Shown: positions 1-32,271 of the stretch, one piece after another | Layout: every line of letters starts with the position of its first letter | Numbering within the stretch: position 1 is the stretch's first letter | DNA from: a virus | Lineage: Duplodnaviria > Heunggongvirae > Uroviricota > Caudoviricetes | Virus record (IMG/VR): IMGVR_UViG_2711768166_000002 | Reading direction: 5' to 3' (one strand) | Length of the DNA stretch: 32,271 nucleotides | The notes under the pieces: model-generated | What the model was told of the DNA's origin: nothing | Database searches by the model: none | What the model saw: the letters and a program-made list of their open reading frames with translations, nothing else | Position numbers and translations under genes: made by a program

Positions 1-10535: not shown

Positions 10536-11420
10536 TTATTCGATTTTTGCGCCGGGGCATAATTTGTTGAATTCGTCTTGTTTCGCATCAGCACCGCCAC
10601 CACGTACTTCCGGCTCTGGCTTGATGGCTTTCTTTGGTTTTGGAGCAAGGCTTACCTGTTTGCTAATCTGCCCCAAGAGGAATGCTGCGCGAATTGGATC
10701 TGTCTCAGCGGCTACACGCTGGCGTAATTGCTGGCTCTTACCTAAGCCATAGGCGAGTAGTTCAGAGCCTTCGTCTGCACAGTGAATGATGATTTCCTGC
10801 TGAATTGGTGGTAGCTCACTAAGAACAATGGCCTCCATTTCCTGATAATCTTTCACAGGAAGTTTGGCTGCCCGTTGTTTATGCGCTTCTACCCTTTGCT
10901 GGAAACGCTGTTGGTATTCCTGTTGCTGACGTAGTTTTTGTTGCTGCTGCTGTTCGACACGGCCTTTTTTCTCATGCCAATCAGTCAATGCCTGTTCAAA
11001 CGCCTGTTCGTCATAATCACACGACTCAAGAGTCGGTTTTGGTGGAATAGCGTCTGGTTGTGGTTGCTGATGTTCCGCAGGCTTGGCTAATGCTTCCTCA
11101 AGCTGGCGGCGCAACTCACGGTTTTCTTTCTGTGTTTCTTTGAAGCCTTTGCGAAGATCTTTCACCCATTGCGGTGCAGGTTGCCCGTCAATGTGATCAT
11201 CATCGTCAGCGTTAAGCTGAATTTCTTCATCACCAATACGCAAGGCGTAATCTTCTGGTGTCTCTTCGGTTTTTTCAGGATCAGTTGCCATCTCTTTTCC
11301 GTTGTCATCCTGGCTTTCATTCTCAGGCTGTGACTCTGTTTGGATGATGGTTTCTTCTGCATTTTCCTGTGTTTCAGACAGGTCAATAACCTGACCGTCG
11401 ATGATCAGTTCGTTTTCCAT
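10536..11420 (-). CDS. Putative scaffolding protein
   Basis: 294 aa, acidic, Gln-rich, helical-looking. Lies between portal and coat as scaffold genes do. Confidence 0.6.
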   Translation of the reverse strand: MENELIIDGQVIDLSETQENAEETIIQTESQPENESQDDNGKEMATDPEKTEETPEDYALRIGDEEIQLNADDDDHIDGQPAPQWVKDLRKGFKETQKENRELRRQLEEALAKPAEHQQPQPDAIPPKPTLESCDYDEQAFEQALTDWHEKKGRVEQQQQQKLRQQQEYQQRFQQRVEAHKQRAAKLPVKDYQEMEAIVLSELPPIQQEIIIHCADEGSELLAYGLGKSQQLRQRVAAETDPIRAAFLLGQISKQVSLAPKPKKAIKPEPEVRGGGADAKQDEFNKLCPGAKIE

Positions 11421-11433
11421 TGATTACTCCTGG

Positions 11434-13569
11434 TTAACTCGGCATTAAGTCTGCCGGTGACTGTGGTGGTGACTGGAATTGCTGTTGTTGTGACTCGGCG
11501 ACATCTTTCAGAAGGCGTATTGCCTCCATCACTGCTTTGTCATCGATGTTTCTGGCTTGAGCCAGTTTATAGACAGTGTTTGCCTGACTCTCCATCGCAT
11601 CCTGCTGGGCAGTAAATGCTTTGATTTGAGTTTGAGCAGTTTCGTTAGTTGCTTTTTGCGCTTCTGCCTGCGCTGCTACCATTTGCGCCTGAGCGAGAAC
11701 CATTTCAGGATTTGGCTGGCTTTGTGCTGCCATTTGCGCCTGTTGAACAATCTGCTGCTCTTTCTCATTGCGTGGTTTTGCAATGCCAGATATCAGCAGT
11801 TGGTTTCGGTTGTACTCTTTGAAGTCATCAAGGCCTTCGCCATCGATATTGTCCAGAATAATACCCTGAATTGCCGGGCGCATTGGGTCTGTTGGAAGCA
11901 TAGAGCTAAGGACATTTGTCAGTACAGAAACCGTTGCATCACGTCGTGCTGTGTAGCTTGGTCCAACATCAACCGTCACATCGTATCGACCGACAGAAAG
12001 GTCATTTAACGCAACAACTGCCCCTGTTTGCCTGTCAACAACCTGTGCGCTCAGGACAGCGATATCATCACTTCCATCTTCGTTAACGATGCGCACTTCA
12101 CGCTCTGAACCGTACACTTCACGAGCCATTGACAGCCATACTTCACCAGCGCGTTTAAGACTTTTCGCCATATTGTCCAGATAGATAAACGAAGCCATAT
12201 CTGCTCTGTTCATCAAGTTGTTAACCGTTTCCTGAGCAATATTACTTGGCATCTGCTGCATGGCCTGACTGCCGCCTGTAACCTCCTGAATATCTGCACT
12301 GGTTTGCTGTAGTAATGCAGCCAATGCCTGATTCATAACCGCAGGCTGTGTATATCCTGCCGGGGTAGCTCCAGCGATAATATTGCCAGATTTATCTCTC
12401 ACTTCGCGCAACGGCAAGAACGCTGGGCGTTTCTTGTTGCGAGCCTCCCAGTGCTTCTCAAGTCCACGAATTTGCTCCATGCCAACTATAGGGATCTGAC
12501 CGGGGTCTTGCGCTGCAGTATCAGCCAGCATTGATACCTGAAGGTTATACAAACGCTGTGGATCCATTGCTTTTGCAATATGTCCTTCGACACGCTCAAT
12601 GTCATCAATGAACCAGCGTTTTCCATAAACCGGGATGAGGGGGATATGCTCACCAGGAATACGTCGAGGTTTCTCAAGGAAACCATCACCATCCACTACG
12701 GATACATACACACGACGGCGCTTCACTGAGCGCCTTGCCACTTCCTGAAATCCAGCTATTGCCAGTTCATCTTCAATATCTTCAACCTGATCACTGTCGT
12801 ATGTTGCAATCTCTCCAGTGATTGGATGTCGATAACTGATGACGTCAACAGACTCTTTACGAACTTCGTAATACTTCGCTATGTAAATAACATCTGCATC
12901 AAACCAGTCATATTCCCAACTGGTCATAGACGTTACATCCAGAGAAGCAGGAGGTTTCTTTCCGTATTCAGCCTCATATTTTTCAGGTGACAACGAATAC
13001 ATACAGAACGCCCACAACGCGTCAGATTTGTCGTACTTCTTAGCGTCAGGGTCAAACCACACAGAGCGCGACGGGTCGTATATTGGTTCAATAGCAATAC
13101 GCTGACGATCGTCCATGGGGTCGTATTCATTGACCAGCATCGACGTCAAACGGAAGCAACCGAAACCACCAGTAGCAGCGTCGTCAAATGCATTATCGCA
13201 AGCCTCACCGCCATCAGTTTCTTCGTAGTCAGCACGGAACAGACCATTTAATTTATTGGCTAACTCTTCGCTTGCCTCTCTGTCACCAGGACGAAACTTA
13301 ACGGTGATTCTGTTATTGCGGTATTCTGCAATGATGCGGTTAAGTTCAGTTGCAACCTTATTGATTTCAAACTTAGGATACTTCTCGAACTGCTCATCAA
13401 GCTTAGTTCCAGCCGCCGTTGCTCCTTCCCATTGACCTCCGGGGACACGAGCAAACCTCGTAGCTTCAATGCACTTTTCGCGCACTTCCTGCTGTGGAGA
13501 ATAGGCGCGGTCAAACCTGAGCATGATCCGCTCATGTTTTTTCTCTAATGTCTCTGCCATGTTTACCAA
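11434..13569 (-). CDS. Portal protein
   Basis: 711 aa. Position after TerL; motif PGEHIPLIPVYG resembles the P22 portal AGEHIPIVPVFG. Confidence 0.9.
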   Translation of the reverse strand: MVNMAETLEKKHERIMLRFDRAYSPQQEVREKCIEATRFARVPGGQWEGATAAGTKLDEQFEKYPKFEINKVATELNRIIAEYRNNRITVKFRPGDREASEELANKLNGLFRADYEETDGGEACDNAFDDAATGGFGCFRLTSMLVNEYDPMDDRQRIAIEPIYDPSRSVWFDPDAKKYDKSDALWAFCMYSLSPEKYEAEYGKKPPASLDVTSMTSWEYDWFDADVIYIAKYYEVRKESVDVISYRHPITGEIATYDSDQVEDIEDELAIAGFQEVARRSVKRRRVYVSVVDGDGFLEKPRRIPGEHIPLIPVYGKRWFIDDIERVEGHIAKAMDPQRLYNLQVSMLADTAAQDPGQIPIVGMEQIRGLEKHWEARNKKRPAFLPLREVRDKSGNIIAGATPAGYTQPAVMNQALAALLQQTSADIQEVTGGSQAMQQMPSNIAQETVNNLMNRADMASFIYLDNMAKSLKRAGEVWLSMAREVYGSEREVRIVNEDGSDDIAVLSAQVVDRQTGAVVALNDLSVGRYDVTVDVGPSYTARRDATVSVLTNVLSSMLPTDPMRPAIQGIILDNIDGEGLDDFKEYNRNQLLISGIAKPRNEKEQQIVQQAQMAAQSQPNPEMVLAQAQMVAAQAEAQKATNETAQTQIKAFTAQQDAMESQANTVYKLAQARNIDDKAVMEAIRLLKDVAESQQQQFQSPPQSPADLMPS

Positions 13570-14975
13570 CCGGAGGATGAGGGAACGTATATTTCAGTTT
13601 CTTCGCGGACCAATGCCGGGCAATGCATACACATCATCAGCGCATCAGCCAGGTTAGGAGATGGAATACCGAGCTTCTGCTTCATTTCGACCTTAGTCAT
13701 AAGCTCCAGCTTCCCGTTGTTATTGAATTTGCGCTGAATCTGCGTCAGTTCTGCAAACAGCTTCTCCAGCATCTTCTCGCCTATCGCTTCTTTGTCGAAA
13801 CTCAGCATGTCGTCGGGGTCTGCATACTCACCGTGAACAACCGCCCGATATGTCAGATACAGCCTGTCAGCCAGCGCGTAATAGAATTGCGCTCGCTTAT
13901 TGCGGAATACATCGCCAATAGTGCGAACGTTGTCGCCCTGCACGACTTCATCAGCCCATGCCCCGGCCTGATACGGTGCATCTTCATCGAATGGCGATTC
14001 GCTGCCCTTGAACATCGTGGCGGTGATTTTCTTACCGGAGAACGCTTCCGTTGTCTGTCTGCGTAGCCCGGCACCAACACCATCACCATCCCACAGGTAA
14101 TGGTCAGCGCCGTCTTCAATCGCCAGCGAAGTAGCCCAGTCAGCACCCTCGTTGATGTCCATCAGCAGGCCTTCGGCAATGCGCTTAACTACCGAACCGT
14201 GACGCGATGCGTAACCTTTAGCATCTGGCCCTGTATCTGACGGGTCATGCGCAGAGACAACCGCGCCTTTCGCTTTCCATCCGAGTTTCTTGTGCGCATC
14301 TGTTGCAGCTTCAAGCCATTCACGTTTGATGATTGCCATATCACTTGCGCTTACTGGCTCACCAAGCCAGATGTGACGATACAGTGTCGGGTTTCTGCGT
14401 TTACACTCTTCCATCTCCAGACGGAGAACTTCAGGAAAGTGCGGGTTGTCGGTGTAGTTCACCGTCAGCAGACAAATATCATCGGGAGGGTTTACTACGA
14501 ATCGCTGATAGGTATCGTCGAGGATGTTTTTCGGGTTGAAGCTCACCCATATTTCGGAAAATGGCTTGCGGATGGTTGGTATCAGGATATCCCATGATTC
14601 CTTCGTTACCGCTTCCGCTTCTTCCACCCAGCAGATATCAATGCCTTCGAGCGATTTAATCTTCGTCGGGTTGTTTTTGATGCCGTAGAACATGAATTCA
14701 GCATTCGTTCCAAGATGACGAATCATGGAACGCTGAATTTCAAACTCAGCCGAATACCCTTCCCGCTCAATGGTATCTTCAAGCAACCGGATTACCGAAT
14801 CGCTGATACTGTTTTGCAGTTCACGAGCGCAGAGTATGCGCACAGGCTGCCGACGCGCCGCTTCAACAAGCAGCCTCGCAATTGCCCATGATTTACCGCT
14901 ACCTCGACCGCCTTTGGCAACTTTGTAGCGATGCGCCTCAATGAACGGTTCAAAGATAGGATTAATCGAGGTCAT
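13563..14975 (-). CDS. Terminase large subunit, Sf6 gp2-like
   Basis: 470 aa. N-terminus MTSINPIFEPFIEAHRYKVAKGGRGSGKSWAIARLL with Walker A motif KGGRGSGKS. Confidence 0.95.
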   Translation of the reverse strand: MTSINPIFEPFIEAHRYKVAKGGRGSGKSWAIARLLVEAARRQPVRILCARELQNSISDSVIRLLEDTIEREGYSAEFEIQRSMIRHLGTNAEFMFYGIKNNPTKIKSLEGIDICWVEEAEAVTKESWDILIPTIRKPFSEIWVSFNPKNILDDTYQRFVVNPPDDICLLTVNYTDNPHFPEVLRLEMEECKRRNPTLYRHIWLGEPVSASDMAIIKREWLEAATDAHKKLGWKAKGAVVSAHDPSDTGPDAKGYASRHGSVVKRIAEGLLMDINEGADWATSLAIEDGADHYLWDGDGVGAGLRRQTTEAFSGKKITATMFKGSESPFDEDAPYQAGAWADEVVQGDNVRTIGDVFRNKRAQFYYALADRLYLTYRAVVHGEYADPDDMLSFDKEAIGEKMLEKLFAELTQIQRKFNNNGKLELMTKVEMKQKLGIPSPNLADALMMCMHCPALVREETEIYVPSSSGW

Positions 14976-15412
14976 TTTCCGAATAGAGTGCTCATCGGTG
15001 ATGTTTCAATCTGAATTGCGCCGCCGTCTTTGCCTGTTAGCTCGTGATCAACCTTGTCGCGCCATTTATCCTTCTGTCGGTTCTTAAGCCAGAAAATGGC
15101 AGCGGTTGTATCAGGCGGGTAATACTTCTCAAGCGGAGTTTCGACAATTCTGTTTTCAATAACACGAATATCGATATCTGGAGCCACGAAGCCCATAGCG
15201 CGTTGATAAAGACGATCACTAACTTCTGCATCAGCGACGGCCTTACCCTTTTTTATGGACTCCGAAAACTCAGGATAATCAAGCTTCCACTTGTTAATAG
15301 TTGACTCACTGACTTCGAAGAAATCAGCAAGCTCTGCATCGGTGTAGCCCAGCAAGCACAGTTTGCGTGCCTGTTCGGCATACGCCTCTTGATACTTTGT
15401 TGGGCGCGCCAT
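14972..15412 (-). CDS. Terminase small subunit; Sf6-like C-terminal domain with a different N-terminal DNA-recognition region
   Basis: 146 aa. C-terminus ELTGKDGGAIQIETSPMSTLFGK matches the Sf6 gp1 C-terminus as recalled; the N-terminal about 60 aa differ. Confidence 0.85.
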   Translation of the reverse strand: MARPTKYQEAYAEQARKLCLLGYTDAELADFFEVSESTINKWKLDYPEFSESIKKGKAVADAEVSDRLYQRAMGFVAPDIDIRVIENRIVETPLEKYYPPDTTAAIFWLKNRQKDKWRDKVDHELTGKDGGAIQIETSPMSTLFGK

Positions 15413-15414
15413 GT

Positions 15415-15657
15415 TTATGCTCCGGTAGTGAACAGGTCTAACGCTTCCTTCGATTTACGCACCGCTTCAAATGTGCGGATCGTGATATCCGAATTAGCGC
15501 CGCCTGACTGGAAGTGAATTTTGAATAGTTCAAGCTTCAGCTCGTCAGTTCCAATGAATTGAAATGCTTCTTCTGCGGCTGCGTTCTGGTTCATGACCAG
15601 TTTGTAAATCTCTAACTGGAATTTCTGTTCTTCAGTCATGGGAATAATCTCTGCCAT
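15415..15657 (-). CDS. Hypothetical 80-aa protein immediately upstream of the small terminase gene (cf. P22 orf80 position)
   Basis: ORF track; GGAG RBS; tight packing against the terminase gene. Confidence 0.55.
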   Translation of the reverse strand: MAEIIPMTEEQKFQLEIYKLVMNQNAAAEEAFQFIGTDELKLELFKIHFQSGGANSDITIRTFEAVRKSKEALDLFTTGA

Positions 15658-15904
15658 TGTTGGCTCCGTTTATCCGTTAAAAGGGATATCAGTTAAGTTA
15701 TCCCGTGTAGGGTATAAGCCATTGTCGAGACCACTCATTGAATGGTCTCTGCAATAACCGATGTCTTTCCATCAGTCCGCCACCACAAAGAATCTTTTTT
15801 GCCATAAGGCAGGAGGTTCATCTTTCAGTGGCTGCCAGTGTTATTTCCCCACTTACTGGCTTGGGTTGTTTCGCTGTACTGCCGTTAATTGGTGAGTCCG
15901 GGGA

Positions 15905-16390
15905 TTATTTCAGTTCGTTACCAGGCATTTCTTTTAGCTCTTTCAAATGACAACGATTGAGACTAAACCACTCCCCGTGCGACCTATAGTTGTAATATTT
16001 TTGGTGCAATTTGGTTTCAAGCTCTCTATCGGCCGGAATCTTTGCAATTAGATTTAGCTTCCCACCACTCATGCGAGATATCTCTGAAATTCGTTTATTA
16101 ACCCTGCGACTAAACCCTATTTTTGTTAGCCCACTATCTTCAGCATGCAGAACGTACACATATGATTTTTGCGAAGCACTAGGTGCGACTTTGTTGTAAT
16201 TAATCATGTCAAACATGAAGCCTTGCTTTAGCAAAGTTTCAAAAAAGATAGAATTAACACACCCATTCCTTCTCAGCTCTGCACTTAGCTTGTCAATTTC
16301 CTCTATGATGTCGCCAGACCCCTTTCCACTTATAAGAAAATCTTGGTACATGCGACCAATTCTTGAGGTAATTTCAACAAAGTTATTCAT
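15905..16390 (-). CDS. T5orf172 (GIY-YIG-like, MUG113) domain protein, 161 aa; accessory gene between lysis and packaging modules
   Basis: C-terminal half YVYVLHAEDSGLTKIGFSRRVNKRISEISRMSGGKLNLIAKIPADRELETKLHQKYYNYRSHGEWFSL fits the T5orf172 pattern (YVYVL..G..KIG.....KR.......ELE..LH.KY..R..GEWF). Visibly AT-rich codon usage compared with the flanking phage genes. Confidence 0.7.
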   Translation of the reverse strand: MNNFVEITSRIGRMYQDFLISGKGSGDIIEEIDKLSAELRRNGCVNSIFFETLLKQGFMFDMINYNKVAPSASQKSYVYVLHAEDSGLTKIGFSRRVNKRISEISRMSGGKLNLIAKIPADRELETKLHQKYYNYRSHGEWFSLNRCHLKELKEMPGNELK

Positions 16391-16534
16391 AGCGTTTACC
16401 TTTTAGAAAGATGAGCCTGTTCGCACAGAAAAGCCGTCCCCGAGATGGTCGCCACCATATACGGCAATTCTCAGGCTCAGCTTTCTGAAAGACTCGGGAT
16501 TGTTACGCGCTGCGATGCGCGGTTTACTGCAGAT

Positions 16535-16560
16535 GTAAAAAAGCCCCGCAAATGCGAGGC
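16535..16560 (-). terminator. Putative intrinsic terminator downstream of Rz
   Basis: Minus-strand hairpin GCCUCGCA/UGCGGGGC followed by UUUUUU (plus-strand aaaaaagccccgcaaatgcgaggc). Confidence 0.5.
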
Positions 16561-16734
16561 TAAATCCTGGTATTTGTAATGACTGGCTCTTATCTCAACG
16601 CAGCCCCTTACCGCGCGCCAGATGCTCAATATCAAGCATCAGCAATGAGATGTTTAATCTGGATTCACTCCAGAAGTGATCATCACCCTGTCTACAGAGC
16701 CAGATGTGAAGGATGATGAGTAAAATTATCGCTA

Positions 16735-17193
16735 TCATCGAAGGCATTGCGTCCTGATGTATTCCTGCAGGTAGTTAACCTGCGCGGTTATCTTGTCGAT
16801 TCCACTTCGGAGACGGTAATAATTGAGTTCAGCATCTGCTGTAAGTCTTGGGCTTTCTCCATCGCCCATGCCGCTGGCTCCGGTCTTTGACTTTGCACAG
16901 GAGGCGGCGACTTGCAGCCGCTTACGCCCAGCAGAAACATCATCACGGAGACTTTCGATAGTCGCGTTAGCATCAGCAAGCTCCTTTGTATATCTGGCAT
17001 CGAGTTCTGCTACATCACGCTGACGCTGCTGCATGTCAGCGATGGTGGCAGTCGCCTGCTTCAGCTCACTGACTTTTTTATCACGCTGTTCTTTGTAGGC
17101 GATGGCGTTATCACGGTAATGATTAACCGCCCATGACAGGCAGACGATGATGCAGATAACCAGAGCGGAGATAATCGCGGTTACTCTGCTCAT
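16735..17193 (-). CDS. Rz: Rz i-spanin
   Basis: 152 aa. N-terminal half [31 protein letters not shown]... is almost identical to lambda Rz as recalled; the C-terminal half diverges. Confidence 0.9.
16788..16973 (-). CDS. Rz1: Rz1 o-spanin lipoprotein embedded in the +1 frame of Rz
   Basis: Embedded ORF with [20 protein letters not shown] lipobox followed by a Pro-rich segment. Start chosen at the internal Met by analogy with lambda Rz1; the ORF track extends to 17000. Confidence 0.7.
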
Positions 17194-17666
17194 ACCTCAA
17201 TCTCTCTGACCGTTCCTCCTGCTTCTTTGAATTTTGCAATCAGGCTGTCAGCCTTATGCTCGAACTGACCATAACCAGCCCCCGGAAGTGAAGCCCAGAT
17301 ATTACTGCAACGGTCGATTGCCTGACGGATATCACCGCGATCAATCATCGGCAAAGCGCCACGCTCCTTAATCTGCTGCAGCGCAACAGCGTCCTGGCTT
17401 TTGGGAGAGAAGTCTTTCAGGCCAAGCTGCTTACGATAGGCATCCCACCAACGGGAAAGAAGCTGGTAACGTCCGGCTGCTGTTGATTTGAGTTTGGGGT
17501 TTAGCGTGACAAGTTTGCGAGGGTGATCTGAGTAATCAGTGAATAGCTCTCCGCCAACAATGACGTCATAACCATGATTTCTGGTTTTCTGCCGTCCGTT
17601 ATCAGTTCCCTCTGACCACGCCAGCATATCGAGGAACGCCTTACGTTGATTATTGATTTCCACCAT
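17190..17666 (-). CDS. R: Endolysin R (lytic transglycosylase)
   Basis: 158 aa, [53 protein letters not shown]..., essentially identical to lambda R as recalled. Confidence 0.95.
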
Positions 17667-17973
17667 CTTCTACTCCGGCTTTTTTAGCAGCGAAGCGTTT
17701 GATAAGCGAACCAATCGAGTCAGTACCGATGTAGCCGATGAACACGCTCGTTATATAAGCGAGATTGCTACTTAGTCCGGCGAAGTCGAGAAGGTCACGA
17801 ATGAACCAGGCGATAATGGCGCACATCGTTGCGTCGATTACTGTTTTTGTAAACGCACCGCCATTATATCTGCCGCGAAGGTACGCCATTGCAAACGCAA
17901 GGATTGCCCCGATGCCTTGTTCCTTTGCCGCGAGAATGGCGGCTAACAGGTCATGTTTTTCTGGCATCTTCAT
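17650..17973 (-). CDS. S: Holin/antiholin S (dual-start MKM motif)
   Basis: 107 aa, [64 protein letters not shown]..., matches lambda S107. 17-nt overlap with R as in lambda. Confidence 0.95.
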
Positions 17974-18509
17974 GTCTTACCCCCAATAAGGGGATTTGCT
18001 CTATTTAATTAGGAATAAGGTCGATTACTGATAGAACAAATCCAGGCTACTGTGTTTAGTAATCAGATTTGTTCGTGACCGATATGCACGGGCAAAACGG
18101 CATGAGGTTGTTAGCGCAACCTCATGCCACCCGCTTTCACGAAGGTCATGTGTAGAAGGCCGCAGCATAACTATCACTGATGAATTCAGGATAGCCAGTG
18201 GCTACGGCTCAGTTTGGGTTGTGGCGGTCGGTGCTGAACTCCGACTTAATGACGATAGGCGTGTACCGACGCCTCGTTTTACTTCCTCCGCTTTCACGGC
18301 TTCACCCTAGACCAGCTTTACGAAATCCTCGTAAACCTAACCGCGGCAGATATGACCGGCACGGTGTGCCATATCACGGACCGGCGGGTGTCTCGTTCAC
18401 CTGATTAACGCATCAGCCTGCGTATTCACCACAACGATAAGAGCACTGGCTAACCAGGCTCGCCGACTCTTCACGATTATCGGCTCAATGCTCTTACCTG
18501 TTGTGCAGA

Positions 18510-18703
18510 TATAAAAAATCCCGAAACCGTTATGCAGGCTCTAACTATTACCTGCGAACTGTTTCGGGATTGCATTTTGCAGACCTCTCAGCCTGCGATG
18601 GTTGGAGTTCCAGACGATACGTCGAAGTGACCAACTAGGCGGAATCGGTAGTAAGCGCCGCCTCTTTTCATCTCACTACCACAACGAGCGAATTAACCCA
18701 TCG
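18510..18703 (-). ncRNA. 6S-type pR' leader transcript ending at the tR' terminator (lambda-like)
   Basis: Reverse complement matches the lambda pR' transcript as recalled (AUGGGUUAAUUCGCUCGUUGUGGUAGUGAGAUGAAAAGAGGCGGCGCUUACUACCGAUUCCGCCUAG...), ending in hairpin CCCGAAAC...GUUUCGGG plus a U-run (plus-strand ataaaaaatcccgaaacc at 18511..18528). Ends approximate. Confidence 0.6.
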
Positions 18704-18745
18704 TTGGGTCAAATTTACCCAACTTTATTCAAAAAGTCAATATCA
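18704..18745 (-). promoter_or_regulatory. Late promoter pR' with qut site for Q antitermination
   Basis: Minus-strand -35 TTGACT (plus agtcaa 18735..18740) and -10 TAAATT (plus 18712..18717), the same arrangement as lambda pR', immediately downstream of Q. Confidence 0.7.
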
Positions 18746-18782
18746 TGCCGTTAATATGTTGCCATCCGTGGCAATCATGCTG

Positions 18783-19406
18783 CTAACGTGTGACCGCATT
18801 CAAAATGTTGTCTGCGATTGACTCTTCTTTGTGGCATTGCACCACCAGAGCGTCATACAGAGGCTTAACAGTGCGTGACCAGGTGGGTTGAGTAAGGTTT
18901 GGGATTAGCATCGTCACAGCGCGATATGCGGCGCTTGCTGGCATTCTTGAATAGCCGACACCTTTGCATCTTCCGCACTCTTTCTCAACAACTCTCCCCC
19001 ACTGCTCCGTTTTGGCAATATCAACCGCCCGACCTGTACCGTGGCAATCTCTGCATCTTGCGCCCGGCGTCGCGGCACTACGGCAATAATCCGCATAAGC
19101 GAATGTTGCGAGAACTTGCAGTACCTTTGCCTTAGTATTTCCTTCGAGCTTTGCCACACCCCGGTATTTCCCCGATACCTTGTGTGCAAATTGCATCAGA
19201 TAGTTGATGGCTTTTTGTTTGTCATTCTGGCTGAGTTCGTGCTTACCACAGAACGCAGCCATTCCAAATCCGGCTTGTGATTGCGCCATCCCCATAGCAG
19301 CCATCACATCAGTACCGGAAAGAGAGTCAGAAGCCGTAGCCCGTGGTGAGTCGCTCATCATCGGGCTTTTTGGCGAATGAAATTTAGCTACGCTTTCGAG
19401 TCTCAT
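18783..19406 (-). CDS. Q: Late-gene antiterminator Q
   Basis: 207 aa, [70 protein letters not shown]..., matches lambda Q as recalled. Confidence 0.95.
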
Positions 19407-20068
19407 GCGCCTTCTCCCTGTACCTGAATCAATGTGAGATTTCCGCAGAACACTGCGCCGGTATCGATATACATCTGGTTGGCAAATTTTAGTGGTTTCA
19501 CTGCTGGCGTATGACCAAAGATGAACGTGTCCGCGCCTTTAATTTCTTTCACGATCCCGTCTTGTGAGTTGCTGATTCGTTCGCGGTTCCAGATTACCTG
19601 CTGATGATCAACTGGCTTTCCAAACTCGTATTCGCCACAAGGATAATCGGCGTGGCAGATGACATATTTTTTACCTTTGCTCACCAGTTCAATGATTAAC
19701 GGAAGTTCATCTGCTTTATGGGCAAGAGCTTTAGCCAGAATTTCTTTGTCGTAATCGAGATTAAAGAACCAGCCACCGCCATTAAACAGCCAGTGATTGA
19801 CGTTTCCACGCTCTGATAAGCCATCAATCATCATTTGCTCATGGTTTCCACGTACAGCTCGGAACCAGGGGAATGTGATTAATTCCAGACATTCGACGTT
19901 CTCTGTACCGCGATCGACCAAATCGCCAACCGAGATAAGCAGGTCTTTTTTGGTGTCGAATCCTATCGTCTCCAGTTTTTTCATCAGGTTCGTGTAGCAT
20001 CCGTGCAGGTCGCCAACTACCCAAATATTTCGGTATTTGCTGCCATCAATTTTTTCGTAATAGCGCAT
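19403..20068 (-). CDS. ninI: Ser/Thr protein phosphatase NinI (lambda PPase)
   Basis: Start taken at [24 protein letters not shown] (metallophosphatase GDxHG motif), giving 221 aa as in lambda. The ORF track extends further upstream to 20143. Confidence 0.9.
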
Positions 20069-20252
20069 CTCTTTCACTCCATCCGCGATGAACCATGAGA
20101 ACGTCGTTGACGATGGCGTGCATTTTCCCGTCTTTATCATCAACGTATTTTCTGACCGTACCGCGACTACATTTCAGTCTGCGTGCTACTTCTGTCTGGT
20201 TTCCGTATGCTTCAACGAGCATGTCTGGGATGGTTTTTACTGAGAACGTCAT
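20046..20252 (-). CDS. ninH: NinH
   Basis: 68 aa, [49 protein letters not shown]..., matches lambda NinH as recalled. Confidence 0.9.
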
Positions 20253-20860
20253 GCAGCCTCACTTCTGCTATTTCGCAGGTCTTTGAGTTTCTGTTGGTAC
20301 TCTTCCTTGATCGCCTTGCACTCTTCGATAGTCCAGCGATGGCGGTTATGGTTTGATTCGATTTCGTCTACTGCTTCCTGCCCGATTCGGTTAATCAGTT
20401 CGACGCGATACGGAACGAGATTTCCGCTTTTATGCTGGTTGCACACCACGCATTGCTTGTGAATATTGCGTTCATCAAATCGGAGTTGAGGTGCCGCAGC
20501 AGTTGTCCGGTAATGCCCGGCATCCCACTGAGCAGACGTGAGCGTTCCGCACGAGATACATGGTAAGTCGCGGTCTCTTTCTCTGATGAAGGCGTTTACG
20601 GCTTGTTGGGCTTGTTTAATCCAGTAACTGCGGGGCTTTAAGGCGAGTTTTCGAATCTTAAGTTTATCTTTCTGTTTCTGCTCCTCTCGTCGTCGTTTCT
20701 TCTCTGCTGCTTTTTCCGCTTTTTCGCGTTCTTTGCTTCGTCGTTCGAGTGCTATCTTTGTTCCACACTCTGGAGAACACCACCACTGATTAGCAAATGC
20801 AGGGTGAAACCATTCCCGGCATTCATCGTTTTTACATCGTCTTCGCGCTGGTTTAGCCAT
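20249..20860 (-). CDS. ninG: NinG (Rap-family recombination protein)
   Basis: 203 aa with Cys-rich N-terminus; lambda NinG-like; synteny. Confidence 0.9.
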
Positions 20861-21029
20861 CGTCTTCTTCCTCGTACATTGAGCTATTCGGATCGCTCAT
20901 CAGTTCTGCACAGCAGTGCTCACACACGTGAACTTCCAGCACATGCAGCTTCTGACCGCAGTTAGCGCACGTTAAAGCTCGCTCGACGCTTTCTTTCTGG
21001 TATTGAAGGGATTGGGATGGGCTAAGCAT
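20853..21029 (-). CDS. ninF: NinF (58 aa)
   Basis: Hand translation [58 protein letters not shown]. Below the ORF-track size cutoff. Overlaps neighbours by a few nt. Confidence 0.7.
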
Positions 21030-21387
21030 TATTGGCGTCCTGCATCATGAGAAAGACAATCATGGCGGCGCGGAGTGGGTTTTCATCTTGAGTCATATGA
21101 TATGGGGTACTATCACTGCCAACTTTTCTATGCGCTGCCTTCCATAATCCATTTTCTGGCGCTGGAATAATGCCAATTCTGTTCTCTACGATAATCGGCT
21201 CTGCGTCTGATGGGCTTTTACAGTAATCAACCGTTTTTATTGCATAACCAGTTTCGTCATCCCACTCAACACCAACGATTGATGTTCCCAACTTTGCGAT
21301 TTCGCAATCTTCGGGAGCAAATCCACAGCAAATTGCCACTCGCTTGTTAATTTCAAAATCACTTAACTGTGAATAATCCATTGTCAT
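21022..21387 (-). CDS. NinX-like protein inserted between ninE and ninF (P22-type arrangement)
   Basis: Start taken at the internal Met ([23 protein letters not shown]...) forming an ATGA overlap with the ninE stop. The ORF track extends to 21423. Confidence 0.6.
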
Positions 21388-21560
21388 TTCCTCGCACGAT
21401 GTCTTAGCCACCGGATATCCCACAGGTGAGCCGTGTAGTTGAAGGTTTTTACGTCAGATTCTTTTGGGATTGGCTTGCGTTTATTTCTGGAGCGTTTCGT
21501 TGGAAGGTATTTGCAGTTTTCGCAGATTATGTCGGTGAAACTTCGTCGCTGTCGTCTCAT
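21384..21560 (-). CDS. ninE: NinE (58 aa)
   Basis: Hand translation [58 protein letters not shown]; lambda NinE-like. Confidence 0.75.
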
Positions 21561-21967
21561 TCGTACCTCATGTCGGTAAATCTGACACCCTGACCAATAG
21601 CCCAGGCTGTTGTGTACTCGATCAGACTTGCCATACGCTTCACGCTCATCTGCGCGCTGCTTTCGCGAATGTTGACGTATTCGCCTTCAAGGCCGGGTAA
21701 AACATCAGCTTCCTGCTTTGTTGCCACTGCATGACCGCTGATCAACAAAACCTTCCATTGTTCCGGTTTTAACCATTTGCCGCACCATTGAACCTGACGA
21801 GCGATATCCGCCAGCATCACGTGAAATTTTGCGTTCTGGTCAAGGTTGCGCTTGTAGTCAGTAATGCGGATGGTGACTGGCTTGTCTTTATCGAGTGGTG
21901 TTGCGAGGATGGCATTTATTGCGGCTTGCTGTTGTTGCTTAGTTCGGAGGAAGATTGTTTGCTTCAT
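21557..21967 (-). CDS. ninB: NinB (Orf-family recombination mediator)
   Basis: 136 aa; shares the motif NLDQNAKFH...[15 protein letters not shown] with lambda NinB (SLDQNRKLW...LGDVSRQVEWHGRWL) as recalled. Confidence 0.8.
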
Positions 21968-22301
21968 CGAAATTCTTCTCTTTAATTCCAGCGGCTCTGA
22001 TAGCTTTCATTACTGCAATTACCGTTTTGTCACGCCCATCCTCATAACCCATCGCATAAGCACCTTCTTCACCATCTTTCCAAAAGTCGTCATTCGATTC
22101 TGGCCAGTCGATATCCAGTTCAATAGCTGCTCGCGATGCCTGCCACGTTTGCCAGTGGCCTTGAACATCGTCCATCACGTATTGACCACCAATATCACCA
22201 CTGCCAATTTCATGGTGATTTTCAGGGTAACGGATAAGGTCTGATGATTCGCCTCCACGTCGCAACCAACTTTCTTCAAACTGCTTTCTTGATTCGTCCA
22301 T
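21939..22301 (-). CDS. Hypothetical acidic, Trp-rich protein (120 aa) in the ren slot
   Basis: ORF track; function unknown. Confidence 0.5.
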   Translation of the reverse strand: MDESRKQFEESWLRRGGESSDLIRYPENHHEIGSGDIGGQYVMDDVQGHWQTWQASRAAIELDIDWPESNDDFWKDGEEGAYAMGYEDGRDKTVIAVMKAIRAAGIKEKNFDEANNLPPN

Positions 22302-22318
22302 CGATACTTACCCTCAGT

Positions 22319-22525
22319 TCAACTCACAAAACGCCACGCCACTTTTGCTACGACAACAGGCATAACACCGATAATCACCCACAGGAAAATGCTACCGAAA
22401 AGCACACCCACCGGGTCTTTACCTTCGCCTACCAACCGGACAAAACTGCTGGCAACAACAATGAACGTCGCCACCATCCACATGGCACCGAGAATCCTCA
22501 ATGCAGAGAAAATCAACTCAACCAC
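22319..22525 (-). CDS. Small hydrophobic protein (68 aa, two predicted transmembrane helices)
   Basis: MVELIFSALRILGAMWMVATFIVVASSFVRLVGEGKDPVGVLFGSIFLWVIIGVMPVVVAKVAWRFVS: two hydrophobic stretches separated by a charged loop. First gene after the tR2-like terminator. Confidence 0.5.
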   Translation of the reverse strand: MVELIFSALRILGAMWMVATFIVVASSFVRLVGEGKDPVGVLFGSIFLWVIIGVMPVVVAKVAWRFVS

Positions 22526-22539
22526 GATTTACCCTCCCC

Positions 22540-22572
22540 CAAATAAAAAGGCCTGCGATTACCAGCAGGCCT
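22540..22572 (-). terminator. tR2-like intrinsic terminator between the replication genes and the nin region
   Basis: Perfect 8-bp stem aggcctgc/gcaggcct with an 8-nt loop; on the minus strand it is followed by a U-run (complement of aaataaaaa). Confidence 0.7.
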
Positions 22573-22600
22573 GTTATTAGCTCAGTGATGTAGATGGTCA

Positions 22601-24052
22601 TCAGAATCCTCCTTTCTTCTTGGACTGCGGTTCCTCGCGTTCACGTCGGCGCATTTCAGCAGACTGTTGGTCTGTGTCATAAATAGCGCCATTTGCCTGA
22701 ATGCAATACACCGTGCCGGTATTGCCATGACGATTGAGACGAAGGATTAGTTCGGTTTCACCAGGTGGAACACTGTCATCAAAAGCGCCTTCACGATGGA
22801 TCCCAACCCAATAATCGCAATCCTGTTCAATCTGCCCTGTATCTCGTGAGTCACTTGGTAATGGGCGTTTATTGGTTCGGCTTTCCAGTGCGCGGTTAAG
22901 CTGCGTCAGAAGCACAACAACGCAATCAAGCTCTTTGGCAAGGTTCTTCAGTCCTTTGGTGATCATGCCGTAAGCAAGGTCGTTGCGATCGGCCTTCTCA
23001 GCGGTCATTAGTGTCAGGTAATCGACCAGAATCATGCCAACACATCCTTTTTCTCGCTTGATTCGACGGCTTTCGCTGACGATTTGAGCCAGAGATAATC
23101 CCGGCGTGTCGTCGATGTAAAGCATGTCGATTTCACTCAAGCGATTAGCTGTTTCGATCGCCCTGTTGAAGTCACCATCGTAATCACCCTGATAGCCGTC
23201 ATCAGCGTCATTTGTCGCCGGAAGGTAAAAAATATTCGGGTTAACACCAGACTTCTGCCCTACCAGTTTTTCCAGTATCTGATCACCTGGCATTTCAAGG
23301 CTGAACATCAAAGCGGGCTTTTTCTCATGCACTGCGCAATTGATTGCCATCTGGCTGTATAGCGTCGTTTTCCCCATCTTAGGGCGAGCGCCAATGACAA
23401 ACAGAGAGCCTTTCACCAGTCCTTTCGGTGACAGCATCCTGTCCAGCGATGGGATCCCTGTGCTCATTCCTCGTTGTTCGCCTGACGGATCAAATCGCTT
23501 CTCAAGGTCGCTAACCCAGTCTTCCATGACCTCACCAAATGAGCGAAGGCCGCGACGCGATCCGGTTTTTGCATGGTCTGTCAGTTGCGTGAAAATCGCC
23601 TGAATAGCTTCGTACTTCTGCGTTGCAGTCATTCCGTTGCGGGAATAGAGCAATTCCGTCGCTTCAGTCATGCGGTTGATGGCGTAGCGTTCCATTGCGG
23701 TTTCACGAACCTGCATTGCATAGGCAACGATGTTTGCTGCGCTTGGCGTGTTCTTTGCGATCTCAGCGATATAAGCAAAACCGCCAACAGACGCCGTTAA
23801 CGATTTACGCTCCAGTTCATCGAAAAGCGTCAGGCCATCTACTGGCTTTTGCTCCCGGTGCATTCTGGTTATCTCTTCGAAAAGGATTTTGTGTGGTCGG
23901 CTGTAAAATGAATCAGGCTTCAGCATCGCCAGAACTTTCTGGACGCGCTCACTGCTGTCATCATCCAGAAGCAATCCACCAATCACCGCCTGCTCTGCCT
24001 CGATGCTATGGGGCGGCGCATAAAAATTATCGGTCATCGTGTTCACCCTCAC
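22601..24052 (-). CDS. Replicative DNA helicase, DnaB family
   Basis: 483 aa. DnaB N-terminal motif PPHSIEAEQAVIGGLLLD and Walker A GARPKMGKTT. True start may be the Met at 24037. Confidence 0.9.
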   Translation of the reverse strand: MRVNTMTDNFYAPPHSIEAEQAVIGGLLLDDDSSERVQKVLAMLKPDSFYSRPHKILFEEITRMHREQKPVDGLTLFDELERKSLTASVGGFAYIAEIAKNTPSAANIVAYAMQVRETAMERYAINRMTEATELLYSRNGMTATQKYEAIQAIFTQLTDHAKTGSRRGLRSFGEVMEDWVSDLEKRFDPSGEQRGMSTGIPSLDRMLSPKGLVKGSLFVIGARPKMGKTTLYSQMAINCAVHEKKPALMFSLEMPGDQILEKLVGQKSGVNPNIFYLPATNDADDGYQGDYDGDFNRAIETANRLSEIDMLYIDDTPGLSLAQIVSESRRIKREKGCVGMILVDYLTLMTAEKADRNDLAYGMITKGLKNLAKELDCVVVLLTQLNRALESRTNKRPLPSDSRDTGQIEQDCDYWVGIHREGAFDDSVPPGETELILRLNRHGNTGTVYCIQANGAIYDTDQQSAEMRRREREEPQSKKKGGF

Positions 24053-24917
24053 GAACTTTCAGGTAGGTATTGTCGTTAAGCAGGAAATCAAATCCCTTTT
24101 TGTGCCAGACGGTTCCGCGTTGATGGTTTGGGCGTTCTTCGAACATCCATCGGCAATTTTCGCCTACGTAGCTCAAATAATTTCTCCAGTCCTGCATCGT
24201 GAACCCATGCCCGTCAAGCTGGCGGGTTATCACTCCGGCTTTGCGCCAGAACGTTCGGATCTGGTTTTTACGCTTGTCATTCAGTGCGCGGATTCTTGGC
24301 GCTTCAGGAAGGATTTCGTGGTAAGCATCGACAACATCCTGACAGCTAACGGAAGGTTTTTTCTTGTCAGACTTTTTGTCTGCTGTGGCACTCTCTAATA
24401 CGTCAGTATTAGAGATATTATTTATATTATTGTTTATGGACAACCGTTGGACAACCGTTGGACAATCTCCGCTGAGAGCCGCGCCATTACTGGTGTTTGC
24501 GTTGGACAACCGTTGGACAACCGTTGGACAATTTTTTGCCTGAAAATCGTCATATTTAACGATTGTAAACAGGCTAAATTTCTTCCCCATCGAGCAAATA
24601 TTAAGCATCCCTTTCGACTCAAAAGTCCGTAATAAGCTCCGAACTTTGTTGTCGGGGATGAATGTTTCTCTGACCAGCGACGGGCGTCCAGTTATCATCT
24701 GACCGCGATCAACAGTTATCGGACCGATATCCGTATTGACGACAGTAGATTCGTGATTAGCCTTGAGGATTAAGTGAAGCCAAAGATGTACTGCCTGAGA
24801 GTCCTTATAGAGCCTGCTGTCCATAAACTGGCGGTGTATAGAGACATACCCCATACTGGATGCCTCCTGATGTTGTACAGGGTTATGCCTGTAATCAGCT
24901 AACTTAACGACGCCCAT
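24027..24917 (-). CDS. Replication initiator (O-like) containing the origin iterons in its coding sequence
   Basis: 296 aa with internal peptide repeats CPTVVQRLSN encoded by the direct DNA repeats. An alternative start at 24854 (MGYVSIHRQF...) has a better AGGAGG RBS. Confidence 0.8.
   Translation of the reverse strand: MGVVKLADYRHNPVQHQEASSMGYVSIHRQFMDSRLYKDSQAVHLWLHLILKANHESTVVNTDIGPITVDRGQMITGRPSLVRETFIPDNKVRSLLRTFESKGMLNICSMGKKFSLFTIVKYDDFQAKNCPTVVQRLSNANTSNGAALSGDCPTVVQRLSINNNINNISNTDVLESATADKKSDKKKPSVSCQDVVDAYHEILPEAPRIRALNDKRKNQIRTFWRKAGVITRQLDGHGFTMQDWRNYLSYVGENCRWMFEERPNHQRGTVWHKKGFDFLLNDNTYLKVREGEHDDR
24395..24535. repeat. Replication origin: two clusters of about 2.5 direct 11-bp repeats (GGACAACCGTT) flanking a 38-bp spacer, with an adjacent AT-rich region
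   Basis: Repeats at 24438..24465 and 24504..24531; AT-rich tattagagatattatttatattattgtttat at about 24408..24437. Same logic as lambda ori inside the O gene. Confidence 0.75.
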
Positions 24918-25067
24918 GTTTCACTCCTGCTTTGGCTAGTCTGTAAACACCAACAAGGCGCTCTGCGAACGCCCTGTTATTTGCTGCGGCTACCACTAAT
25001 CCCTCAGGTGAATCAGGGTGTCGAATCTCTTCTTTTTCCTGGTATTTCTTACGACGTTTTGTCATAA
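24907..25067 (-). CDS. Possible small basic protein (53 aa) between cII and O
   Basis: Hand translation MTKRRKKYQEKEEIRHPDSPEGLVVAAANNRAFAERLVGVYRLAKAGVKHGRR. Overlaps the putative pO/oop region; may be spurious. Confidence 0.3.
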
Positions 25068-25075
25068 TGACTCCT

Positions 25076-25142
25076 GTGGATTGATCCAGTCTTTCTACAT
25101 CAGGCCTCGAAGAATTCGCCGTTCTTCGGGGCTTTTTCTTTT
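25076..25142 (+). ncRNA. oop-like antisense RNA overlapping the cII 3' end, with intrinsic terminator
   Basis: pO-like GTCATAATGACTCCTG at 25061..25076 as in lambda. Strong hairpin GCCUCGAAGAA/UUCUUCGGGGC (25104..25132) followed by UUUUUCUUUU. Confidence 0.5.
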
Positions 25143-25378
25143 GTCAGCATTCTGGCTACTTTCTTAGCCAGTTCCGCCAACTCCTCGTCTTCAACACCCC
25201 ATTCAAGAACAGCCAGAAGCATTCCCATTTTTGGGATAAAGCTGTCTTTCCATCGCGAAATTTGCGATTCATTAATCCCTAACGCATCAGCAACCTTTCG
25301 CTGACCACGTACAGCAATTCGATTCAGGATGTTGCTTGTAATTGCATTCGCTTTCTTGCGAGTACTTGTAAGTTCCAT
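25100..25378 (-). CDS. cII: CII transcriptional activator
   Basis: Start taken at the Met preceded by AAGGAAATACTTACATATG, the same initiation context as lambda cII; contains SQISRWKDSFIPKMGMLLAVLEWGV. The ORF track extends upstream to 25465 across nutR. Confidence 0.85.
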   Translation of the reverse strand: MELTSTRKKANAITSNILNRIAVRGQRKVADALGINESQISRWKDSFIPKMGMLLAVLEWGVEDEELAELAKKVARMLTKEKAPKNGEFFEA

Positions 25379-25435
25379 ATGTAAGTATTTCCTTAACAAA
25401 TAAGAAGTTATGCGCATCAACTTATGCGCGTTGTA

Positions 25436-25480
25436 TTCCCGCATTTCGGCGGGAATGAGGACCATGACTGTTAAAGAGCA
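25436..25480 (-). promoter_or_regulatory. nutR (boxA GCTCTTTAA plus boxB hairpin UCCCGCCGAAAUGCGGGA)
   Basis: boxB is the same sequence, on the transcribed strand, as the nutL boxB; located between cro and cII. Confidence 0.6.
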
Positions 25481-25486
25481 ATTTGC

Positions 25487-25672
25487 TTATGCCGCTTTGC
25501 GGTAAGCGCTTTCTTGATACTTCAGGGCGCCAGCTGTAACGACTTCCAGTCGATAGGCGTCTTTCTCTGGGATGACTTCCTTCCACTGAGAGACTGCTGC
25601 GTCGCTAATGCCTAACGCTTTAGCTACAGCACGCTGGGTTCCGAAGTGGTCGATAACATCTTTCTTGTACAT
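25487..25672 (-). CDS. cro: Cro repressor, P22-type
   Basis: 61 aa, MYKKDVIDHFGTQRAVAKALGISDAAVSQWKEVIPEKDAYRLEVVTAGALKYQESAYRKAA, matches P22 Cro as recalled. Confidence 0.95.
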   Translation of the reverse strand: MYKKDVIDHFGTQRAVAKALGISDAAVSQWKEVIPEKDAYRLEVVTAGALKYQESAYRKAA

Positions 25673-25752
25673 AGACTCGCTCCGAAATTAAAGAACACTT
25701 AAATTATCCACTAAAGGAATCTTAAGTCAAGTTTATTTAAGATGTCTTAACT
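25673..25752. promoter_or_regulatory. OR operator region with divergent PR/PRM (three P22-type operator sites)
   Basis: Partially palindromic sites AATTAAAGAACACTTAAATT, ACTAAAGGAATCTTAAGT and ATTTAAGATGTCTTAACT between the cro and c2 starts. Confidence 0.75.
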
Positions 25753-26403
25753 ATGAAAACTCAATTGATGGGAGAGCGCATTCGCGCTCGGAGAAAAGAA
25801 CTCAAGATCAGGCAGGCCGCACTTGGAAAGATGGTCGGCGTGTCTAATGTTGCCATATCTCAGTGGGAACGCTCTGAGACAGAGCCAAATGGAGAGAATC
25901 TTCTCGCCCTGGCTAATGCGTTGAAGTGTTCCCCTGACTATCTGATGAAAGGAGAGGAAAGTCTTTCAAACATTGCCTATCACAGTAGGCATGATCCAAG
26001 AGGGTCATACCCTCTGATTAGCTGGGTGAGCGCAGGATGCTGGATGGAAGCTGTAGAACCATATCATAAGCGTGCAATAGATAACTGGTACGATACAACC
26101 GTAGACTGTTCAGACGATTCGTTTTGGTTGGACGTGAAGGGAGACTCAATGACGGCTCCGGCCGGTCTCAGTATCCCTGAAGGAATGATAATACTCGTCG
26201 ATCCTGAAGTAGAGCCGCGTAACGGGAAACTGGTAGTTGCAAAGCTCGAAGGAGAAAACGAGGCAACTTTCAAGAAGTTAGTTATTGATGCAGGCAGGAA
26301 GTTTCTAAAACCACTTAACCCACAATATCCGATGATCGAGATCAACGGGAACTGCAAAATCATCGGCGTAGTTGTCGATGCAAAACTAGCAAACCTTCCA
26401 TAA
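25753..26403 (+). CDS. c2: C2 prophage repressor (P22 immC type, LexA-like autocleavage domain)
   Basis: 216 aa, MKTQLMGERIRARRKELKIRQAALGKMVGVSNVAISQWERSETEPNGENLLALANALKCSPDYL..., near-identical to P22 C2 as recalled. Confidence 0.95.
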   Translation: MKTQLMGERIRARRKELKIRQAALGKMVGVSNVAISQWERSETEPNGENLLALANALKCSPDYLMKGEESLSNIAYHSRHDPRGSYPLISWVSAGCWMEAVEPYHKRAIDNWYDTTVDCSDDSFWLDVKGDSMTAPAGLSIPEGMIILVDPEVEPRNGKLVVAKLEGENEATFKKLVIDAGRKFLKPLNPQYPMIEINGNCKIIGVVVDAKLANLP

Positions 26404-26427
26404 GGGGGCATTCGCCCCTTTTTTTTA
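26404..26427 (+). terminator. Intrinsic terminator after c2
   Basis: Stem GGGGC/GCCCC with loop ATTC followed by T8. Confidence 0.75.
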
Positions 26428-26439
26428 TTTCCTTTAAAA

Positions 26440-26530
26440 ATCAAAGCCAAACTTAAGTTACGAAAGAAAATTTAAGTTTTCTTCAAAAATACTCTTGACC
26501 ATTAATTAAAGAGATCTTAAATTTAAGCCA
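26440..26530 (+). promoter_or_regulatory. OL operators and PL promoter
   Basis: -35 TTGACC (26495..26500), 17-bp spacer, -10 TAAATT (26518..26523). Operator-like palindrome AATTAAAGAGATCTTAAATT overlaps the promoter. Confidence 0.65.
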
Positions 26531-26569
26531 TCAGCAGGACGCTGGTAGCCAAACGGAACAGATTGGCAG

Positions 26570-26610
26570 GCTCTTTAACATTGATGGGATTGTCCCGCCG
26601 AAATGCGGGA
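26570..26610 (+). promoter_or_regulatory. nutL (boxA GCTCTTTAA, boxB UCCCGCCGAAAUGCGGGA)
   Basis: Same boxA/boxB pair as nutR; located between PL and N. Confidence 0.6.
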
Positions 26611-26717
26611 ACCAAAGAGTAGTTGGCTTTGGGGTGACGTGAAGTGCAGCTGCACGACGGCAACCGGAAGATAAGCACCCGGCGCGTCACCGCCAAAGTC
26701 AATCATCGGAGGTCAAC

Positions 26718-27017
26718 ATGACAGTAGTCATTACATATCTGGCTGACGATAACGCCAGAAATCGCCGCAGAGCACGCAGACAGGCTCAACGTGAACAGGC
26801 AATGCAAGAGCAGCGACTGGCGCGAAAAATTGCGCTAAAGCTCTCTGGTTGCGTCAGAGCAGATAAAGCAGCATCGCTCGGAAGCCTTCGCTGCAAGAAG
26901 GCAGAAGAAGTCGAGCGTAAACAGAACCGTATTTACTACCGCAAGCCACGCAGTGAAATGGGTGTGACTTGTGTTGGTCGCCAGAAAATGAAATTAGGCA
27001 GCAAACCACTTATTTGA
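26718..27017 (+). CDS. N: Antiterminator N
   Basis: 99 aa. N-terminal Arg-rich motif NARNRRRARRQAQRE; C-terminus RIYYRKPRSEMGVTCVGRQKMKLGSKPLI resembles the lambda/phage 21 N C-terminus as recalled. Confidence 0.85.
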   Translation: MTVVITYLADDNARNRRRARRQAQREQAMQEQRLARKIALKLSGCVRADKAASLGSLRCKKAEEVERKQNRIYYRKPRSEMGVTCVGRQKMKLGSKPLI

Positions 27018-27025
27018 GGTGATAT

Positions 27026-27289
27026 ATGGACAAGAAAATTAAATCATTGAAGCCAGGAATTGTTATCAGAGACATAAGCGGTTATTACGATACAGATACA
27101 TATGATATTTTATATGTGCATGCAGATGGAAAATGTCAGTATTCGAACGACATTTTTAATAATAAAGGTGATGCCGAAATTGCTGCCACCACAGTTAATA
27201 AAGAGTTAGTAGCTAATGAGTCGTGGGATTATTTTATGCCATCATCCACTTCTATGAACTGGAAAGTGGTTTTGTACATTCCATCATAA
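27026..27289 (+). CDS. Hypothetical AT-rich accessory protein (87 aa) in the ral/sieB slot
   Basis: ORF track; visibly AT-rich; no recognisable family. Confidence 0.55.
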   Translation: MDKKIKSLKPGIVIRDISGYYDTDTYDILYVHADGKCQYSNDIFNNKGDAEIAATTVNKELVANESWDYFMPSSTSMNWKVVLYIPS

Positions 27290-27330
27290 TTGTAGCTGCC
27301 GTTCAAAAATGAAAGTAAATCTAACATCAC

Positions 27331-27356
27331 AGGCCGCATAGTCGGCCTTCTTTTGG
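27331..27356 (+). terminator. Intrinsic terminator between the two accessory genes
   Basis: Stem aggccg/cggcct with loop catagt followed by tcttttgg. Confidence 0.6.
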
Positions 27357-27402
27357 TATAAACAACAGAATAAACACTGCACTGAATTATTTGAGGTGAG
27401 AT

Positions 27403-27873
27403 ATGACAAAATCATGGAGCGTACCTTTTCCTGAATCAGAAACTGAACATGATGGAATGCCTGTTTTCTGGAGATTCCAAGCGACAGTTGAAGAAGATGG
27501 GATCAAAATATTCGCACTTCAATATATAGCTTTTCATCAGACAGAGCATTATGCATGGTTGGTTCCTGCGCATTGGATTGTTAATTTTAAACCAGCACCA
27601 AATCAGTGGTTACAGGAATGGAAACAAAGGAGAAATAGATATGCAATTAAGAAAGTAGCAAAAAATGCAGAAAGATCTTTTGCATTCCCAACGAAGAAAC
27701 TTGCCATTGAAAGTTTATTGCGCCGGAAGAAATACCATTTGATGCGAATCAAACAAGATTTAGCTGTTGTATCAACTCTTGTTGATGGGATGAAGAATAT
27801 TGATACATCAACACCAGATATTGAATATAACTTTGGACACAACCAAGAAACAGAAAATTGGGTGTTTTATTAG
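27403..27873 (+). CDS. Hypothetical AT-rich accessory protein (156 aa), Trp/His-rich N-terminal half and basic C-terminal half
   Basis: ORF track; same translation-initiation context as the preceding gene; no recognisable family. Confidence 0.6.
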   Translation: MTKSWSVPFPESETEHDGMPVFWRFQATVEEDGIKIFALQYIAFHQTEHYAWLVPAHWIVNFKPAPNQWLQEWKQRRNRYAIKKVAKNAERSFAFPTKKLAIESLLRRKKYHLMRIKQDLAVVSTLVDGMKNIDTSTPDIEYNFGHNQETENWVFY

Positions 27874-27977
27874 TACGAATAAGCACTGTGTATTCATTCC
27901 AACGAGTGAATACACGGAGCAATGTCGCTCGTAACTAAACAGGAGCCGACTTGTTCTGATTATTGGAAATCTTCTTT

Positions 27978-28003
27978 GCCCTCCAATGTGAGGGCGATTT
28001 TTT
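27978..28003 (+). terminator. Intrinsic terminator after the 156-aa gene
   Basis: Stem gccctc/gagggc with loop caatgt followed by gatttttt. Confidence 0.6.
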
Positions 28004-28015
28004 GATGGAGGATAT

Positions 28016-28984
28016 ATGAGTGAAGTAACAGATTTAGTTGTTATTGAAAAAGCAAATGCAATGACTGTATTTCAGTCTGCCGACCAGATTGAAGAAATCC
28101 TTCAAAAGGTTGAACGTGAAGTTATGTCCTTTGTGCCTGATATCACAACGGCAAAGGGCAGAAAGGAGATCGCTTCTCTGGCGTATAAAGTTGCGCAGAC
28201 GAAAACATATCTCGATGGTCTTGGCAAAGACCTTGTTGCTGAACTGAAGGAAATTCCAAAGCTAATTGATGCCAACCGCAAGACAGTGCGCGATCGCCTT
28301 GATGAACTGAAAGCCAAGGCGCGCCAGCCTCTTACTGATTATGAGGAAGAACAGGCGCGGATTAAAGCCGAAGAAGAAGCTAAGGCAGCAGCTGAAGCTC
28401 TCGCAAAGCAAATTGAGTCTGACCATGAAATAGCGATTTTGATGGATCGCGAATTTGACCGCCAAAGAGAAGAGGCAAGACTCAAAGCGGAGCAGGAAAA
28501 GCGAGAGCATGAAGAACGCTTACAAAGAGAAGCTGAAGAGAAAGCCAGAGCTGAAGCCGAAGCAAAGGCAAAAGCCGAAATTGAAGCAGCAGCAAGGCGA
28601 GAAGCAGAAGCTAAGGCCGCAGCGGAACGTGCAGAGCGTGAACGCATTGAAGCCGAGCAACGAGCACAGCGCGAAGCAAAAGAGGCAGCAGAACGAGCTG
28701 AAAGAGAAAAGCAGGCGGCAATTGAAGCAGAACGCCGAAAAGCACAGGAGGAGGCTGAACGAATCCGGCGCGAGGCTGAAGCAAAAGAGCAAGCCAGAAT
28801 AGCAGAAGAAAAAAGAATCAAGGACGAAGAAGAGCGTAGAGCAAAGGATAAAGCTCACCGGAAAGAAGTAAATAACAAAATACTTGCTGACCTTATCAAG
28901 GTTGGCGCACCAGAAGATGTTGCTAAAAATATCATAACAGCCATCGTAAAAGGCGAAGTATTCGCAACAAAAATAACCTACTAA
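28016..28984 (+). CDS. Coiled-coil protein with a long Ala/Glu/Lys/Arg-rich low-complexity central region (TolA-domain-II-like composition)
   Basis: 322 aa. GGAGG RBS. Central region of about 175 aa is AEAKAKAEIEAAARREAEAKAAAERAERERIEAEQRAQREAKEAAERAEREKQ-like repeats. Confidence 0.65.
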   Translation: MSEVTDLVVIEKANAMTVFQSADQIEEILQKVEREVMSFVPDITTAKGRKEIASLAYKVAQTKTYLDGLGKDLVAELKEIPKLIDANRKTVRDRLDELKAKARQPLTDYEEEQARIKAEEEAKAAAEALAKQIESDHEIAILMDREFDRQREEARLKAEQEKREHEERLQREAEEKARAEAEAKAKAEIEAAARREAEAKAAAERAERERIEAEQRAQREAKEAAERAEREKQAAIEAERRKAQEEAERIRREAEAKEQARIAEEKRIKDEEERRAKDKAHRKEVNNKILADLIKVGAPEDVAKNIITAIVKGEVFATKITY

Positions 28985-29008
28985 TAAAACCAACATAAGG
29001 AACCACCC

Positions 29009-29140
29009 ATGATTTACGCAATCGCGGGAGGCGCTCGCATGGGTGCCTTCCAATTAAATGAATCTTTACTTGAACGAATCACCCGTAAATTACGTGACGG
29101 ATGGAAAAGAGTTGAGGTCTTATTATGCGCAATGAAATAG
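29009..29140 (+). CDS. cIII: CIII (FtsH/HflB protease inhibitor), 43 aa
   Basis: Hand translation MIYAIAGGARMGAFQLNESLLERITRKLRDGWKRVEVLLCAMK; the core SLLERITRKLRDGWKR matches lambda CIII as recalled. AAGGA RBS. Confidence 0.8.
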   Translation: MIYAIAGGARMGAFQLNESLLERITRKLRDGWKRVEVLLCAMK

Positions 29141-29277
29141 CCATTAATCACCAGATGCTTCGTGCTGCACAGAACAAAGCAGTAATAGCCAGATTTATTG
29201 GTGATTCAAAAATGTGGTTTGAAGCAAATAAAGCGATGAAATCAGCTATCAACCTTCCGTGGTATCGCAGGAAATGA
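29125..29277 (+). CDS. kil: Kil-like host division inhibitor (50 aa)
   Basis: Hand translation MRNEIAINHQMLRAAQNKAVIARFIGDSKMWFEANKAMKSAINLPWYRRK; the IARFIGDSKMWFEA motif resembles lambda Kil as recalled. cIII-kil order as in lambda. Confidence 0.6.
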   Translation: MRNEIAINHQMLRAAQNKAVIARFIGDSKMWFEANKAMKSAINLPWYRRK

Positions 29278-29358
29278 GTTTTACAGATAACTGGTCAGAC
29301 GAAGAATTCATTCGTCAGATGAACAAAATGCTCAATCAGCACAAAGAACAGGAGAAAG

Positions 29359-29670
29359 ATGATGATTCTGACTCTGAATGATAAGCGTGAAATATCGCAA
29401 ATAATCGCAAGTTTTACTGATGAAGATTACGAACGAATCAACAGTGAAGTTGATCGTCTCTGCAAACGTTGCGACCCAATAAGCGAAATGCTTCGCTCAT
29501 ATAAACCAGATGAACACACTAAGGACGCTATCGACTGGCTGGAAGATGATGACTGTAACTATCAGGAAAAAGCCGCTGAATGGTTCTGGGATGCAATAAC
29601 CGAAAGAGTTAAGGCTGAATATGCCTTCGCAATATTCAAACGCAGACACATTTTTGGAGAAGCTGCATGA
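29359..29670 (+). CDS. Hypothetical acidic protein (103 aa) immediately upstream of recT; possible anti-RecBCD (Abc2-like) by position only
   Basis: ORF track; synteny only. Confidence 0.5.
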   Translation: MMILTLNDKREISQIIASFTDEDYERINSEVDRLCKRCDPISEMLRSYKPDEHTKDAIDWLEDDDCNYQEKAAEWFWDAITERVKAEYAFAIFKRRHIFGEAA

Positions 29671-30569
29671 GCAATATCGTTGAATTCGTTAAACAGCAGG
29701 AGCAGTTATTCTGCGGAGCATTGACTGAACAGACGGTGACATGGGCTAAGGAAAGCCAGTTTGCAATTCAGTATTTCCAGAAAAACGATTACCTGGCTAA
29801 AACAGCACTGGCAAATCCAACCAGCGCACAGAACGCCATCATCAATGTTGCGGCGATCGGCATCACCTTAAACCCGGCCAGCAAACTGGCTTATCTGGTT
29901 CCTCGCGACGGCATGGTGTGCCTTGATATCAGTTACATGGGATTACTTCATCTTGCGCAATCGACAGGATCAATTAAGTGGGGGCAATGCAAACTGGTGT
30001 ACTCAAACGACACCTATGAATCAAATGGCCTTGATTCAGCACCAACCCACAAATACAACGCATTTGGTGAGCGAGGCTCTATTGTTGGAGGTTATTGCAC
30101 GGTTAAAACAGCAGATGGTGACTACCTGACTGAAGAAATGAGTCTGGCAGAAATTAAAGCTGTGGAAGCAACGAGCAAGGCAAAGAATGGACCGTGGAAA
30201 ACATTCTGGGAAGAGATGGCGCGTAAAACAATAGTTAAACGCGCCAGCAAATACTGGCCTAAAGCCCAGCGACTGGATAATGCCATTCACCTTCTTAACG
30301 AAGATGAAGGTATGCATCAGGAACCAGTTATGCCGCACAAATCAGAGGAAGATATCCGCGAAGATGAACGGAAACGCCAGCAGGAAATAATGGATAAAGC
30401 ACAACTTCTTTGCGATGAAATGGCTCAGGCAGAAAACATGGATGATTTGAAGCGATATTTTGCAGAAGCATATCGCCTGACATCTGGAATGAAATTGCAG
30501 CAGAACGTACAAGCCATTTACGCAGAATGCAAAGCGAAACTGGAGGTTGCCAGTGAGCAAACTGTATGA
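29667..30569 (+). CDS. recT: RecT-family single-strand annealing recombinase
   Basis: 300 aa. Motifs ASKLAYLVP and GPWKTFWEEMARKTIVKRASKYWP match RecT (GPWVTHWEEMAKKTAIRRLFKYLP) as recalled. Confidence 0.9.
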   Translation: MSNIVEFVKQQEQLFCGALTEQTVTWAKESQFAIQYFQKNDYLAKTALANPTSAQNAIINVAAIGITLNPASKLAYLVPRDGMVCLDISYMGLLHLAQSTGSIKWGQCKLVYSNDTYESNGLDSAPTHKYNAFGERGSIVGGYCTVKTADGDYLTEEMSLAEIKAVEATSKAKNGPWKTFWEEMARKTIVKRASKYWPKAQRLDNAIHLLNEDEGMHQEPVMPHKSEEDIREDERKRQQEIMDKAQLLCDEMAQAENMDDLKRYFAEAYRLTSGMKLQQNVQAIYAECKAKLEVASEQTV

Positions 30570-31035
30570 AATTGCCAATGAATACGCAAAATTGATGGAT
30601 TCAGATTTAGAACCAGAGATGATTGCTGACACAATAGAAGGCATGGAAGGAGAATTTACCGATAAAATAGAGCAACTTCTTTCCGTCATTAAAAATGAAT
30701 CTGGTTATGCTGAACGCCTCAAGGAAGAGGCAAAGTCGCTGAATGAGCGAGCCGCAGTAATTCAAAATAAGATTGACAGCATCAAATCATATATAGCGTC
30801 ATCGCTTGAAATGGTTGGCAAGAAAAAGATTAGAGCAGGTATTCACCAGGTAACAATCCGCAAACCGTCAGAAACTGTAGAAATCATCGACTCAAGCGCC
30901 CTTCCTCCTGAATACGTTGAGTTCGAAACGACAATTAAAGCCGACAAGTTGGCAATCAAGCACCAACTAAAAGCAGGAATAAATATCCCCGGCGCTCAAC
31001 TCAAGGTTGGGAAACCTTCACTTCTTATCAAATAA
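30547..31035 (+). CDS. Sipho_Gp157-family protein (recombination-module accessory)
   Basis: Pattern KLYEIANEYAKLMD...GKKKIRAGIHQVTIRKPSETVEIID...LPPEYVEF...DKLAIKHQLKAGINIPGAQL fits the Gp157 family. Likely GTG start at 30553 with GGAGG 6 nt upstream. Confidence 0.7.
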   Translation: MPVSKLYEIANEYAKLMDSDLEPEMIADTIEGMEGEFTDKIEQLLSVIKNESGYAERLKEEAKSLNERAAVIQNKIDSIKSYIASSLEMVGKKKIRAGIHQVTIRKPSETVEIIDSSALPPEYVEFETTIKADKLAIKHQLKAGINIPGAQLKVGKPSLLIK

Positions 31036-31046
31036 CGGTATCGACT

Positions 31047-31361
31047 ATGAAAAAGACTCCATGGGAGAAATGGGAAGTCGATTTCTTGCGCGAAGTAGCG
31101 GCGACAATGCCAGTTCAAGTTATCGCTGAAAAACTGGAAAGGACTGAAAAAGCAGTAATGGCAAAAGCAACAAGGATTGGCGCTGACATTGTTAGCCGAC
31201 TTCGTGGAAGACGCTGGACAAGAGCCGAAGTATCACTTTTCGGTAAGTTCTCCGCAGAAGAAATAGCAATTGCAACCTGCCGCTCAATTTATTCAGTAAG
31301 AGCTATGCGATACAAGCTAAAAAAACTCGATGAAGAAAGAGCAGGCATACGAATAAATTAA
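31047..31361 (+). CDS. Hypothetical protein (104 aa), possibly DNA-binding
   Basis: ORF track. Confidence 0.5.
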   Translation: MKKTPWEKWEVDFLREVAATMPVQVIAEKLERTEKAVMAKATRIGADIVSRLRGRRWTRAEVSLFGKFSAEEIAIATCRSIYSVRAMRYKLKKLDEERAGIRIN

Positions 31362-31377
31362 CATGGAGTAATTAACA

Positions 31378-31659
31378 ATGAAGCTAAACATCGACCTCGG
31401 AAAATACGTTATTACCGGAACCAAACACGACCTGATTCTTAGTGAAAGAGGAATTATCAAAGAAGGCGAGAATGCAGGGAAAGAAACACTAAGTCGTATC
31501 GGTTATTACAGCAAGTTTGAGCATCTGGTTAAAGAGTTATGCAACCGTGAAATCCTGTTATCTCAGGCGCAGACGCTACAGGATATTCAGCAGCATATCG
31601 AAACTTTAGGTATGTCACTTAGCATGGCTATTGACCAGTTAGTGGAGAGTAAATCATGA
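31378..31659 (+). CDS. Hypothetical protein (93 aa)
   Basis: ORF track; ATGA overlap with the next small ORF. Confidence 0.5.
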
Positions 31660-31820
31660 GAGGACTTGCATACAATCCCGGCATTCTTCCGGCAGAAATG
31701 ATTATTCGCCAACGAGTAAAGCCAATGCCATCGAGAGAGGAATTGCTTAAGAGAAATTCTTTTCCTTCAGTAAATCAAAACAAATATCTGAATGCGATGT
31801 GGCGGAGTGGGAAGAAATGA
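31656..31820 (+). CDS. Small hypothetical protein (54 aa)
   Basis: Hand translation [54 protein letters not shown]; ATGA overlaps at both ends. Confidence 0.35.
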
Positions 31821-32271
31821 AACAAATGTCACTAATTGAGATGGATGGATTTCTGAAAGGTAAATGCATCCCACGAGATTTAAAGGTTAACGAAACAAAC
31901 GCTGAATATCTGGTGCGTAAGTTCGGTGAGCTTGAATCAAAACTGGAAACGGCGTTGCGGGAGTGTCGTTCTGCTGGAATCACGATTGATAACCTTGAGG
32001 CCAAGTGCGCGGCGCTGGCAGCGGAGAGTGCGGGGCTAAAGGCGATATGTGATGACCGTCGCAGGTTCATCATGAATGGGGTGCAGATGGGTTATATCAA
32101 GGTGCCAGCAGCGGAAACAGATCCAGACCTTGAGACAATTCGCATTGCTATATCACCACAAAAGCCCATTCCAGCCACTGATGCTTTCCTGTCTGAAGTG
32201 CGGGCGCAGGGGGTGGATGCTGCTATAGAAGCTGCAAAAAATCTGGTGGTCCAAGAATATGAGTATAAGGA
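31817..32271 (+). CDS. Hypothetical protein, 5' part only (runs off the right edge)
   Basis: Hand translation [63 protein letters not shown]... is open to the window end. Not in the ORF track because it lacks a stop. Confidence 0.5.

What the first reader, a model, noticed from the sequence alone, without database searches (positions are those of the whole stretch)
14972..15412. Chimeric small terminase: Sf6-type C-terminal domain with a different N-terminal DNA-recognition domain
The C-terminal 23 residues match Sf6 gp1 as recalled, but the N-terminal half (MARPTKYQEAYAEQARKLCLLGYTDAELADFFEVSESTINKWK..., helix-turn-helix-like) is unrelated. Because the N-terminal domain of TerS determines pac recognition, this phage probably packages from a different pac site than Sf6 while using the Sf6-type TerL.
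Basis: partly seen in the sequence, partly recalled or inferred. Interest (0 to 1): 0.4.

Follow-up and report, generated by a model that had tools for sequence, protein, structure and literature searches.

The report
CUS-3-type small terminase, already known
The gene is the ordinary small terminase of the known E. coli K1 phage CUS-3, a DNA-recognition subunit whose last ~23 residues are the adaptor matched to the Sf6-type large terminase; this mosaic is common and already published. The gene also carries a strikingly invariant 12-base motif that may be its packaging signal.

Summary
ORF 14972-15412 (minus strand, 146 aa) ends in 22/23 residues of Sf6 gp1 (the last 20 are identical), and the first ~117 residues have no BLAST-level similarity to Sf6.

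It is not a new chimera. The protein is 100% identical to the annotated small terminase of phage CUS-3, and CUS-3 itself pairs it with an Sf6-type TerL. The same arrangement covers at least 80% of a junction probe in 374 of 5,426 complete E. coli genomes.

Upstream of near-identical Sf6-type TerL genes, three different TerS bodies (CUS-3-type, Sf6-type, Pfam Terminase_2) all carry the same tail. Within the CUS-3-type family the tail changes with the TerL type while the body does not. So the tail is the TerL adaptor, and the body carries DNA recognition and ring assembly.

Bonus: codons 51-54 (GAGTCCATAAAA, 15251-15262) are invariant at synonymous sites across about 80 diverged family members. 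This is a candidate pac core and is untested.

The parts
14972..15412 (-). terS, small terminase subunit, 146 aa, CUS-3 type
   Evidence: ORF. 100% aa identity to CUS-3 ABQ88402. PHROG 309 'terminase small subunit', E = 2e-68.
15245..15412 (-). Codons 1-56: N-terminal helix-turn-helix DNA-binding domain
   Evidence: AF2 helices 9-20, 25-31 and 36-45. Sub-threshold HTH Pfam hits. hhalign to Sf6 DBD residues 7-63, probability 94%.
15059..15244 (-). Codons 57-118: central region, presumed oligomerisation core (long helix, beta-hairpin, helix)
   Evidence: AF2 elements H47-73, E75-85, E88-98, H102-112. Highly conserved across the family up to WRDK. The ring-forming role is inferred from TerS architecture (PMC9611059).
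14975..15058 (-). Codons 119-146: C-terminal tail shared with Sf6 gp1. The last 20 aa (14975-15034) are identical. Presumed stalk strand plus TerL-docking peptide.
   Evidence: The same tail sits on three TerS body types upstream of near-identical TerL. The tail co-varies with TerL type.
14972..14975 (-). ATGA overlap of the terS stop and the terL start (translational coupling)
   Evidence: Sequence and ORF coordinates.
15420..15423 (-). GGAG ribosome-binding site, 7 nt upstream of the terS ATG
   Evidence: Read directly from the sequence.
13563..14975 (-). terL, large terminase, Sf6 type (PBSX family / Terminase_3)
   Evidence: 470/470 identical to Sf6 gp2. 452/453 identical to CUS-3 TerL, after which the C-terminus differs. 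PF04466 and TIGR01547.
11434..13569 (-). P22-like portal gene, Sf6/HK620 type
   Evidence: PF16510, E = 6e-179. 98-100% nt identity to Sf6/HK620 but not to CUS-3.
15415..15657 (-). hkbM-like DUF2560 gene immediately upstream of terS; left flank of the terS-body cassette
   Evidence: PF10834, E = 3e-42. Homologous to HK620 (15417-15894, 96.7%) and to CUS-3.
15251..15262 (-). Invariant 12-mer 5'-GAGTCCATAAAA-3' (codons 51-54, E-S-I-K): nucleotide-level constraint inside terS and candidate pac core
   Evidence: Zero synonymous change in 19 lineages. Codon entropy is about 0 at codons 51-53 in 76 non-redundant genes. These are the top non-Trp third-position information values. There is one copy per locus and it is always in terS.

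Best explanation
This is the small terminase (TerS) of a P22-like (Lederbergvirus) headful-packaging prophage, and its protein sequence is identical to the TerS of phage CUS-3. It is built from two evolutionary modules.

1. A body (residues 1 to about 118) belongs to a very large TerS family (PHROG 309). [quoted passage not shown]
2. A tail of about 23 residues (ELTGKDGGAIQIETSPMSTLFGK) belongs evolutionarily to the downstream terL module. It presumably forms the stalk strand and the flexible peptide that docks TerS onto the Sf6-type TerL.

The inferred mechanism is as follows. The TerS ring recognises a pac site through its HTH domains. The tail recruits and activates TerL. TerL cuts nearby and starts processive headful packaging.

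The DNA-binding domain is only about 23% identical to that of Sf6, and the Sf6 DBD-coding DNA is absent. The phage therefore most likely uses a CUS-3-type pac site, probably inside terS itself, rather than the Sf6 pac.

Shown here: the gene's identity, the module boundaries, the tail-TerL covariation, and the remote homology and fold. Inferred: ring formation, TerL docking by the tail, and the location and specificity of pac.
For: - **Identity.** 100% aa identity to CUS-3 TerS, and 98-100% nt identity to many CUS-3 isolates.
- **Context.** The order hkbM, terS, terL, portal, with an ATGA overlap.
- **TerL.** 470/470 identical to Sf6 gp2.
- **DNA breakpoints.** At about 15060 and 15412-15416 relative to HK620/Sf6. 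CUS-3 is collinear from about 15900 to about 13640.
- **Same tail on three bodies.** Among 78 IMG/VR loci with near-identical TerL, 31 have CUS-3-type, 40 have Sf6-type and 7 have Terminase_2-type TerS. All end in the same tail.
- **Many tails on one body.** Within the body family there are at least 12 different tails.
- **Body kept while TerL changes.** Bodies that are 87% and 73% identical sit upstream of unrelated TerLs, and an 84% identical body sits upstream of a 64% identical TerL; each has a different tail.
- **Pairwise test.** Among 1,830 pairs, 59 of 65 tail-similar pairs share a TerL type, whereas 85 of 141 pairs with bodies at least 70% identical have different TerL types.
- **Literature.** The TerS C-terminus binds TerL in lambda, P22 and T4, and TerS gene segments have been exchanged horizontally among P22-like phages (PMC4669245, citing Leavitt et al. 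2013). The general TerS architecture is reviewed in PMC9611059.
Against: - No experiment or complex model here shows that the tail contacts TerL. The covariation is correlative, and the tail lies directly next to terL, so linkage alone could contribute.
- The AF2 model has only moderate confidence (pLDDT 74, pTM 0.45), and the tail is unmodelled (pLDDT < 50).
- The central region shows no detectable sequence homology to the Sf6 oligomerisation domain, and it contains a predicted beta-hairpin that Sf6 lacks.
- The pac specificity of CUS-3-type TerS has not been mapped in any source I could read.
Confidence: 0.85

Rival explanations
1. A new, window-specific recombinant. On this reading, a recent fusion of an Sf6 tail onto a foreign DNA-binding protein created a phage with novel packaging specificity.
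For: The protein is visibly bipartite relative to Sf6 gp1.
Against: - The protein is identical to the CUS-3 TerS deposited in 2007-era records.
- CUS-3 itself has the same terS-terL junction.
- There are 31 IMG/VR loci with this arrangement.
- 374 of 5,426 complete E. coli genomes carry it.
- Relatives carrying the same tail occur in Atlantibacter and, with a few substitutions in the tail, in Yersinia.
Confidence: 0.01
2. It recognises the same pac site as Sf6. On this reading, the two DNA-binding domains are homologous HTH domains and specificity has been retained despite the divergence.
For: The DBDs are remote homologues and share a fold class.
Against: - Identity is only about 23% across the DBD.
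- The terS body DNA is less than 50% identical to Sf6, so a pac site embedded in the Sf6 DBD-coding DNA (own knowledge of Leavitt et al. 2013) cannot be present here.
- The family-specific invariant 12-mer is absent from the Sf6 and HK620 loci.
Confidence: 0.05
3. It is not a terminase subunit but an HTH regulator or homing endonuclease, as some records label it ('HNH homing endonuclease', 'XRE family regulator', 'hypothetical protein').
For: No Pfam or NCBIfam model reaches threshold. Only generic HTH hits appear, and the database labels are inconsistent.
Against: - It matches PHROG 309 'terminase small subunit' at E = 2e-68.
- It always lies directly upstream of, and overlapping, a TerL gene across very different phages.
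- It carries the tail of the structurally characterised Sf6 TerS.
- Its top structural match is Sf6 TerS.
- It has no HNH motif.
Confidence: 0.02
4. (Concerns the invariant 12-mer only.) The nucleotide constraint at codons 51-55 reflects a programmed -1 ribosomal frameshift on A_AAA_AAG rather than a DNA site. In this window the frameshift would yield a 56-residue DBD-only product, because the -1 frame reads GGG TAA.
For: ATA AAA AAG contains the classical E. coli slippery heptamer in the correct phase. 36 of 59 unique family genes have A_AAA_AAG or A_AAA_AAA.
Against: - 23 of 59 genes lack a slippery heptamer but keep TCC-NTA.
- The most constrained bases (GAG TCC) lie upstream of the heptamer.
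- The -1 frame outcome is not conserved: the third base of the Gly codon is T, G, C or A in different genes.
- No conserved Shine-Dalgarno-like stimulator sits at the 10-14 nt spacing.
Confidence: 0.1

Closest known systems
Enterobacteria phage CUS-3 small terminase (ABQ88402, CP000711; E. coli K1 prophage)
   Same: 100% amino-acid identity over all 146 residues. The neighbours are the same (hkbM upstream, Sf6-type terL downstream) and so is the ATGA junction.
   Different: Nothing in terS differs. The surrounding phage does differ: the 3' end of terL and the portal and coat module here are Sf6/HK620-type rather than CUS-3-type.
Shigella phage Sf6 gp1 (PDB 3HEF, 4DYQ; Pfam PF20901 Sf6_terminase)
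   Same: - The last 20 residues are identical, and 22 of the last 23.
- The TerL partner is identical.
- It has the same overall plan of HTH, central region and tail.
- The DBD is remotely homologous (hhalign 94%).

   Different: - There is no match to PF20901.
- The body has BLAST-level identity only in the tail.
- The central region is not detectably homologous and carries a predicted beta-hairpin insertion.
- pac specificity is expected to differ.
Modular TerS exchange in P22-like phages (Leavitt, Gilcrease, Wilson & Casjens 2013, Virology 440:117; Casjens & Thuman-Commike 2011)
   Same: This is the described phenomenon. TerS DNA-recognition segments are exchanged horizontally, while the part that interacts with the motor stays with TerL. 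The summary is in PMC4669245; the details are from my own knowledge because the papers are not held.
   Different: I could not read the primary paper, so I cannot say whether the CUS-3-type pac site or the 12-mer was examined there.
Phage P22 gp3 (PDB 3P9A; Pfam PF16677), pac site inside gene 3
   Same: The functional role is the same, and so is the concept of a pac site embedded in the terS coding sequence (BK000583 annotation; PMC9611059).
   Different: - There is no sequence relationship: 13.8 bits against a cut-off of 29.4, and no PDB sequence hit.
- The P22 pac 22-mer is absent from the window even allowing 3 mismatches.
- The TerL type is different.

Membership tests
CUS-3-type TerS (PHROG 309 small terminase family) | Significant full-length match to the family profile or its reference member | tested here: met
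   phrog_309, E = 2.1e-68, residues 1-142. 100% identity to CUS-3 TerS. 12,537 cluster representatives at E <= 1e-3.
CUS-3-type TerS (PHROG 309 small terminase family) | Gene lies immediately upstream of a large terminase gene | tested here: met
   ATGA overlap with terL. The same arrangement is seen in 77 of 84 related loci examined and in annotated phages.
CUS-3-type TerS (PHROG 309 small terminase family) | N-terminal HTH DNA-binding domain followed by an oligomerisation core | tested here: inconclusive
   The AF2 monomer shows a three-helix HTH, a long helix, a hairpin and a helix, at pLDDT 74. Oligomerisation cannot be modelled with these tools.
CUS-3-type TerS (PHROG 309 small terminase family) | Binds a pac site and stimulates TerL | not testable with these tools
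   Needs packaging or EMSA experiments.
Sf6 gp1 family (Pfam PF20901 Sf6_terminase) | Match to PF20901 above the gathering score | tested here: not met
   Sf6 gp1 scores 151.8 bits. The window TerS has no hit at E <= 10.
Sf6 gp1 family (Pfam PF20901 Sf6_terminase) | Sf6-type C-terminal tail paired with an Sf6-type TerL | tested here: met
   20/20 and 22/23 identity. TerL is 470/470 identical.
Sf6 gp1 family (Pfam PF20901 Sf6_terminase) | Homology of the body (DBD plus oligomerisation domain) | tested here: inconclusive
P22 gp3 family (Pfam PF16677 GP3_package) | Match to PF16677 or to the P22 gp3 sequence | tested here: not met
   13.8 bits against a cut-off of 29.4. 3p9a is not among the PDB sequence hits at E <= 10.
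Terminase_2 (Pfam PF03592, SPP1/SF6 G1P-like) | Match to PF03592 | tested here: not met
   The window TerS has no hit. The third TerS type found with the same tail does match, at E = 3.5e-39.
Sf6-like headful (pac) packaging module of P22-like phages | PBSX/Terminase_3 TerL plus a P22-type portal directly downstream | tested here: met
   TIGR01547, E = 1e-122. PF04466 and PF16510. CUS-3 and Sf6 TerL are placed in one headful cluster in PMC5000459.

The most novel reading that the evidence does not exclude
The invariant 5'-GAGTCCATAAAA-3' (with TTT six bases upstream) inside the DBD-coding end of terS may be the core of the pac site, or another TerS-binding site, for the whole PHROG-309 TerS family. 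On this reading it is conserved from enterobacterial to Acinetobacter and Riemerella phages and travels with the TerS body whichever TerL it serves. If so, packaging origins could be predicted from sequence alone for thousands of phages and prophages. It would also be a clean example of a DNA-binding protein gene that carries its own binding site.
Probability: 0.3. Interest if true: 0.55.

Novelty: already known. Interest (0 to 1): 0.2.

Why it matters
The finding as given matters little. It re-identifies the CUS-3 small terminase and a mosaic pattern that the Casjens laboratory described for P22-like phages.

Three practical points follow:
- This very large TerS family (over 12,000 clusters at 50% identity) has no Pfam or NCBIfam model. 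As a result it is labelled 'hypothetical protein', 'HNH homing endonuclease' or 'XRE regulator' in public records.
- The ~23-residue tail, not the N-terminal domain, is the portable adaptor that tells which TerL a TerS works with.
- The nucleotide-invariant 12-mer inside the gene is a concrete, cheaply testable candidate for the pac site. This is relevant to predicting generalised or lateral transduction from such prophages in pathogenic E. coli.

Tried and rejected
- **Tail-only protein search.** A search with a 40-residue tail profile, meant to list every TerS body carrying the Sf6 tail, returned only 10 fragments. The question was answered instead by fetching loci around near-identical TerL genes.
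- **Primary papers.** Leavitt 2013, Casjens & Thuman-Commike 2011, Zhao 2010/2012, King 2007, Parent 2014 and Casjens & Grose 2016 are not held. Statements about them rest on citing papers (PMC4669245, PMC9611059, PMC7672466) or on my own knowledge.
- **First synonymous-site scan.** The scan with 8 lineages was not significant (p = 0.10). It became significant only with 19 or more lineages.
- **Positive controls.** These failed for lack of diversity. The P22 gp3 relatives in IMG/VR are all about 100% identical. The Sf6-type genes are dominated by a recombination boundary.
- **Repeats.** A repeat search in and around terS found only short, chance-level repeats.
- **P22 pac 22-mer.** It is absent from the window.
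- **Phage N7 record.** It was checked for packaging-end information. It only copies the Sf6 numbering and so truncates terS.
- **Frameshift reading of A_AAA_AAG.** It was considered and ranked low.

Full report
**What is at the coordinates**

An ORF runs from 15412 down to 14972 on the minus strand (146 aa, ATG start). A GGAG lies 7 nt upstream of the ATG. The stop codon overlaps the start of the next gene as ATGA.

The flanking genes were identified as follows:
- The next gene downstream (13563-14975) is a large terminase (PF04466, E = 3e-41; TIGR01547, E = 1e-122).
- It is followed by a P22-type portal gene (PF16510, E = 6e-179).
- Upstream lies a DUF2560/hkbM gene.

The window as a whole is a mosaic P22-like (Lederbergvirus) prophage. 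Its closest overall relatives are phages vB_EcoP-683R2/611R6, HK620, IME10, Sf6 and CUS-3.

**Checking the observation**

- phmmer against all PDB sequences matches only residues 109-146, to Sf6 gp1 residues 103-140 (E = 5e-11).
- BLASTP gives 26/31 identities over residues 116-146 and nothing else.
- The last 20 residues are identical and the last 23 are 22/23 identical.
- TerL is 470/470 identical to Sf6 gp2.
- At the DNA level, the window is 95-100% identical to Sf6 and HK620 from about 15060 downwards through terL and the portal gene. It is below 50% identical across 15061-15412. Relative to HK620, homology resumes upstream at 15417-15894.

Relative to HK620/Sf6, the replaced cassette is exactly the terS body, about 356 bp.

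**What it is**

The gene is 98-100% identical in DNA to the terS of phage CUS-3 in more than 20 CUS-3 isolates. The protein is 100% identical to CUS-3 ABQ88402.

CUS-3 itself carries the same terS next to a TerL that is 452/453 identical to the one here, after which the C-terminus differs. CUS-3 is collinear with the window from about 15900 to about 13640. The pairing of a CUS-3-type TerS with an Sf6-type TerL is therefore the natural CUS-3 arrangement, not a new chimera.

A 961-bp probe across hkbM, terS and the 5' end of terL is covered at 80% or more in 374 of 5,426 complete E. coli genomes, and is 100% identical in two poultry isolates.

**How the gene is built**

Three lines of evidence show that the portable unit is the tail.

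1. *Same TerL, three bodies, one tail.* I examined 78 IMG/VR loci with a near-identical Sf6-type TerL. Of these, 31 have the CUS-3-type TerS (9 identical to the window), 40 have Sf6-type TerS, and 7 have a 175-aa Pfam Terminase_2 TerS. All end in ELxGKDGGAIQIETSPMSTLFGK. The three types converge at the DNA level about 72 nt before the stop.

2. *Same body, many tails.* The CUS-3-type body is strongly conserved up to ...FWLKNRQKxKWRDK and then breaks into at least a dozen unrelated tails.
   - A Salmonella relative has a body 87% identical over residues 1-128 and an unrelated 486-aa TerL.
   - A Pantoea relative has a body 73% identical and an unrelated 552-aa TerL with a different portal type.
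   - A Citrobacter relative has a body 84% identical and a TerL only 64% identical.
   - Each of these has its own tail.

3. *Pairwise test.* I compared 61 unique TerS-TerL pairs, giving 1,830 comparisons.
   - 59 of 65 tail-similar pairs share a TerL type.
   - The six exceptions sit exactly at the 50% cut-off and share only the generic DHELTGKDGGP strand.
   - 85 of 141 pairs with bodies at least 70% identical have different TerL types.

This fits what is established for other terminases. The TerS C-terminus binds TerL in lambda, 21, P22 and T4 (PMC4669245). Deleting the P22 tail abolishes TerL association (PMC9611059). The role of the tail as the TerL adaptor in this phage is inferred, not shown.

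**Is the N-terminal part 'unrelated' to Sf6?**

It is not in Pfam Sf6_terminase. Sf6 gp1 scores 151.8 bits, while the window protein has no hit at E <= 10. It is not in P22's GP3_package or in Terminase_2 either.

However, several results point to remote homology:
- A profile-profile comparison using body-only alignments (tails removed) aligns residues 1-56 with Sf6 residues 7-63 at 94% probability, E = 1e-7 and 23% identity.
- A family profile weakly hits Sf6 gp1 residues 3-79 (E = 0.16).
- An AlphaFold2 model (pLDDT 74) shows a three-helix HTH (9-20, 25-31, 36-45), a long helix (47-73), a beta-hairpin (75-98), a helix (102-112) and a disordered tail.

The DNA-binding domains are therefore distant homologues. 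The central region is not detectably related and has a hairpin that Sf6 lacks.

**Mechanism and pac specificity**

By analogy with the general TerS plan (HTH, oligomerisation core, stalk, flexible C-terminus; PMC9611059), the protein should form a ring. The ring would bind pac through its HTH domains and recruit TerL through the tail.

The DBD is about 23% identical to that of Sf6, and the Sf6 DBD-coding DNA is missing. Own knowledge of Leavitt et al. 2013 places the Sf6 pac site in that DNA. A different, CUS-3-type pac site is therefore likely. The P22 pac 22-mer is also absent. I found no source that maps the CUS-3 pac site. PMC5000459 only groups CUS-3 with the Sf6-like headful packagers.

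**A feature noticed while looking for pac**

- In codon alignments of 19 lineages whose terS bodies are 66-96% identical in DNA, codons 51-54 (GAG TCC ATA AAA, window 15251-15262) show no synonymous change. About 241 pairwise differences were expected. Sliding-window permutation gives p <= 0.002.
- In 76 non-redundant genes, every testable codon column has near-maximal synonymous entropy except three consecutive columns: codon 51 (GAG 51/51), codon 52 (TCC 54/54) and codon 53 (ATA 41/43). ATA is a minority Ile codon elsewhere in the same genes.
- In 80 genes below 90% nt identity, the third positions of codons 52, 53 and 49 are the three most informative non-Trp third positions of the whole body.
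- When the residue at codon 53 changes to Leu or Val, the codon stays NTA.
- The motif is also present in Acinetobacter and Riemerella phages and partly in Pseudomonas, Lactococcus and Streptococcus phages. It is absent in the Vibrio, Sinorhizobium and Enterococcus phages examined.
- The exact 12-mer occurs once in the window and once in each of 75 fetched loci. It is always in terS on the sense strand, and never in the Sf6-type, Terminase_2-type, HK620 or P22 loci.
- Of 120 sampled IMG/VR matches to TTTNNNGAGTCCATAAAA, 69 are in-frame in this family.
- No phage paper in the library contains the sequence.

The motif follows the TerS body regardless of TerL type. A site recognised by the TerS DBD, meaning a pac core or possibly an autoregulatory site, is therefore the best reading. 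A -1 frameshift on A_AAA_AAG is a weaker rival, because 23 of 59 genes lack the heptamer and the most constrained bases lie upstream of it. Positive controls on P22 and Sf6-type genes could not be run for lack of sequence diversity, so this remains a lead.

**Verdict**

The object is the already known CUS-3 small terminase, showing the already described modular TerS architecture of P22-like phages. Interest in the finding as given is low. The invariant 12-mer is the only part that might be new.

Noticed in passing
window 15251-15262 (minus strand), inside terS: The nucleotide motif GAGTCCATAAAA (codons 51-54) is invariant at synonymous sites across about 80 diverged members of the TerS family, including Acinetobacter and Riemerella phages. 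There is one copy per locus, always in terS. It is a candidate pac core; a -1 frameshift heptamer A_AAA_AAG overlaps it.
   Followed up: partly
window 14972-15412; public records: This very large TerS family has no Pfam or NCBIfam model. RefSeq/PGAP labels it 'hypothetical protein'. Several phage records (phiv205-1, 611R6, 683R2) label it 'HNH homing endonuclease'. JGI labels relatives 'XRE family regulator'.
   Followed up: partly
Proteins P0282-P0400: Sf6-type small terminases (Pfam PF20901) are widely mis-named 'ubiquitin carboxyl-hydrolase' in NCBI records.
   Followed up: no
window 15905-16390 (minus strand): A 161-aa ORF with a MUG113/T5orf172 (GIY-YIG-like) domain sits between the lysis genes and hkbM. 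CUS-3 and HK620 carry different genes at that position (an unnamed ORF and KilA-N/hkbK-L respectively). It is a moron-like variable slot.
   Followed up: partly
window 13563-13640 and 11434-13569: The last ~17 residues of TerL switch type together with the portal gene: Sf6/HK620-type here and a different type in CUS-3. This suggests a second adaptor-like junction, between the TerL C-terminus and the portal.
   Followed up: partly
L167 (phage N7, MH717096, positions 1-423): The N7 record was opened using the Sf6 gene-1 length (423 nt). Its 441-nt CUS-3-type terS therefore loses its first 18 nt and is annotated only as a misc_feature.
   Followed up: yes
L168-L170: MAG contigs assigned to Collinsella and 'Bacillota bacterium' carry a terS 99-100% identical to this E. 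coli phage gene. This is probably a binning artefact.
   Followed up: no
L004-L083, Sf6-type terS genes: Within Sf6-type terS genes, the DBD-coding first ~50 codons are much more diverged at synonymous sites than the rest of the gene. This is consistent with separate exchange of the DBD segment within that type.
   Followed up: partly

Follow-up and report, generated by a model that had tools for sequence, protein, structure and literature searches.

Phage genes encoding a T5orf172 domain have been described as putative homing endonucleases in which a binding module occupies the end opposite the nuclease, and they are found most often near terminase genes (35% of neighbourhoods; PMC10448857). 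One of them, Odn, is a domesticated anti-satellite T5orf172 nuclease the activity of which needs a conserved glutamate (Barth et al., PMC10448857). The putative homing endonucleases of ICP1-like and other phages, together with Odn (Barth et al., PMC10448857, PMC8263062), are among the closest known counterparts of the nuclease analysed here. The latter likewise combines T5orf172 with a non-nuclease module on the other side, is free-standing beside terminase or other essential genes, and is present in some close relatives only. Those proteins carry CapR, DUF723 or DUF4397 zinc-finger, or RepA_N DNA-binding domains and are usually larger, with multiple copies per genome. In the protein studied here the 70-aa three-helix domain is unrelated to these modules; its gene has one copy per genome and is found in a single type of cassette throughout.

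Two other groups of GIY-YIG-type nucleases deserve comparison. The single-protein defence system SNIPE/PD-lambda-1 resembles our protein in the C-terminal placement of a GIY-YIG-type nuclease, with specificity set by adaptor regions at the N-terminus and not by the nuclease domain. It differs in being membrane-anchored, in containing DUF4041, in being much longer (the catalytic Glu is at position 414, beyond the 161 aa of our protein) and in its constitutive expression by the host (PMC13190303). The T4 Seg proteins and I-TevI belong to the same catalytic superfamily and, as judged from a weak alignment, have the same Tyr/Tyr(Lys)/Arg spacing; there the nuclease is N-terminal and a long DNA-binding region C-terminal, and their second motif is Y-I-G, not the K-I-G seen here. 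Among related phages, the Seg proteins bring about localised marker exclusion.

At the level of the locus the closest relatives are Salmonella phage epsilon34 gp68, g341c gp64 and NM-3, in which a protein 100% identical to ours is encoded in the same position after Rz, behind the same upstream terminator and leader, although the packaging module downstream in epsilon34 differs from that of the stretch analysed here. HK106 gp64 is a distant member, 31% identical, with the same post-Rz position, terminator and leader. The framework of terminator, leader and ATG, together with the downstream flank, is also shared with P22 rha (orf201), Sf101 Rha and HK620 hkbK (KilA-N), with an exact swap of the coding sequence (CDS); the products of these slot-mates have a Phage_pRha or KilA-N DNA-binding fold instead of a GIY-YIG-type nuclease. 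A term search of the epsilon34 genome paper (PMC2629481) found gene 68 unnamed, and the paper's discussion of late-operon variability concerns the lysis genes and the ant moron only.

A compositionally foreign gene between the lysis and packaging genes

We analysed a 32,271-nt stretch of Caudoviricetes DNA (IMG/VR record IMGVR_UViG_2711768166_000002), hereafter the window, which represents a P22-like prophage. A preliminary description of it had proposed a 161-aa minus-strand protein between the lysis cassette and the terminase genes, and the corresponding ORF, with an ATG start, is present (Table 1). The epsilon34 and g341c homologues are labelled "GIY-YIG nuclease family protein" in RefSeq, and the protein matches phrog_4284 over its full length (E 1.4e-75). 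The gene is already annotated, and its own novelty is modest.

The gene had also been described as more AT-rich than the lysis and packaging genes around it, and this is the case: its GC content is 38.7% (GC3 38.9%), against 47-51% for Rz, R, terS and terL and 46.9% for the whole window, placing it in the lowest 2.7% of 486-nt segments. Because the intergenic stretches on either side have an ordinary GC content (47.7% and 46.6%), only the CDS is compositionally foreign. The statement that noncoding DNA flanks the gene holds on the upstream side for 16391-16594 only; further upstream lies a conserved 50-aa ORF, for which Pfam returned no match. A 13-nt inverted repeat brackets the CDS and may be due to chance.

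Table 1 Features of the cassette and its boundaries in the window
Feature	Position	Strand	Remarks
Rz spanin gene, upstream slot boundary	16735..17193	minus	PF03245, E 4.3e-40; Rz1 embedded at 16788..17000
Conserved 50-aa ORF, epsilon34 gp67 / Sf6 gp65 homologue	16595..16747	minus	Overlaps the end of Rz
Intrinsic terminator	16535..16561	minus	8-bp G+C-rich stem, 4-nt loop, T6 run; upstream of the cargo gene
Conserved structured leader	16391..16534	minus	Small hairpin at ~16506-16521, long irregular hairpin at ~16400-16491
T5orf172/GIY-YIG-type CDS, epsilon34 gp68 / g341c gp64 family	15905..16390	minus	161 aa, ATG start
Family-specific N-terminal three-helix domain, codons 1-70	16181..16390	minus	Helices 3-21, 25-41 and 47-68
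T5orf172/MUG113 nuclease-type domain, codons 77-154	15929..16162	minus	Invariant Y79, K90-I-G92, R100, E125, H129, E140-W-F
Conserved downstream framework segment	15760..15904	minus	Common to Rha-, Sf6- and Huey-type slots
DUF2560 gene, P22 orf80 / HK620 hkbM homologue, downstream slot boundary	15415..15657	minus	PF10834, E 2.6e-42

The product is a predicted two-domain nuclease

The C-terminal T5orf172-type domain proposed in the preliminary description was recovered by the Pfam search, where both MUG113 (PF13455; E 4.2e-13, 50.1 bits, residues 90-154) and T5orf172 (PF10544; E 1.1e-9, 39.2 bits, residues 77-154) scored above their gathering cut-offs (22.3 and 20, respectively). The motif residues listed in Table 1 are invariant across 17 full-length relatives, down to 24% identity, and they keep the GIY-YIG-type spacing, with Tyr, +11 to Tyr/Lys-x-Gly, +10 to Arg, then His and a distal Glu. 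In a statistically weak hhalign alignment with I-TevI, Y79, K90 and R100 fell on Y6, Y17 and R27 (E 0.041, probability 1.3%). The AF2 model shows a soluble helical bundle joined to an alpha/beta domain with a beta-beta-alpha-beta-alpha core. At E<=1e-3 Foldseek matched this model to 30 predicted structures of viral proteins, which bear the names GIY-YIG, MUG113, T5 Orf172 or BRO, and to no PDB structure, while a profile search of PDB sequences gave the GIY-YIG domains of UvrC and BH0048 at a non-significant E of ~0.3. The catalytic-type constellation of Y79, K90, R100, H129 and E140 is intact, and nuclease activity is predicted from the sequence.

The N-terminal region of about 70 aa had been called uncharacterised, and Pfam agrees, with no match within residues 1-76. 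Searched alone, this domain had no homologue outside the family in either the phage collection or a collection of 5.8 billion proteins, and its structure matches were limited to generic three-helix bundles. It has no zinc finger (a single Cys is conserved) and no helix-turn-helix match, its charge is roughly neutral, and it has no sequence similarity to the Rha or KilA-N cargo proteins.

The gene occupies a variable slot with exchangeable cargo

The preliminary description had suggested that the gene lies in a variable accessory slot, and comparison across relatives supports this. The slot holds rha and orf25 in P22, Rha in Sf101, CUS-3 and phiv205-1, KilA-N in HK620 and Emek, gp66 in Sf6, two other ORFs in Huey and a transposon in SEN22. 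In Sf101 the Rha CDS takes the place of the nuclease CDS precisely, with the ATG and the TAA as the limits of the exchange and with the same flanks on both sides. In Sf6 the nuclease sub-slot is wholly missing; elsewhere the nuclease behaves as an allele swapped with Rha or KilA-N. A second insertion point lies at 15758/15760, next to the downstream framework segment; in epsilon34 the equivalent of this segment is labelled as a remnant of ST64T orf118. The slots of phiv205-1, 611R6 and 683R2 were considered as sites of an HNH homing endonuclease, which would have backed a homing hot-spot. This was rejected on the record of phiv205-1, the one examined, in which the annotated gene is the 146-aa small terminase.

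The nuclease gene is present in 58 of 5426 complete E. coli genomes, always as one copy (54 of the copies are at least 99% identical), and in 5 of 366 related phage records. Being sporadic, it is not a core gene of the related phages, and this, like the Pfam matches, agrees with what the preliminary description had proposed. Parts of the slot are far commoner, being carried by 2655 of the 5426 genomes (about half), and the Sf101-type Rha CDS occurs in 526 E. coli genomes with an identity spread of 80-100%. A 7-sequence alignment served to search for related loci. In all relatives found, at 31-100% identity, the nuclease gene lies in the same terminator-leader cassette after the lysis genes, one copy per genome, and the gene co-occurs with several unrelated terminase types.

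Across mosaic genomes the nuclease CDS is 99.0-100% identical, against ~90% for Rz and 80-100% for the DUF2560 gene. The fall in identity on either side of the CDS might be read as a sign of co-conversion, but we judged it non-diagnostic because loci picked by CDS identity show such a gradient anyway. Among 15 alleles from 30 loci, 14 polymorphic sites were synonymous and 4 nonsynonymous (pN/pS ~0.07); one allele carries a stop codon, leaving 29 of the 30 copies intact. The invariance of the catalytic residues, together with this strong purifying selection, argues that the chemistry has been retained.

A terminator and a structured leader precede the cargo

The terminator-like hairpin previously placed at 16535..16560 is real, but it lies upstream of the gene and is part of a slot framework common to the Rha-carrying relatives. 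Six of the 8 bp in its stem (16561..16542, minus strand) are G-C pairs, the stem is followed by TTTTTT, and 5 of the 8 pairs show compensatory changes across phages; the epsilon34 and HK106 records mark the equivalent hairpin as a rho-independent terminator.

The stretch between terminator and start codon folds with a z-score of -3.7, and the base of its long hairpin partly sequesters the Shine-Dalgarno sequence (~16399-16403). In the leader alignment 83.7% of cells are paired, compared with 40-50% in slid controls, and 19 pairs are compensatory. The leader turned up in 179 phage records, where a Rha, KilA-N or GIY-YIG gene follows it. Terminator and ~175-nt leader together precede every member of the nuclease family and, in many temperate phages of enterobacteria, Rha and KilA-N genes too. 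Rfam gave no match to the leader at gathering thresholds, the lone match being to RcsR1 at chance level (E 0.71). Its identity with the known prophage sRNAs AgvB or AsxR was rejected, as these sit downstream of PR', and so was identity with the Pas sRNA, the preprint on which never mentions Rha, KilA, lysis, spanin or terminase. The terminator-leader cassette is a more original by-product of this analysis than the nuclease gene itself.

As regards expression, the gene is co-directional with the late operon, between Rz and DUF2560/terS. A simple consensus scan of both strands of 15300-17300 found no sigma-70-like promoter, with 3.0 expected in shuffles, and no downstream terminator was found on the coding strand. 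Since no promoter-like site was seen and the sole good terminator is upstream, the promoter-gene-terminator anatomy of an independent moron is absent. The label of a classic moron is not supported: the gene is extra DNA relative to its relatives and has an atypical GC content, but the scans showed neither a promoter nor a downstream terminator of its own. The upstream terminator would be passable only by Q-modified polymerase, and the gene is therefore predicted to be silent in the lysogen.

Interpretation of the locus and competing readings

The account we favour, tentatively and at somewhat less than even confidence, is that a portable late-operon cassette of terminator, leader and CDS, lying between the lysis and packaging genes of enterobacterial temperate phages, accepts various interchangeable cargo genes, this one among them, and that the gene encodes a Q-dependent, late-expressed endonuclease of a selfish or competitive, homing-like kind. 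The cargo product would be a small two-domain putative endonuclease, with the C-terminal T5orf172 (GIY-YIG superfamily) domain as its active part and the N-terminal three-helix domain as the probable supplier of targeting or partner binding. Transcription would occur only when Q-modified RNA polymerase reads past the upstream terminator in lytic growth, and the leader hairpin, by overlapping the ribosome-binding site, may restrict translation as well; with transcription confined to the lytic cycle, the protein would be expected to be absent in the lysogen. Its role may be a late attack on co-resident related genomes or parasites that are without the gene. This could take the form of homing-like allele replacement, or marker exclusion, directed at rha- or kilA-type alleles and working by way of the conserved flanks, or else of an Odn-like attack on a competitor; in either version the proposed role is not prophage immunity.

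A selfish or competitive nature is suggested by the few, nearly clonal single copies in E. coli, in contrast to the common and more diverse Sf101-type Rha CDS, by the near-identity of the CDS across mosaics and by its exact swap with Rha. The features that point to homing are a nuclease domain of a homing-associated family (T5orf172), and a gene that is sporadic in relatives, beside conserved or essential genes and near-identical in diverged backgrounds. Multiple or new sites with frequent decay, also typical of homing, were not seen, given the single copy per genome and the rarity of broken copies among the 30 loci. Also against homing, the N-terminal domain is without a DNA-binding signature, and 161 aa is unusually small for a sequence-specific homing enzyme. 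With all relatives in one cassette and one copy per genome, the family looks like a long-resident cargo lineage and not like a promiscuous invader. Furthermore, ordinary homologous recombination between the identical flanks can transfer the cargo with no nuclease involved.

The preliminary description had proposed an abortive-infection or superinfection-exclusion effector, that is, a gene whose product shields the lysogen, or the infected cell, either by destroying the DNA of incoming phages or through cell death. We regard this as quite unlikely. It gains some plausibility from SNIPE/PD-lambda-1, in which a C-terminal GIY-YIG domain is the effector and is toxic when unleashed (PMC13190303), from the AT-rich, sporadic and prophage-borne nature of the cargo, and from a weak PADLOC match to the candidate system PDC-S57 (E 4e-4, 18 bits). 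That match is limited to the nuclease domain (residues 74-145), however, and PADLOC returned only one other, to PDC-M64B (E 0.034); the protein has no transmembrane segment and no DUF4041, and it matches neither the PD-lambda-1 model nor another established defence model. The promoter scan counts against this reading too, as do the upstream terminator, which insulates the gene from non-antiterminated transcription, the position inside the late operon and outside the lysogeny-expressed region, and the exact interchangeability with Rha behind a common leader. Apparent lytic-only expression thus makes a selfish or competitive nuclease likelier than a lysogen-protecting defence gene, although exclusion of competitors by the nuclease during lytic growth is possible. 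It makes a weak defence lead; elsewhere in the window, the AT-rich ORFs that lie downstream of the repressor are better positioned for such a role.

The same CDS-for-CDS swap, and the leader common to Rha, KilA-N and the nuclease family, could instead mean that the protein is a functional analogue of its slot-mates, a late DNA-binding or antirepressor-like regulator in which T5orf172 serves mainly as a DNA-binding module. BRO proteins and "T5 Orf172 DNA-binding domain" proteins among its structural neighbours fit such a role, and P22 rha, from the same slot, affects phage growth in IHF-deficient hosts, as cited in PMC4936722. We consider it unlikely all the same: the Tyr, Lys, Arg, His and Glu of the nuclease family are invariant under strong purifying selection, and the N-terminal domain is unrelated in sequence to Rha or KilA-N proteins. 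Least probable, and to our minds improbable, is an accessory nuclease for the phage's own late DNA metabolism, acting in host-DNA degradation, concatemer trimming or debranching, or terminase assistance. The gene does lie immediately upstream of DUF2560, terS and terL, with which it is predicted to be expressed, and the HK106 homologue adjoins an HK97 gp74-type HNH gene, the product of which is a terminase accessory factor. But the nuclease gene is found in only ~1% of E. coli genomes, though about half have slot parts, and is accompanied by several unrelated terminase types; moreover, Sf101 has Rha between the same lysis and DUF2560/terS flanks, so the nuclease is not required for packaging.

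A bolder extension of the favoured account, that of a late selfish or competitive nuclease, seems to us doubtful as a whole but worth stating. The terminator, ~175-nt leader and CDS may form an undescribed portable gated late cassette, with the leader as a new class of cis-regulatory RNA by which cargo that could be toxic (Rha, KilA-N or nuclease) is kept to Q-dependent expression late in infection. In that case the T5orf172 protein would be a lytic-growth weapon against co-resident competitors, for instance related phages or satellites, and the novel three-helix domain would act as the adaptor that targets it.

Implications

If active and late-expressed, the protein would add a compact enterobacterial case to the selfish or competitive T5orf172 nucleases, which have been studied mainly in the vibriophage ICP1. 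The phages that carry it are genetically tractable, P22-like and lambda-like, and would make it possible to test directly if such nucleases drive allele replacement at mosaic joints. A common terminator-leader cassette would explain the exact start-to-stop swaps of unrelated Rha, KilA-N and T5orf172 genes. The leader is, in addition, a candidate new regulatory RNA, and the cassette would bear on the function of P22 rha.

The 161-aa gene and its predicted product

The window is the genome of a P22-like temperate phage with its virion genes on the minus strand (see table). The 161-aa ORF singled out in the preliminary description is present as noted, is real and correctly delimited, and public phage genomes already carry it as an annotated gene. 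Its AT-richness was also confirmed, with a GC content of 38.7% (GC3, 38.9%) versus 46.9% for the window, among the lowest 2.7% of equal-sized windows; its intergenic flanks are ordinary (47.7% and 46.6%). The hairpin noted beside it is a good intrinsic terminator, located upstream of the gene, while part of the supposedly noncoding flank is actually a conserved 50-aa ORF.

Features of the window surrounding the nuclease gene, with selected genes further along the genome
Feature	Coordinates	Strand	Remarks
terL	13563..14975	-	
terS	14972..15412	-	
DUF2560 gene	15415..15657	-	
Nuclease gene CDS	15905..16390	-	161 aa
Intrinsic terminator	16561..16542 (stem)	-	coding strand; six G-C pairs, then T6
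50-aa ORF	16595..16747	-	homologue of epsilon34 gp67 / Sf6 gp65
Lysis genes S, R, Rz, Rz1	16735..17973	-	
Q	18783..19406	-	
cI-like repressor	25753..26403	+	

As anticipated in the preliminary description, both T5orf172 (E 1.1e-9, residues 77-154) and MUG113 (E 4.2e-13, residues 90-154) exceeded the Pfam curated cut-offs; residues 1-76 had no Pfam match. In PHROGs the full protein matched phrog_4284 (E 1.4e-75, annotated as function unknown), with weaker domain-level matches to families named endonuclease or homing endonuclease, and NCBIfam had no model for it. A profile search of 1.84 billion representatives recovered 17,130 proteins at E<=1e-3 via the nuclease domain, just a handful of them full-length relatives, and a 5.8-billion protein collection contained 14 clusters. 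Across 17 full-length relatives, with identity down to 24%, M1, Y79, K90, I91, G92, R100, E125, L128, H129, E140, W141 and F142 are invariant. The spacing of Y79, K90 and R100 (11 and 10 residues) equals that of Y6, Y17 and R27 in I-TevI, and hhalign placed these residues in register, with weak statistics. Judged from its HMM matches and motif, the protein belongs to the T5orf172/MUG113 domain family, and in the alignment the constellation of catalytic type in its T5orf172 domain is intact and conserved.

Structure prediction with AlphaFold (mean pLDDT 82.6, pTM 0.53) gave an N-terminal three-helix domain (helices 3-21, 25-41 and 47-68) and an alpha/beta C-terminal domain. Against predicted viral structures the model had 30 matches at E<=1e-3, named GIY-YIG, MUG113, T5 Orf172 or BRO, and it is these predicted-structure matches only that suggest a GIY-YIG-type fold; among solved structures neither model nor profile had a significant match. 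The N-terminal domain has no Zn-finger cysteines, had no detectable relatives outside its family in the phage and 5.8-billion-protein collections, and by protein comparison is unlike the Rha or KilA-N proteins found in the same slot. By sequence, then, the gene encodes a predicted phage nuclease of the T5orf172 type whose N-terminal domain is specific to its family.

A variable slot within a conserved framework

Relatives carry different occupants at this position, in agreement with the variable slot proposed earlier. The framework runs from Rz through the 50-aa ORF, the terminator, a leader of ~150 nt with a ribosome-binding site and the cargo CDS to 136 nt of conserved sequence, a second insertion point (15758/15760) and the DUF2560 gene. 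The exact place of the nuclease CDS, from ATG to TAA, is taken in Sf101 by an unrelated Rha CDS between flanks that are 94-98% identical. P22 has rha in the slot, HK620 and Emek have KilA-N proteins, SEN22 a transposon and Huey other ORFs; Sf6 lacks the sub-slot, and gp66 fills its second insertion point. That point, downstream of the nuclease gene, is empty in the window; in relatives it holds Sf6 gp66 (Gp49-type, labelled 'anti-CRISPR' in phage Huey) and other ORFs. A 35-aa ORF remnant (15698..15805) matches the epsilon34-annotated N-terminus of ST64T orf118.

Every nuclease relative follows the lysis genes and precedes a small terminase gene, or in HK106 the HNH-cos region, by 0.1-1.3 kb, and the relatives occur in phages with different terminase types. 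An "HNH homing endonuclease" annotated in phiv205-1 (173-613 of its locus record) was rejected, being the 146-aa small terminase homologous to window 14972..15412; vB_EcoP-611R6 and 683R2 bear the same label.

A structured leader shared by unrelated cargo genes

The terminator plus ~175 nt (16386-16561, minus strand) is conserved far beyond the nuclease cargo. With a 191-nt query, 179 phage records contained it, including Stx-converting phages and phages of Salmonella, Klebsiella, Enterobacter, Hafnia, Erwinia, Cronobacter and Actinobacillus. Among the records inspected, the gene behind the leader encodes Rha, KilA-N or the T5orf172 nuclease, and in one Klebsiella phage the leader precedes Rha outside the lysis context. 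An nhmmer profile found the leader once in the window, upstream of all members of the 161-aa family examined (49-100% identity; also HK106, 31%) and upstream of rha in P22, Sf101 and phiv205-1, and in none of ~40 loci sharing the T5orf172 domain alone. Rfam had no match for it.

The leader RNA folds more stably than shuffled sequences (z-score -3.7). When the window-derived structure was imposed on 13 diverse sequences, mutually related and including the one that supplied the structure, 83.7% of cells were paired versus 40-50% with slid partners, and 19 compensatory pairs were counted versus 4-12 in slid controls, above all 500 shuffles. Most covariation falls in the terminator stem and in a long irregular hairpin (~16400-16491), whose base takes up part of the Shine-Dalgarno by pairing. 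The CDS is flanked by the arms of a 13-nt inverted repeat (15814-15826 and 16406-16418, 92% complementary), the upstream one lying within the leader hairpin; the repeat may be fortuitous or the trace of a second leader-like element.

Several public annotations start the cargo ORF inside the leader, among them a GTG start giving "VRQAHFLKGKDAM..." and P22 orf201 (rha), which as annotated begins 'VLASLGG...NAMNELI' (776-849 of the P22 locus record). The conserved ATG at the leader end is the more likely cargo start, and its position suggests shorter true products, such as a P22 Rha of ~178 aa rather than 201.

The nuclease gene is rare, near-clonal and under purifying selection

Gp68 of Salmonella phage epsilon34, g341c gp64 and an NM-3 ORF match the window protein at 100% identity, and all are named "GIY-YIG nuclease family protein" in RefSeq. 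Searched by term, the epsilon34 genome paper (PMC2629481) yielded no mention of gene 68, and its treatment of variable late-operon regions is confined to lysis genes and the ant moron. We found no experimental work on any family member.

The 15 CDS alleles among 30 loci in viral contigs have 14 synonymous and four nonsynonymous polymorphic sites (pN/pS ~0.07), which indicates purifying selection on the protein. A premature stop truncates one allele at W141, within the invariant G-E-W-F motif (IMGVR_UViG_2778261301_000001, 3501-3983); its leader has diverged to 82.8% identity. In a degraded prophage (Logan SRR17171683 contig, 6001-6498), deletions join pieces of YbcO, Rz and the nuclease C-terminus into a 165-aa ORF adjoining integrase and torS, as decay in a cryptic prophage. 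Parts of the 1077-nt region matched 2655 of 5426 complete E. coli genomes. The nuclease CDS itself was present in 58, always chromosomal and single-copy and with >=99% identity in 54; the Sf101-type Rha CDS was present in 526, at 80-100% identity. The nuclease gene is thus rare and near-clonal. Species-representative genomes yielded two relatives only, one on a MAG contig and the other, 59% identical, in an Erwinia prophage.

Possible roles of the nuclease

A consensus scan of 15300-17300 on both strands found no promoter for the nuclease gene. The gene would be transcribed by Q-modified polymerase alone, during lytic growth, with translation damped by the leader; its product would therefore be absent in the lysogen and act late. 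We tentatively favour, as the most likely role, a late-expressed selfish or competitive endonuclease that would act on co-resident genomes without the gene, the conserved flanks supplying homology for allele replacement. The precedent is that T5orf172 genes are putative homing endonucleases, most often adjoining terminase genes, and that Odn is a domesticated anti-satellite nuclease of this type (PMC10448857). As a homing endonuclease gene it is putative at most: its scattered occurrence, its neighbours and its domain order agree with that class, the multi-site spread and decay of such genes do not. Counting against the favoured role are the N-terminal module without a DNA-binding signature, the very small protein, a single-copy family in one cassette throughout 31-100% identity, the rarity of decayed copies, and the fact that ordinary flank recombination would be enough to move the cargo. 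The shared leader and exact CDS swap support a functional analogue of Rha and KilA-N that would bind DNA or regulate late in growth, a rather unlikely reading against which the invariant catalytic residues speak. The gene position would favour a nuclease that assists late DNA metabolism or packaging, but its presence in only ~1% of E. coli genomes and with several terminase types, and its replacement by Rha between the same flanks in Sf101, make this improbable.

The preliminary description had read the gene as a classic moron and candidate abortive-infection or superinfection-exclusion effector. With no promoter of its own and no downstream terminator found, the gene falls outside the structural definition of a moron. 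The defence reading is only partly supported: the domain, AT-richness and sporadic presence agree with it, and SNIPE is an example of a C-terminal GIY-YIG nuclease serving as a defence effector (PMC13190303). However, SNIPE has a membrane anchor and DUF4041, both absent from the 161-aa protein, PADLOC placed the protein in none of its defence families, with no match beyond the nuclease domain, and no promoter was found, so a prophage-expressed defence or exclusion effector seems quite unlikely. Two ORFs, 27403..27873 (+, 156 aa, located where the window is most AT-rich, at 36.6-37% GC) and 28016..28984 (+, 322 aa), follow the cI-like repressor in the same orientation and have no match in Pfam or PADLOC; because of this rexAB-like position they are better placed than the nuclease gene as prophage-expressed defence genes.

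That the whole constitutes a gated late-gene cassette, combining a new regulatory RNA with a competitor-directed nuclease, is a doubtful though conceivable reading. The originality of the locus lies less in the nuclease gene than in the conserved terminator-leader cassette common to Rha, KilA-N and T5orf172 cargo.

Follow-up and report, generated by a model that had tools for sequence, protein, structure and literature searches.

Two optional genes between the tR2 terminator and ninB in the nin region of a P22/HK620-like prophage of Escherichia coli

In phage lambda, the terminator tR2 lies 30 bp past the AUG of the micro-ORF NinA; it terminates transcription in vivo, is overridden by the N-type antiterminator, and is suppressed by ribosomes that trail closely behind RNA polymerase (PMC4824070). 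Translation through the NinA hairpin could modulate termination (PMC4824070). Since ninB starts right after the NinA/tR2 boundary sequence, lambda has nothing in the slot between the terminator and ninB. In HK620 and Sf6 this block bears the annotation 'terminator tR2', in Sf6 also 'bsq6 boundary sequence', and ninA is annotated in HK620, SPN9CC, Sf6 and HK630. The terminator, the NinA micro-ORF and the mosaic slot that follows them are already known, as are the families of the two proteins described below.

We analysed a stretch of 32,271 nucleotides (hereafter, the window), which is a P22/HK620-like prophage of E. coli; it encodes P22-type capsid, portal and ejection proteins and a tailspike, and a region of 721 nt matches E. 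coli strain E1 (NZ_CP104503.1) at 100%. The features of the early-right operon are collected in Table 1. The gene upstream of the slot was identified as a replicative helicase by Pfam (DnaB_C, 2.8e-60; DnaB, 3.4e-31) and PHROG 19, in agreement with the RefSeq annotation, and ninB forms the downstream edge; the order is helicase, NinA with tR2 inside it, a gene for a 68-aa protein, a gene for a 120-aa protein, and ninB.

Table 1. Features of the early-right operon of the window, with positions numbered from the first nucleotide of the window.
Feature	Position	Strand	Evidence and remarks
Early-right operon		-	Pfam, PHROG, RefSeq annotation
cro	25672-25487	-	
cII		-	Next after cro
53-aa ORF	24904-25065	-	PHROG 1331; between cII and the O-like gene, overlaps the O start
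O-like initiator	24917-24027	-	
DnaB-like replicative helicase (P22 gp12 / HK620 P type)	22601..24052	-	Upstream neighbour of the slot
NinA micro-ORF, 27 aa (MTIYITELITGLLVIAGLFIWGRVNRG)	22518..22601	-	Single hydrophobic helix; PHROG 5907, 1.3e-18
Intrinsic terminator tR2	22540..22572	-	8-bp G+C-rich stem, 8-nt loop, U-run; terminator scan and fold
Shine-Dalgarno-like GGGGGAGGG	22532..22540	-	Within the conserved boundary sequence; sequence and alignments with lambda and other phages
68-aa two-helix inner-membrane protein (predicted)	22319..22525	-	PHROG 1165; WP_001579629.1; homologue of HK022 gp58
120-aa acidic protein, Phage_phiTE_015 family	21939..22301	-	PF26207; PHROG 343; WP_000344554.1
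ninB (Orf recombination mediator)	21557..21967	-	Pfam NinB 3.1e-55; PHROG 72
ninE, ninX, ninF, ninG, ninH, Ser/Thr phosphatase, Q-like antiterminator		-	Downstream of ninB, in this order

Several other elements of the window were seen in passing. The 53-aa ORF corresponds in position to HkaW of HK630. Within the O-like initiator gene, two clusters of three 11-nt direct repeats (GTTGGACAACC) at 24426-24543 are probably the iterons of the origin. A GIY-YIG nuclease gene on the minus strand (15905-16390), flanked by the lysis cassette and the terminase genes, may represent an insertion of the homing-endonuclease kind, and about 810 nt without an annotated gene (17974-18782), between the Q-like antiterminator and the holin, in which no tRNA was detected, presumably hold the late promoter and the Q-utilisation site. 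Rfam gave no match within 21000-23500. Two plus-strand ORFs antisense to the slot (21864-22244 and 22244-22546) belong to no PHROG family and were treated as spurious.

An earlier note on this DNA, made from the sequence alone, had placed a strong terminator hairpin at the upstream edge of the slot, and both the hairpin and its U-run were confirmed, on the minus strand. The stem, at 22572-22549, is formed by 8 bp, six of which are G-C pairs (AGGCCTGC...GCAGGCCT); UUUUUAUUU lies directly 3' of it, and the U-run (TTTTTATTT) reaches about 22540. From the start of NinA through the U-run (about 70 nt), the block differs from lambda 40567-40640 at a single position and, as judged by this alignment, the hairpin is lambda tR2 itself and no chance hairpin. 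The note had missed the 27-aa NinA ORF that contains the terminator. The ORF encloses the entire hairpin; its ATG overlaps the stop codon of the helicase gene (TGATG), and its own stop overlaps the GTG start of the 68-aa gene by 8 nt. NinA carries no PGAP annotation in the E. coli source genome, and the local Pfam, NCBIfam and PADLOC scans returned nothing significant for the protein; a search for functional literature on NinA with ribosome profiling found none. In HK022, the counterpart of NinA diverges after 30 nt and the hairpin is lost, yet the peptide is still hydrophobic (MTIYITELIAGLSLLMVLTVYIIKYIL...), which suggests that the NinA peptide is itself under selection. Past the U-run, the Shine-Dalgarno-like GGGGGAGGG would, from its position in the aligned sequences, act as ribosome-binding site for the next gene after tR2, which is the 68-aa gene in the window and ninB in lambda.

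The first gene of the slot starts with GTG, 7 nt downstream of GGGGGAGGG; in SPN9CC an ATG is found at the same position. Its product had been described in the earlier note as a small protein with two hydrophobic helices, and hydropathy and the AF2 model agree with this description. The protein (GRAVY 1.52, pI 9.98) has hydrophobic stretches at residues ~4-30 and ~38-62, for which Kyte-Doolittle windows of 19 residues peak at 2.15 and 2.62, and the model is a helical hairpin (H2-33 and H38-67; pLDDT 90); the two hydrophobic segments are thus of at least ~20 residues each and are separated by a short polar turn, as expected of a membrane hairpin. By the positive-inside rule, applied to the basic residues R10, K61 and R65, both termini are probably cytoplasmic and the G-K-D turn periplasmic. 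The HMM of PHROG 1165 matches positions 1-68 of 68 (2.1e-36). All of the homologues found are 68 aa long and come from Escherichia, E. albertii, E. marmotae and Salmonella; a profile query extended the family to 235 clusters, still confined to Escherichia/Salmonella. Residues G13, W16, T20, K36-D37 in the turn, G44 and W49 are invariant in the family, as are I51-I52-G53-V54, P56 and A60-K61-x-A63-W64-R65-F66. The N-terminal half occurs in two types, 56-60% identical, joined to an identical C-terminal half, which points to recombination also inside the gene. The ORF of 68 codons is intact in all of the 25 other loci examined, with a median pairwise dN/dS of 0.36. The protein had no significant Pfam match (the only one was to DUF2975, E 0.49), no NCBIfam match, and no PADLOC match at E<=1, and no solved fold resembles it.

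The second gene fits the earlier description of an acidic, Trp-rich protein of 120 aa that precedes the nin genes: its product has a pI of 4.47, 26 Asp and Glu against 13 Lys and Arg residues, and five Trp, and ninB follows directly. The gene overlaps the start of ninB by 29 nt (21939-21967) because the variant found in the window ends in an extension of 13 residues and not at the K-V-K-E stop that is usual in the family; the same extended C-terminal end is seen in H-19B and in 933W-type phages. Relatives include HK022 gp59, 933W L0091 and Sf6 gp48. Membership in the family is indicated by several lines of evidence. The HMM of PHROG 343 matches the protein along its full length at 2.7e-34, precomputed PF26207 matches cover all of the 120 closest homologues (one of them 98% identical) and also the proteins P0061 and P0110, and the identical protein WP_000344554.1 is named 'phiTE_015 family protein' in RefSeq. 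The local copy of Pfam gave no match for the 120-aa protein, for nine diverse family members, or for phiTE_015 itself, and therefore apparently lacks the PF26207 model. Aligned by hhalign against the family alignment, phiTE_015 (JQ015307, from the Pectobacterium myophage phiTE) gave a probability of 98.3% and an E of 1.1e-14 over 91 columns. RacC and YdaE of the Rac prophage of strain K-12 were also considered as relatives and were rejected, as the family motifs are absent from their translated sequences.

An exhaustive profile search placed the size of the family at 804 representative clusters at E<=1e-3; nearly all members are single-domain proteins of 85-140 aa, and the median pI is 4.9. 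With this number of clusters for the 120-aa protein, and the dN/dS of the 68-aa gene, the idea that the two are spurious ORFs was rejected. Column conservation over 114 representatives divides the protein into three zones: a constant two-helix N domain (R5, F8, E9, Y41, W50, W53, Q54, A55, S56 and R57, followed by I-E-I-E-L-P), some 30 residues without conservation, and a constant C-terminal end (A-I-x-A-A-G-x-K-V-K). In the AF2 model, residues 1-50 are at pLDDT 89-97, and residues 73-79 and the end of the tail are poor. Among 66 proteins with an N domain at least 80% identical to that of the window protein, about 24 mutually unalignable tails were counted by greedy tail comparison (single-linkage of the N and C modules merged nearly all of them through the conserved end motifs). 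The I-E-I-E-L-P and A-A-G-L-K-V-K motifs flank the unrelated tails, a cassette-like hypervariability within a protein of about 100 aa. In P0263, P0268, P0061 and similar proteins, one or two small modules are fused at the N-terminus, one zinc-ribbon-like (C-x-x-C...C-x-C, ~30 aa) and the other, of ~35 aa, beginning with 'MRWAIKHKSGRTLFVTSDEF...'. The 120-aa protein matched nothing in NCBIfam, nor in PADLOC at E<=1, and no solved structure (PDB, by sequence or fold) or annotated viral model resembles it, the BFVD matches being to uncharacterised proteins; the paper describing phiTE does not discuss gene 015.

The position of the 120-aa gene directly upstream of ninB, which recurs in Hafnia prophages and, where both genes are present, in numerous contigs of the survey, with one gene intervening in Sf6, could indicate an accessory of the NinB/Orf recombination pathway. 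However, the order of lambdoid genes is conserved whatever their function, other genes lie between the family member and ninB in 933W-type phages, and no nucleic-acid-binding fold was detected for the 120-aa protein. Moreover, ninB is not found nearby in phiTE, in which gene 015 lies three genes from a NinX homologue, or in a 46.8-kb phage contig, in which a Lar-type restriction-alleviation gene precedes the family member by two genes within an early cluster. We regard a role in this pathway as very unlikely.

To define how the slot varies, IMG/VR was scanned for the exact 33-nt core of tR2; 120 contigs were found, and the 112 with ninB downstream formed the survey set. The slot is empty in 59 contigs, with ninB about 48 nt past the core as in lambda, and occupied in the other 53, by inserts of 261-1323 nt, in line with the suggestion of an accessory slot in the earlier note. 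The 68-aa gene is present in 26 of the 112, always directly after NinA (46-53 nt past the start of the tR2 core), and the 120-aa family in 32. Deposited phages show the same diversity: HK620, HK75, HK629, HK630, mEpX1 and Stx2 phage 86 carry the 68-aa gene only, 933W, VT2-Sakai and many Stx phages the 120-aa family only, and HK022, mEp213, 683R2 and H-19B both genes. The slot is accessory, variable and prone to swaps, and its two genes, which might have turned out to be conserved core genes of the nin region with known function, are common but optional. As each occurs without the other, in contigs as in deposited phages, the two are best described as separate modules in a known mosaic hotspot.

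The survey also bears on whether the two genes form one two-component system, be it a soluble protein with its membrane anchor or a toxin-antidote pair. They occur together in 18 of the 112 loci, against about seven expected if they were independent; in such loci the 68-aa gene is usually followed at once, with constant spacing, by the 120-aa gene, and the pair, arranged as in the window, is found in about 200 of 5426 complete E. coli genomes. Yet the 68-aa gene stands alone in eight loci and the 120-aa family in 14, the phiTE_015 family is present in phiTE, Hafnia prophages and other phages in which no 68-aa homologue was seen, and the excess of co-occurrence is accounted for by the two genes being physically linked within a mosaic hotspot. 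An obligate system was rejected because each gene is found alone, and we consider a two-component system in any form distinctly unlikely.

In the earlier note, the two genes were said to sit where lambda has ren (Rex-exclusion resistance); a further reading is that they substitute for it. The sole point in favour of this reading is that both genes come, roughly, after the replication genes on the map. Lambda has the order P, ren, NinA/tR2, ninB, which puts ren upstream of tR2, whereas the two genes are downstream. Among the 112 contigs the gene upstream of the terminator is ren in 43, a helicase of the type found in the window in 43, and another gene in 26, and 14 of the 43 contigs with ren have one or both accessory genes beside it; in H-19B and in an O111 prophage the order is ren, NinA/tR2, 68-aa gene, 120-aa gene, ninB. 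BLASTP of the two proteins against lambda Ren gave E values of 8.6 and 4.2. Gene order, co-occurrence and BLASTP together refute the substitution as a claim of position or homology, and the idea that the two genes replace ren is hardly credible overall.

Located in the pR operon beyond tR2, the two genes have translation starts that are coupled or closely spaced, and no promoter-like site was found between tR2 and the two genes by a consensus scan, which weak promoters can escape. In the picture that we favour, the boundary sequence would act as a plug-in site, giving a terminator and a ribosome-binding site to the gene that comes next. The 68-aa and 120-aa genes would be delayed-early, transcribed only when an N-type antiterminator carries RNA polymerase through tR2; the layout of the sequence suggests expression during lytic growth and silence in the resting lysogen. 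Delayed-early, lytic-phase and N-dependent genes would be poor candidates for exclusion by a resting prophage. Some expression without N is possible, since termination might be less efficient when NinA is being translated through the hairpin (PMC4824070).

These considerations weigh on another reading, in which the 68-aa protein is a membrane toxin or shields the lysogen by superinfection exclusion or abortive infection; the earlier note had pointed to toxins and exclusion factors among the small membrane proteins of such slots. Small size, hydrophobicity and transmembrane helices are frequent among exclusion proteins and type I toxins; the 68-aa protein, small, very hydrophobic and with two predicted transmembrane helices, resembles them in this, and its family occurs only in temperate phages of Escherichia and Salmonella. 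However, the gene lies behind tR2 with no promoter-like site between and, as its start overlaps NinA, should be silent in a lysogen; the protein has no PADLOC match, no significant Pfam match to holin, Hok, Ldr, TisB, SieB or Imm, and not the charged C-terminal tail typical of holins. We consider a toxin or a protective factor of this kind rather unlikely.

As to what the two proteins do, the 68-aa protein would, in our preferred reading, insert in the inner membrane as a helical hairpin and act in or on a membrane process. The 120-aa protein would be soluble and cytoplasmic, its constant scaffold presenting a fast-swapping tail that binds a variable target of the host or of a competitor, much as a counter-defence or host-takeover protein would. 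Alternatively, recombination at conserved DNA junctions could be reshuffling a loop that the protein tolerates, in which case the variable tail would not determine specificity. No functional evidence for either protein was found in local Pfam, NCBIfam, PADLOC, PDB, BFVD or the literature; searches on phiTE_015, the WP accessions, the PHROG and Pfam identifiers and L0091/933W, and on nin-region anti-defence and small membrane proteins of lambdoid phages, found no functional study. With low certainty, we take both proteins to be non-essential, host-modulating factors of the lytic cycle, and the two genes, with equal reserve, to be neither a toxin-antitoxin pair, nor a ren substitute, nor an exclusion system expressed by the prophage. 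The overall picture, of delayed-early accessory modules with the roles just proposed, we hold with moderate confidence; its anatomy is much more certain and the specific biochemical roles much less so. A bolder version, in which the phiTE_015 family is a widespread and hitherto unrecognised counter-defence or host-takeover class with a constant two-helix scaffold and a rapidly exchanged specificity tail, and the 68-aa hairpin serves in the lytic phase to neutralise a host defence that acts at the membrane or to block secondary infection while lytic growth proceeds, is speculative and we give it only a small chance of being correct.

For a lambdoid nin region the finding is an ordinary one, since both proteins belong to catalogued families and the slot is swap-prone and well known; hundreds of E. 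coli genomes have annotated proteins identical to them. What is gained is a corrected map, in which the slot is distinct from the position of ren. A testable lead is offered by the phiTE_015 family, with its near-constant N domain and more than 20 unrelated tails among close relatives, a tail diversity familiar from proteins subject to arms-race selection. Should the family serve in counter-defence, about 800 sequence clusters would be annotated, in phages of Escherichia, Salmonella, Hafnia, Cronobacter and Pectobacterium.

Class II holins and pinholins, T4 Imm, SieB and Hok-type toxins are of similar size to the 68-aa protein and have one or two transmembrane helices. The 68-aa protein differs from these in having no match to their sequence families and in lacking a charged C-terminal tail, a recognisable promoter of its own and a signal for lysogenic expression; its gene belongs to the delayed-early operon and not to the lysis cassette or immunity region. 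Much closer are the relatives within PHROG 1165, HK022 gp58, an unannotated ORF after ninA in HK620, and SPN9CC_0027, which share with the window protein a length of 68 aa, a place directly after NinA, the invariant G13, W16, T20 and G-K-D, and also W49, I-G-x-x-P and A-K-x-A-W-R-F. The N-terminal half of the window protein belongs to the HK022 type, which shares about 56-60% identity with that of HK620.

The members of PF26207/PHROG 343, among them phiTE gp015, Orf41 of Pseudomonas phage D3, HK022 gp59, 933W L0091 and Sf6 gp48, are, like the 120-aa protein, small, mostly acidic and encoded in early or accessory gene clusters, and the motifs S-R-x-Q-F-E-x-W, G-x-Y, W-x-x-W-Q-A-S-R-A-A-I-E and A-I-x-A-A-G-x-K-V-K are common to PF26207 and the window protein. 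Two traits set the latter apart: an insert of about 12 residues (YPENHHEIG and IG) that is peculiar to its subfamily and falls in N-domain columns with at least 85% gaps family-wide, and, unlike the usual member, the C-terminal extension of 13 residues that runs into ninB. The boundary itself is that of lambda tR2/NinA (bsq6 of Sf6), with the same hairpin and U-run, the same ATGA/TGATG coupling to the upstream gene and the same Shine-Dalgarno-like run past the U-run. What differs is its surroundings: the upstream gene is ren in lambda and a DnaB-type helicase in the window, and where ninB follows the boundary directly in lambda, 606 nt with two extra genes are inserted in the window.

Follow-up and report, generated by a model that had tools for sequence, protein, structure and literature searches.

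Does the region between 25 kb and 27 kb of a 32,271-nucleotide stretch of caudoviral DNA (IMG/VR record IMGVR_UViG_2711768166_000002, in its full length referred to as the window) encode an N antiterminator together with two cognate boxB hairpins, and do the arginine-rich motif (ARM) of the protein and the hairpins form a specificity pair of their own? We consider it about 90% probable that this region serves an HK620-like (P22-like, Lederbergvirus) Escherichia coli prophage as its module for early antitermination and that ARM and boxB constitute a matched pair of the HK620 type. By analogy with the lambda/P22/phage 21 paradigm, on which the assigned role in antitermination rests, N and its two matching boxB RNA hairpins are the ordinary early-gene switch that a lambda-like prophage carries. 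For the module, direct observation covers sequences, folds, homology, synteny and the linkage of ARM and boxB.

The gene order cII - nutR - cro - OR - cI - pL - nutL - N is that of lambdoid phages as judged from the ORF map, Pfam and PHROG, and the annotated records of phage 21, HK620 and P22 show a collinear layout. The pL operon begins with N, from which pR, cro and cII diverge across the repressor gene. The latter encodes a cI/C2-type prophage repressor of 216 aa (25753..26403, plus strand; Pfam HTH_3 and Peptidase_S24), shares about 85% nucleotide identity with the imm21 region and is followed by a terminator that was found by a terminator scan (26402-26421). A pR-like promoter (TTGACT, 16 nt, GATAAT; 25703..25730, minus strand) matches the consensus in 10/12 positions, resides at the OR/pR position of phage 21 with 96-100% identity, and would serve cro, nutR and cII. 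The cro gene (61 aa; 25487..25672, minus strand) was identified by Pfam P22_Cro with an E value of 8.7e-28 and is labelled cro in CUS-3 and lytic repressor in phage 21. The gene for cII (96 aa; 25100..25390, minus strand, ATG at 25390; Pfam Phage_CII, E 1.4e-42) is the first one past nutR and tR1. On the other side, the consensus scan yielded a pL-like promoter (TTGACC, 17 nt, TAAATT; 26495..26523, plus strand) that aligns with OL1/pL of phage 21, where the annotated pL start corresponds approximately to window position 26528. A long leader hairpin (26622..26703, plus strand; fold of 26530-26730, z -2.9) extends between boxB-L and the ribosome-binding site of N (GGAGG, 26708-26712, plus strand). 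The base of its stem is conserved in phage 21, P22 and Enterobacter relatives, and its role is presumably comparable to that of the lambda N leader. Each early transcript carries a nut site, with boxA preceding the boxB hairpin, and terminator-like sites further downstream. In the pL operon, the consensus scan revealed hairpins followed by T-runs that are candidates for tL1 (27331..27348, plus strand) and tL2 (27976..27997, plus strand). In the folded nutR transcript, a second hairpin, GCGCAU-AAGUUG-AUGCGC (25412..25429, minus strand), appears just past boxB-R, where tR1 is annotated in HK620, and may have the same function.

The N protein comprises 99 aa, begins with MTVVITYLADDNARNRRRARRQAQRE (26718..27017, plus strand) and matches PHROG 271, 'anti-termination protein N-like', with an E value of 4.8e-37. 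It is homologous to the N proteins of CUS-3, HK620, mEp213, phage 21 and lambda, and at the C-terminus it aligns with chain N of PDB 6GOV, which is lambda N (E 2.5e-4). With Pfam N_peptide (PF25694) it scored 20.2 bits, below the gathering cut-off of 27.9 bits, and NCBIfam held no matching model. When the 39-residue ARM peptide was used alone in tblastn searches, no match was obtained, presumably because of low-complexity masking, while the full protein did find matches. Three modules can be discerned: residues 1-36 with an HK620-type N-terminus and the ARM, residues 37-64, a middle part common to HK620 and phage 21, and residues 65-99, a C-terminus of the phage 21/lambda type. Residues 1-64 are 98-100% identical to N from HK620 and mEp213. 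The original prediction that the extreme N-terminus resembles that of P22 proved correct, as the P22 gene 24 protein (PDB 1A4T) starts with MTVITYG compared with MTVVITY in the window; this likeness is confined to the first seven residues, and the middle and C-terminal parts of P22 N are unrelated. The proposed likeness of the C-terminus to phage 21 was also borne out, with 96.8% identity to phage 21 N over residues 37-99. N is a recombinant, in which an HK620-type ARM is joined to the middle part that HK620 and phage 21 have in common and to a C-terminus of the phage 21 type, and it adjoins an imm21-like repressor region. The C-terminal part of the protein is freely exchanged by recombination.

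The ARM, NARNRRRARRQAQREQA, occupies codons 12-28 (26751..26801, plus strand) and is recognised by its invariant residues and by a drop in identity to phage 21. Ala13, Arg16, Arg20 and Arg21 are invariant across N proteins of lambda, P22, phage 21 and the HK620 type, and correspond to Ala3, Arg6, Arg10 and Arg11 of lambda N (PDB 1QFQ; complex 6GOV). The motif had originally been described as unusual. This cannot be upheld because it fits the standard N pattern A-x-x-R-x-x-x-R-R in the same register as in lambda, P22 and phage 21. The window's protein shares with lambda N a homologous C-terminal RNA polymerase-binding segment, and the two systems agree in gene order and overall logic. The protein differs from lambda N by the ten-residue extension MTVVITYLAD, which the lambda protein lacks, and by Ala28 in the place of lambda Trp18.

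Both nut sites were located where the original prediction had placed them, as were the N reading frame and the boxA elements, and a chance check backs them. On the pL transcript, boxA GCTCTTTAA (26570-26578, plus strand) corresponds in the alignment to boxA-L as annotated in phage 21 and falls within annotated nutL of HK620. It is followed by the boxB hairpin UCCCGC-CGAAAU-GCGGGA (26593-26610, plus strand), the 18-mer TCCCGCCGAAATGCGGGA, which is the same as in annotated HK620 nutL and folds into a 6-bp stem with a hexaloop (-10.5 kcal/mol, z -3.1). On the minus strand, boxA GCTCTTTAA (25471-25479) aligns with annotated boxA-R of phage 21 within annotated HK620 nutR, and boxB takes the form AUUCCCGC-CGAAAU-GCGGGAAU (25435..25456), again as in HK620 nutR, with an 8-bp stem and a hexaloop (-12.5 kcal/mol, z -3.7). 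Each hairpin is the minimum-energy fold, and in neither case did any of 200 shuffled sequences fold as well. The hairpin at nutR thus stands as originally claimed, with the span then given (25436-25455) corresponding to the exact 18-mer (25437-25454, minus strand) plus one base pair on each side. This copy sits, inverted, after pR and cro, and the nutL copy after pL. Even when up to three mismatches were allowed, TCCCGCCGAAATGCGGGA occurred exactly twice in the 32 kb, compared with 0.02 copies expected from shuffled sequences, none of 100 of which contained two. The only two copies of GCTCTTTAA in the window are those at the nut sites. The loop is the 6-nt CGAAAU at both hairpins, and the distance from boxA, which has the consensus form GCUCUUUAA, to boxB amounts to 14-16 nt. 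Rfam at gathering thresholds gave no match in the window; the database contains no boxB or nut family.

In principle, the hairpins could be ordinary RNA elements such as terminators or sites modulating RNase III or Rho, made identical when one arm of the immunity region recently converted the other. The boxB hairpin is a GC-rich palindrome, exact copies of which occur singly by chance in unrelated bacterial genomes, and at nutR boxB is followed by the second hairpin and a T-rich stretch. We regard this explanation as very improbable. Each boxB lies at its set distance from a consensus boxA, at the position annotated as boxB in phage 21 and HK620, and the hairpins travel with one ARM type over unrelated immunity cassettes. 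The loop is invariant and the stem co-varies: in a small, hand-picked set of six sequences, double changes between HK620-type and phage 21-type variants affect seven of the eight boxB stem pairs, a score that none of 500 shuffles reached, and a natural nutR variant retains the loop with a G-C pair of the stem replaced by A-U. The reading as terminators was rejected on the basis of the boxA context and the absence of a T-run after either boxB.

With the hairpins thus best read as boxB elements of nut sites, their closest known counterparts are found in HK620 (NC_002730/AF335538; Lederbergvirus HK620), which is 96% identical to the window over 66% of the window's first 25 kb. Its boxA-spacer-boxB segment at nutL and its boxA-to-boxB segment at nutR are identical to those in the window, and our knowledge of these sites in HK620 stems from the GenBank record, where they are annotated as putative nutL and nutR ('putative N-utilization'). 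The leader from nutL to N differs by one base, and residues 1-64 of HK620 N are about 98% identical, including the entire ARM. The two phages part company at the C-terminus of N, which is of the P22 type in HK620 (...ICLPNVAIYAAGYRKSKQLTAR) and of the phage 21/lambda type in the window (...RKPRSEMGVTCVGRQKMKLGSKPLI), and in the immunity region, as cI, cro and the operators of HK620 are unrelated to the imm21-like set in the window. The complete arrangement is present in CUS-3 (CP000711), the prophage of E. coli K1 RS218, which is 99% identical in the region 25400-27020 as well as over all 99 residues of N. The same nut sites and imm21-like cI/cro are found in CUS-3 and also in phages N7, IME10, Gally, JEP4 and 611R6. 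In CUS-3, nutL and the start of N are set further apart than in the window by an insertion of about 206 bp, and in the record of this phage the nut sites are unannotated and the region is labelled 'bsq5; boundary sequence'. As far as sequence and annotation are concerned, the N/boxB pair is therefore already known, from HK620 for residues 1-64 and the nut sites and from CUS-3 for the whole protein. The original prediction had named identity to an already characterised phage pair as the outcome that would speak against it. Such identity exists for sequence and annotation and does not extend to wet-lab characterisation, as our literature search found no experimental test of specificity, binding or antitermination for HK620-type N/boxB. 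With occurrences in 526 out of 5426 complete genomes of E. coli, about one in ten, the N/nut segment is common. An exact-match scan of one genome per species returned mostly single chance hairpins in unrelated bacteria and is uninformative on distribution. The only matches that seemed relevant were from Escherichia sp. E1V33, Tatumella and a contig binned as Segatella copri, which carries an inverted site pair with the same sequences as those from E. coli.

How the pair relates to the established types is seen most clearly in comparison with phage 21 (OL657228; N peptide-boxB structure PDB 1NYB). The cro-OR-cI-pL-boxA region is 75-100% identical between the two, as are codons 37-99 of N at 96-100%. 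Against this background, the level of identity drops to 29-54% in three places, namely boxB-L, the codons of the ARM, and boxB-R with the sequence outward of it. Resolved further, it amounts to 46-54% at boxB-L compared with 79-100% in the flanks, and to 29-67% at the ARM codons compared with 96-100% downstream. At nutR, divergence extends past boxB into tR1 and cII, so that this site is a junction within a mosaic and not a point replacement. The boxB elements have the same position and architecture (6-7 bp stem and 6-nt loop in phage 21) and share C as the first and A as the third and fourth loop bases. The stem sequences differ, as do the loops (CUAACC in phage 21, CGAAAU in the window) and the ARMs (GTAKSRYKARRAELIAERR in phage 21, DNARNRRRARRQAQREQAM in the window). 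The window thus departs from the phage 21 specificity class (ARM GTAKSRYKARRAELIAERR, CUAACC hexaloop) on both counts, and is phage 21-like only in the middle and C-terminal parts of N and in the flanking DNA. The phage 21 loop adopts a GNRA-like fold made up of a C-C flanking pair and UAAC (PMC12550061), and the C-GAAA-U loop looks like a true GNRA version of this hexaloop. Neither does the window fit the lambda class (ARM MDAQTRRRERRAEKQAQW, GAAAA/GAAGA pentaloop), whose boxB is GCCCU-GAAGA/GAAAA-AGGGC and whose boxA is CGCUCUUA as opposed to the consensus GCUCUUUAA, nor that of P22 gp24 (ARM GNAKTRRHERRRKLAIERD, GACAA pentaloop with an extruded C). P22 shares the consensus form of boxA with the window, and its nutR boxB, CCGC-C-GACAA-C-GCGG, differs from the window's core CCGC-C-GAAA-U-GCGG mainly in the looped-out C and the 3' flanking base.

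Further evidence comes from the association of ARM and boxB across phages. Across 15 reference phages, each of four ARM types corresponds to a single boxB type of its own, with no mixed combination, while the C-terminal types of N assort independently. The exact ARM DNARNRRRARRQAQREQAM is present in HK620, mEp213 N2 and phi296, and prophages of Enterobacter and Salmonella have the same ARM and boxB core combined with an N backbone that is P22-like. When IMG/VR loci were picked by nutL DNA alone and contigs long enough for the check were retained, 115 of 115 viral contigs encoded the HK620 ARM type (105 exactly, ten with one substitution, none with another type). Conversely, all 78 loci that were picked by the N protein and reached both nut sites have the same boxB at nutL and nutR. 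These 78 loci cover at least five unrelated immunity cassettes, one of them with lambda cI. Taken comparatively, there is strong support for ARM and boxB as a linked specificity pair distinct from that of lambda, and here the central claim of the original prediction, that of an N antiterminator accompanied by two cognate boxB hairpins identical to each other and unlike those of lambda, holds up at the level of sequence comparison.

A related question is whether the HK620-type pair is a separate specificity at all. The module could be a genuine N/nut module whose boxB has a GNRA-like loop just like those of lambda, P22 and phage 21, so that N proteins of other types, above all those of P22 or phage 21, may cross-activate it or the reverse may apply. 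The ARM register of one alanine and three arginines is common to the other N types, the hairpin resembles P22 nutR, and the geometry of its hexaloop is that of phage 21 with its C-C flanked GNRA-like fold (PMC12550061). Furthermore, an HK620-type N has been retained in mEp213 together with a lambda-type N and a lambda nutL, without an intact cognate boxB, from which it follows that an HK620-type ARM gene can persist unlinked. We nevertheless consider this explanation unlikely, since the two types are linked in 115/115 and 78/78 loci without mixed combinations in the 15 reference phages, and since divergence from the otherwise close phage 21 region is concentrated on ARM and boxB, just as a specificity switch would give. 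If a separate specificity is accepted, the HK620-type pair may represent a fourth natural solution to N-peptide/boxB recognition, a proposal we put forward tentatively and to which we give slightly less than even odds. It would consist of a true GAAA tetraloop without extruded base, flanked by C and U in the hexaloop, and of an ARM lacking the stacking residue Trp18 of lambda. Such a loop would be the GNRA equivalent both of that in phage 21 (C-C plus UAAC) and of P22 nutR minus its looped-out C.

On the paradigm of lambda, P22 and phage 21, from which binding, use of Nus factors and antitermination activity are predicted for HK620-type N and nut, the module would work as follows. The transcripts from pL and pR would each bear a nut site with the consensus boxA GCUCUUUAA and, 14-16 nt further on, the boxB hairpin. 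N, produced as the first pL gene product, would bind this hairpin by way of the arginine-rich helix at its N-terminus, recruit NusA through its middle and contact RNA polymerase through its C-terminal part, in keeping with the roles described for the N domains, where the ARM serves boxB, the centre NusA and the C-terminus RNA polymerase (PMC3526286). Together with NusB/NusE on boxA and with NusG, polymerase would become resistant to tR1 past nutR and to the two terminator-like sites past N. The ARM NARNRRRARRQAQRE and boxB (stem CCCGC/GCGGG, loop C-GAAA-U) would act as a matched pair of the type first seen in HK620 and distinct from those of lambda, P22 and phage 21.

As a discovery the module carries little weight, given that it was deposited and annotated with HK620 and CUS-3 and is common in E. 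coli. Modular evolution can be seen here with textbook clarity, as the set of ARM, boxB-L and boxB-R has stayed together over five or more immunity cassettes and likewise five or more C-terminal types of N. Provided that it does not cross-react with the pairs of lambda, P22 and phage 21, the HK620-type pair would add one more ready-made tool for peptide-RNA tethering, and a truly orthogonal C-GAAA-U loop/ARM pair could serve both RNA-tethering tools and the understanding of how N specificities diverged. If the proposed fourth solution is real, it would be a natural intermediate for studying changes in ARM/hairpin specificity.

The gene order in the window is that of the conventional lambda map read in reverse. 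It comprises cII (25100-25390, minus strand; Pfam Phage_CII), a hairpin pair with boxA between cII and cro, cro (25487-25672, minus strand; P22_Cro), an operator/promoter region, a cI/C2-type repressor gene with its terminator (25753-26403, plus strand; HTH_3 plus Peptidase_S24), a pL-like promoter, a boxA with hairpin (nutL) and an ORF of 99 codons with the start MTVVITYLADDNARNRRRARRQAQRE (26718-27017, plus strand), whose flanking genes are in lambdoid order. Terminator-like sites reside downstream of this ORF at 27331-27348 and 27976-27997, and a second hairpin is present 3' of the nutR boxB, where the HK620 record places tR1. The window as a whole represents an HK620-like, P22-like prophage (in the first 25 kb, 66% of the sequence aligns to HK620 at 96% identity).

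Judged by homology, ORF 26718-27017 is the N antiterminator. While its score for Pfam N_peptide is under the cut-off, the protein matches PHROG 271 ('anti-termination protein N-like', E 4.8e-37), and its C-terminal 38 residues can be aligned to the lambda N chain of 6GOV, a structure of the antitermination complex. It is a three-part mosaic consisting of an HK620-type N-terminus and arginine-rich motif (ARM; residues 1-36), a middle segment common to HK620, phage 21 and VT1-Sakai (residues 37-64) and a phage 21/lambda-type C-terminus (residues 65-99); over residues 37-99, identity to phage 21 N is 96.8%. The original prediction described the ARM as unusual. This cannot be upheld, because the motif aligns without gaps with those of lambda, P22 and phage 21, and A13, R16, R20 and R21 are invariant.

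The two identical boxB hairpins, each with a boxA, proved to be present as predicted. Even with up to three mismatches allowed, the 18-mer TCCCGCCGAAATGCGGGA has just two copies in the 32 kb (26593-26610, plus strand; 25437-25454, minus strand), compared with 0.02 copies expected from shuffles. BoxA (GCTCTTTAA) likewise occurs only twice in the window, 14 and 16 nt 5' of the respective hairpins on the transcripts. At both nut sites the minimum-energy fold is a stable hairpin with the loop CGAAAU, on a stem of 6 bp at nutL (z -3.1) and 8 bp at nutR (z -3.7). Stem pairing covaries, with double changes in 7 of 8 pairs and the observed score reached by none of 500 shuffles, in a small set that we selected ourselves, comprising six boxB sequences of HK620 or phage 21 type.

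That ARM and boxB form a matched specificity pair distinct from that of lambda, as had been proposed, is well supported by four independent comparisons of sequence. Relative to phage 21, which has annotated nut sites, identity of the window amounts to 75-100% across cro, operators, cI, pL and boxA, 96-100% for N codons 37-99 and 75-83% for the leader from the nutL boxB to N, but collapses to 29-54% at the nutL boxB, at the ARM codons and outward from the nutR boxB. Within a module that is homologous elsewhere, divergence has thus been fastest in ARM and boxB. Among 15 reference phages, four ARM types were found, each paired with a boxB of its own, and the types of C-terminus assort independently: the lambda type (lambda, Sf6, HK542, the first N of mEp213) with GCCCUGAAGAAGGGC; the P22 type (P22, an Stx2a phage, Cronobacter ENT47670) with GCGCUGACAAAGCGC at nutL and CCGCCGACAACGCGG at nutR; the phage 21 type (phage 21, VT1-Sakai, mEp235) with hairpins carrying the loop CUAACC; and the HK620 type (window, CUS-3, HK620, phi296, Stx2c_EH1904) with UCCCGC-CGAAAU-GCGGGA. 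Note that Stx2c_EH1904, whose N ORF was missed by the ARM scan, was typed by its boxB and by N residues 1-74, which match at 87.8%. In 80 loci selected by N protein, boxB was identical at nutL and nutR in all 78 that reach both sites, and the DNA between these sites represents five or more mutually unrelated immunity cassettes, among them those with lambda cI and HK620 cI. Conversely, 120 loci were selected by nutL DNA only. In all 115 that extend far enough downstream, N carries the HK620 ARM type (105 exact, 10 with a single substitution); none of them has another type, and their N proteins have at least five kinds of C-terminus.

The novelty implied originally does not stand, as the pair is of the HK620 type, which has long been deposited and annotated and is very common. 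HK620 (NC_002730 / AF335538) shares with the window the exact nutL boxA-spacer-boxB and nutR boxA-to-boxB sequences, and N residues 1-64 at 98% identity with the ARM unchanged, hence the assignment; the nutL-to-N leader differs by one base, and HK620 N has a P22-type C-terminus instead of the phage 21/lambda type. The GenBank record lists 'nutL; putative N-utilization leftward' and 'nutR; putative N-utilization rightward'. Window positions 25400-27020 share 99% identity with CUS-3, N7, IME10, Gally and JEP4, and N is 99% identical to that of CUS-3. Of 5426 complete E. coli genomes, 526 carry the nutL-plus-ARM segment, N proteins with 96-100% full-length identity are encoded on no fewer than 80 IMG/VR contigs, and the ARM and boxB core also occurs in Enterobacter and Salmonella prophages on a P22-like N backbone.

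The pL operon of mEp213 (NC_019720; positions 700-2773 of the locus compared) contains two N genes, the first lambda-type with an exact lambda nutL and the second, 1.1 kb downstream, HK620-type. The sole boxB near the latter is degenerate (GCCCTCCGAAATGCGGGA, stem G to T; 2125-2142), 375 nt upstream and without boxA. The HK620-type protein has the appearance of an orphan antiterminator or a relic.

Of the two partners, boxB is the more interesting. The boxB loop, C-GAAA-U, matches C-UAAC-C of phage 21 in its six-nucleotide geometry; the latter adopts a GNRA-like fold with a flanking C-C pair in the solved complex (1NYB), and the GACAA loop of P22 extrudes a C (PMC12550061). Compared with P22 nutR (CCGC-C-GACAA-C-GCGG), the core differs mainly in lacking the extra C. 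As a structural guess from sequence, the element may form a true GAAA tetraloop that extrudes no base and is seated on a pyrimidine pair, C-U. A natural variant of the HK620-type nutR boxB, GCTCCCAC-CGAAAT-GTCGGAGC, in which the loop is retained, one G-C pair is changed to A-U and a single C-C mismatch is present, was seen in Tatumella punctata (locus L099, 5632-5680, plus strand) and in another compared locus, L116 (2010-2051, minus strand). The latter encodes N with ARM substitutions (RRQAQ to RRALQ), and its nutL boxB stays standard.

Between the nutL boxB and the Shine-Dalgarno sequence of N, a long, stable leader hairpin (26622-26703, plus strand; fold z -2.9) is reminiscent of the RNase III-sensitive hairpin in the leader of lambda N. 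The phage 21, P22 and Enterobacter relatives retain the base of its stem (TTGGCTTTGG / CCAAAGYCAAT). In CUS-3, an insertion of about 206 bp, absent from the window, separates nutL from the N start (about 2810-3015 of the CUS-3 locus, corresponding to window 26702/26703); it holds a short ORF-like ATG and a CCCCG...CGGGG hairpin and is also carried by many E. coli prophages. Distances from boxB to N in IMG/VR loci are mainly about 100 or about 300-350 nt, with a few others.

Further features were noted nearby. A strong plus-strand terminator-like hairpin of 14 pairs (25102-25134) overlaps the cII 3' end, at the position where lambda and P22 have the terminator of the oop antisense RNA. Tandem 11-nt iterons (GTTGGACAACC) in two clusters of three (24437-24477 and 24503-24543, 66 nt apart) fall within a replication-initiator ORF (24027-24917, minus strand) and probably constitute the phage replication origin. 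In the pL operon, a 322-aa ORF (28016-28984, plus strand) with extreme E, A, K and R content and long EAKA/AERA runs probably forms a coiled coil; Sf6 (gene 33) and mEp213 have ORFs of equal length (969 bp) at the matching position.

Going by the homologous systems of lambda, P22 and phage 21, N would be made from pL, and its N-terminal arginine-rich helix would bind boxB in the pL and pR transcripts as they emerge. NusA would be contacted by the central segment and RNA polymerase by the C-terminal one, the roles summarised for these N domains (PMC3526286), while NusB/NusE would occupy the consensus boxA. The modified polymerase could then read through tR1 and both terminator-like sites downstream of N.

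As in the epsilon34 genome paper, 'new' N specificities are routinely predicted from divergent N-termini (PMC2629481). Our literature searches, whose coverage did not extend to the HK620 and CUS-3 genome papers, returned neither the ARM and boxB strings nor a test of HK620-type specificity. The remaining value of the HK620-type class lies in its being a specificity that, according to the literature searched, has apparently never been taken to the bench.

Follow-up and report, generated by a model that had tools for sequence, protein, structure and literature searches.

Layout of the region downstream of N

The stretch of DNA analysed here (hereafter, the window) comprises 32,271 nt of the Caudoviricetes record IMGVR_UViG_2711768166_000002 from IMG/VR, and is an HK620-like (P22-like) prophage with a lambdoid immunity and pL region. 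The antitermination gene N, whose TGA lies at 27015-27017 according to the ORF list, encodes a protein with a lambda-like C-terminus (..GRQKMKLGSKPLI before the stop, where N of lambda ends ..GRQKIKGKSIPLI). It is followed by two accessory genes, each preceded by a copy of the same short linker, so that the order is N, linker copy 1, ORF87, a shared terminator, a spacer, linker copy 2 and ORF156. The features of the region, all on the + strand, are the following:

26718..27017, +, N antitermination gene, 99 aa (phrog_271 'anti-termination protein N-like', E 4.8e-37)
26997..27028, +, linker copy 1, full element of ~32 nt, following N (from the sequence)
27010..27022, +, 13-nt motif, copy 1 (exact sequence match)
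27026..27289, +, ORF87 (MDKKIK..), accessory gene (phrog_33140, E 8.9e-49)
27331..27354, +, predicted intrinsic terminator, tL1-like, hairpin AGGCCGCATAGTCGGCCT and T-run (terminator scan)
27355..27386, +, conserved spacer (..GGTATAAACAACAGAATAAACACTGCACTGAA) from the terminator to motif copy 2 (comparison with other loci)
27368..27379, +, imperfect direct repeat, left copy, GAATAAACACTG (from the sequence and by comparison with the uninterrupted spacer-block arrangement)
27387..27405, +, linker copy 2 (TTATTTGAGGTGAGATATG): motif, 3-nt spacer and ATG, with no N relic
27387..27399, +, 13-nt motif, copy 2 (exact sequence match)
27403..27873, +, ORF156 (MTKSWSV..), accessory gene (phrog_1636, E 2.7e-112)
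27877..27888, +, imperfect direct repeat, right copy, GAATAAGCACTG, just past the ORF156 stop (from the sequence)
27883..28003, +, conserved structured intergenic block (homology edges, terminator scan, fold z = -5.4)
28016..28984, +, ORF322, next early-left gene, with a strong SD of its own, GGAGGATATATG (ORF list and SD energies)
29667..30569, +, RecT-family single-strand annealing protein (PF03837 RecT, E 2.5e-33)

The two copies of the imperfect repeat are identical at 11 of 12 positions and flank the segment containing motif copy 2 and ORF156. The intergenic block, made up of a hairpin (27883-27920) and a terminator with its T-run (27976-27997), flanks the cassette region on the right and is a mosaic module in its own right. 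The recT gene is situated 2.3 kb downstream of the linker region. Searches of Pfam, NCBIfam and PDB sequences gave no function for ORF87, ORF156 or ORF322, ORF87 having no match at all in Pfam or NCBIfam. Rfam gave no match for the whole window at the gathering threshold, nor for 26380-28100 at E<=1; hence, no described RNA family in Rfam, including prophage sRNAs of the AgvB/AsxR type, matched the linker, the spacer or the downstream block.

The linker and its occurrence in the window

The earlier note drew attention to an identical 13-nt motif overlapping the N stop codon and repeated at the same spacing before both accessory genes, and this observation is confirmed. TTATTTGAGGTGA occurs exactly twice in the window (27010-27022 and 27387-27399, + strand) and nowhere else, the single near match being located on the - strand at 6311-6323 with 2 mismatches; copy 1 contains the TGA of N, and both copies end 3 nt before an ATG, that of ORF87 for copy 1 and that of ORF156 for copy 2. 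The repeat extends through the start codon with one mismatch in 19 nt (TTATTTGAGGTGA[T/G]ATATG), and no other direct repeat within 26700-28100 ranks above it.

Comparison with other loci indicates that the real unit is larger, an element of ~32 nt, [G/C]GCAGCAAACCAC-TTATTTGAGGTGA-K-ATATG, which includes a 13-nt stretch of the last codons of N and has the 13-mer as its 3' half. Its 5' part corresponds to the last codons of N together with the stop. In copy 1, the element consists of GGCAGCAAACCAC (N codons G-S-K-P), TTATTTGAGGTGA, TAT and ATG, and the codons L-I-stop within TTATTTGAGGTGA overlap the Shine-Dalgarno (SD) sequence GAGGTGA. It can be read as a lambda-type N end (..GGC AGC AAA CCA CTT ATT TGA), an SD of 7-8 nt (GAGGTGA[T]), a 3-nt spacer and ATG, with GAGG 6 nt from the ATG and, in copy 1, the N stop inside the SD, 8 nt before the ATG. 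The context of copy 2 is non-coding: no ORF ends there, TGA ATT ATT TGA is found in frame upstream, and ORF87 stops at 27289, 114 nt before the ATG of ORF156.

GAGGTGA(T) can pair with 7-8 nt of the anti-SD, placing 16S complementarity next to a conserved ORF start. The duplexes calculated for the two copies (-12.9 and -11.5 kcal/mol) rank 2 and 5 among 113 ORF starts, whose median is -4.0, and the surrounding RNA is unstructured (z = 0.01 and -0.75). Both copies would thus share a very strong, unstructured predicted ribosome-binding site (RBS). With z values of about 0, the idea that the linker folds into a hairpin or another structure hiding its SD was rejected, and a frameshift or slippery-site reading of TTATTTG was dropped on inspection, as it is not an X XXY YYZ heptamer.

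What is not random about the repeat is its position rather than the mere recurrence of a 13-mer. The window contains 31 repeated 13-mer words, equivalent to ~15 independent repeats, where ~8 repeated exact 13-mers are expected (32271^2/2/4^13), and the shuffle test is weak (3 matches at <=2 mismatches vs 0.88 expected). Nonetheless, when exact in-register runs before the start were compared over 14,365 pairs of ORFs of >=50 aa, the ORF87/ORF156 pair reached 13 nt and the next best 10; GAGGTGA itself is found only 3 times in the window. On a larger scale, the pattern of 18 specified bases has 66 occurrences in 596 Gb of species-representative genomes, almost all of them in unrelated taxa.

Partners and breakpoints in related phages

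Of the two objections that the earlier note had raised to its own proposal, that similar 13-mers are common by chance holds for this window, and that the motif does not recur at gene boundaries in related phages proved false: hundreds of related phages and prophages have it at this gene boundary, next to many different genes. The element is present in more than 180 viral contigs and ~190 phage records (188 phage records carry the same 32-mer at >=80% coverage), its 19-mer TTATTTGAGGTGANATATG in more than 120 IMG/VR loci among the matches listed. Lambda, HK97, H-19B and 933W-like Stx phages are among the model phages that carry it. The HK620 record has no boundary-sequence features, and its N, of the phage-21 type, ends differently and has no linker.

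To its left the element has at least 14 unrelated contexts, and downstream of it at least 12 genes, likewise unrelated to one another. When its 221 distinct sites are classified by what flanks them, 23 left and 21 right classes result; a lambdoid component takes up 14 of the left and 12 of the right classes, with 37 cells filled, and the cycle rank of this partner graph corresponds to at least 12 exchanges with their breakpoint inside the element of <=32 nt. For instance, ORF156 and MEEQANK149 each occur behind N-linked as well as spacer-linked copies, all four combinations being present. The 9 occurrences in unrelated phages all have 1:1 partners.

Two sets of 80 loci not chosen by the motif gave a similar picture. 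Among those picked by N alone, 65 carry the motif, and the gene that comes first behind it is one of at least 8 different ones; among those picked by the ORF156 protein alone, 79 carry it, behind at least 6 different left contexts. In these 79 loci the 13-mer has 0 variants, and the 13-nt relic upstream of it about 12. Some cassettes join N through another SD, either as TTATTTGAG abutting AGGAATTAATATG (9/80 N-chosen loci) or as TTATTTGAGG abutting ACTGATA.. (2/80); these alternative joints appear to have been made right at the stop codon, without use of the whole linker.

As non-coding relics, the 13 nt of N codons are kept in at least 6 different contexts, following other genes, terminators or another N allele; the relics have 11-23 open codons and often no start codon (that of H-19B measures 42 nt). 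Since these relics persist where they do not code, the linker copies share descent and do not result from convergence, and the comparative data likewise show that the two copies in the window are homologous.

The earlier note had also asked whether exchange breakpoints coincide with the motif, and they do. Homology on the N side ends at 27018-27040 in 71/80 N-chosen loci, in 62 of these just past the ATG (27030-27040), with HSPs ending recurrently at 27030 or 27033. Homology on the ORF156 side begins exactly at 27387 in 71/80 ORF156-chosen loci, and the same start is obtained against relatives with ORF156 directly after N. Other edges are also recurrent, such as the terminator (homology starting at 27330-27333) and the block 27883-28003 (starting at 27875-27883 and ending at 28001-28003, in more than 120 HSPs). 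In this sense, the linker is one of several joints, not a unique one, the terminator hairpin at 27331, the spacer and the block being equally frequent breakpoints.

The usual order in relatives is N, linker and ORF156; in most of them, including H-19B, no other gene separates ORF156 from N or from a relic of N, although in the H-19B record it is unannotated. Copy 2 travels with ORF156, and 27029-27386 (358 nt; the body of ORF87, terminator and spacer) is thus one extra cassette bracketed by the two copies. ORF87 is found behind the linker in a few loci only (L137, L165, L081). The terminator hairpin follows at least 7 unrelated ORFs and is a right-hand boundary common to many cassettes; together with the spacer (27331-27386) it appears to form a unit with which the linker works. 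In ~90 other loci, the spacer runs straight into the block that starts at ~27883 here. The left junction of copy 2 (CACTG-AA abutting TTATTTGA) could not be derived by a simple crossover between the two common arrangements. Besides, at least 18 loci are arrays of 2-3 copies arranged as tandem terminator-spacer-linker-ORF units, and in one of them a truncated duplicate of ORF156 is found, a probable signature of unequal crossing-over.

Explanations for the junction and comparison with known systems

Given the anatomy, conservation, combinatorial partners, breakpoint positions and SD strength observed, we consider it probable that a strong-RBS linker doubles as short homology for cassette shuffling, with short-homology exchange and RecT-type catalysis inferred. 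The 13-mer would be the core of a portable linker of ~32 nt heading the variable accessory region of the lambdoid early-left (pL) operon, where it would provide a strong, unstructured RBS to any cassette placed behind it. With the linker constant and its flanks unrelated, it would be the sole homology between phages differing on both sides; annealing proteins (RecT here, Red-beta or Erf in relatives) or RecA could recombine within it, and cassettes would thereby be swapped, added or deleted. The RecT encoded by the phage itself would be the likely catalyst. It is accepted that exchange can proceed through short conserved sequences in the flanks (PMC2327257; PMC3029335). Phage recombinases of the Rad52-like type drive the formation of mosaics where homology is short or diverged, and the reported MEPS is 23-27 bp for Red-beta, compared with 31-34 bp for RecA (PMC3945230). 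With its ~32 nt, the linker reaches or exceeds the shortest length at which Red-beta is reported to pair efficiently. The two copies in the window share 13 exact nt (18/19), below the reported MEPS, and direct exchange between them would therefore be inefficient. Recombination inside the element is suggested by the exchanges of the partner graph (at least 12), the arrays and the truncated duplicate. The recombination hotspot for cassette swapping proposed in the earlier note is supported by the varied partners and by breakpoints at the edges of the motif, where "hotspot" is to be read as a term derived from counts of combinations among database sequences that are not independent samples.

The motif might alternatively be kept only as an optimal translation-initiation region (an AU/CA-rich leader, a 7-8-nt SD and optimal spacing) which is inherited with each gene and marks gene boundaries with no causal role in recombination, illegitimate joints being sorted by selection for expression. 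The SD pairing among the strongest in the window, the unstructured RNA and the greater uniformity of the SD half over the relic half are in line with it, as are the use of other SDs at the same place by some cassettes and the independent origin of the same 19-mer as RBS in unrelated bacteria and phages, often right after a terminator T-run. Selection for a strong RBS would by itself also preserve the 3' half of the linker. Against this reading, illegitimate joints would not repeatedly set the ATG of at least 12 unrelated genes at the same nucleotide behind an identical 16-nt leader, and would not produce one and the same 13-nt N relic in 6 or more non-coding contexts. Left and right partners occur in all four combinations with no other homology in their flanks, and the tandem arrays and truncated duplicate point to unequal homologous exchange; altogether, we find this explanation unlikely. 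The shared translational coupling element that the earlier note offered as its second reading is conceivable for copy 1 only: here, and wherever the element is linked to N, the SD contains the N stop, and ribosomes ending at the TGA of the motif could reinitiate at the ATG 8 nt further on, tying the accessory gene to N. For copy 2, at which no ORF ends, it fails, and in many relatives what precedes the element is a relic of 11-23 open codons, often without a start codon. Coupling cannot therefore conserve the element in all its contexts, and as a general explanation it is decidedly improbable.

A footprint of a mobile element or of site-specific recombination, with the 13-nt repeats as target-site duplication or att/attC-like sites, could be suspected from the 358-nt segment bracketed by direct repeats and from the resemblance of the region to a cassette array. 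We give it very little credit: the bracketed segment contains no terminal inverted repeats, transposase or integrase, its only ORF being that of 87 aa; the linker has no attC-like hairpin (z about 0); and "empty" sites (N followed by ORF156) already hold the sequence once at the N stop, which means that it pre-existed and was not duplicated on insertion. The transposon or target-site-duplication reading was rejected on these grounds. A chance 13-mer repeat, for which the ~15 independent repeats and the non-significant shuffle test could be quoted, has a practically negligible probability in view of the best in-register match of all ORF pairs occurring at adjacent gene starts, the extension to 18/19 nt, and the homology demonstrated across hundreds of loci; the ORF-start ranking, the ORF156-anchored loci and the partner graph refute it.

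The shuffling linker that we favor bears on a debated question, namely whether the mosaics of temperate phages arise from illegitimate joints or from recombination at short stretches of homology; no trace of homology is seen in the flanks of ~70% of mosaics (PMC3945230). A 32-nt element close to the pairing minimum of Red-beta, at a heavily shuffled junction with unrelated flanks, makes this question directly testable. Linker and shared terminator also provide a precise handle to catalogue the small accessory genes that are the first to be expressed upon infection or induction, and the linker corrects annotation, as for ORF156 in H-19B. More tentatively, and with the balance rather against it, the region past N in lambdoid phages may work as an integrase-free cassette array, in which a discrete 5' linker of MEPS size (N relic and RBS) and a common 3' terminator and spacer frame unrelated genes (likely for anti-defence or exclusion), these elements being partly maintained as portable homology arms for the capture, duplication and loss of cassettes by RecT, Red-beta or Erf. 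In that case, it would be possible to recover the entire accessory-gene pool of these phages with the linker as bait.

Several known systems resemble this arrangement in part. Integron arrays also contain promoterless, unrelated small genes with the same short junction and one upstream promoter, the number of units here being 1-3. Unlike in integrons, the linker has no attC-type imperfect palindrome or matching inverted repeats, no integron integrase was seen near the region in the ORF list or by domain search, exchange is here inferred to be homology-driven, and circular cassette intermediates are not in evidence. Copy 1 is comparable to coupled gene pairs with stop/SD overlap, as the SD of the following gene contains the N stop; copy 2, like many relic-linked copies, differs from such pairs in having no translated upstream ORF. 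Morons, reportedly described by Juhala et al. and Hendrix et al. in 2000, are said to be single accessory ORFs between conserved genes with their own intrinsic terminator, and a moron is defined with its own promoter. The cassettes described here are likewise single accessory ORFs inserted between conserved genes and followed by an intrinsic terminator. In the window this terminator is predicted at 27331-27348, and no sigma-70-like promoter was found on the + strand of 27029-27402 by a consensus-only scan. The cassettes use a shared RBS in the N-antiterminated pL transcript.

A degenerate relative of the linker is found in lambda itself, where the orf28-ral leader carries CGCAATCCAC-TATTTAAGGTGATATATG directly before orf28, matching 26/32 positions with the same SD, spacer and ATG. 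It has one deletion and TGA changed to TAA, and lies ~660 bp past the real stop of N (which ends CCT CTT ATC TAG), with sieB in between.

The closest comparison is with the boundary sequences of lambdoid phages. The modular theory of these phages is credited to Susskind and Botstein (1978), and Clark et al. in 2001 reportedly described in HK620 short conserved boundary or linker sequences at lambdoid mosaic joints. The literature searched contains the general concept and no description of the N-junction linker. The bsq1-5 features of the CUS-3 GenBank record are regulatory intergenic regions of 64-502 bp between functional modules, none of them at the 3' end of N; the linker differs from them in measuring only ~32 nt, in operating at the level of single-gene cassettes and in consisting of a coding relic and an RBS, and its identity with a bsq feature was rejected, these being other and longer regions. 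Boundary sequences have been proposed to allow homologous exchange of modules (PMC3029335; PMC2327257). Like them, the linker is short and conserved amid non-homologous neighbors, lies at a gene or module boundary and has breakpoints coinciding with its edges. It introduces no new mechanism or principle, and clearly exemplifies a kind of mosaic joint that is already known.

The repeat and its operon

The 13-nt sequence TTATTTGAGGTGA occurs on the + strand at 27010-27022 (copy 1) and 27387-27399 (copy 2), with no further exact copy in the whole window and a sole near match, on the opposite strand, with two mismatches. The earlier note's claim that an identical motif precedes both accessory genes (ORF87 and ORF156, named by their length in amino acids) at equal spacing was confirmed at both positions, and the repeat runs on through the ATG as TTATTTGAGGTGA[T/G]ATATG (18/19 identical), this 19-nt version being the top direct repeat of the region. 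That note had also weighed against itself that similar 13-mers might be common by chance and that the motif might not recur in relatives; the former holds (about 15 independent exact 13-mer repeats in the window, one such repeat being unremarkable alone), the latter is false. A shuffle control for 13-mer recurrence in the window was not significant. The non-random property of the repeat is its position: among 14,365 ORF-start pairs, the longest in-register exact run 5' of the start is the 13 nt of this pair (runner-up, 10), and the window has GAGGTGA at three places only.

Features of the region in the window
from 25753, +, cI-type repressor (HTH and S24 peptidase)
26495-26523, +, pL-like promoter
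26718-27017, +, N, 99-aa ORF, N-type antiterminator (phrog_271, E 4.8e-37)
27010-27022, +, motif copy 1; includes the N stop TGA (27015-27017), 3 nt 5' of the ORF87 ATG
27026-27289, +, ORF87, 87-aa ORF
27331-27348, +, intrinsic terminator between ORF87 and ORF156
27387-27399, +, motif copy 2; 3 nt 5' of the ORF156 ATG
27403-27873, +, ORF156, 156-aa ORF
between ORF156 and ORF322, +, structured block ending in a second terminator (27976-27997)
29667-30569, +, RecT (PF03837, E 2.5e-33), among the genes after ORF322

The order on the + strand is thus cI, pL-like promoter, N, ORF87, terminator, ORF156, structured block, ORF322 and further genes including RecT. Across two thirds of its length, the remainder of the window shares 96% identity with phage HK620; together with the gene order, this bears out the assumed setting, an early-left operon in a lambdoid prophage of the P22-like/HK620-like kind. 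The 551 bp around the repeats match a prophage in the chromosome of E. coli strain E1 (poultry, NZ_CP104503.1) at 100% identity; at least 80% of this segment is covered in only 7 of 5,426 complete E. coli genomes, and parts of it in 1,446, the exact two-copy arrangement being rare. Elsewhere in the window, four copies of an 11-nt-period repeat (TGGACAACCGT..; 24437-24530) within a 296-aa minus-strand ORF (24027-24917) are probably origin iterons in an O-like replication gene.

Anatomy and partners of the linker

When the sites were sorted (among the matches listed), the conserved stretch was found to reach further left, as [G/C]GCAGCAAACCAC-TTATTTGAGGTGA-K-ATATG, a linker of ~32 nt. Its first 21 nt are, in the N gene of the window, the codons G-S-K-P-L-I-stop, this C-terminus being homologous to the end of lambda N (..GKSIPLI*), where the codons differ. 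GAGGTGA(T) is a 7-8-nt Shine-Dalgarno (SD) sequence, whose duplex with the anti-SD reaches -12.9 kcal/mol in copy 1 and -11.5 in copy 2 (ranks 2 and 5 of 113 ORF starts; median -4.0); the RNA around the linker is unstructured (z = 0.01 and -0.75), and by these measures the element is a strong, accessible ribosome-binding site (RBS). At ORF156-anchored loci the 13-mer is invariant (79/79) and the 13-nt relic, a stretch of N codons kept without being coding, is variable in about 12/80, a difference that points to constraint on the 3' half from its RBS role, the relic half being largely historical.

An IMG/VR scan for TTATTTGAGGTGANATATG returned at least 120 loci, and a second one, with the N-type preceding base excluded, 66. 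Among the matches listed, 221 distinct sites fall into 23 left and 21 right sequence classes, the lambdoid component comprising 14 left and 12 right classes with 37 combinations present. Among the left classes are full-length N and a diverged allele of it, the terminator-spacer context of copy 2, and N relics that no longer code and that follow other genes, terminators or phage-21-type N; those on the right are mutually unrelated genes, including ORF156, orf28-ral, MEFHESA83, MEEQANK149, MEALVVE107, MERKFEI62 (named by first residues and length) and ORF87. Among these matches, ORF156 and orf28 have eight left partners each and the N context has eight right partners; all four combinations of N-linked or spacer-linked with ORF156 or MEEQANK149 were found, and motif position 14 (the G/T polymorphism) assorts with left and right partners alike. 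Since the flanks lack other homology, the cycle rank of the partner graph means that 12 or more exchanges had their breakpoint within the element, which is at most 32 nt long. In unrelated phages the 19-mer occurs nine times, always with a 1:1 pairing of left and right, and its 66 matches in species-representative genomes (596 Gb) are spread over unrelated taxa, with E. coli and E. albertii as the only enterics; the 19-mer thus can arise independently as a generic strong RBS, but common descent and spread are behind its abundance and shuffling in lambdoid phages.

Two samples of 80 loci each were retrieved by the N protein alone and by ORF156 alone. The full motif follows N in 65/80 N-retrieved loci, before at least eight different first genes. 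In nine others a 207-aa gene is joined directly after TTATTTGAG, using another SD, in two another gene follows TTATTTGAGG, and three have an alternative N end; the remainder are one TGA-to-TAA motif variant and one locus ending just past the motif. The gene string downstream of N differs in almost every locus. ORF156 is preceded by the motif in 79/80 loci, with at least six different left contexts. By local BLAST of the window against both sets, homology ends on the N side at 27030 or 27033 (59/80 loci) and starts on the ORF156 side at exactly 27387 (71/80), with further pile-ups at 27330-27333 (terminator start), 27384 (spacer end), 27875-27883 and 28001-28003, and a separate comparison showed this pattern too. 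The element is therefore conserved independently of its flanks and coincides with exchange breakpoints; the motif search and alignment that the earlier note proposed thus support its main reading, a boundary at which gene cassettes are swapped, with recurrence at gene boundaries across relatives.

An alternative N 3' end (loci L150, L158, L171 and L396; ..CCACTGTATGAGGGGTGA(K)(M)TATG) encodes P-L-Y-E-G-stop versus P-L-I-stop, and L396 has it directly linked to ORF156, the common sequence being reduced to GGTGAGATATG. Window-type N N-termini (MTVVITYLADDNARNRRR..) are followed by varying C-termini (..KSKQLTAR, ..SIPAYYD, ..SIPLI) in L112, L214, L013, L109 and others, which implies recombination inside N too.

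Relics, extra cassettes and arrays

At many loci the 13-nt N-codon stretch 5' of the motif is non-coding, with only 11-23 open codons and often no start codon, and lies behind ral and a terminator, other small ORFs or phage-21-type N genes. H-19B (AF034975; locus L261) has its own N stop, then 42 nt of non-coding sequence left over from a lambda-type N 3' end, the motif and ORF156, its real N being phage-21-type; the intact 156-aa ORF (MTKSWSV.., 2543-3013) has no annotation in the record. In lambda, a degenerate copy (26/32) lies directly 5' of orf28-ral, ~660 bp past the real N stop, with sieB between. The 32-mer is present at 80% coverage or more in 188 phage records, including HK97, Stx phages, mEp234, HK633, HK106 and Salmonella BTP1. 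Its commonest partner is the 28-aa lambda orf28 (MEEEFEEFEEH..; L001 6818-6920, lambda (L260) 1272-1358 and many IMG/VR loci), followed by ral (MTTTI.., 66 aa) wherever the downstream gene was read (lambda, L152, most N-anchored loci). The same orf28 has no annotation in CUS-3.

Compared with the commonest arrangement (N, linker, ORF156, e.g., H-19B), 27029-27386 (358 nt; ORF87 body, terminator and spacer) is one extra cassette between the two copies. The terminator hairpin and spacer (27331-27386) form a conserved unit found 3' of at least seven unrelated cassettes, homology starting at the hairpin's first base. In about 90 loci the spacer is continuous with the block that starts near 27883 in the window; against that arrangement, copy 2 and ORF156 (27385-27888) are an insertion, whose end GAATAAGCACTG matches GAATAAACACTG (27368-27379) at 11/12 positions. 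Two or three copies occur as tandem terminator-spacer-linker-ORF units in at least 18 IMG/VR loci; the three linker copies of L214 (10903-11693, minus orientation), with a truncated 54-aa ORF156 copy between two terminator-spacer-linker units, look like the product of unequal crossing-over. A gene annotated as "Nmad5 family putative nucleotide modification protein" lies beside an N 3' fragment in some other E. coli genomes (among H109, H117-H119), and is possibly another cassette.

The 133-nt intergenic block 27874-28006, with three hairpins including the terminator 27976-27997 (MFE -46 kcal/mol, z = -5.4) and no Rfam match, acts as an independent mosaic module in more than 120 related loci, and may be a structured RNA or a cluster of terminators. 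At the next junction (28003-28018; L261 3163-3178) the break again lies just 5' of a strong SD and the spacer is similar, GATGGAGGATATATG in the window (block to ORF322) and GACGGAGGAAATATG in H-19B (block to gp17), so RBS-level joints may be general in the early-left operon.

Mechanism and known systems

The joints would have arisen by homologous pairing within the ~32-nt element. The minimal efficient pairing segment is 23-27 bp for Red-beta and 31-34 bp for RecA (PMC3945230), so the full element is at or above the former and near the latter; where homology is short or diverged, mosaic formation is chiefly the work of phage recombinases of the Rad52-like type (Red-beta, RecT, Erf; PMC3945230). 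RecET works at low frequency even with 5-13 bp, and short conserved flanking sequences are an accepted route as exchange sites (PMC2327257). The prophage itself encodes RecT. Exchange between copies 1 and 2, deleting ORF87, should be rare, because they share only 13 exact nt, below the pairing thresholds.

If the motif were only an RBS and the joints were made illegitimately, its strong SD would be expected, but the shared features would not be accounted for: unrelated genes starting at the same nucleotide behind one leader, a common non-coding relic, and the arrays. The translational coupling also suggested by the earlier note is structurally possible at copy 1, where the N stop lies inside, but not at copy 2 or at relic-linked copies, where no translated ORF ends. 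The data exclude both a transposon footprint and an attC-like site, as inverted repeats, structure and a recombinase are lacking and "empty" sites already have the sequence; chance is excluded by the 14,365-pair ranking, the ORF156-anchored sample (79/80) and the partner combinations.

The concept nearest to this element comes from modular theory, with its short conserved sequences at boundaries or as linkers (Susskind and Botstein, 1978, and Clark et al., 2001, both as given in PMC3029335 and PMC2327257). No description of this 32-nt element was found in the literature covered, which did not extend to Clark et al. (2001), and the element is absent from HK620. The boundary sequences of the CUS-3 record are longer (64-502 bp, versus ~32 nt) and regulatory intergenic, with none at the N 3' end. 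The cassettes are like morons that lack promoters, and like integron cassettes that lack an integrase and attC. The linker, of some practical value and with a directly testable mechanism, belongs to a known type of feature, of which it is a clean and well-populated case, and is not a new principle.

Follow-up and report, generated by a model that had tools for sequence, protein, structure and literature searches.

The interval directly downstream of the antiterminator gene N in this lambdoid (P22-like) E. coli prophage is read here, with moderate confidence, as the hypervariable accessory slot between N and cIII, occupied by two independent cargo genes that lack promoters of their own and are transcribed from pL. 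Two open reading frames were found on the + strand directly 3' of N, at 27026..27289 (87 aa, ORF87) and 27403..27873 (156 aa, ORF156), within a window of 32,271 nucleotides, which is the whole stretch of DNA analyzed. The first-pass annotation had given their coordinates and strand exactly and had called them AT-rich, which agrees with GC contents of 0.345 (ORF87) and 0.363 (ORF156) against 0.498 for N and 0.469 for the whole window; GC3 was 0.33 and 0.28, respectively. The genes cI, cro, and cII were located upstream of N, and cIII, kil, and RecT downstream of the slot. Lambdoid phages have been shown to carry anti-restriction and exclusion functions between N and cIII (ral, sieB, P22 gene 17), with superinfection exclusion and its countermeasure sharing this interval. 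The genes and control sites of the region are as follows.

26495..26523, + strand: pL-like promoter, TTGACC-17-TAAATT (consensus scan).
26570..26609, + strand: nutL-like site, boxA GCTCTTTAACA (26570-26580) and boxB-like hairpin CCCGC-CGAAAT-GCGGG (26594-26609).
26718..27017, + strand: N antiterminator gene, 99 aa (PHROG 271, E 4.8e-37).
27026..27289, + strand: ORF87, rare cargo gene for an acidic protein (pI 4.9), in the ral position and ahead of the first terminator (phrog_33140).
27403..27873, + strand: ORF156, basic (pI 9.1), HK97 gp45 / 933W L0079 family (phrog_1636).
28016..28984, + strand: 322-aa coiled-coil gene, Sf6 gene 33-like (phrog_1376), followed by cIII and kil.

The pL-like promoter was the sole + strand sigma-70 match of at least 9/12 between positions 26300 and 29200 in a consensus scan, a type of search that weak, activator-dependent, or non-sigma-70 promoters could escape. 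A laxer scan added only 8/12 matches, none of them inside the 27290-27402 leader, in line with the earlier observation that no sigma70 promoter precedes either gene. The boxA-like sequence at 26570-26580 was recognized by comparison with the boxA consensus, and the N protein gave a weak match to the Pfam N_peptide family (E 8e-4, under the family cut-off) in addition to its PHROG assignment. Both cargo genes have strong SD sequences (GAGGTGATATATG for ORF87 and GAGGTGAGATATG for ORF156). Because the TGA stop of N falls within the SD of ORF87 and no terminator-like site was found between pL and this gene, ORF87 is probably made together with N, with no need for antitermination. ORF156 lies behind the terminator-like site at 27331-27356, and N and the boxA/boxB-like site are also upstream of it. 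The suggestion that both genes are expressed only under N antitermination thus fails for ORF87, which precedes the first terminator-like site, and is retained as a prediction for ORF156, where the terminator intervenes.

As neither gene has a detectable promoter, the sequence is most simply read as placing both under lytic expression from pL. In a lysogen, cI would close pL and both ORF87 and ORF156 would be silent. Upon infection or induction, ORF87 would be made with N on the immediate-early transcript, and N-modified RNA polymerase would then pass the terminator at 27331-27356 by predicted read-through, allowing ORF156 to be made. In HK97 and 683R2, the ORF156 gene directly abuts N and would be immediate-early.

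The backbone and the insertions were defined by aligning the junctions with the corresponding sequences of lambda, Sf6, HK97, 683R2, PA28, and E. coli prophages. The lambda-type backbone has the order [cargo]-small terminator-spacer-hairpins-tL2a, and its parts, together with the edges of the ORF156 insertion, are listed below.

27331..27356, + strand: terminator 1, hairpin AGGCCGCATAGTCGGCCT with T-tract TCTTTTGG (terminator scan).
27357..27384, + strand: backbone spacer TATAAACAACAGAATAAACACTGCACTG (junction alignments).
27368-27379, + strand: left copy of a repeat, GAATAAACACTG, within the spacer (junction alignments).
27385..27402, + strand: left end of the ORF156 cassette including its SD, AATTATTTGAGGTGAGAT (sequence and junction alignments).
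27877..27888, + strand: right copy of the repeat, GAATAAGCACTG (junction alignments).
27883..28003, + strand: boundary element of lambdoid phages, named 'bsq4' in Sf6 (homologous to the intergenic region between ral and ea10 of lambda).
27888-27915, + strand: 12-bp hairpin of bsq4.
27916-27957, + strand: second hairpin of bsq4.
27976-28003, + strand: terminator 2 (tL2a) of bsq4, TTGCCCTCCAATGTGAGGGCGA with TTTTTTG (terminator scan).

The scan recovered the hairpin and T-tract that had been described after each gene, and gave 9 terminator-like sites in the region against 3.2 +/- 1.7 in shuffled sequences. However, the earlier picture of a modular cassette layout, in which each gene has its own terminator, does not hold, as both terminators are part of the conserved backbone of lambdoid phages and are found behind other cargo too. 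Terminator 1 has a homologue behind Sf6 gene 34 and is the positional equivalent of the post-ral terminator in lambda and Stx phages, where the spacer matches as well; in lambda, this spacer passes straight into the tL2a element. The ORF156 cassette, which extends from the SD of the gene to its stop codon, forms an insertion within the spacer, between the copies of the 12-nt repeat. A 19-nt junction sequence before ORF156 (TTATTTGAGGTGAKATATG) was also seen at the N/ORF87 junction (27010-27028).

The element at 27883-28003 shares 99.2% identity with lambda and 97% with Sf6, whose record labels it 'bsq4; boundary sequence' and 'terminator; homology to phage lambda; tL2A'. It has a fold z of -5.4, varies only in the terminator loop and T-tract, and was present in 2237 of the 5426 complete E. 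coli genomes (41%), where it stands behind ral, sieB, an unrelated 83-aa gene, or ORF156. Judging from these comparisons, tL2a/bsq4 is a backbone element separate from the ORF156 gene, and the locus provides no evidence for self-contained promoter-less 'cassettes', its flanks and terminators being those of the lambda backbone. A prophage sRNA of the AgvB type (anti-GcvB), located either in the leader of ORF156 or 3' of the gene, was considered and rejected, as the structured 3' region is the lambda tL2a/bsq4 element; Rfam gave no match at the gathering score (best E-values 1.5-4.7). The AgvB/AsxR and Pas RNAs are encoded in the PR'/Q/late-gene region, and the EcOnc20 coordinates (Tree et al.) on Sakai NC_002695.2 lie within the Sp5 leader between pL and N and not in bsq4, allowing for a possible coordinate shift between assemblies.

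These results bear on whether one or both genes might instead be morons expressed in the lysogen from an undetected promoter, shielding it by exclusion or defence, which we consider quite unlikely. Protection of this kind is provided by the lysogen-expressed sieB and rex of lambda, SieB being a membrane protein expressed from a promoter of its own, and classical morons carry their own promoter and terminator and are active in the lysogen. The AT-rich composition and the terminator-bounded layout would fit, relatives carry sieB and P22 gene 17-like 'superinfection exclusion' proteins in the same N-cIII slot, and a weak extended -10-like string (TGGTATAAA) is located after terminator 1, just upstream of ORF156. 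Both genes also resemble the morons of HK97 and HK022 (Juhala et al. 2000) in being absent from close relatives, AT-rich, and bounded by precise junctions; junction comparisons and GC contents of 0.35-0.36 vs 0.47 mark them as optional genes of deviant composition. In contrast to morons, however, they have no detectable promoter, as only pL reaches at least 9/12 and the remaining matches 8/12, and their terminators are backbone elements and no moron parts. Moreover, both genes run in the same direction as pL, whereas sieB lies on the opposite strand in lambda-type prophages including these, and the SD of ORF87 overlaps the stop codon of N. Homologues occur in phages without annotated integrase or repressor and in early-gene arrays of Vequintavirinae (Mydovirus). 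Neither protein had a significant PADLOC match, and their GRAVY values (-0.38 and -0.59) are those of non-hydrophobic proteins, unlike the hydrophobic SieB, to which they are unrelated in sequence (no match to the SieB family in Pfam or NCBIfam).

The first of the two cargo genes, ORF87, is located exactly at the ral site of Stx-type phages, as had been proposed from its position after N, and the junction alignments place it where ral would stand ahead of the small terminator. Like ORF87, Ral is a small protein made from pL, encoded after N and ahead of the small terminator and spacer (CATAAACAACAGAATAAACAC). Nevertheless, the two have no sequence similarity (no BLASTP alignment of ORF87 with lambda Ral at E<=100), and Ral has paired cysteines whereas ORF87 has a single Cys. 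Neither ORF87 nor ORF156 matched the Ral family (PF11058) or any other Pfam family at E<=1, which excludes the kinship to ral or sieB that had been doubted from the start. The statement that the two genes belong to no recognisable family is correct for function only, as both match PHROG families of unknown function. ORF87 matched PHROG 33140 over its full length (1-87 of 88, E 8.9e-49), with no match in Pfam, NCBIfam, or PADLOC, the PADLOC-DB component profiles giving no match at all, and sequence searches of the PDB with the profiles of ORF87 and ORF156 gave nothing under E 0.3. Its only distant relatives were found in Klebsiella phages of the Vequintavirinae (Mydovirus), in early-gene blocks or arrays of small genes on the same strand. 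Since one of these homologues is full-length and 41% identical, ORF87 was counted as a real gene. An 83-aa gene that a relative, strain CUVET18-789, has in this slot was examined as possible kin of ORF87 and rejected, as no relationship was found. Its position suggests that ORF87 is probably, albeit at low confidence, an alternative counter-defence protein, possibly anti-restriction, in the place of Ral.

ORF87 and ORF156 had been described as a pair; their distributions do not support this. The ORF87 coding sequence was found in 8 of the 5426 E. coli genomes, whereas that of ORF156 alone was found in 598 complete genomes (11%). ORF87 also occurs without ORF156: in strain EC28 it is followed by other genes, and in strain MS1657 directly by cIII/kil. 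Conversely, HK97, 933W, and many others have ORF156 without ORF87. This unequal distribution, together with the occurrence of ORF87 on its own, makes a two-gene system, whether a toxin with its antidote or an effector with its partner, highly improbable, even though the two genes lie side by side in one orientation and have similar AT contents both here and in the three other complete genomes in which the whole 998-bp query was covered. A terminator also stands between them, and their distant homologues are found in different phage groups.

ORF156 is not a newly seen gene, as it is already known as HK97 gp45 (99.4% amino acid identity) and 933W L0079 (100%), and proteins of H-19B and BP-4795 are likewise 99-100% identical. 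It matched PHROG 1636, a family of unknown function, over its full length (1-156 of 156, E 2.7e-112). HK97 gp45 and 933W L0079 occupy the same early-left operon, after N or ral and before the tL2a element, and differ in the upstream neighbour, which is ORF87 here, N in HK97, and ral in many Stx phages. No match was found in Pfam (E<=1) or NCBIfam, and the lone PADLOC-DB match (Cas1_II, E 0.018) was insignificant. No function is recorded for members of PHROG 1636, and the literature on L0079 and HK97 gp45 yielded nothing relevant. An exhaustive profile search showed a broad, phage-only family with 87 representative relatives, and family members and structural matches were found in many unrelated phages. 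Two other candidates were rejected: Sf6 gene 34, in the same slot, is not a diverged homologue (hhalign probability 0.6%), and ORF156 is not the orf184 of Silas et al., which has 107 aa and begins MEALVVERSEDGYW.

The AF2 model of ORF156 had a pLDDT of 95.1 and a pTM of 0.82 with an alignment of 78 sequences as input, while an earlier input of 20 close homologues had given a pLDDT of only 59.5. It shows an alpha/beta fold with a 33-residue helix, for which no structural analogue was found in the PDB. On the basis of the 87 relatives and this model, ORF156 was counted as a real gene. Only four residues (G33, T47, K87, and A101) were conserved at 90% or more, no invariant catalytic residues were present in the alignment, and basic residues were conserved at positions 24, 75, 83, 84, 87, 108, and 109. 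ORF156 is therefore probably a non-enzymatic binder, although we hold this at low confidence from sequence conservation, and its partner may be nucleic acid or an acidic host protein.

The conserved basic positions and the long helix would also fit a protein that serves phage development, as a DNA/RNA-binding regulator or a replication/recombination helper, and not in host immunity, with ORF87 as unrelated cargo; we regard this as unlikely. In Bas81-like phages, the ORF156 homologue is first in an operon that also encodes a ParB-like protein and RusA, as in phage Bas81, where a 62%-identical homologue heads the operon and no integrase or repressor is annotated. In Vibrio phage PvVp04, the homologue lies beside RecE and replication genes, and in Pectobacterium and Brenneria prophages it adjoins xis-int and not N, indicating that promoter-proximal timing is not universal. 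Against a developmental role, ORF156 is optional among very similar lambdoids, being absent from lambda, Sf6, and Sakai Sp5, and no neighbour is kept across contexts.

Our best guess, drawn from position, timing, and distribution, is an early lytic role in counter-defence or host takeover. For ORF156 in particular, the proposed nucleic acid or acidic host protein partner tentatively suggests a counter-defence or host-takeover factor. The ORF156 homologue in Bas81, the spread of its family over many unrelated phages, and the ORF87 homologues in Klebsiella phage arrays are consistent with a lytic role, and both proteins may target the host at an early stage of the lytic cycle. The 'Ral' accessory regions were among the top-scoring hotspots of Silas et al. 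2023 and hold ral together with an abortive-infection trigger gene; orf184 in this region is the trigger of gop-beta-cII (bioRxiv 10.1101/2023.04.06.535777). ORF87 and ORF156 were absent from the 200 accessory genes screened in that study, as determined by a motif search of the supplementary files including the gene table. A more specific account is possible, if speculative: ORF156 may be the E. coli member of a widespread phage-only family that is expressed first after DNA entry and counters host immunity or hijacks a nucleic-acid machine by an undescribed mechanism, and ORF87 may add a second inhibitor, a rare one that takes the place of Ral.

Taken together, the outcome is a sound candidate list and neither a new mechanism nor a new kind of system. 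ORF156 has been 'hypothetical' for 25 years, although it is carried by roughly every ninth complete E. coli genome and by phages including HK97 and the Shiga-toxin phages 933W and H-19B. Its confidently predicted fold without a solved analogue and its early context make it a well-defined target for anti-defence screens. Since Stx-converting phages and HK97 carry the family, identification of the target of ORF156 would, if the account given above were true, establish a new family of anti-defence or host-takeover proteins among well-studied model phages.

The window corresponds to a P22-like lambdoid prophage whose region 27018-28015 is identical in E. coli strain E1 (NZ_CP104503), and the locus belongs to the uncharacterised accessory cargo of the lambdoid N-cIII hotspot.

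Gene order around the N-cIII interval
25753-26403, cI, listed in plus-strand gene order
26495-26523, plus strand, pL-like promoter
26570-26609, plus strand, nut site, boxA/boxB-like, read from sequence
26718-27017, plus strand, N (PHROG 271, E 4.8e-37)
27026-27289, plus strand, ORF87 (87 aa)
27331-27356, plus strand, terminator-like site (terminator 1)
27403-27873, plus strand, ORF156 (156 aa)
non-coding stretch of 142 nt, plus strand, closing with the second terminator at 27976-28003
downstream of the second terminator, plus strand, gene for a coiled-coil protein of 322 aa, followed by cIII, kil, and RecT

Both ORFs were confirmed at these coordinates, each with a good Shine-Dalgarno (SD) sequence, and both are AT-rich, with GC contents of 34.5% (ORF87) and 36.3% (ORF156), below those of N (49.8%) and of the window (46.9%). 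Their assignment to the ral/sieB slot was also correct, with ORF87 placed exactly at the ral position of Stx-type phages. A terminator scan detected the two hairpin and T-tract sites, and the region contained 9 terminator-like sites compared with 3.2 +/- 1.7 in shuffles. As the first-pass annotation had described, no clear sigma-70 promoter was detected immediately ahead of either ORF: the sole plus-strand match of at least 9/12 was pL, and a laxer scan gave 8/12 matches at best, with none in the ORF156 leader. Homology-based searches gave no functional assignment for either protein. Neither matched a profile in Pfam, NCBIfam, or PADLOC, indicating that they are neither Ral nor SieB, and BLASTP gave no alignment of ORF87 with lambda Ral. 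Elsewhere in the window, 11-bp repeats (GTTGGACAACC) in two clusters of three, with 44 bp between clusters, were found at 24426-24543 within a 296-aa minus-strand gene adjoining a DnaB-like helicase gene; these are probably replication-origin iterons inside the initiator gene.

The first-pass annotation had given each gene its own terminator in a modular cassette, but junction comparisons showed that both terminators belong to a lambda-type backbone. In lambda, the 3' side of ral carries a small hairpin with a T-tract and the spacer CATAAATAACAGAATAAACACTGCACTG; two further hairpins, the first of 12 bp, then precede the terminator GCCCTCCAGTGTGAGGGC with its T-tract. This backbone is shared by the window. 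Terminator 1 and its 28-nt spacer (27331-27384) are homologous to the terminator and spacer after ral and after Sf6 gene 34, and the non-coding segment 27883-28003 (121 nt) has 99% identity to lambda. The Sf6 record labels its counterpart 'bsq4; boundary sequence' and 'terminator; homology to phage lambda; tL2A'. This tL2a/bsq4 element, which carries no RefSeq annotation, was found at >=95% identity in 2237 of 5426 complete E. coli genomes (at most 6 copies per genome), nearly four times the number with ORF156, and the genes ahead of it vary (ral, sieB, an unrelated 83-aa gene, or ORF156). The stretch 27874-28006 folds as three hairpins (z -5.4 vs shuffles), and so strong a conservation of the element could point to a role besides termination (e.g., a recombination linker or RNA-processing site). 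The gene for the 322-aa protein (28016-28984), between tL2a and cIII, is a further cargo gene. Its product is highly charged, Sf6 gene 33-like (PHROG 1376), and named 'TolA protein' in some records; in other prophages this position holds ea10/DUF2528, gp17-like, or Nmad5-family genes.

The ORF156 insertion, from SD through stop codon, lies inside the backbone spacer and is flanked by GAATAAACACTG (27368-27379) and GAATAAGCACTG (27877-27888). A 19-nt junction, TTATTTGAGGTGA(T/G)ATATG, which spans the stop codon of the preceding gene together with the SD and start codon of the next, occurs at both the N/ORF87 (27010-27028) and spacer/ORF156 (27386-27405) boundaries. Such short conserved gene-start linkers look like crossover points mediating cargo exchange. 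Similar linkers were seen ahead of Sf6 gene 34 ((A/G)AGGTGATATATG) and of the Sf6 gp33-like gene (GGAGGATATATG). In HK97, 683R2, and PA28, the ORF156 cassette is instead joined to the 3' end of the window's N allele via TTATTTGAGGTGAGATATG, the 19-nt junction that lies ahead of ORF87 here. The functional N of PA28 is of the 933W type, despite a ~100-nt remnant of the window-type N 3' end (...YYRKPRSETGVTCVGRQKMKLGSKPLI) immediately ahead of the ORF156 copy (L002, 2480-2593); this remnant shows a joint movement of ORF156 with the window's N allele. The two genes do not form the unit initially proposed: ORF87 occurs without ORF156 in strains EC28 (other small genes next) and MS1657 (cIII/kil directly after), and ORF156 is mostly found without ORF87. 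They are separate cargo rather than a two-part system; a toxin-antitoxin pair can be all but dismissed.

ORF87, assigned to PHROG 33140, is rare, with only 7 clusters among 5.8 billion proteins and 8 complete E. coli genomes carrying it. Its sole distant relatives (~41% identity, full length) come from Vequintavirinae (Mydovirus) phages of Klebsiella, including KB57, KpS8, and metagenomic relatives, where they form part of extended runs of small genes on one strand.

ORF156 is not newly seen and has long been catalogued as a hypothetical protein. Counterparts with 99-100% identity were found in HK97 (gp45), 933W (L0079), H-19B, BP-4795, Min27, and dozens of Stx1/Stx2 phages; the family defines PHROG 1636 (E 2.7e-112), and the CDS is present in 598 of 5426 complete E. 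coli genomes. With a word-indexed search, relatives with identities as low as 56% were detected in Pectobacterium, Brenneria, Cronobacter, and Rosenbergiella, and an exhaustive profile search gave 87 cluster representatives of 130-165 aa, which also match PHROGs 13631 and 25384, neither with an assigned function. An AlphaFold2 model built on a 78-sequence alignment was confident (pLDDT 95.1, pTM 0.82), predicting three long beta-strands (19-30, 33-46, 50-55), a further strand at 83-86, short helices, and a helix of 33 residues (98-130), with the C-terminal tail ordered. In BFVD, every fold match was an uncharacterised protein, from Erwinia, Sinorhizobium, Rhizobium, Delftia, Tenacibaculum, and Cellulophaga phages. 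Only G33, T47, K87, and A101 are >=90% conserved; the alignment has conserved basic positions (24, 75, 83, 84, 87, 108, 109), whereas Asp, Glu, and His are nowhere invariant, a pattern more in keeping with a binding protein than with an enzyme. A serious rival to a host-directed role for ORF156 is that it acts in phage development as an accessory nucleic-acid-binding factor.

Genomic contexts elsewhere bear on both readings. Homologues with 62-85% identity were found in Bas81-like, T1-like siphoviruses of ~47 kb (L014, phage Bas81, 3501-4798; L019, a contig, 3001-4298), whose annotation contains no integrase or repressor. There the homologue heads a divergently transcribed operon, followed by a ParB/KorB-like HTH gene (directly in most contigs, after two small genes in one) and, farther along, a RusA gene; this recurrent gene order may be a clue to function. 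Prophages of Pectobacterium and Brenneria carry the homologue beside xis-int, at the distal end of the early-left operon. Homologues are always co-oriented with early genes, although not always promoter-proximal.

Since both genes lie on the pL strand and have no promoter of their own, cI would silence them in a lysogen. A role in lysogen-expressed exclusion is less likely. The scan found no terminator-like site between pL and ORF87, and the N stop codon (TGA) falls within the ORF87 SD; ORF87 would therefore be co-made with N on the immediate-early transcript. The proposed need for N antitermination thus falls away for ORF87 and would hold for ORF156 here, where read-through of terminator 1 would be required. 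In HK97 and 683R2, ORF156 adjoins N and would itself belong to the immediate-early transcript, the first terminator there being tL2a. Additionally, the Hfq-bound RNA EcOnc20 (Tree et al. 2014) was placed between pL and N, in the leader that covers the nutL region, of the Stx2 prophage Sp5 (Sakai NC_002695.2, 1255628-1255753; an assembly offset is possible), which suggests that Hfq binds the nut leader RNA.

The same interval holds ral, sieB, and gene 17. A systematic screen scored the 'Ral' accessory region among the top accessory regions, and orf184, a neighbouring gene in this hotspot, triggers the gop-beta-cII abortive system (bioRxiv 10.1101/2023.04.06.535777). ORF87 and ORF156 are both absent from the 200 genes tested in that screen, and ORF156 is not the same gene as orf184. 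For ORF156, this study adds a confident predicted fold without a solved analogue, a family of 87 representatives, and a precise insertion anatomy. Taken together, the expected timing, the relatives in phages without lysogeny genes, and the hotspot location lead us to favour an early lytic role against the host for both genes, such that the anti-defence or takeover function first suggested is plausibly correct and they may act in counter-defence or host takeover.

Follow-up and report, generated by a model that had tools for sequence, protein, structure and literature searches.

Phage recombination modules of the Red, RecET, Erf, Sak and Sak4 types are the basis of recombineering and drive phage mosaicism. 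The recombinases of such modules are flanked by small accessory genes, including those for lambda Gam, Mu Gam, Sipho_Gp157 and P22 Arf/Abc. In Firmicutes phages, genes encoding DUF1351, Mu-Gam-like, DUF2483 or Sipho_Gp157 proteins immediately precede erf, sak4 or recT (PMC8093625). The DUF1351 family (PF07083; phrog_674) consists of mostly helical proteins of about 270 aa with no assigned function, the genes for which adjoin erf, sak4, recT or red-beta (PMC8093625). Here we describe another family, phrog_1376, the genes of which nearly always lie beside DNA-recombination genes; its members thus probably assist in phage recombination, a role that had gone unrecognised.

The family member analysed here is encoded in the pL operon of an Escherichia coli lambdoid prophage, within a window (the whole stretch of DNA that was analysed) of 32,271 nucleotides. 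In agreement with the initial annotation, an ORF of 322 aa with an ATG start occupies positions 28016..28984 of the plus strand, between N and cIII, and is preceded by a terminator-like hairpin (27976..27997, plus strand; 8 bp stem with 5 GC pairs, followed by a T-run) and by a GGAGG ribosome-binding site, read directly from the sequence, 4 nt 5' of the ATG (28007..28011, plus strand). No sigma-70-like promoter was found directly upstream of the CDS, and transcription past the hairpin presumably needs N antitermination. The gene order in the window is cI (25753-26403), N (26718-27017), two small ORFs, the 322-aa CDS, cIII (29009-29140, plus strand), kil (29125-29277, plus strand) and the gene for a RecT-family single-strand annealing protein (SSAP; 29667..30569, plus strand; Pfam RecT, 2.5e-33), which is the recombination module linked to the phrog_1376 family in this prophage; a Sipho_Gp157 protein (phrog_253, 'Mu Gam-like end protection'; Pfam 2.5e-38) is encoded at 30547..31035 on the plus strand. 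The coding strand is markedly purine-rich, with an AT skew of up to 0.74, and no Rfam RNA families were matched in the window. The assignment of the gene to the ea10 position holds insofar as it resides in the N-to-cIII slot, which is filled by ea10/ral in lambda and by gene 17 in P22, but is loose, given that some relatives carry an ea10, ral or gene-17 homologue in addition to this gene.

The 322-aa protein matches the phrog_1376 HMM over its full length (residues 1-322, E=1.5e-110), and the distant homologues P0213, P0269, P0330 and P0337 also hit this PHROG. The N-terminal profile matches 5,670 protein clusters (at 50% identity) at E<=1e-3, and 530 of the 5,426 complete E. coli genomes (about 10%) carry the gene, Shiga-toxin phages included; such numbers indicate that the ORF is real rather than a chance occurrence. 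Scans of the protein against Pfam (E<=1) and NCBIfam yield no relevant match, so that the homology detected is to phrog_1376, a family without an assigned function, and not to any characterised family. Searches of the literature for the PHROG identifier, for TolA-like prophage proteins and for accessory genes of SSAP modules found no paper on this family, which also goes unmentioned in papers on Sak4 of HK620 and on the SSAPs of Pseudomonas.

In the databases, proteins of this family carry a name that points in a different direction: PGAP calls the protein 'cell envelope biogenesis protein TolA', and other NCBI and JGI names are 'TolA' and 'colicin import membrane protein'. Together with the A/E/K-rich helix, which does resemble TolA domain II in composition, as initially noted, with no evidence of homology, these names are what speaks for a TolA-like envelope-spanning protein or exclusion factor. 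Several other observations speak against such a role, which we consider extremely improbable. No signal peptide or transmembrane segment is detectable (Kyte-Doolittle hydropathy averaged over 19 residues peaks at 0.99, at residue 293, with no such segment at the N-terminus; the family median of this maximum is 0.97), and the TolA C-terminal domain III was found neither by Pfam (E<=1) nor by NCBIfam. Furthermore, TolA is encoded in the tolQRA-tolB-pal cluster, whereas the 322-aa gene belongs to a prophage pL operon with a recombination module. With the membrane anchor, domain III and the tol-pal context all missing, membership in the TolA family is refuted, and the 'TolA' name reflects composition only and is misleading; judging from its sequence, the protein is best regarded as cytoplasmic. 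Accordingly, of the two functions suggested in the initial annotation, the envelope-spanning exclusion factor is disfavoured by the lack of a signal peptide or transmembrane segment, of a TolA domain and of any match among the PADLOC defence systems, whereas the recombination-module accessory is strongly favoured by the conserved gene neighbourhood described below.

The three-part layout that had been proposed from the sequence, namely an N-terminal head, a long A/E/K/R region and a C-terminal domain, is borne out. Residues 1-105 are of mixed composition, residues 106-284 comprise 28% E, 25% A, 16% R and 10% K, and residues 285-322 are rich in hydrophobics. The AlphaFold2 model (pLDDT 82) consists of helices 12-20 and 22-38, a loop (39-45), a continuous helix spanning residues 46-295 and a final helix (300-311), and AlphaFold predicts the same layout for a natural 197-aa homologue. 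The conserved head (aa 1-120; 28016..28375, plus strand), in which hydrophobics are spaced regularly at 3-4 residues, is predicted to consist of two short helices packed against the start of the long helix; its net charge is only about +2. Among 78 species-level homologues, the invariant residues are T45, K47, G48, R49, I52, S54, K63 and P105, and the most conserved motif, P-D-x-x-T-x-K-G-R (aa 41-49; 28136..28162, plus strand), falls in the loop that precedes the long helix. The conserved C-terminal domain (aa 285-322; 28868..28981, plus strand) contains an H-R-K-x-V-N-N motif, a helix-loop-helix and an I-x-Y-COOH tail. This domain produces matches to RuvA/Hef helix-hairpin-helix (HhH) and UBA-like profiles (E 0.012-0.8; 0.012-0.016 for the HhH-like ones), along with scattered Pfam noise; these matches are weak, and we do not take an HhH or UBA identity as established. 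Sequence searches of the PDB with the full protein or the N-head profile retrieve coiled-coil noise only, and fold searches retrieve generic long helices only. The gene is internally mosaic, its N, middle and C parts differing in history. Conservation is higher at both ends than in between: compared with the Enterobacter homologue, the N and C parts are 93% and 92% identical, respectively, and the middle part 64%. Overall, the protein is best interpreted as soluble, non-enzymatic and rod-like.

The central region was initially described as a coiled coil, and this description is not borne out for the ER/K(A)-rich core (aa 150-284; 28463..28867, plus strand), which is part of the predicted continuous helix. 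The core is 61% charged, contains 58 pairs of opposite charges at the i/i+4 spacing compared to 23-32 at other spacings, and lacks a classic heptad seam, with bulky hydrophobics occupying 12-25% of the heptad a/d positions across residues 153-264. This combination of charge density, i/i+4 excess and near-absent hydrophobic seam fits an ER/K single alpha-helix (SAH), as far as sequence features can indicate. The same features are characteristic of the family: a segment of at least 60 aa rich in A/E/K/R/Q/D is present in 76 of the 77 species-level homologues (median, 127 aa), with a median i/i+4 charge-pair excess of about 2-fold and 9% bulky hydrophobics. Natural insertions and deletions (+11, -13, -16, -22, -26, -32, -47 and -77 aa) occur at arbitrary positions and mostly are not multiples of 7, which fits a register-free single helix rather than a heptad coiled coil or an antiparallel hairpin; the hairpin fold is rejected because the natural deletions are one-sided. 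At 0.15 nm per residue, the core spacer (aa ~150-284) would extend for about 20 nm and the whole predicted helix for about 37 nm. An Ala-based homo-oligomeric coiled coil may still form, the AlphaFold models being those of monomers, and the a/d occupancy of 0.62-0.75 in residues 55-110 implies that the head region could oligomerise.

The variation in length among homologues is confined to the helix, all differences falling within aa ~120-284. The variation anticipated in the initial annotation does exist (E. coli homologues range from 245 to 333 aa, with the indels inside the helix) but is rare, with 74 of the 78 close copies being exactly 322 aa long. Similarly, the DNA is repetitive as proposed, in that direct repeats are present, but only weakly so: the repeats are imperfect (13-37 nt, 65-92% identity), with TRF scores of 36-46. 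Two deletions coincide exactly with direct repeats. In repeat family D1 (28370..28627, plus strand), two 27-nt copies at 28370-28396 and 28601-28627 share 89% identity and are offset by 231 nt, exactly the length lost from the 245-aa variant P0099 (77 aa). In family D2 (28607..28709, plus strand), the offset between the copies at 28607-28643 and 28673-28709 is 66 nt, matching the 22 aa that are missing from P0005, the 300-aa variant of phage HK633. A contingency locus with frequent slippage is nevertheless rejected because 74 of the 78 copies are equal in length.

To characterise the genomic neighbourhood of the family, we performed a census of loci from 80 species of Enterobacterales, Pseudomonas, Aeromonas, Burkholderiales, Xanthomonadales, Alphaproteobacteria, Planctomycetes and Acidobacteria, in which every ORF was scanned with HMMs and neighbour labels were confirmed by Pfam (ERF, RecT, YqaJ, DUF3799, SSB and AAA_24/Sak4). 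An SSAP, exonuclease or SSB gene is located within 3 kb at 75 of the 80 loci, with no recombination gene nearby at the remaining 5; one metagenomic homologue adjoins a terminase. At 41 of the 80 loci, a recombination gene on the same strand starts between -60 and +30 nt from the stop codon of the family gene, often about 10 nt past it. The typical operon order is the phrog_1376 gene first, then the genes for the single-strand annealing protein, exonuclease and SSB. Independent metagenomic loci (with X denoting the family gene) show the arrangements Rad52-X-exonuclease-SSB, ERF-YqaJ...X, X-DUF3799 and YqaJ-X, and operons of the form X-ERF-YqaJ-SSB occur in Pseudomonas. In enterobacterial phages generally, as in the window, cIII, kil and small ORFs intervene between the gene and the recombinase.

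The linkage persists through swapping of the recombinase module. Among 80 E. coli prophage copies with N-termini that are 98-100% identical, the downstream recombinase, with the ERF, Rad52 and Sak4 types told apart by Pfam, is ERF in 34 cases, Rad52 (with SSB) in 33, RecT (with Gp157) in 4 and Sak4 in no fewer than 4. Near-identical copies thus serve four unrelated recombinase families, so that the partner of the protein probably is not a family-specific surface of the recombinase. Given these observations, we favour, with some confidence, a role of the protein in phage recombination and the processing of DNA ends, as an accessory or a tether. Under this scheme, a partner would be bound at each of the conserved ends, the candidates being DNA (or an intermediate of recombination), a host factor that all these modules have in common, or both, and the rigid, charged helix would keep the partners at a fixed distance. 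Weighing against a role in recombination are the cIII, kil and small ORFs that separate the gene from the recombinase in enterobacterial phages, its location in a region typically filled by accessory or exclusion genes, the 5 census loci and the metagenomic locus that depart from the pattern, and the low net charge of the head.

A more specific and distinctly more speculative version of the tether, which we put forward as possible rather than likely, is that the family is an unrecognised fourth core component of phage SSA recombination, beside the recombinase, exonuclease and SSB, in which a head that binds DNA or recombination intermediates would be joined by a 20-37 nm single-helix tether to an I-x-Y/F-COOH tail that would dock in the pockets for the C-terminal tip of SSB. 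The SSB tip ends in ...I-P-F-COOH, and docking in its pockets would explain how one protein could serve ERF, Rad52, RecT and Sak4 modules.

The independence from the SSAP family is also what would be expected of a factor that targets a host nuclease, and the gene sits upstream of the SSAP gene, as Gam does in lambda, with Mu-Gam-like, Gp157 or DUF1351 genes occupying that slot in Firmicutes phages (PMC8093625). Such features are compatible with a DNA-end protection or anti-nuclease factor, which would resemble lambda Gam, Mu Gam or P22 Abc in function and shield DNA ends or block RecBCD instead of acting as a tether; we regard this as unlikely. In most of the 80 E. coli loci, abc2, gam or Gp157 accompanies the gene, a pattern of co-occurrence and not of replacement.

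The census also bears on the possibility that the gene is an accessory 'moron' with no connection to recombination, the product of which would act in anti-defence, superinfection exclusion or host takeover, and which would simply be carried along in the early-left operon. The N-cIII region is variable and usually houses accessory or exclusion genes (P22 gene 17, ral, sieB and ea10 share it), the two small ORFs beside the 322-aa gene are low-GC orphans with their own terminators, and the internal mosaicism of the gene also speaks for this scenario. In its size and in its placement, which is kept from phylum to phylum and often leaves about 10 nt before the SSAP gene, the family differs from sporadic anti-defence genes; moreover, PADLOC defence-system models give no match at E<=0.01, and E. 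coli copies show strong conservation of both length and sequence. We consider this scenario quite unlikely.

Recombination modules adjoin replication genes, for example, those for DnaB-type helicases downstream, and this arrangement, along with the succession of a head and a long Ala/charged helix, is reminiscent of KfrA-like or replisome-organiser-like long-helix DNA-binding proteins, some of which, the Firmicutes replisome organisers, also have low-complexity helical tails (PMC8093625). A replication or segregation scaffold that organises phage DNA nevertheless appears improbable because Pfam reveals no similarity to KfrA_N or replisome-organiser domains and the nearest conserved neighbours are SSAP, exonuclease and SSB genes, not those for initiators.

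With the accessory or tethering role as the favoured interpretation, the phrog_1376 protein becomes a concrete candidate for those accessory functions in phage recombination that still lack an explanation. The family, which numbers more than 5,000 clusters (at 50% identity) and lacks a Pfam entry, keeps its place at the head of such modules in several bacterial phyla, and recognition of the protein as a module component would correct a widespread 'TolA' mis-annotation. In Pseudomonas and other hosts, the gene is only about 10 nt upstream of recombinases from families (ERF, RecT) that are also employed for recombineering, which makes it a candidate for improving the technique there. If the family is indeed a fourth core component, co-expression could raise the efficiency of recombineering or its portability between hosts.

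With respect to the helix, ER/K SAH domains are known from the lever extensions of myosins VI and X and from caldesmon. Compared to these classical SAHs, the phage protein is far more Ala-rich (26%), and the monomeric helix is a prediction; the resemblance does not imply homology. The protein would be an unusual instance of a long ER/K single-helix spacer in a bacterial virus, and we found no earlier description of one in a recombination-module protein.

With respect to the module, lambda Gam, Mu Gam, Sipho_Gp157 and P22 Arf/Abc share with the 322-aa protein the operon neighbourhood and the independence from the recombinase family, but are about half its size, and the hhalign probabilities against lambda Gam and Mu Gam/Gp157 (0.1-0.3%) reveal no sequence relation. 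The closest counterpart seems to be DUF1351, the gene for which likewise adjoins that of a phage single-strand annealing protein. PHROGs lists the two families separately, and DUF1351 proteins lack the TxKGR loop, the 100-170-aa ER/K helix and the I-x-Y C-terminal domain of phrog_1376 proteins. The Pfam DUF1351 model does not match the full protein (E<=1), nine N-domains (E<=10) or ten distant family members (E<=0.1), whereas a true DUF1351 protein, the positive control, scores 2.2e-18 in the same tool; a PDB sequence search with a DUF1351 protein returned coiled-coil noise only, and no DUF1351 gene was seen at the place examined in Staphylococcus phage phi11. In profile-profile comparison, hhalign aligns the N-head with a diverse 9-sequence DUF1351 profile with a probability of 38% (P=3.4e-4, 36 columns; controls, 0.1-0.3%), and this probability rises from 2% to 14% and then to 38% as the DUF1351 profile is diversified. 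The aligned motif, GKxLxAExKxxxKxIDxERK...PLxEWE, belongs to the most conserved helix of the N-head. The profile comparison is suggestive of homology between the phrog_1376 family and DUF1351, and, by analogy of gene position, the slot of the phrog_1376 gene is best read as equivalent to that of DUF1351 in Firmicutes phages.

The gene for the 322-aa protein, confirmed as an ORF at 28016..28984 on the plus strand, belongs to a lambdoid, P22-like E. coli prophage with the plus strand gene order cI (Peptidase_S24/HTH), N, an 87-aa ORF, a 156-aa ORF, the gene in question, cIII, kil, two small ORFs, RecT and Sipho_Gp157. In keeping with the ea10 position given in the initial annotation, it lies between N and cIII, in the slot that is filled by ea10/ral in lambda and by gene 17 in P22. 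A terminator-like hairpin followed by a T-run (27976-27997) and a GGAGG ribosome-binding site (28007-28011, 4 nt 5' of the ATG) precede the gene; the scan of the upstream region in the window detected no sigma-70-like promoter directly 5' of it. Given this lack of a promoter and the presence of the hairpin, expression should depend on N-antiterminated transcription from pL.

Context analysis of 80 loci (one genome per species; Gamma-, Beta- and Alphaproteobacteria, Planctomycetes, Acidobacteria and others), in which ORFs were called, neighbours clustered and the main clusters labelled by Pfam, with correction for antisense shadow ORFs in high-GC genomes, revealed conserved operon linkage with genes for single-strand annealing proteins, exonucleases and SSB. 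Among the main neighbour clusters, ERF-superfamily annealing proteins usually occupy position +1, YqaJ exonucleases usually +2 and SSB +3 or +4; the others are DUF3799 PD-(D/E)XK nucleases, RecT and AAA_24/Sak4. A recombination gene from these clusters is found within 3 kb in 75 of the 80 loci; in 41/80, such a gene starts on the same strand between -60 and +30 nt from the stop codon, typically 8-11 nt after it. Independent metagenomic contigs repeat this linkage, with one exception. In E. coli, near-identical copies of the gene are followed, after cIII-kil, by ERF (34 loci), a Rad52-type protein plus SSB (33 loci), RecT plus Gp157 (4 loci) or Sak4 (at least 4 loci). Because four recombinase families occur behind near-identical copies, the association persists through module exchange and is independent of the recombinase family, as would be expected of a functional partner; this suggests that the protein requires no recombinase surface peculiar to one family. 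The role of a recombination accessory, one of the functions initially considered, is supported by these observations. In four loci (L129, L130, L132 and L134), the usual place of the recombinase just 3' of the gene (+1; +2 in L130) is taken by phrog_10048 proteins of 270-306 aa that match no Pfam family and are directly followed by a YqaJ exonuclease in L130 and L134; these may represent an unrecognised family of single-strand annealing proteins.

In the window, RecT (29667-30569) overlaps by 23 nt the Sipho_Gp157 gene (30547-31035, 'Mu Gam-like end protection'), whose longest ORF begins with TTG, a pairing that is a minority module (4/80 E. coli prophage loci carrying the gene). The 87-aa and 156-aa orphan ORFs between N and the gene (27026-27289, phrog_33140, and 27403-27873, phrog_1636, both 'unknown function') look like moron inserts: their GC content is 0.34-0.39, compared with 0.44-0.54 nearby, and each has a terminator-like hairpin on its 3' side (27331-27348 and 27976-27997, respectively). 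Of 80 related prophage loci in E. coli, only about 20 carry the 156-aa gene. Just 3' of kil, a 40-aa ORF (29259-29381) contains 'WSDEEFI', resembling 'FSDEEFI' in the Erf cofactor Arf of P22, which likewise sits between kil and the recombinase; the pairwise BLASTP alignment spans 12 residues, with an E-value no better than 0.007.

The protein matches no Pfam family at E<=1, has no meaningful match in NCBIfam and no matching PADLOC model, and is assigned to phrog_1376 ('unknown function'). It is a typical member of a large family, catalogued but uncharacterised: a profile of the 121 N-terminal residues matched 5,670 clusters (50% identity representatives) at E<=1e-3, among them 5,097 at E<=1e-10, with a typical member length of 300-400 aa. 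A total of 330 phage records, many of them of Stx-converting phages, contain the gene, as do 530/5,426 complete E. coli genomes. Public names range from 'hypothetical protein' and 'coiled-coil domain-containing protein' to 'cell envelope biogenesis protein TolA', 'TolA protein' and 'colicin import membrane protein', the latter three assigned by pipelines including PGAP. The low-complexity composition accounts for these three names, and composition is the only defining feature of TolA that the protein displays. No hydrophobic segment was detected (maximum 19-residue Kyte-Doolittle mean 0.99), so the protein should be cytoplasmic; the TolA-like envelope protein initially entertained as an option finds no support, and the 'TolA' annotation in E. 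coli genomes and phage records is systematically misleading.

The three segments originally recognised are apparent both in composition and in an AlphaFold2 model built with a 20-sequence alignment (mean pLDDT 82). Residues 1-105 are of ordinary composition, residues 106-284 consist of 28% Glu, 25% Ala, 16% Arg and 10% Lys, and Ile, Val, Lys and Ala abound in residues 285-322; the model comprises helices 12-20 and 22-38, a loop (39-45), an uninterrupted helix 46-295, a short helix 300-311 and a low-confidence tail. For a natural Klebsiella homologue of 197 aa, the same layout is predicted, with a shorter helix. The initial interpretation of the core as a coiled coil is probably incorrect. Of residues 150-284, 61% are charged, with 58 opposite-charge i/i+4 pairs compared to 23-32 at other spacings, and bulky hydrophobic residues occupy 12-25% of the a/d positions in the best heptad register across 153-264, versus 62-75% across 55-110. 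Such a pattern is characteristic of an ER/K single alpha-helix, as in the SAH domains of myosins VI and X, and the core probably adopts this form; the head region could still oligomerise.

The pattern of length variation points in the same direction. E. coli homologues of 245, 275, 290, 296, 300, 306, 309, 321 and 333 aa exist alongside the 197-aa Klebsiella protein, and the differences among homologues are in-frame indels (+11, -13, -16, -22, -26, -32, -47, -77), all inside the helix. Since these sizes mostly break any heptad register and the indels are one-sided, they argue against a coiled coil that depends on register and against an antiparallel hairpin, respectively. Two deletions coincide exactly with direct repeats in the window: 231 nt separate the D1 copies (28370 and 28601), matching the 77 aa absent from homologue P0099, and 66 nt separate the D2 copies (28607 and 28673), matching the 22 aa absent from the phage HK633 homologue; hence repeat-mediated deletion and duplication do occur. 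The suggestion of repetitive DNA of variable length is thus upheld only in part: the DNA is weakly repetitive (TRF scores 36-46), and 74 of the 78 complete close copies in IMG/VR encode exactly 322 aa, so the gene displays occasional variation under length conservation and is no hypervariable locus.

Soluble and tripartite, the protein combines this charge-patterned, indel-tolerant long helix with two ends that are more conserved than the middle, the three parts having different histories. Head residues T45, K47, G48, R49, I52, S54, K63 and P105 are invariant in 78 species-level sequences, and the A/E/K/R-rich helix is present in 76/77 homologues (longest segment, median 127 aa). The C-terminal consensus of the family is H-R-x-x-I-N...G...A-K...I-A-x-G-x-I-P-x-x-x-I-x-Y; the family-wide I-x-[Y/F]-COOH end (last 11 codons at 28949-28981) has Ile at -3 in 66/77 and a final Tyr or Phe in 74/77 homologues. 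The 40-aa C-terminal domains of enterobacterial homologues (P0115, P0152, L101, L105 and L158 compared with the window) fall into two unrelated-looking types, ...NNKILADLIKVGA.EDVAK.IITAIVKGEVFATKITY and ...VG..IVKAL...TSLTR.QAIEVL..LKD..IPHT.I.Y., neither of which tracks a single recombinase family. Heads joined to different types can be nearly identical (in P0115, 89% identity in the head versus 18% at the C-terminus), which points to domain shuffling within the gene.

The protein probably acts in phage recombination or DNA-end processing, and the helix, which would be about 37 nm in its entirety at 0.15 nm per residue, may serve as a spacer or tether that would hold two binding modules some 20 nm apart. 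The partners could be DNA or a shared host factor. The conserved TxKGR loop at the helix N-terminus would be compatible with DNA binding, as would the weak HhH-like matches of the C-terminal domain (E 0.012-0.016); the conserved I-x-Y/F-COOH end could instead contact a host factor. It bears a superficial likeness to the SSB tip ...I-P-F-COOH, which is recognised by RecT proteins (bioRxiv 10.1101/2020.04.14.041095); an SSB-tip-like tail docking in SSB-tail pockets is a lead, not a finding. A role in recombination is a sharply testable hypothesis of practical relevance to recombineering.

The Pfam DUF1351 model did not match the family. When the N-terminal head profile was compared by hhalign with DUF1351 profiles of rising diversity, the probability rose steadily, from 2% with a single sequence to 14% with an Enterococcus-only profile and 38% (P=3.4e-4) after addition of Staphylococcus, Listeria and Lacticaseibacillus phages; the controls yielded 0.3% (Gp157) and 0.1% (lambda Gam). 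The alignment always fell on one motif, GKxLxAExKxxxKxIDxERK...PLxEWE. Judged from these profiles, homology is plausible but unproven and, even if true, would name no function because, to our knowledge, none is known for DUF1351. The gene does not stand in for anti-RecBCD genes, as abc2, gam or Gp157 accompanies it in most E. coli loci. New here are the linkage of the whole family to recombination modules in phages of Gram-negative bacteria, the single-helix reading of the core and the possible tie to DUF1351. According to a survey of Firmicutes phages, erf, sak4 or recT is directly preceded there by a DUF1351, Mu-Gam-like, DUF2483 or Sipho_Gp157 gene, and this shared position has been argued to imply analogous functions (PMC8093625); in Gram-negative phages, the same position is taken by the family described here.
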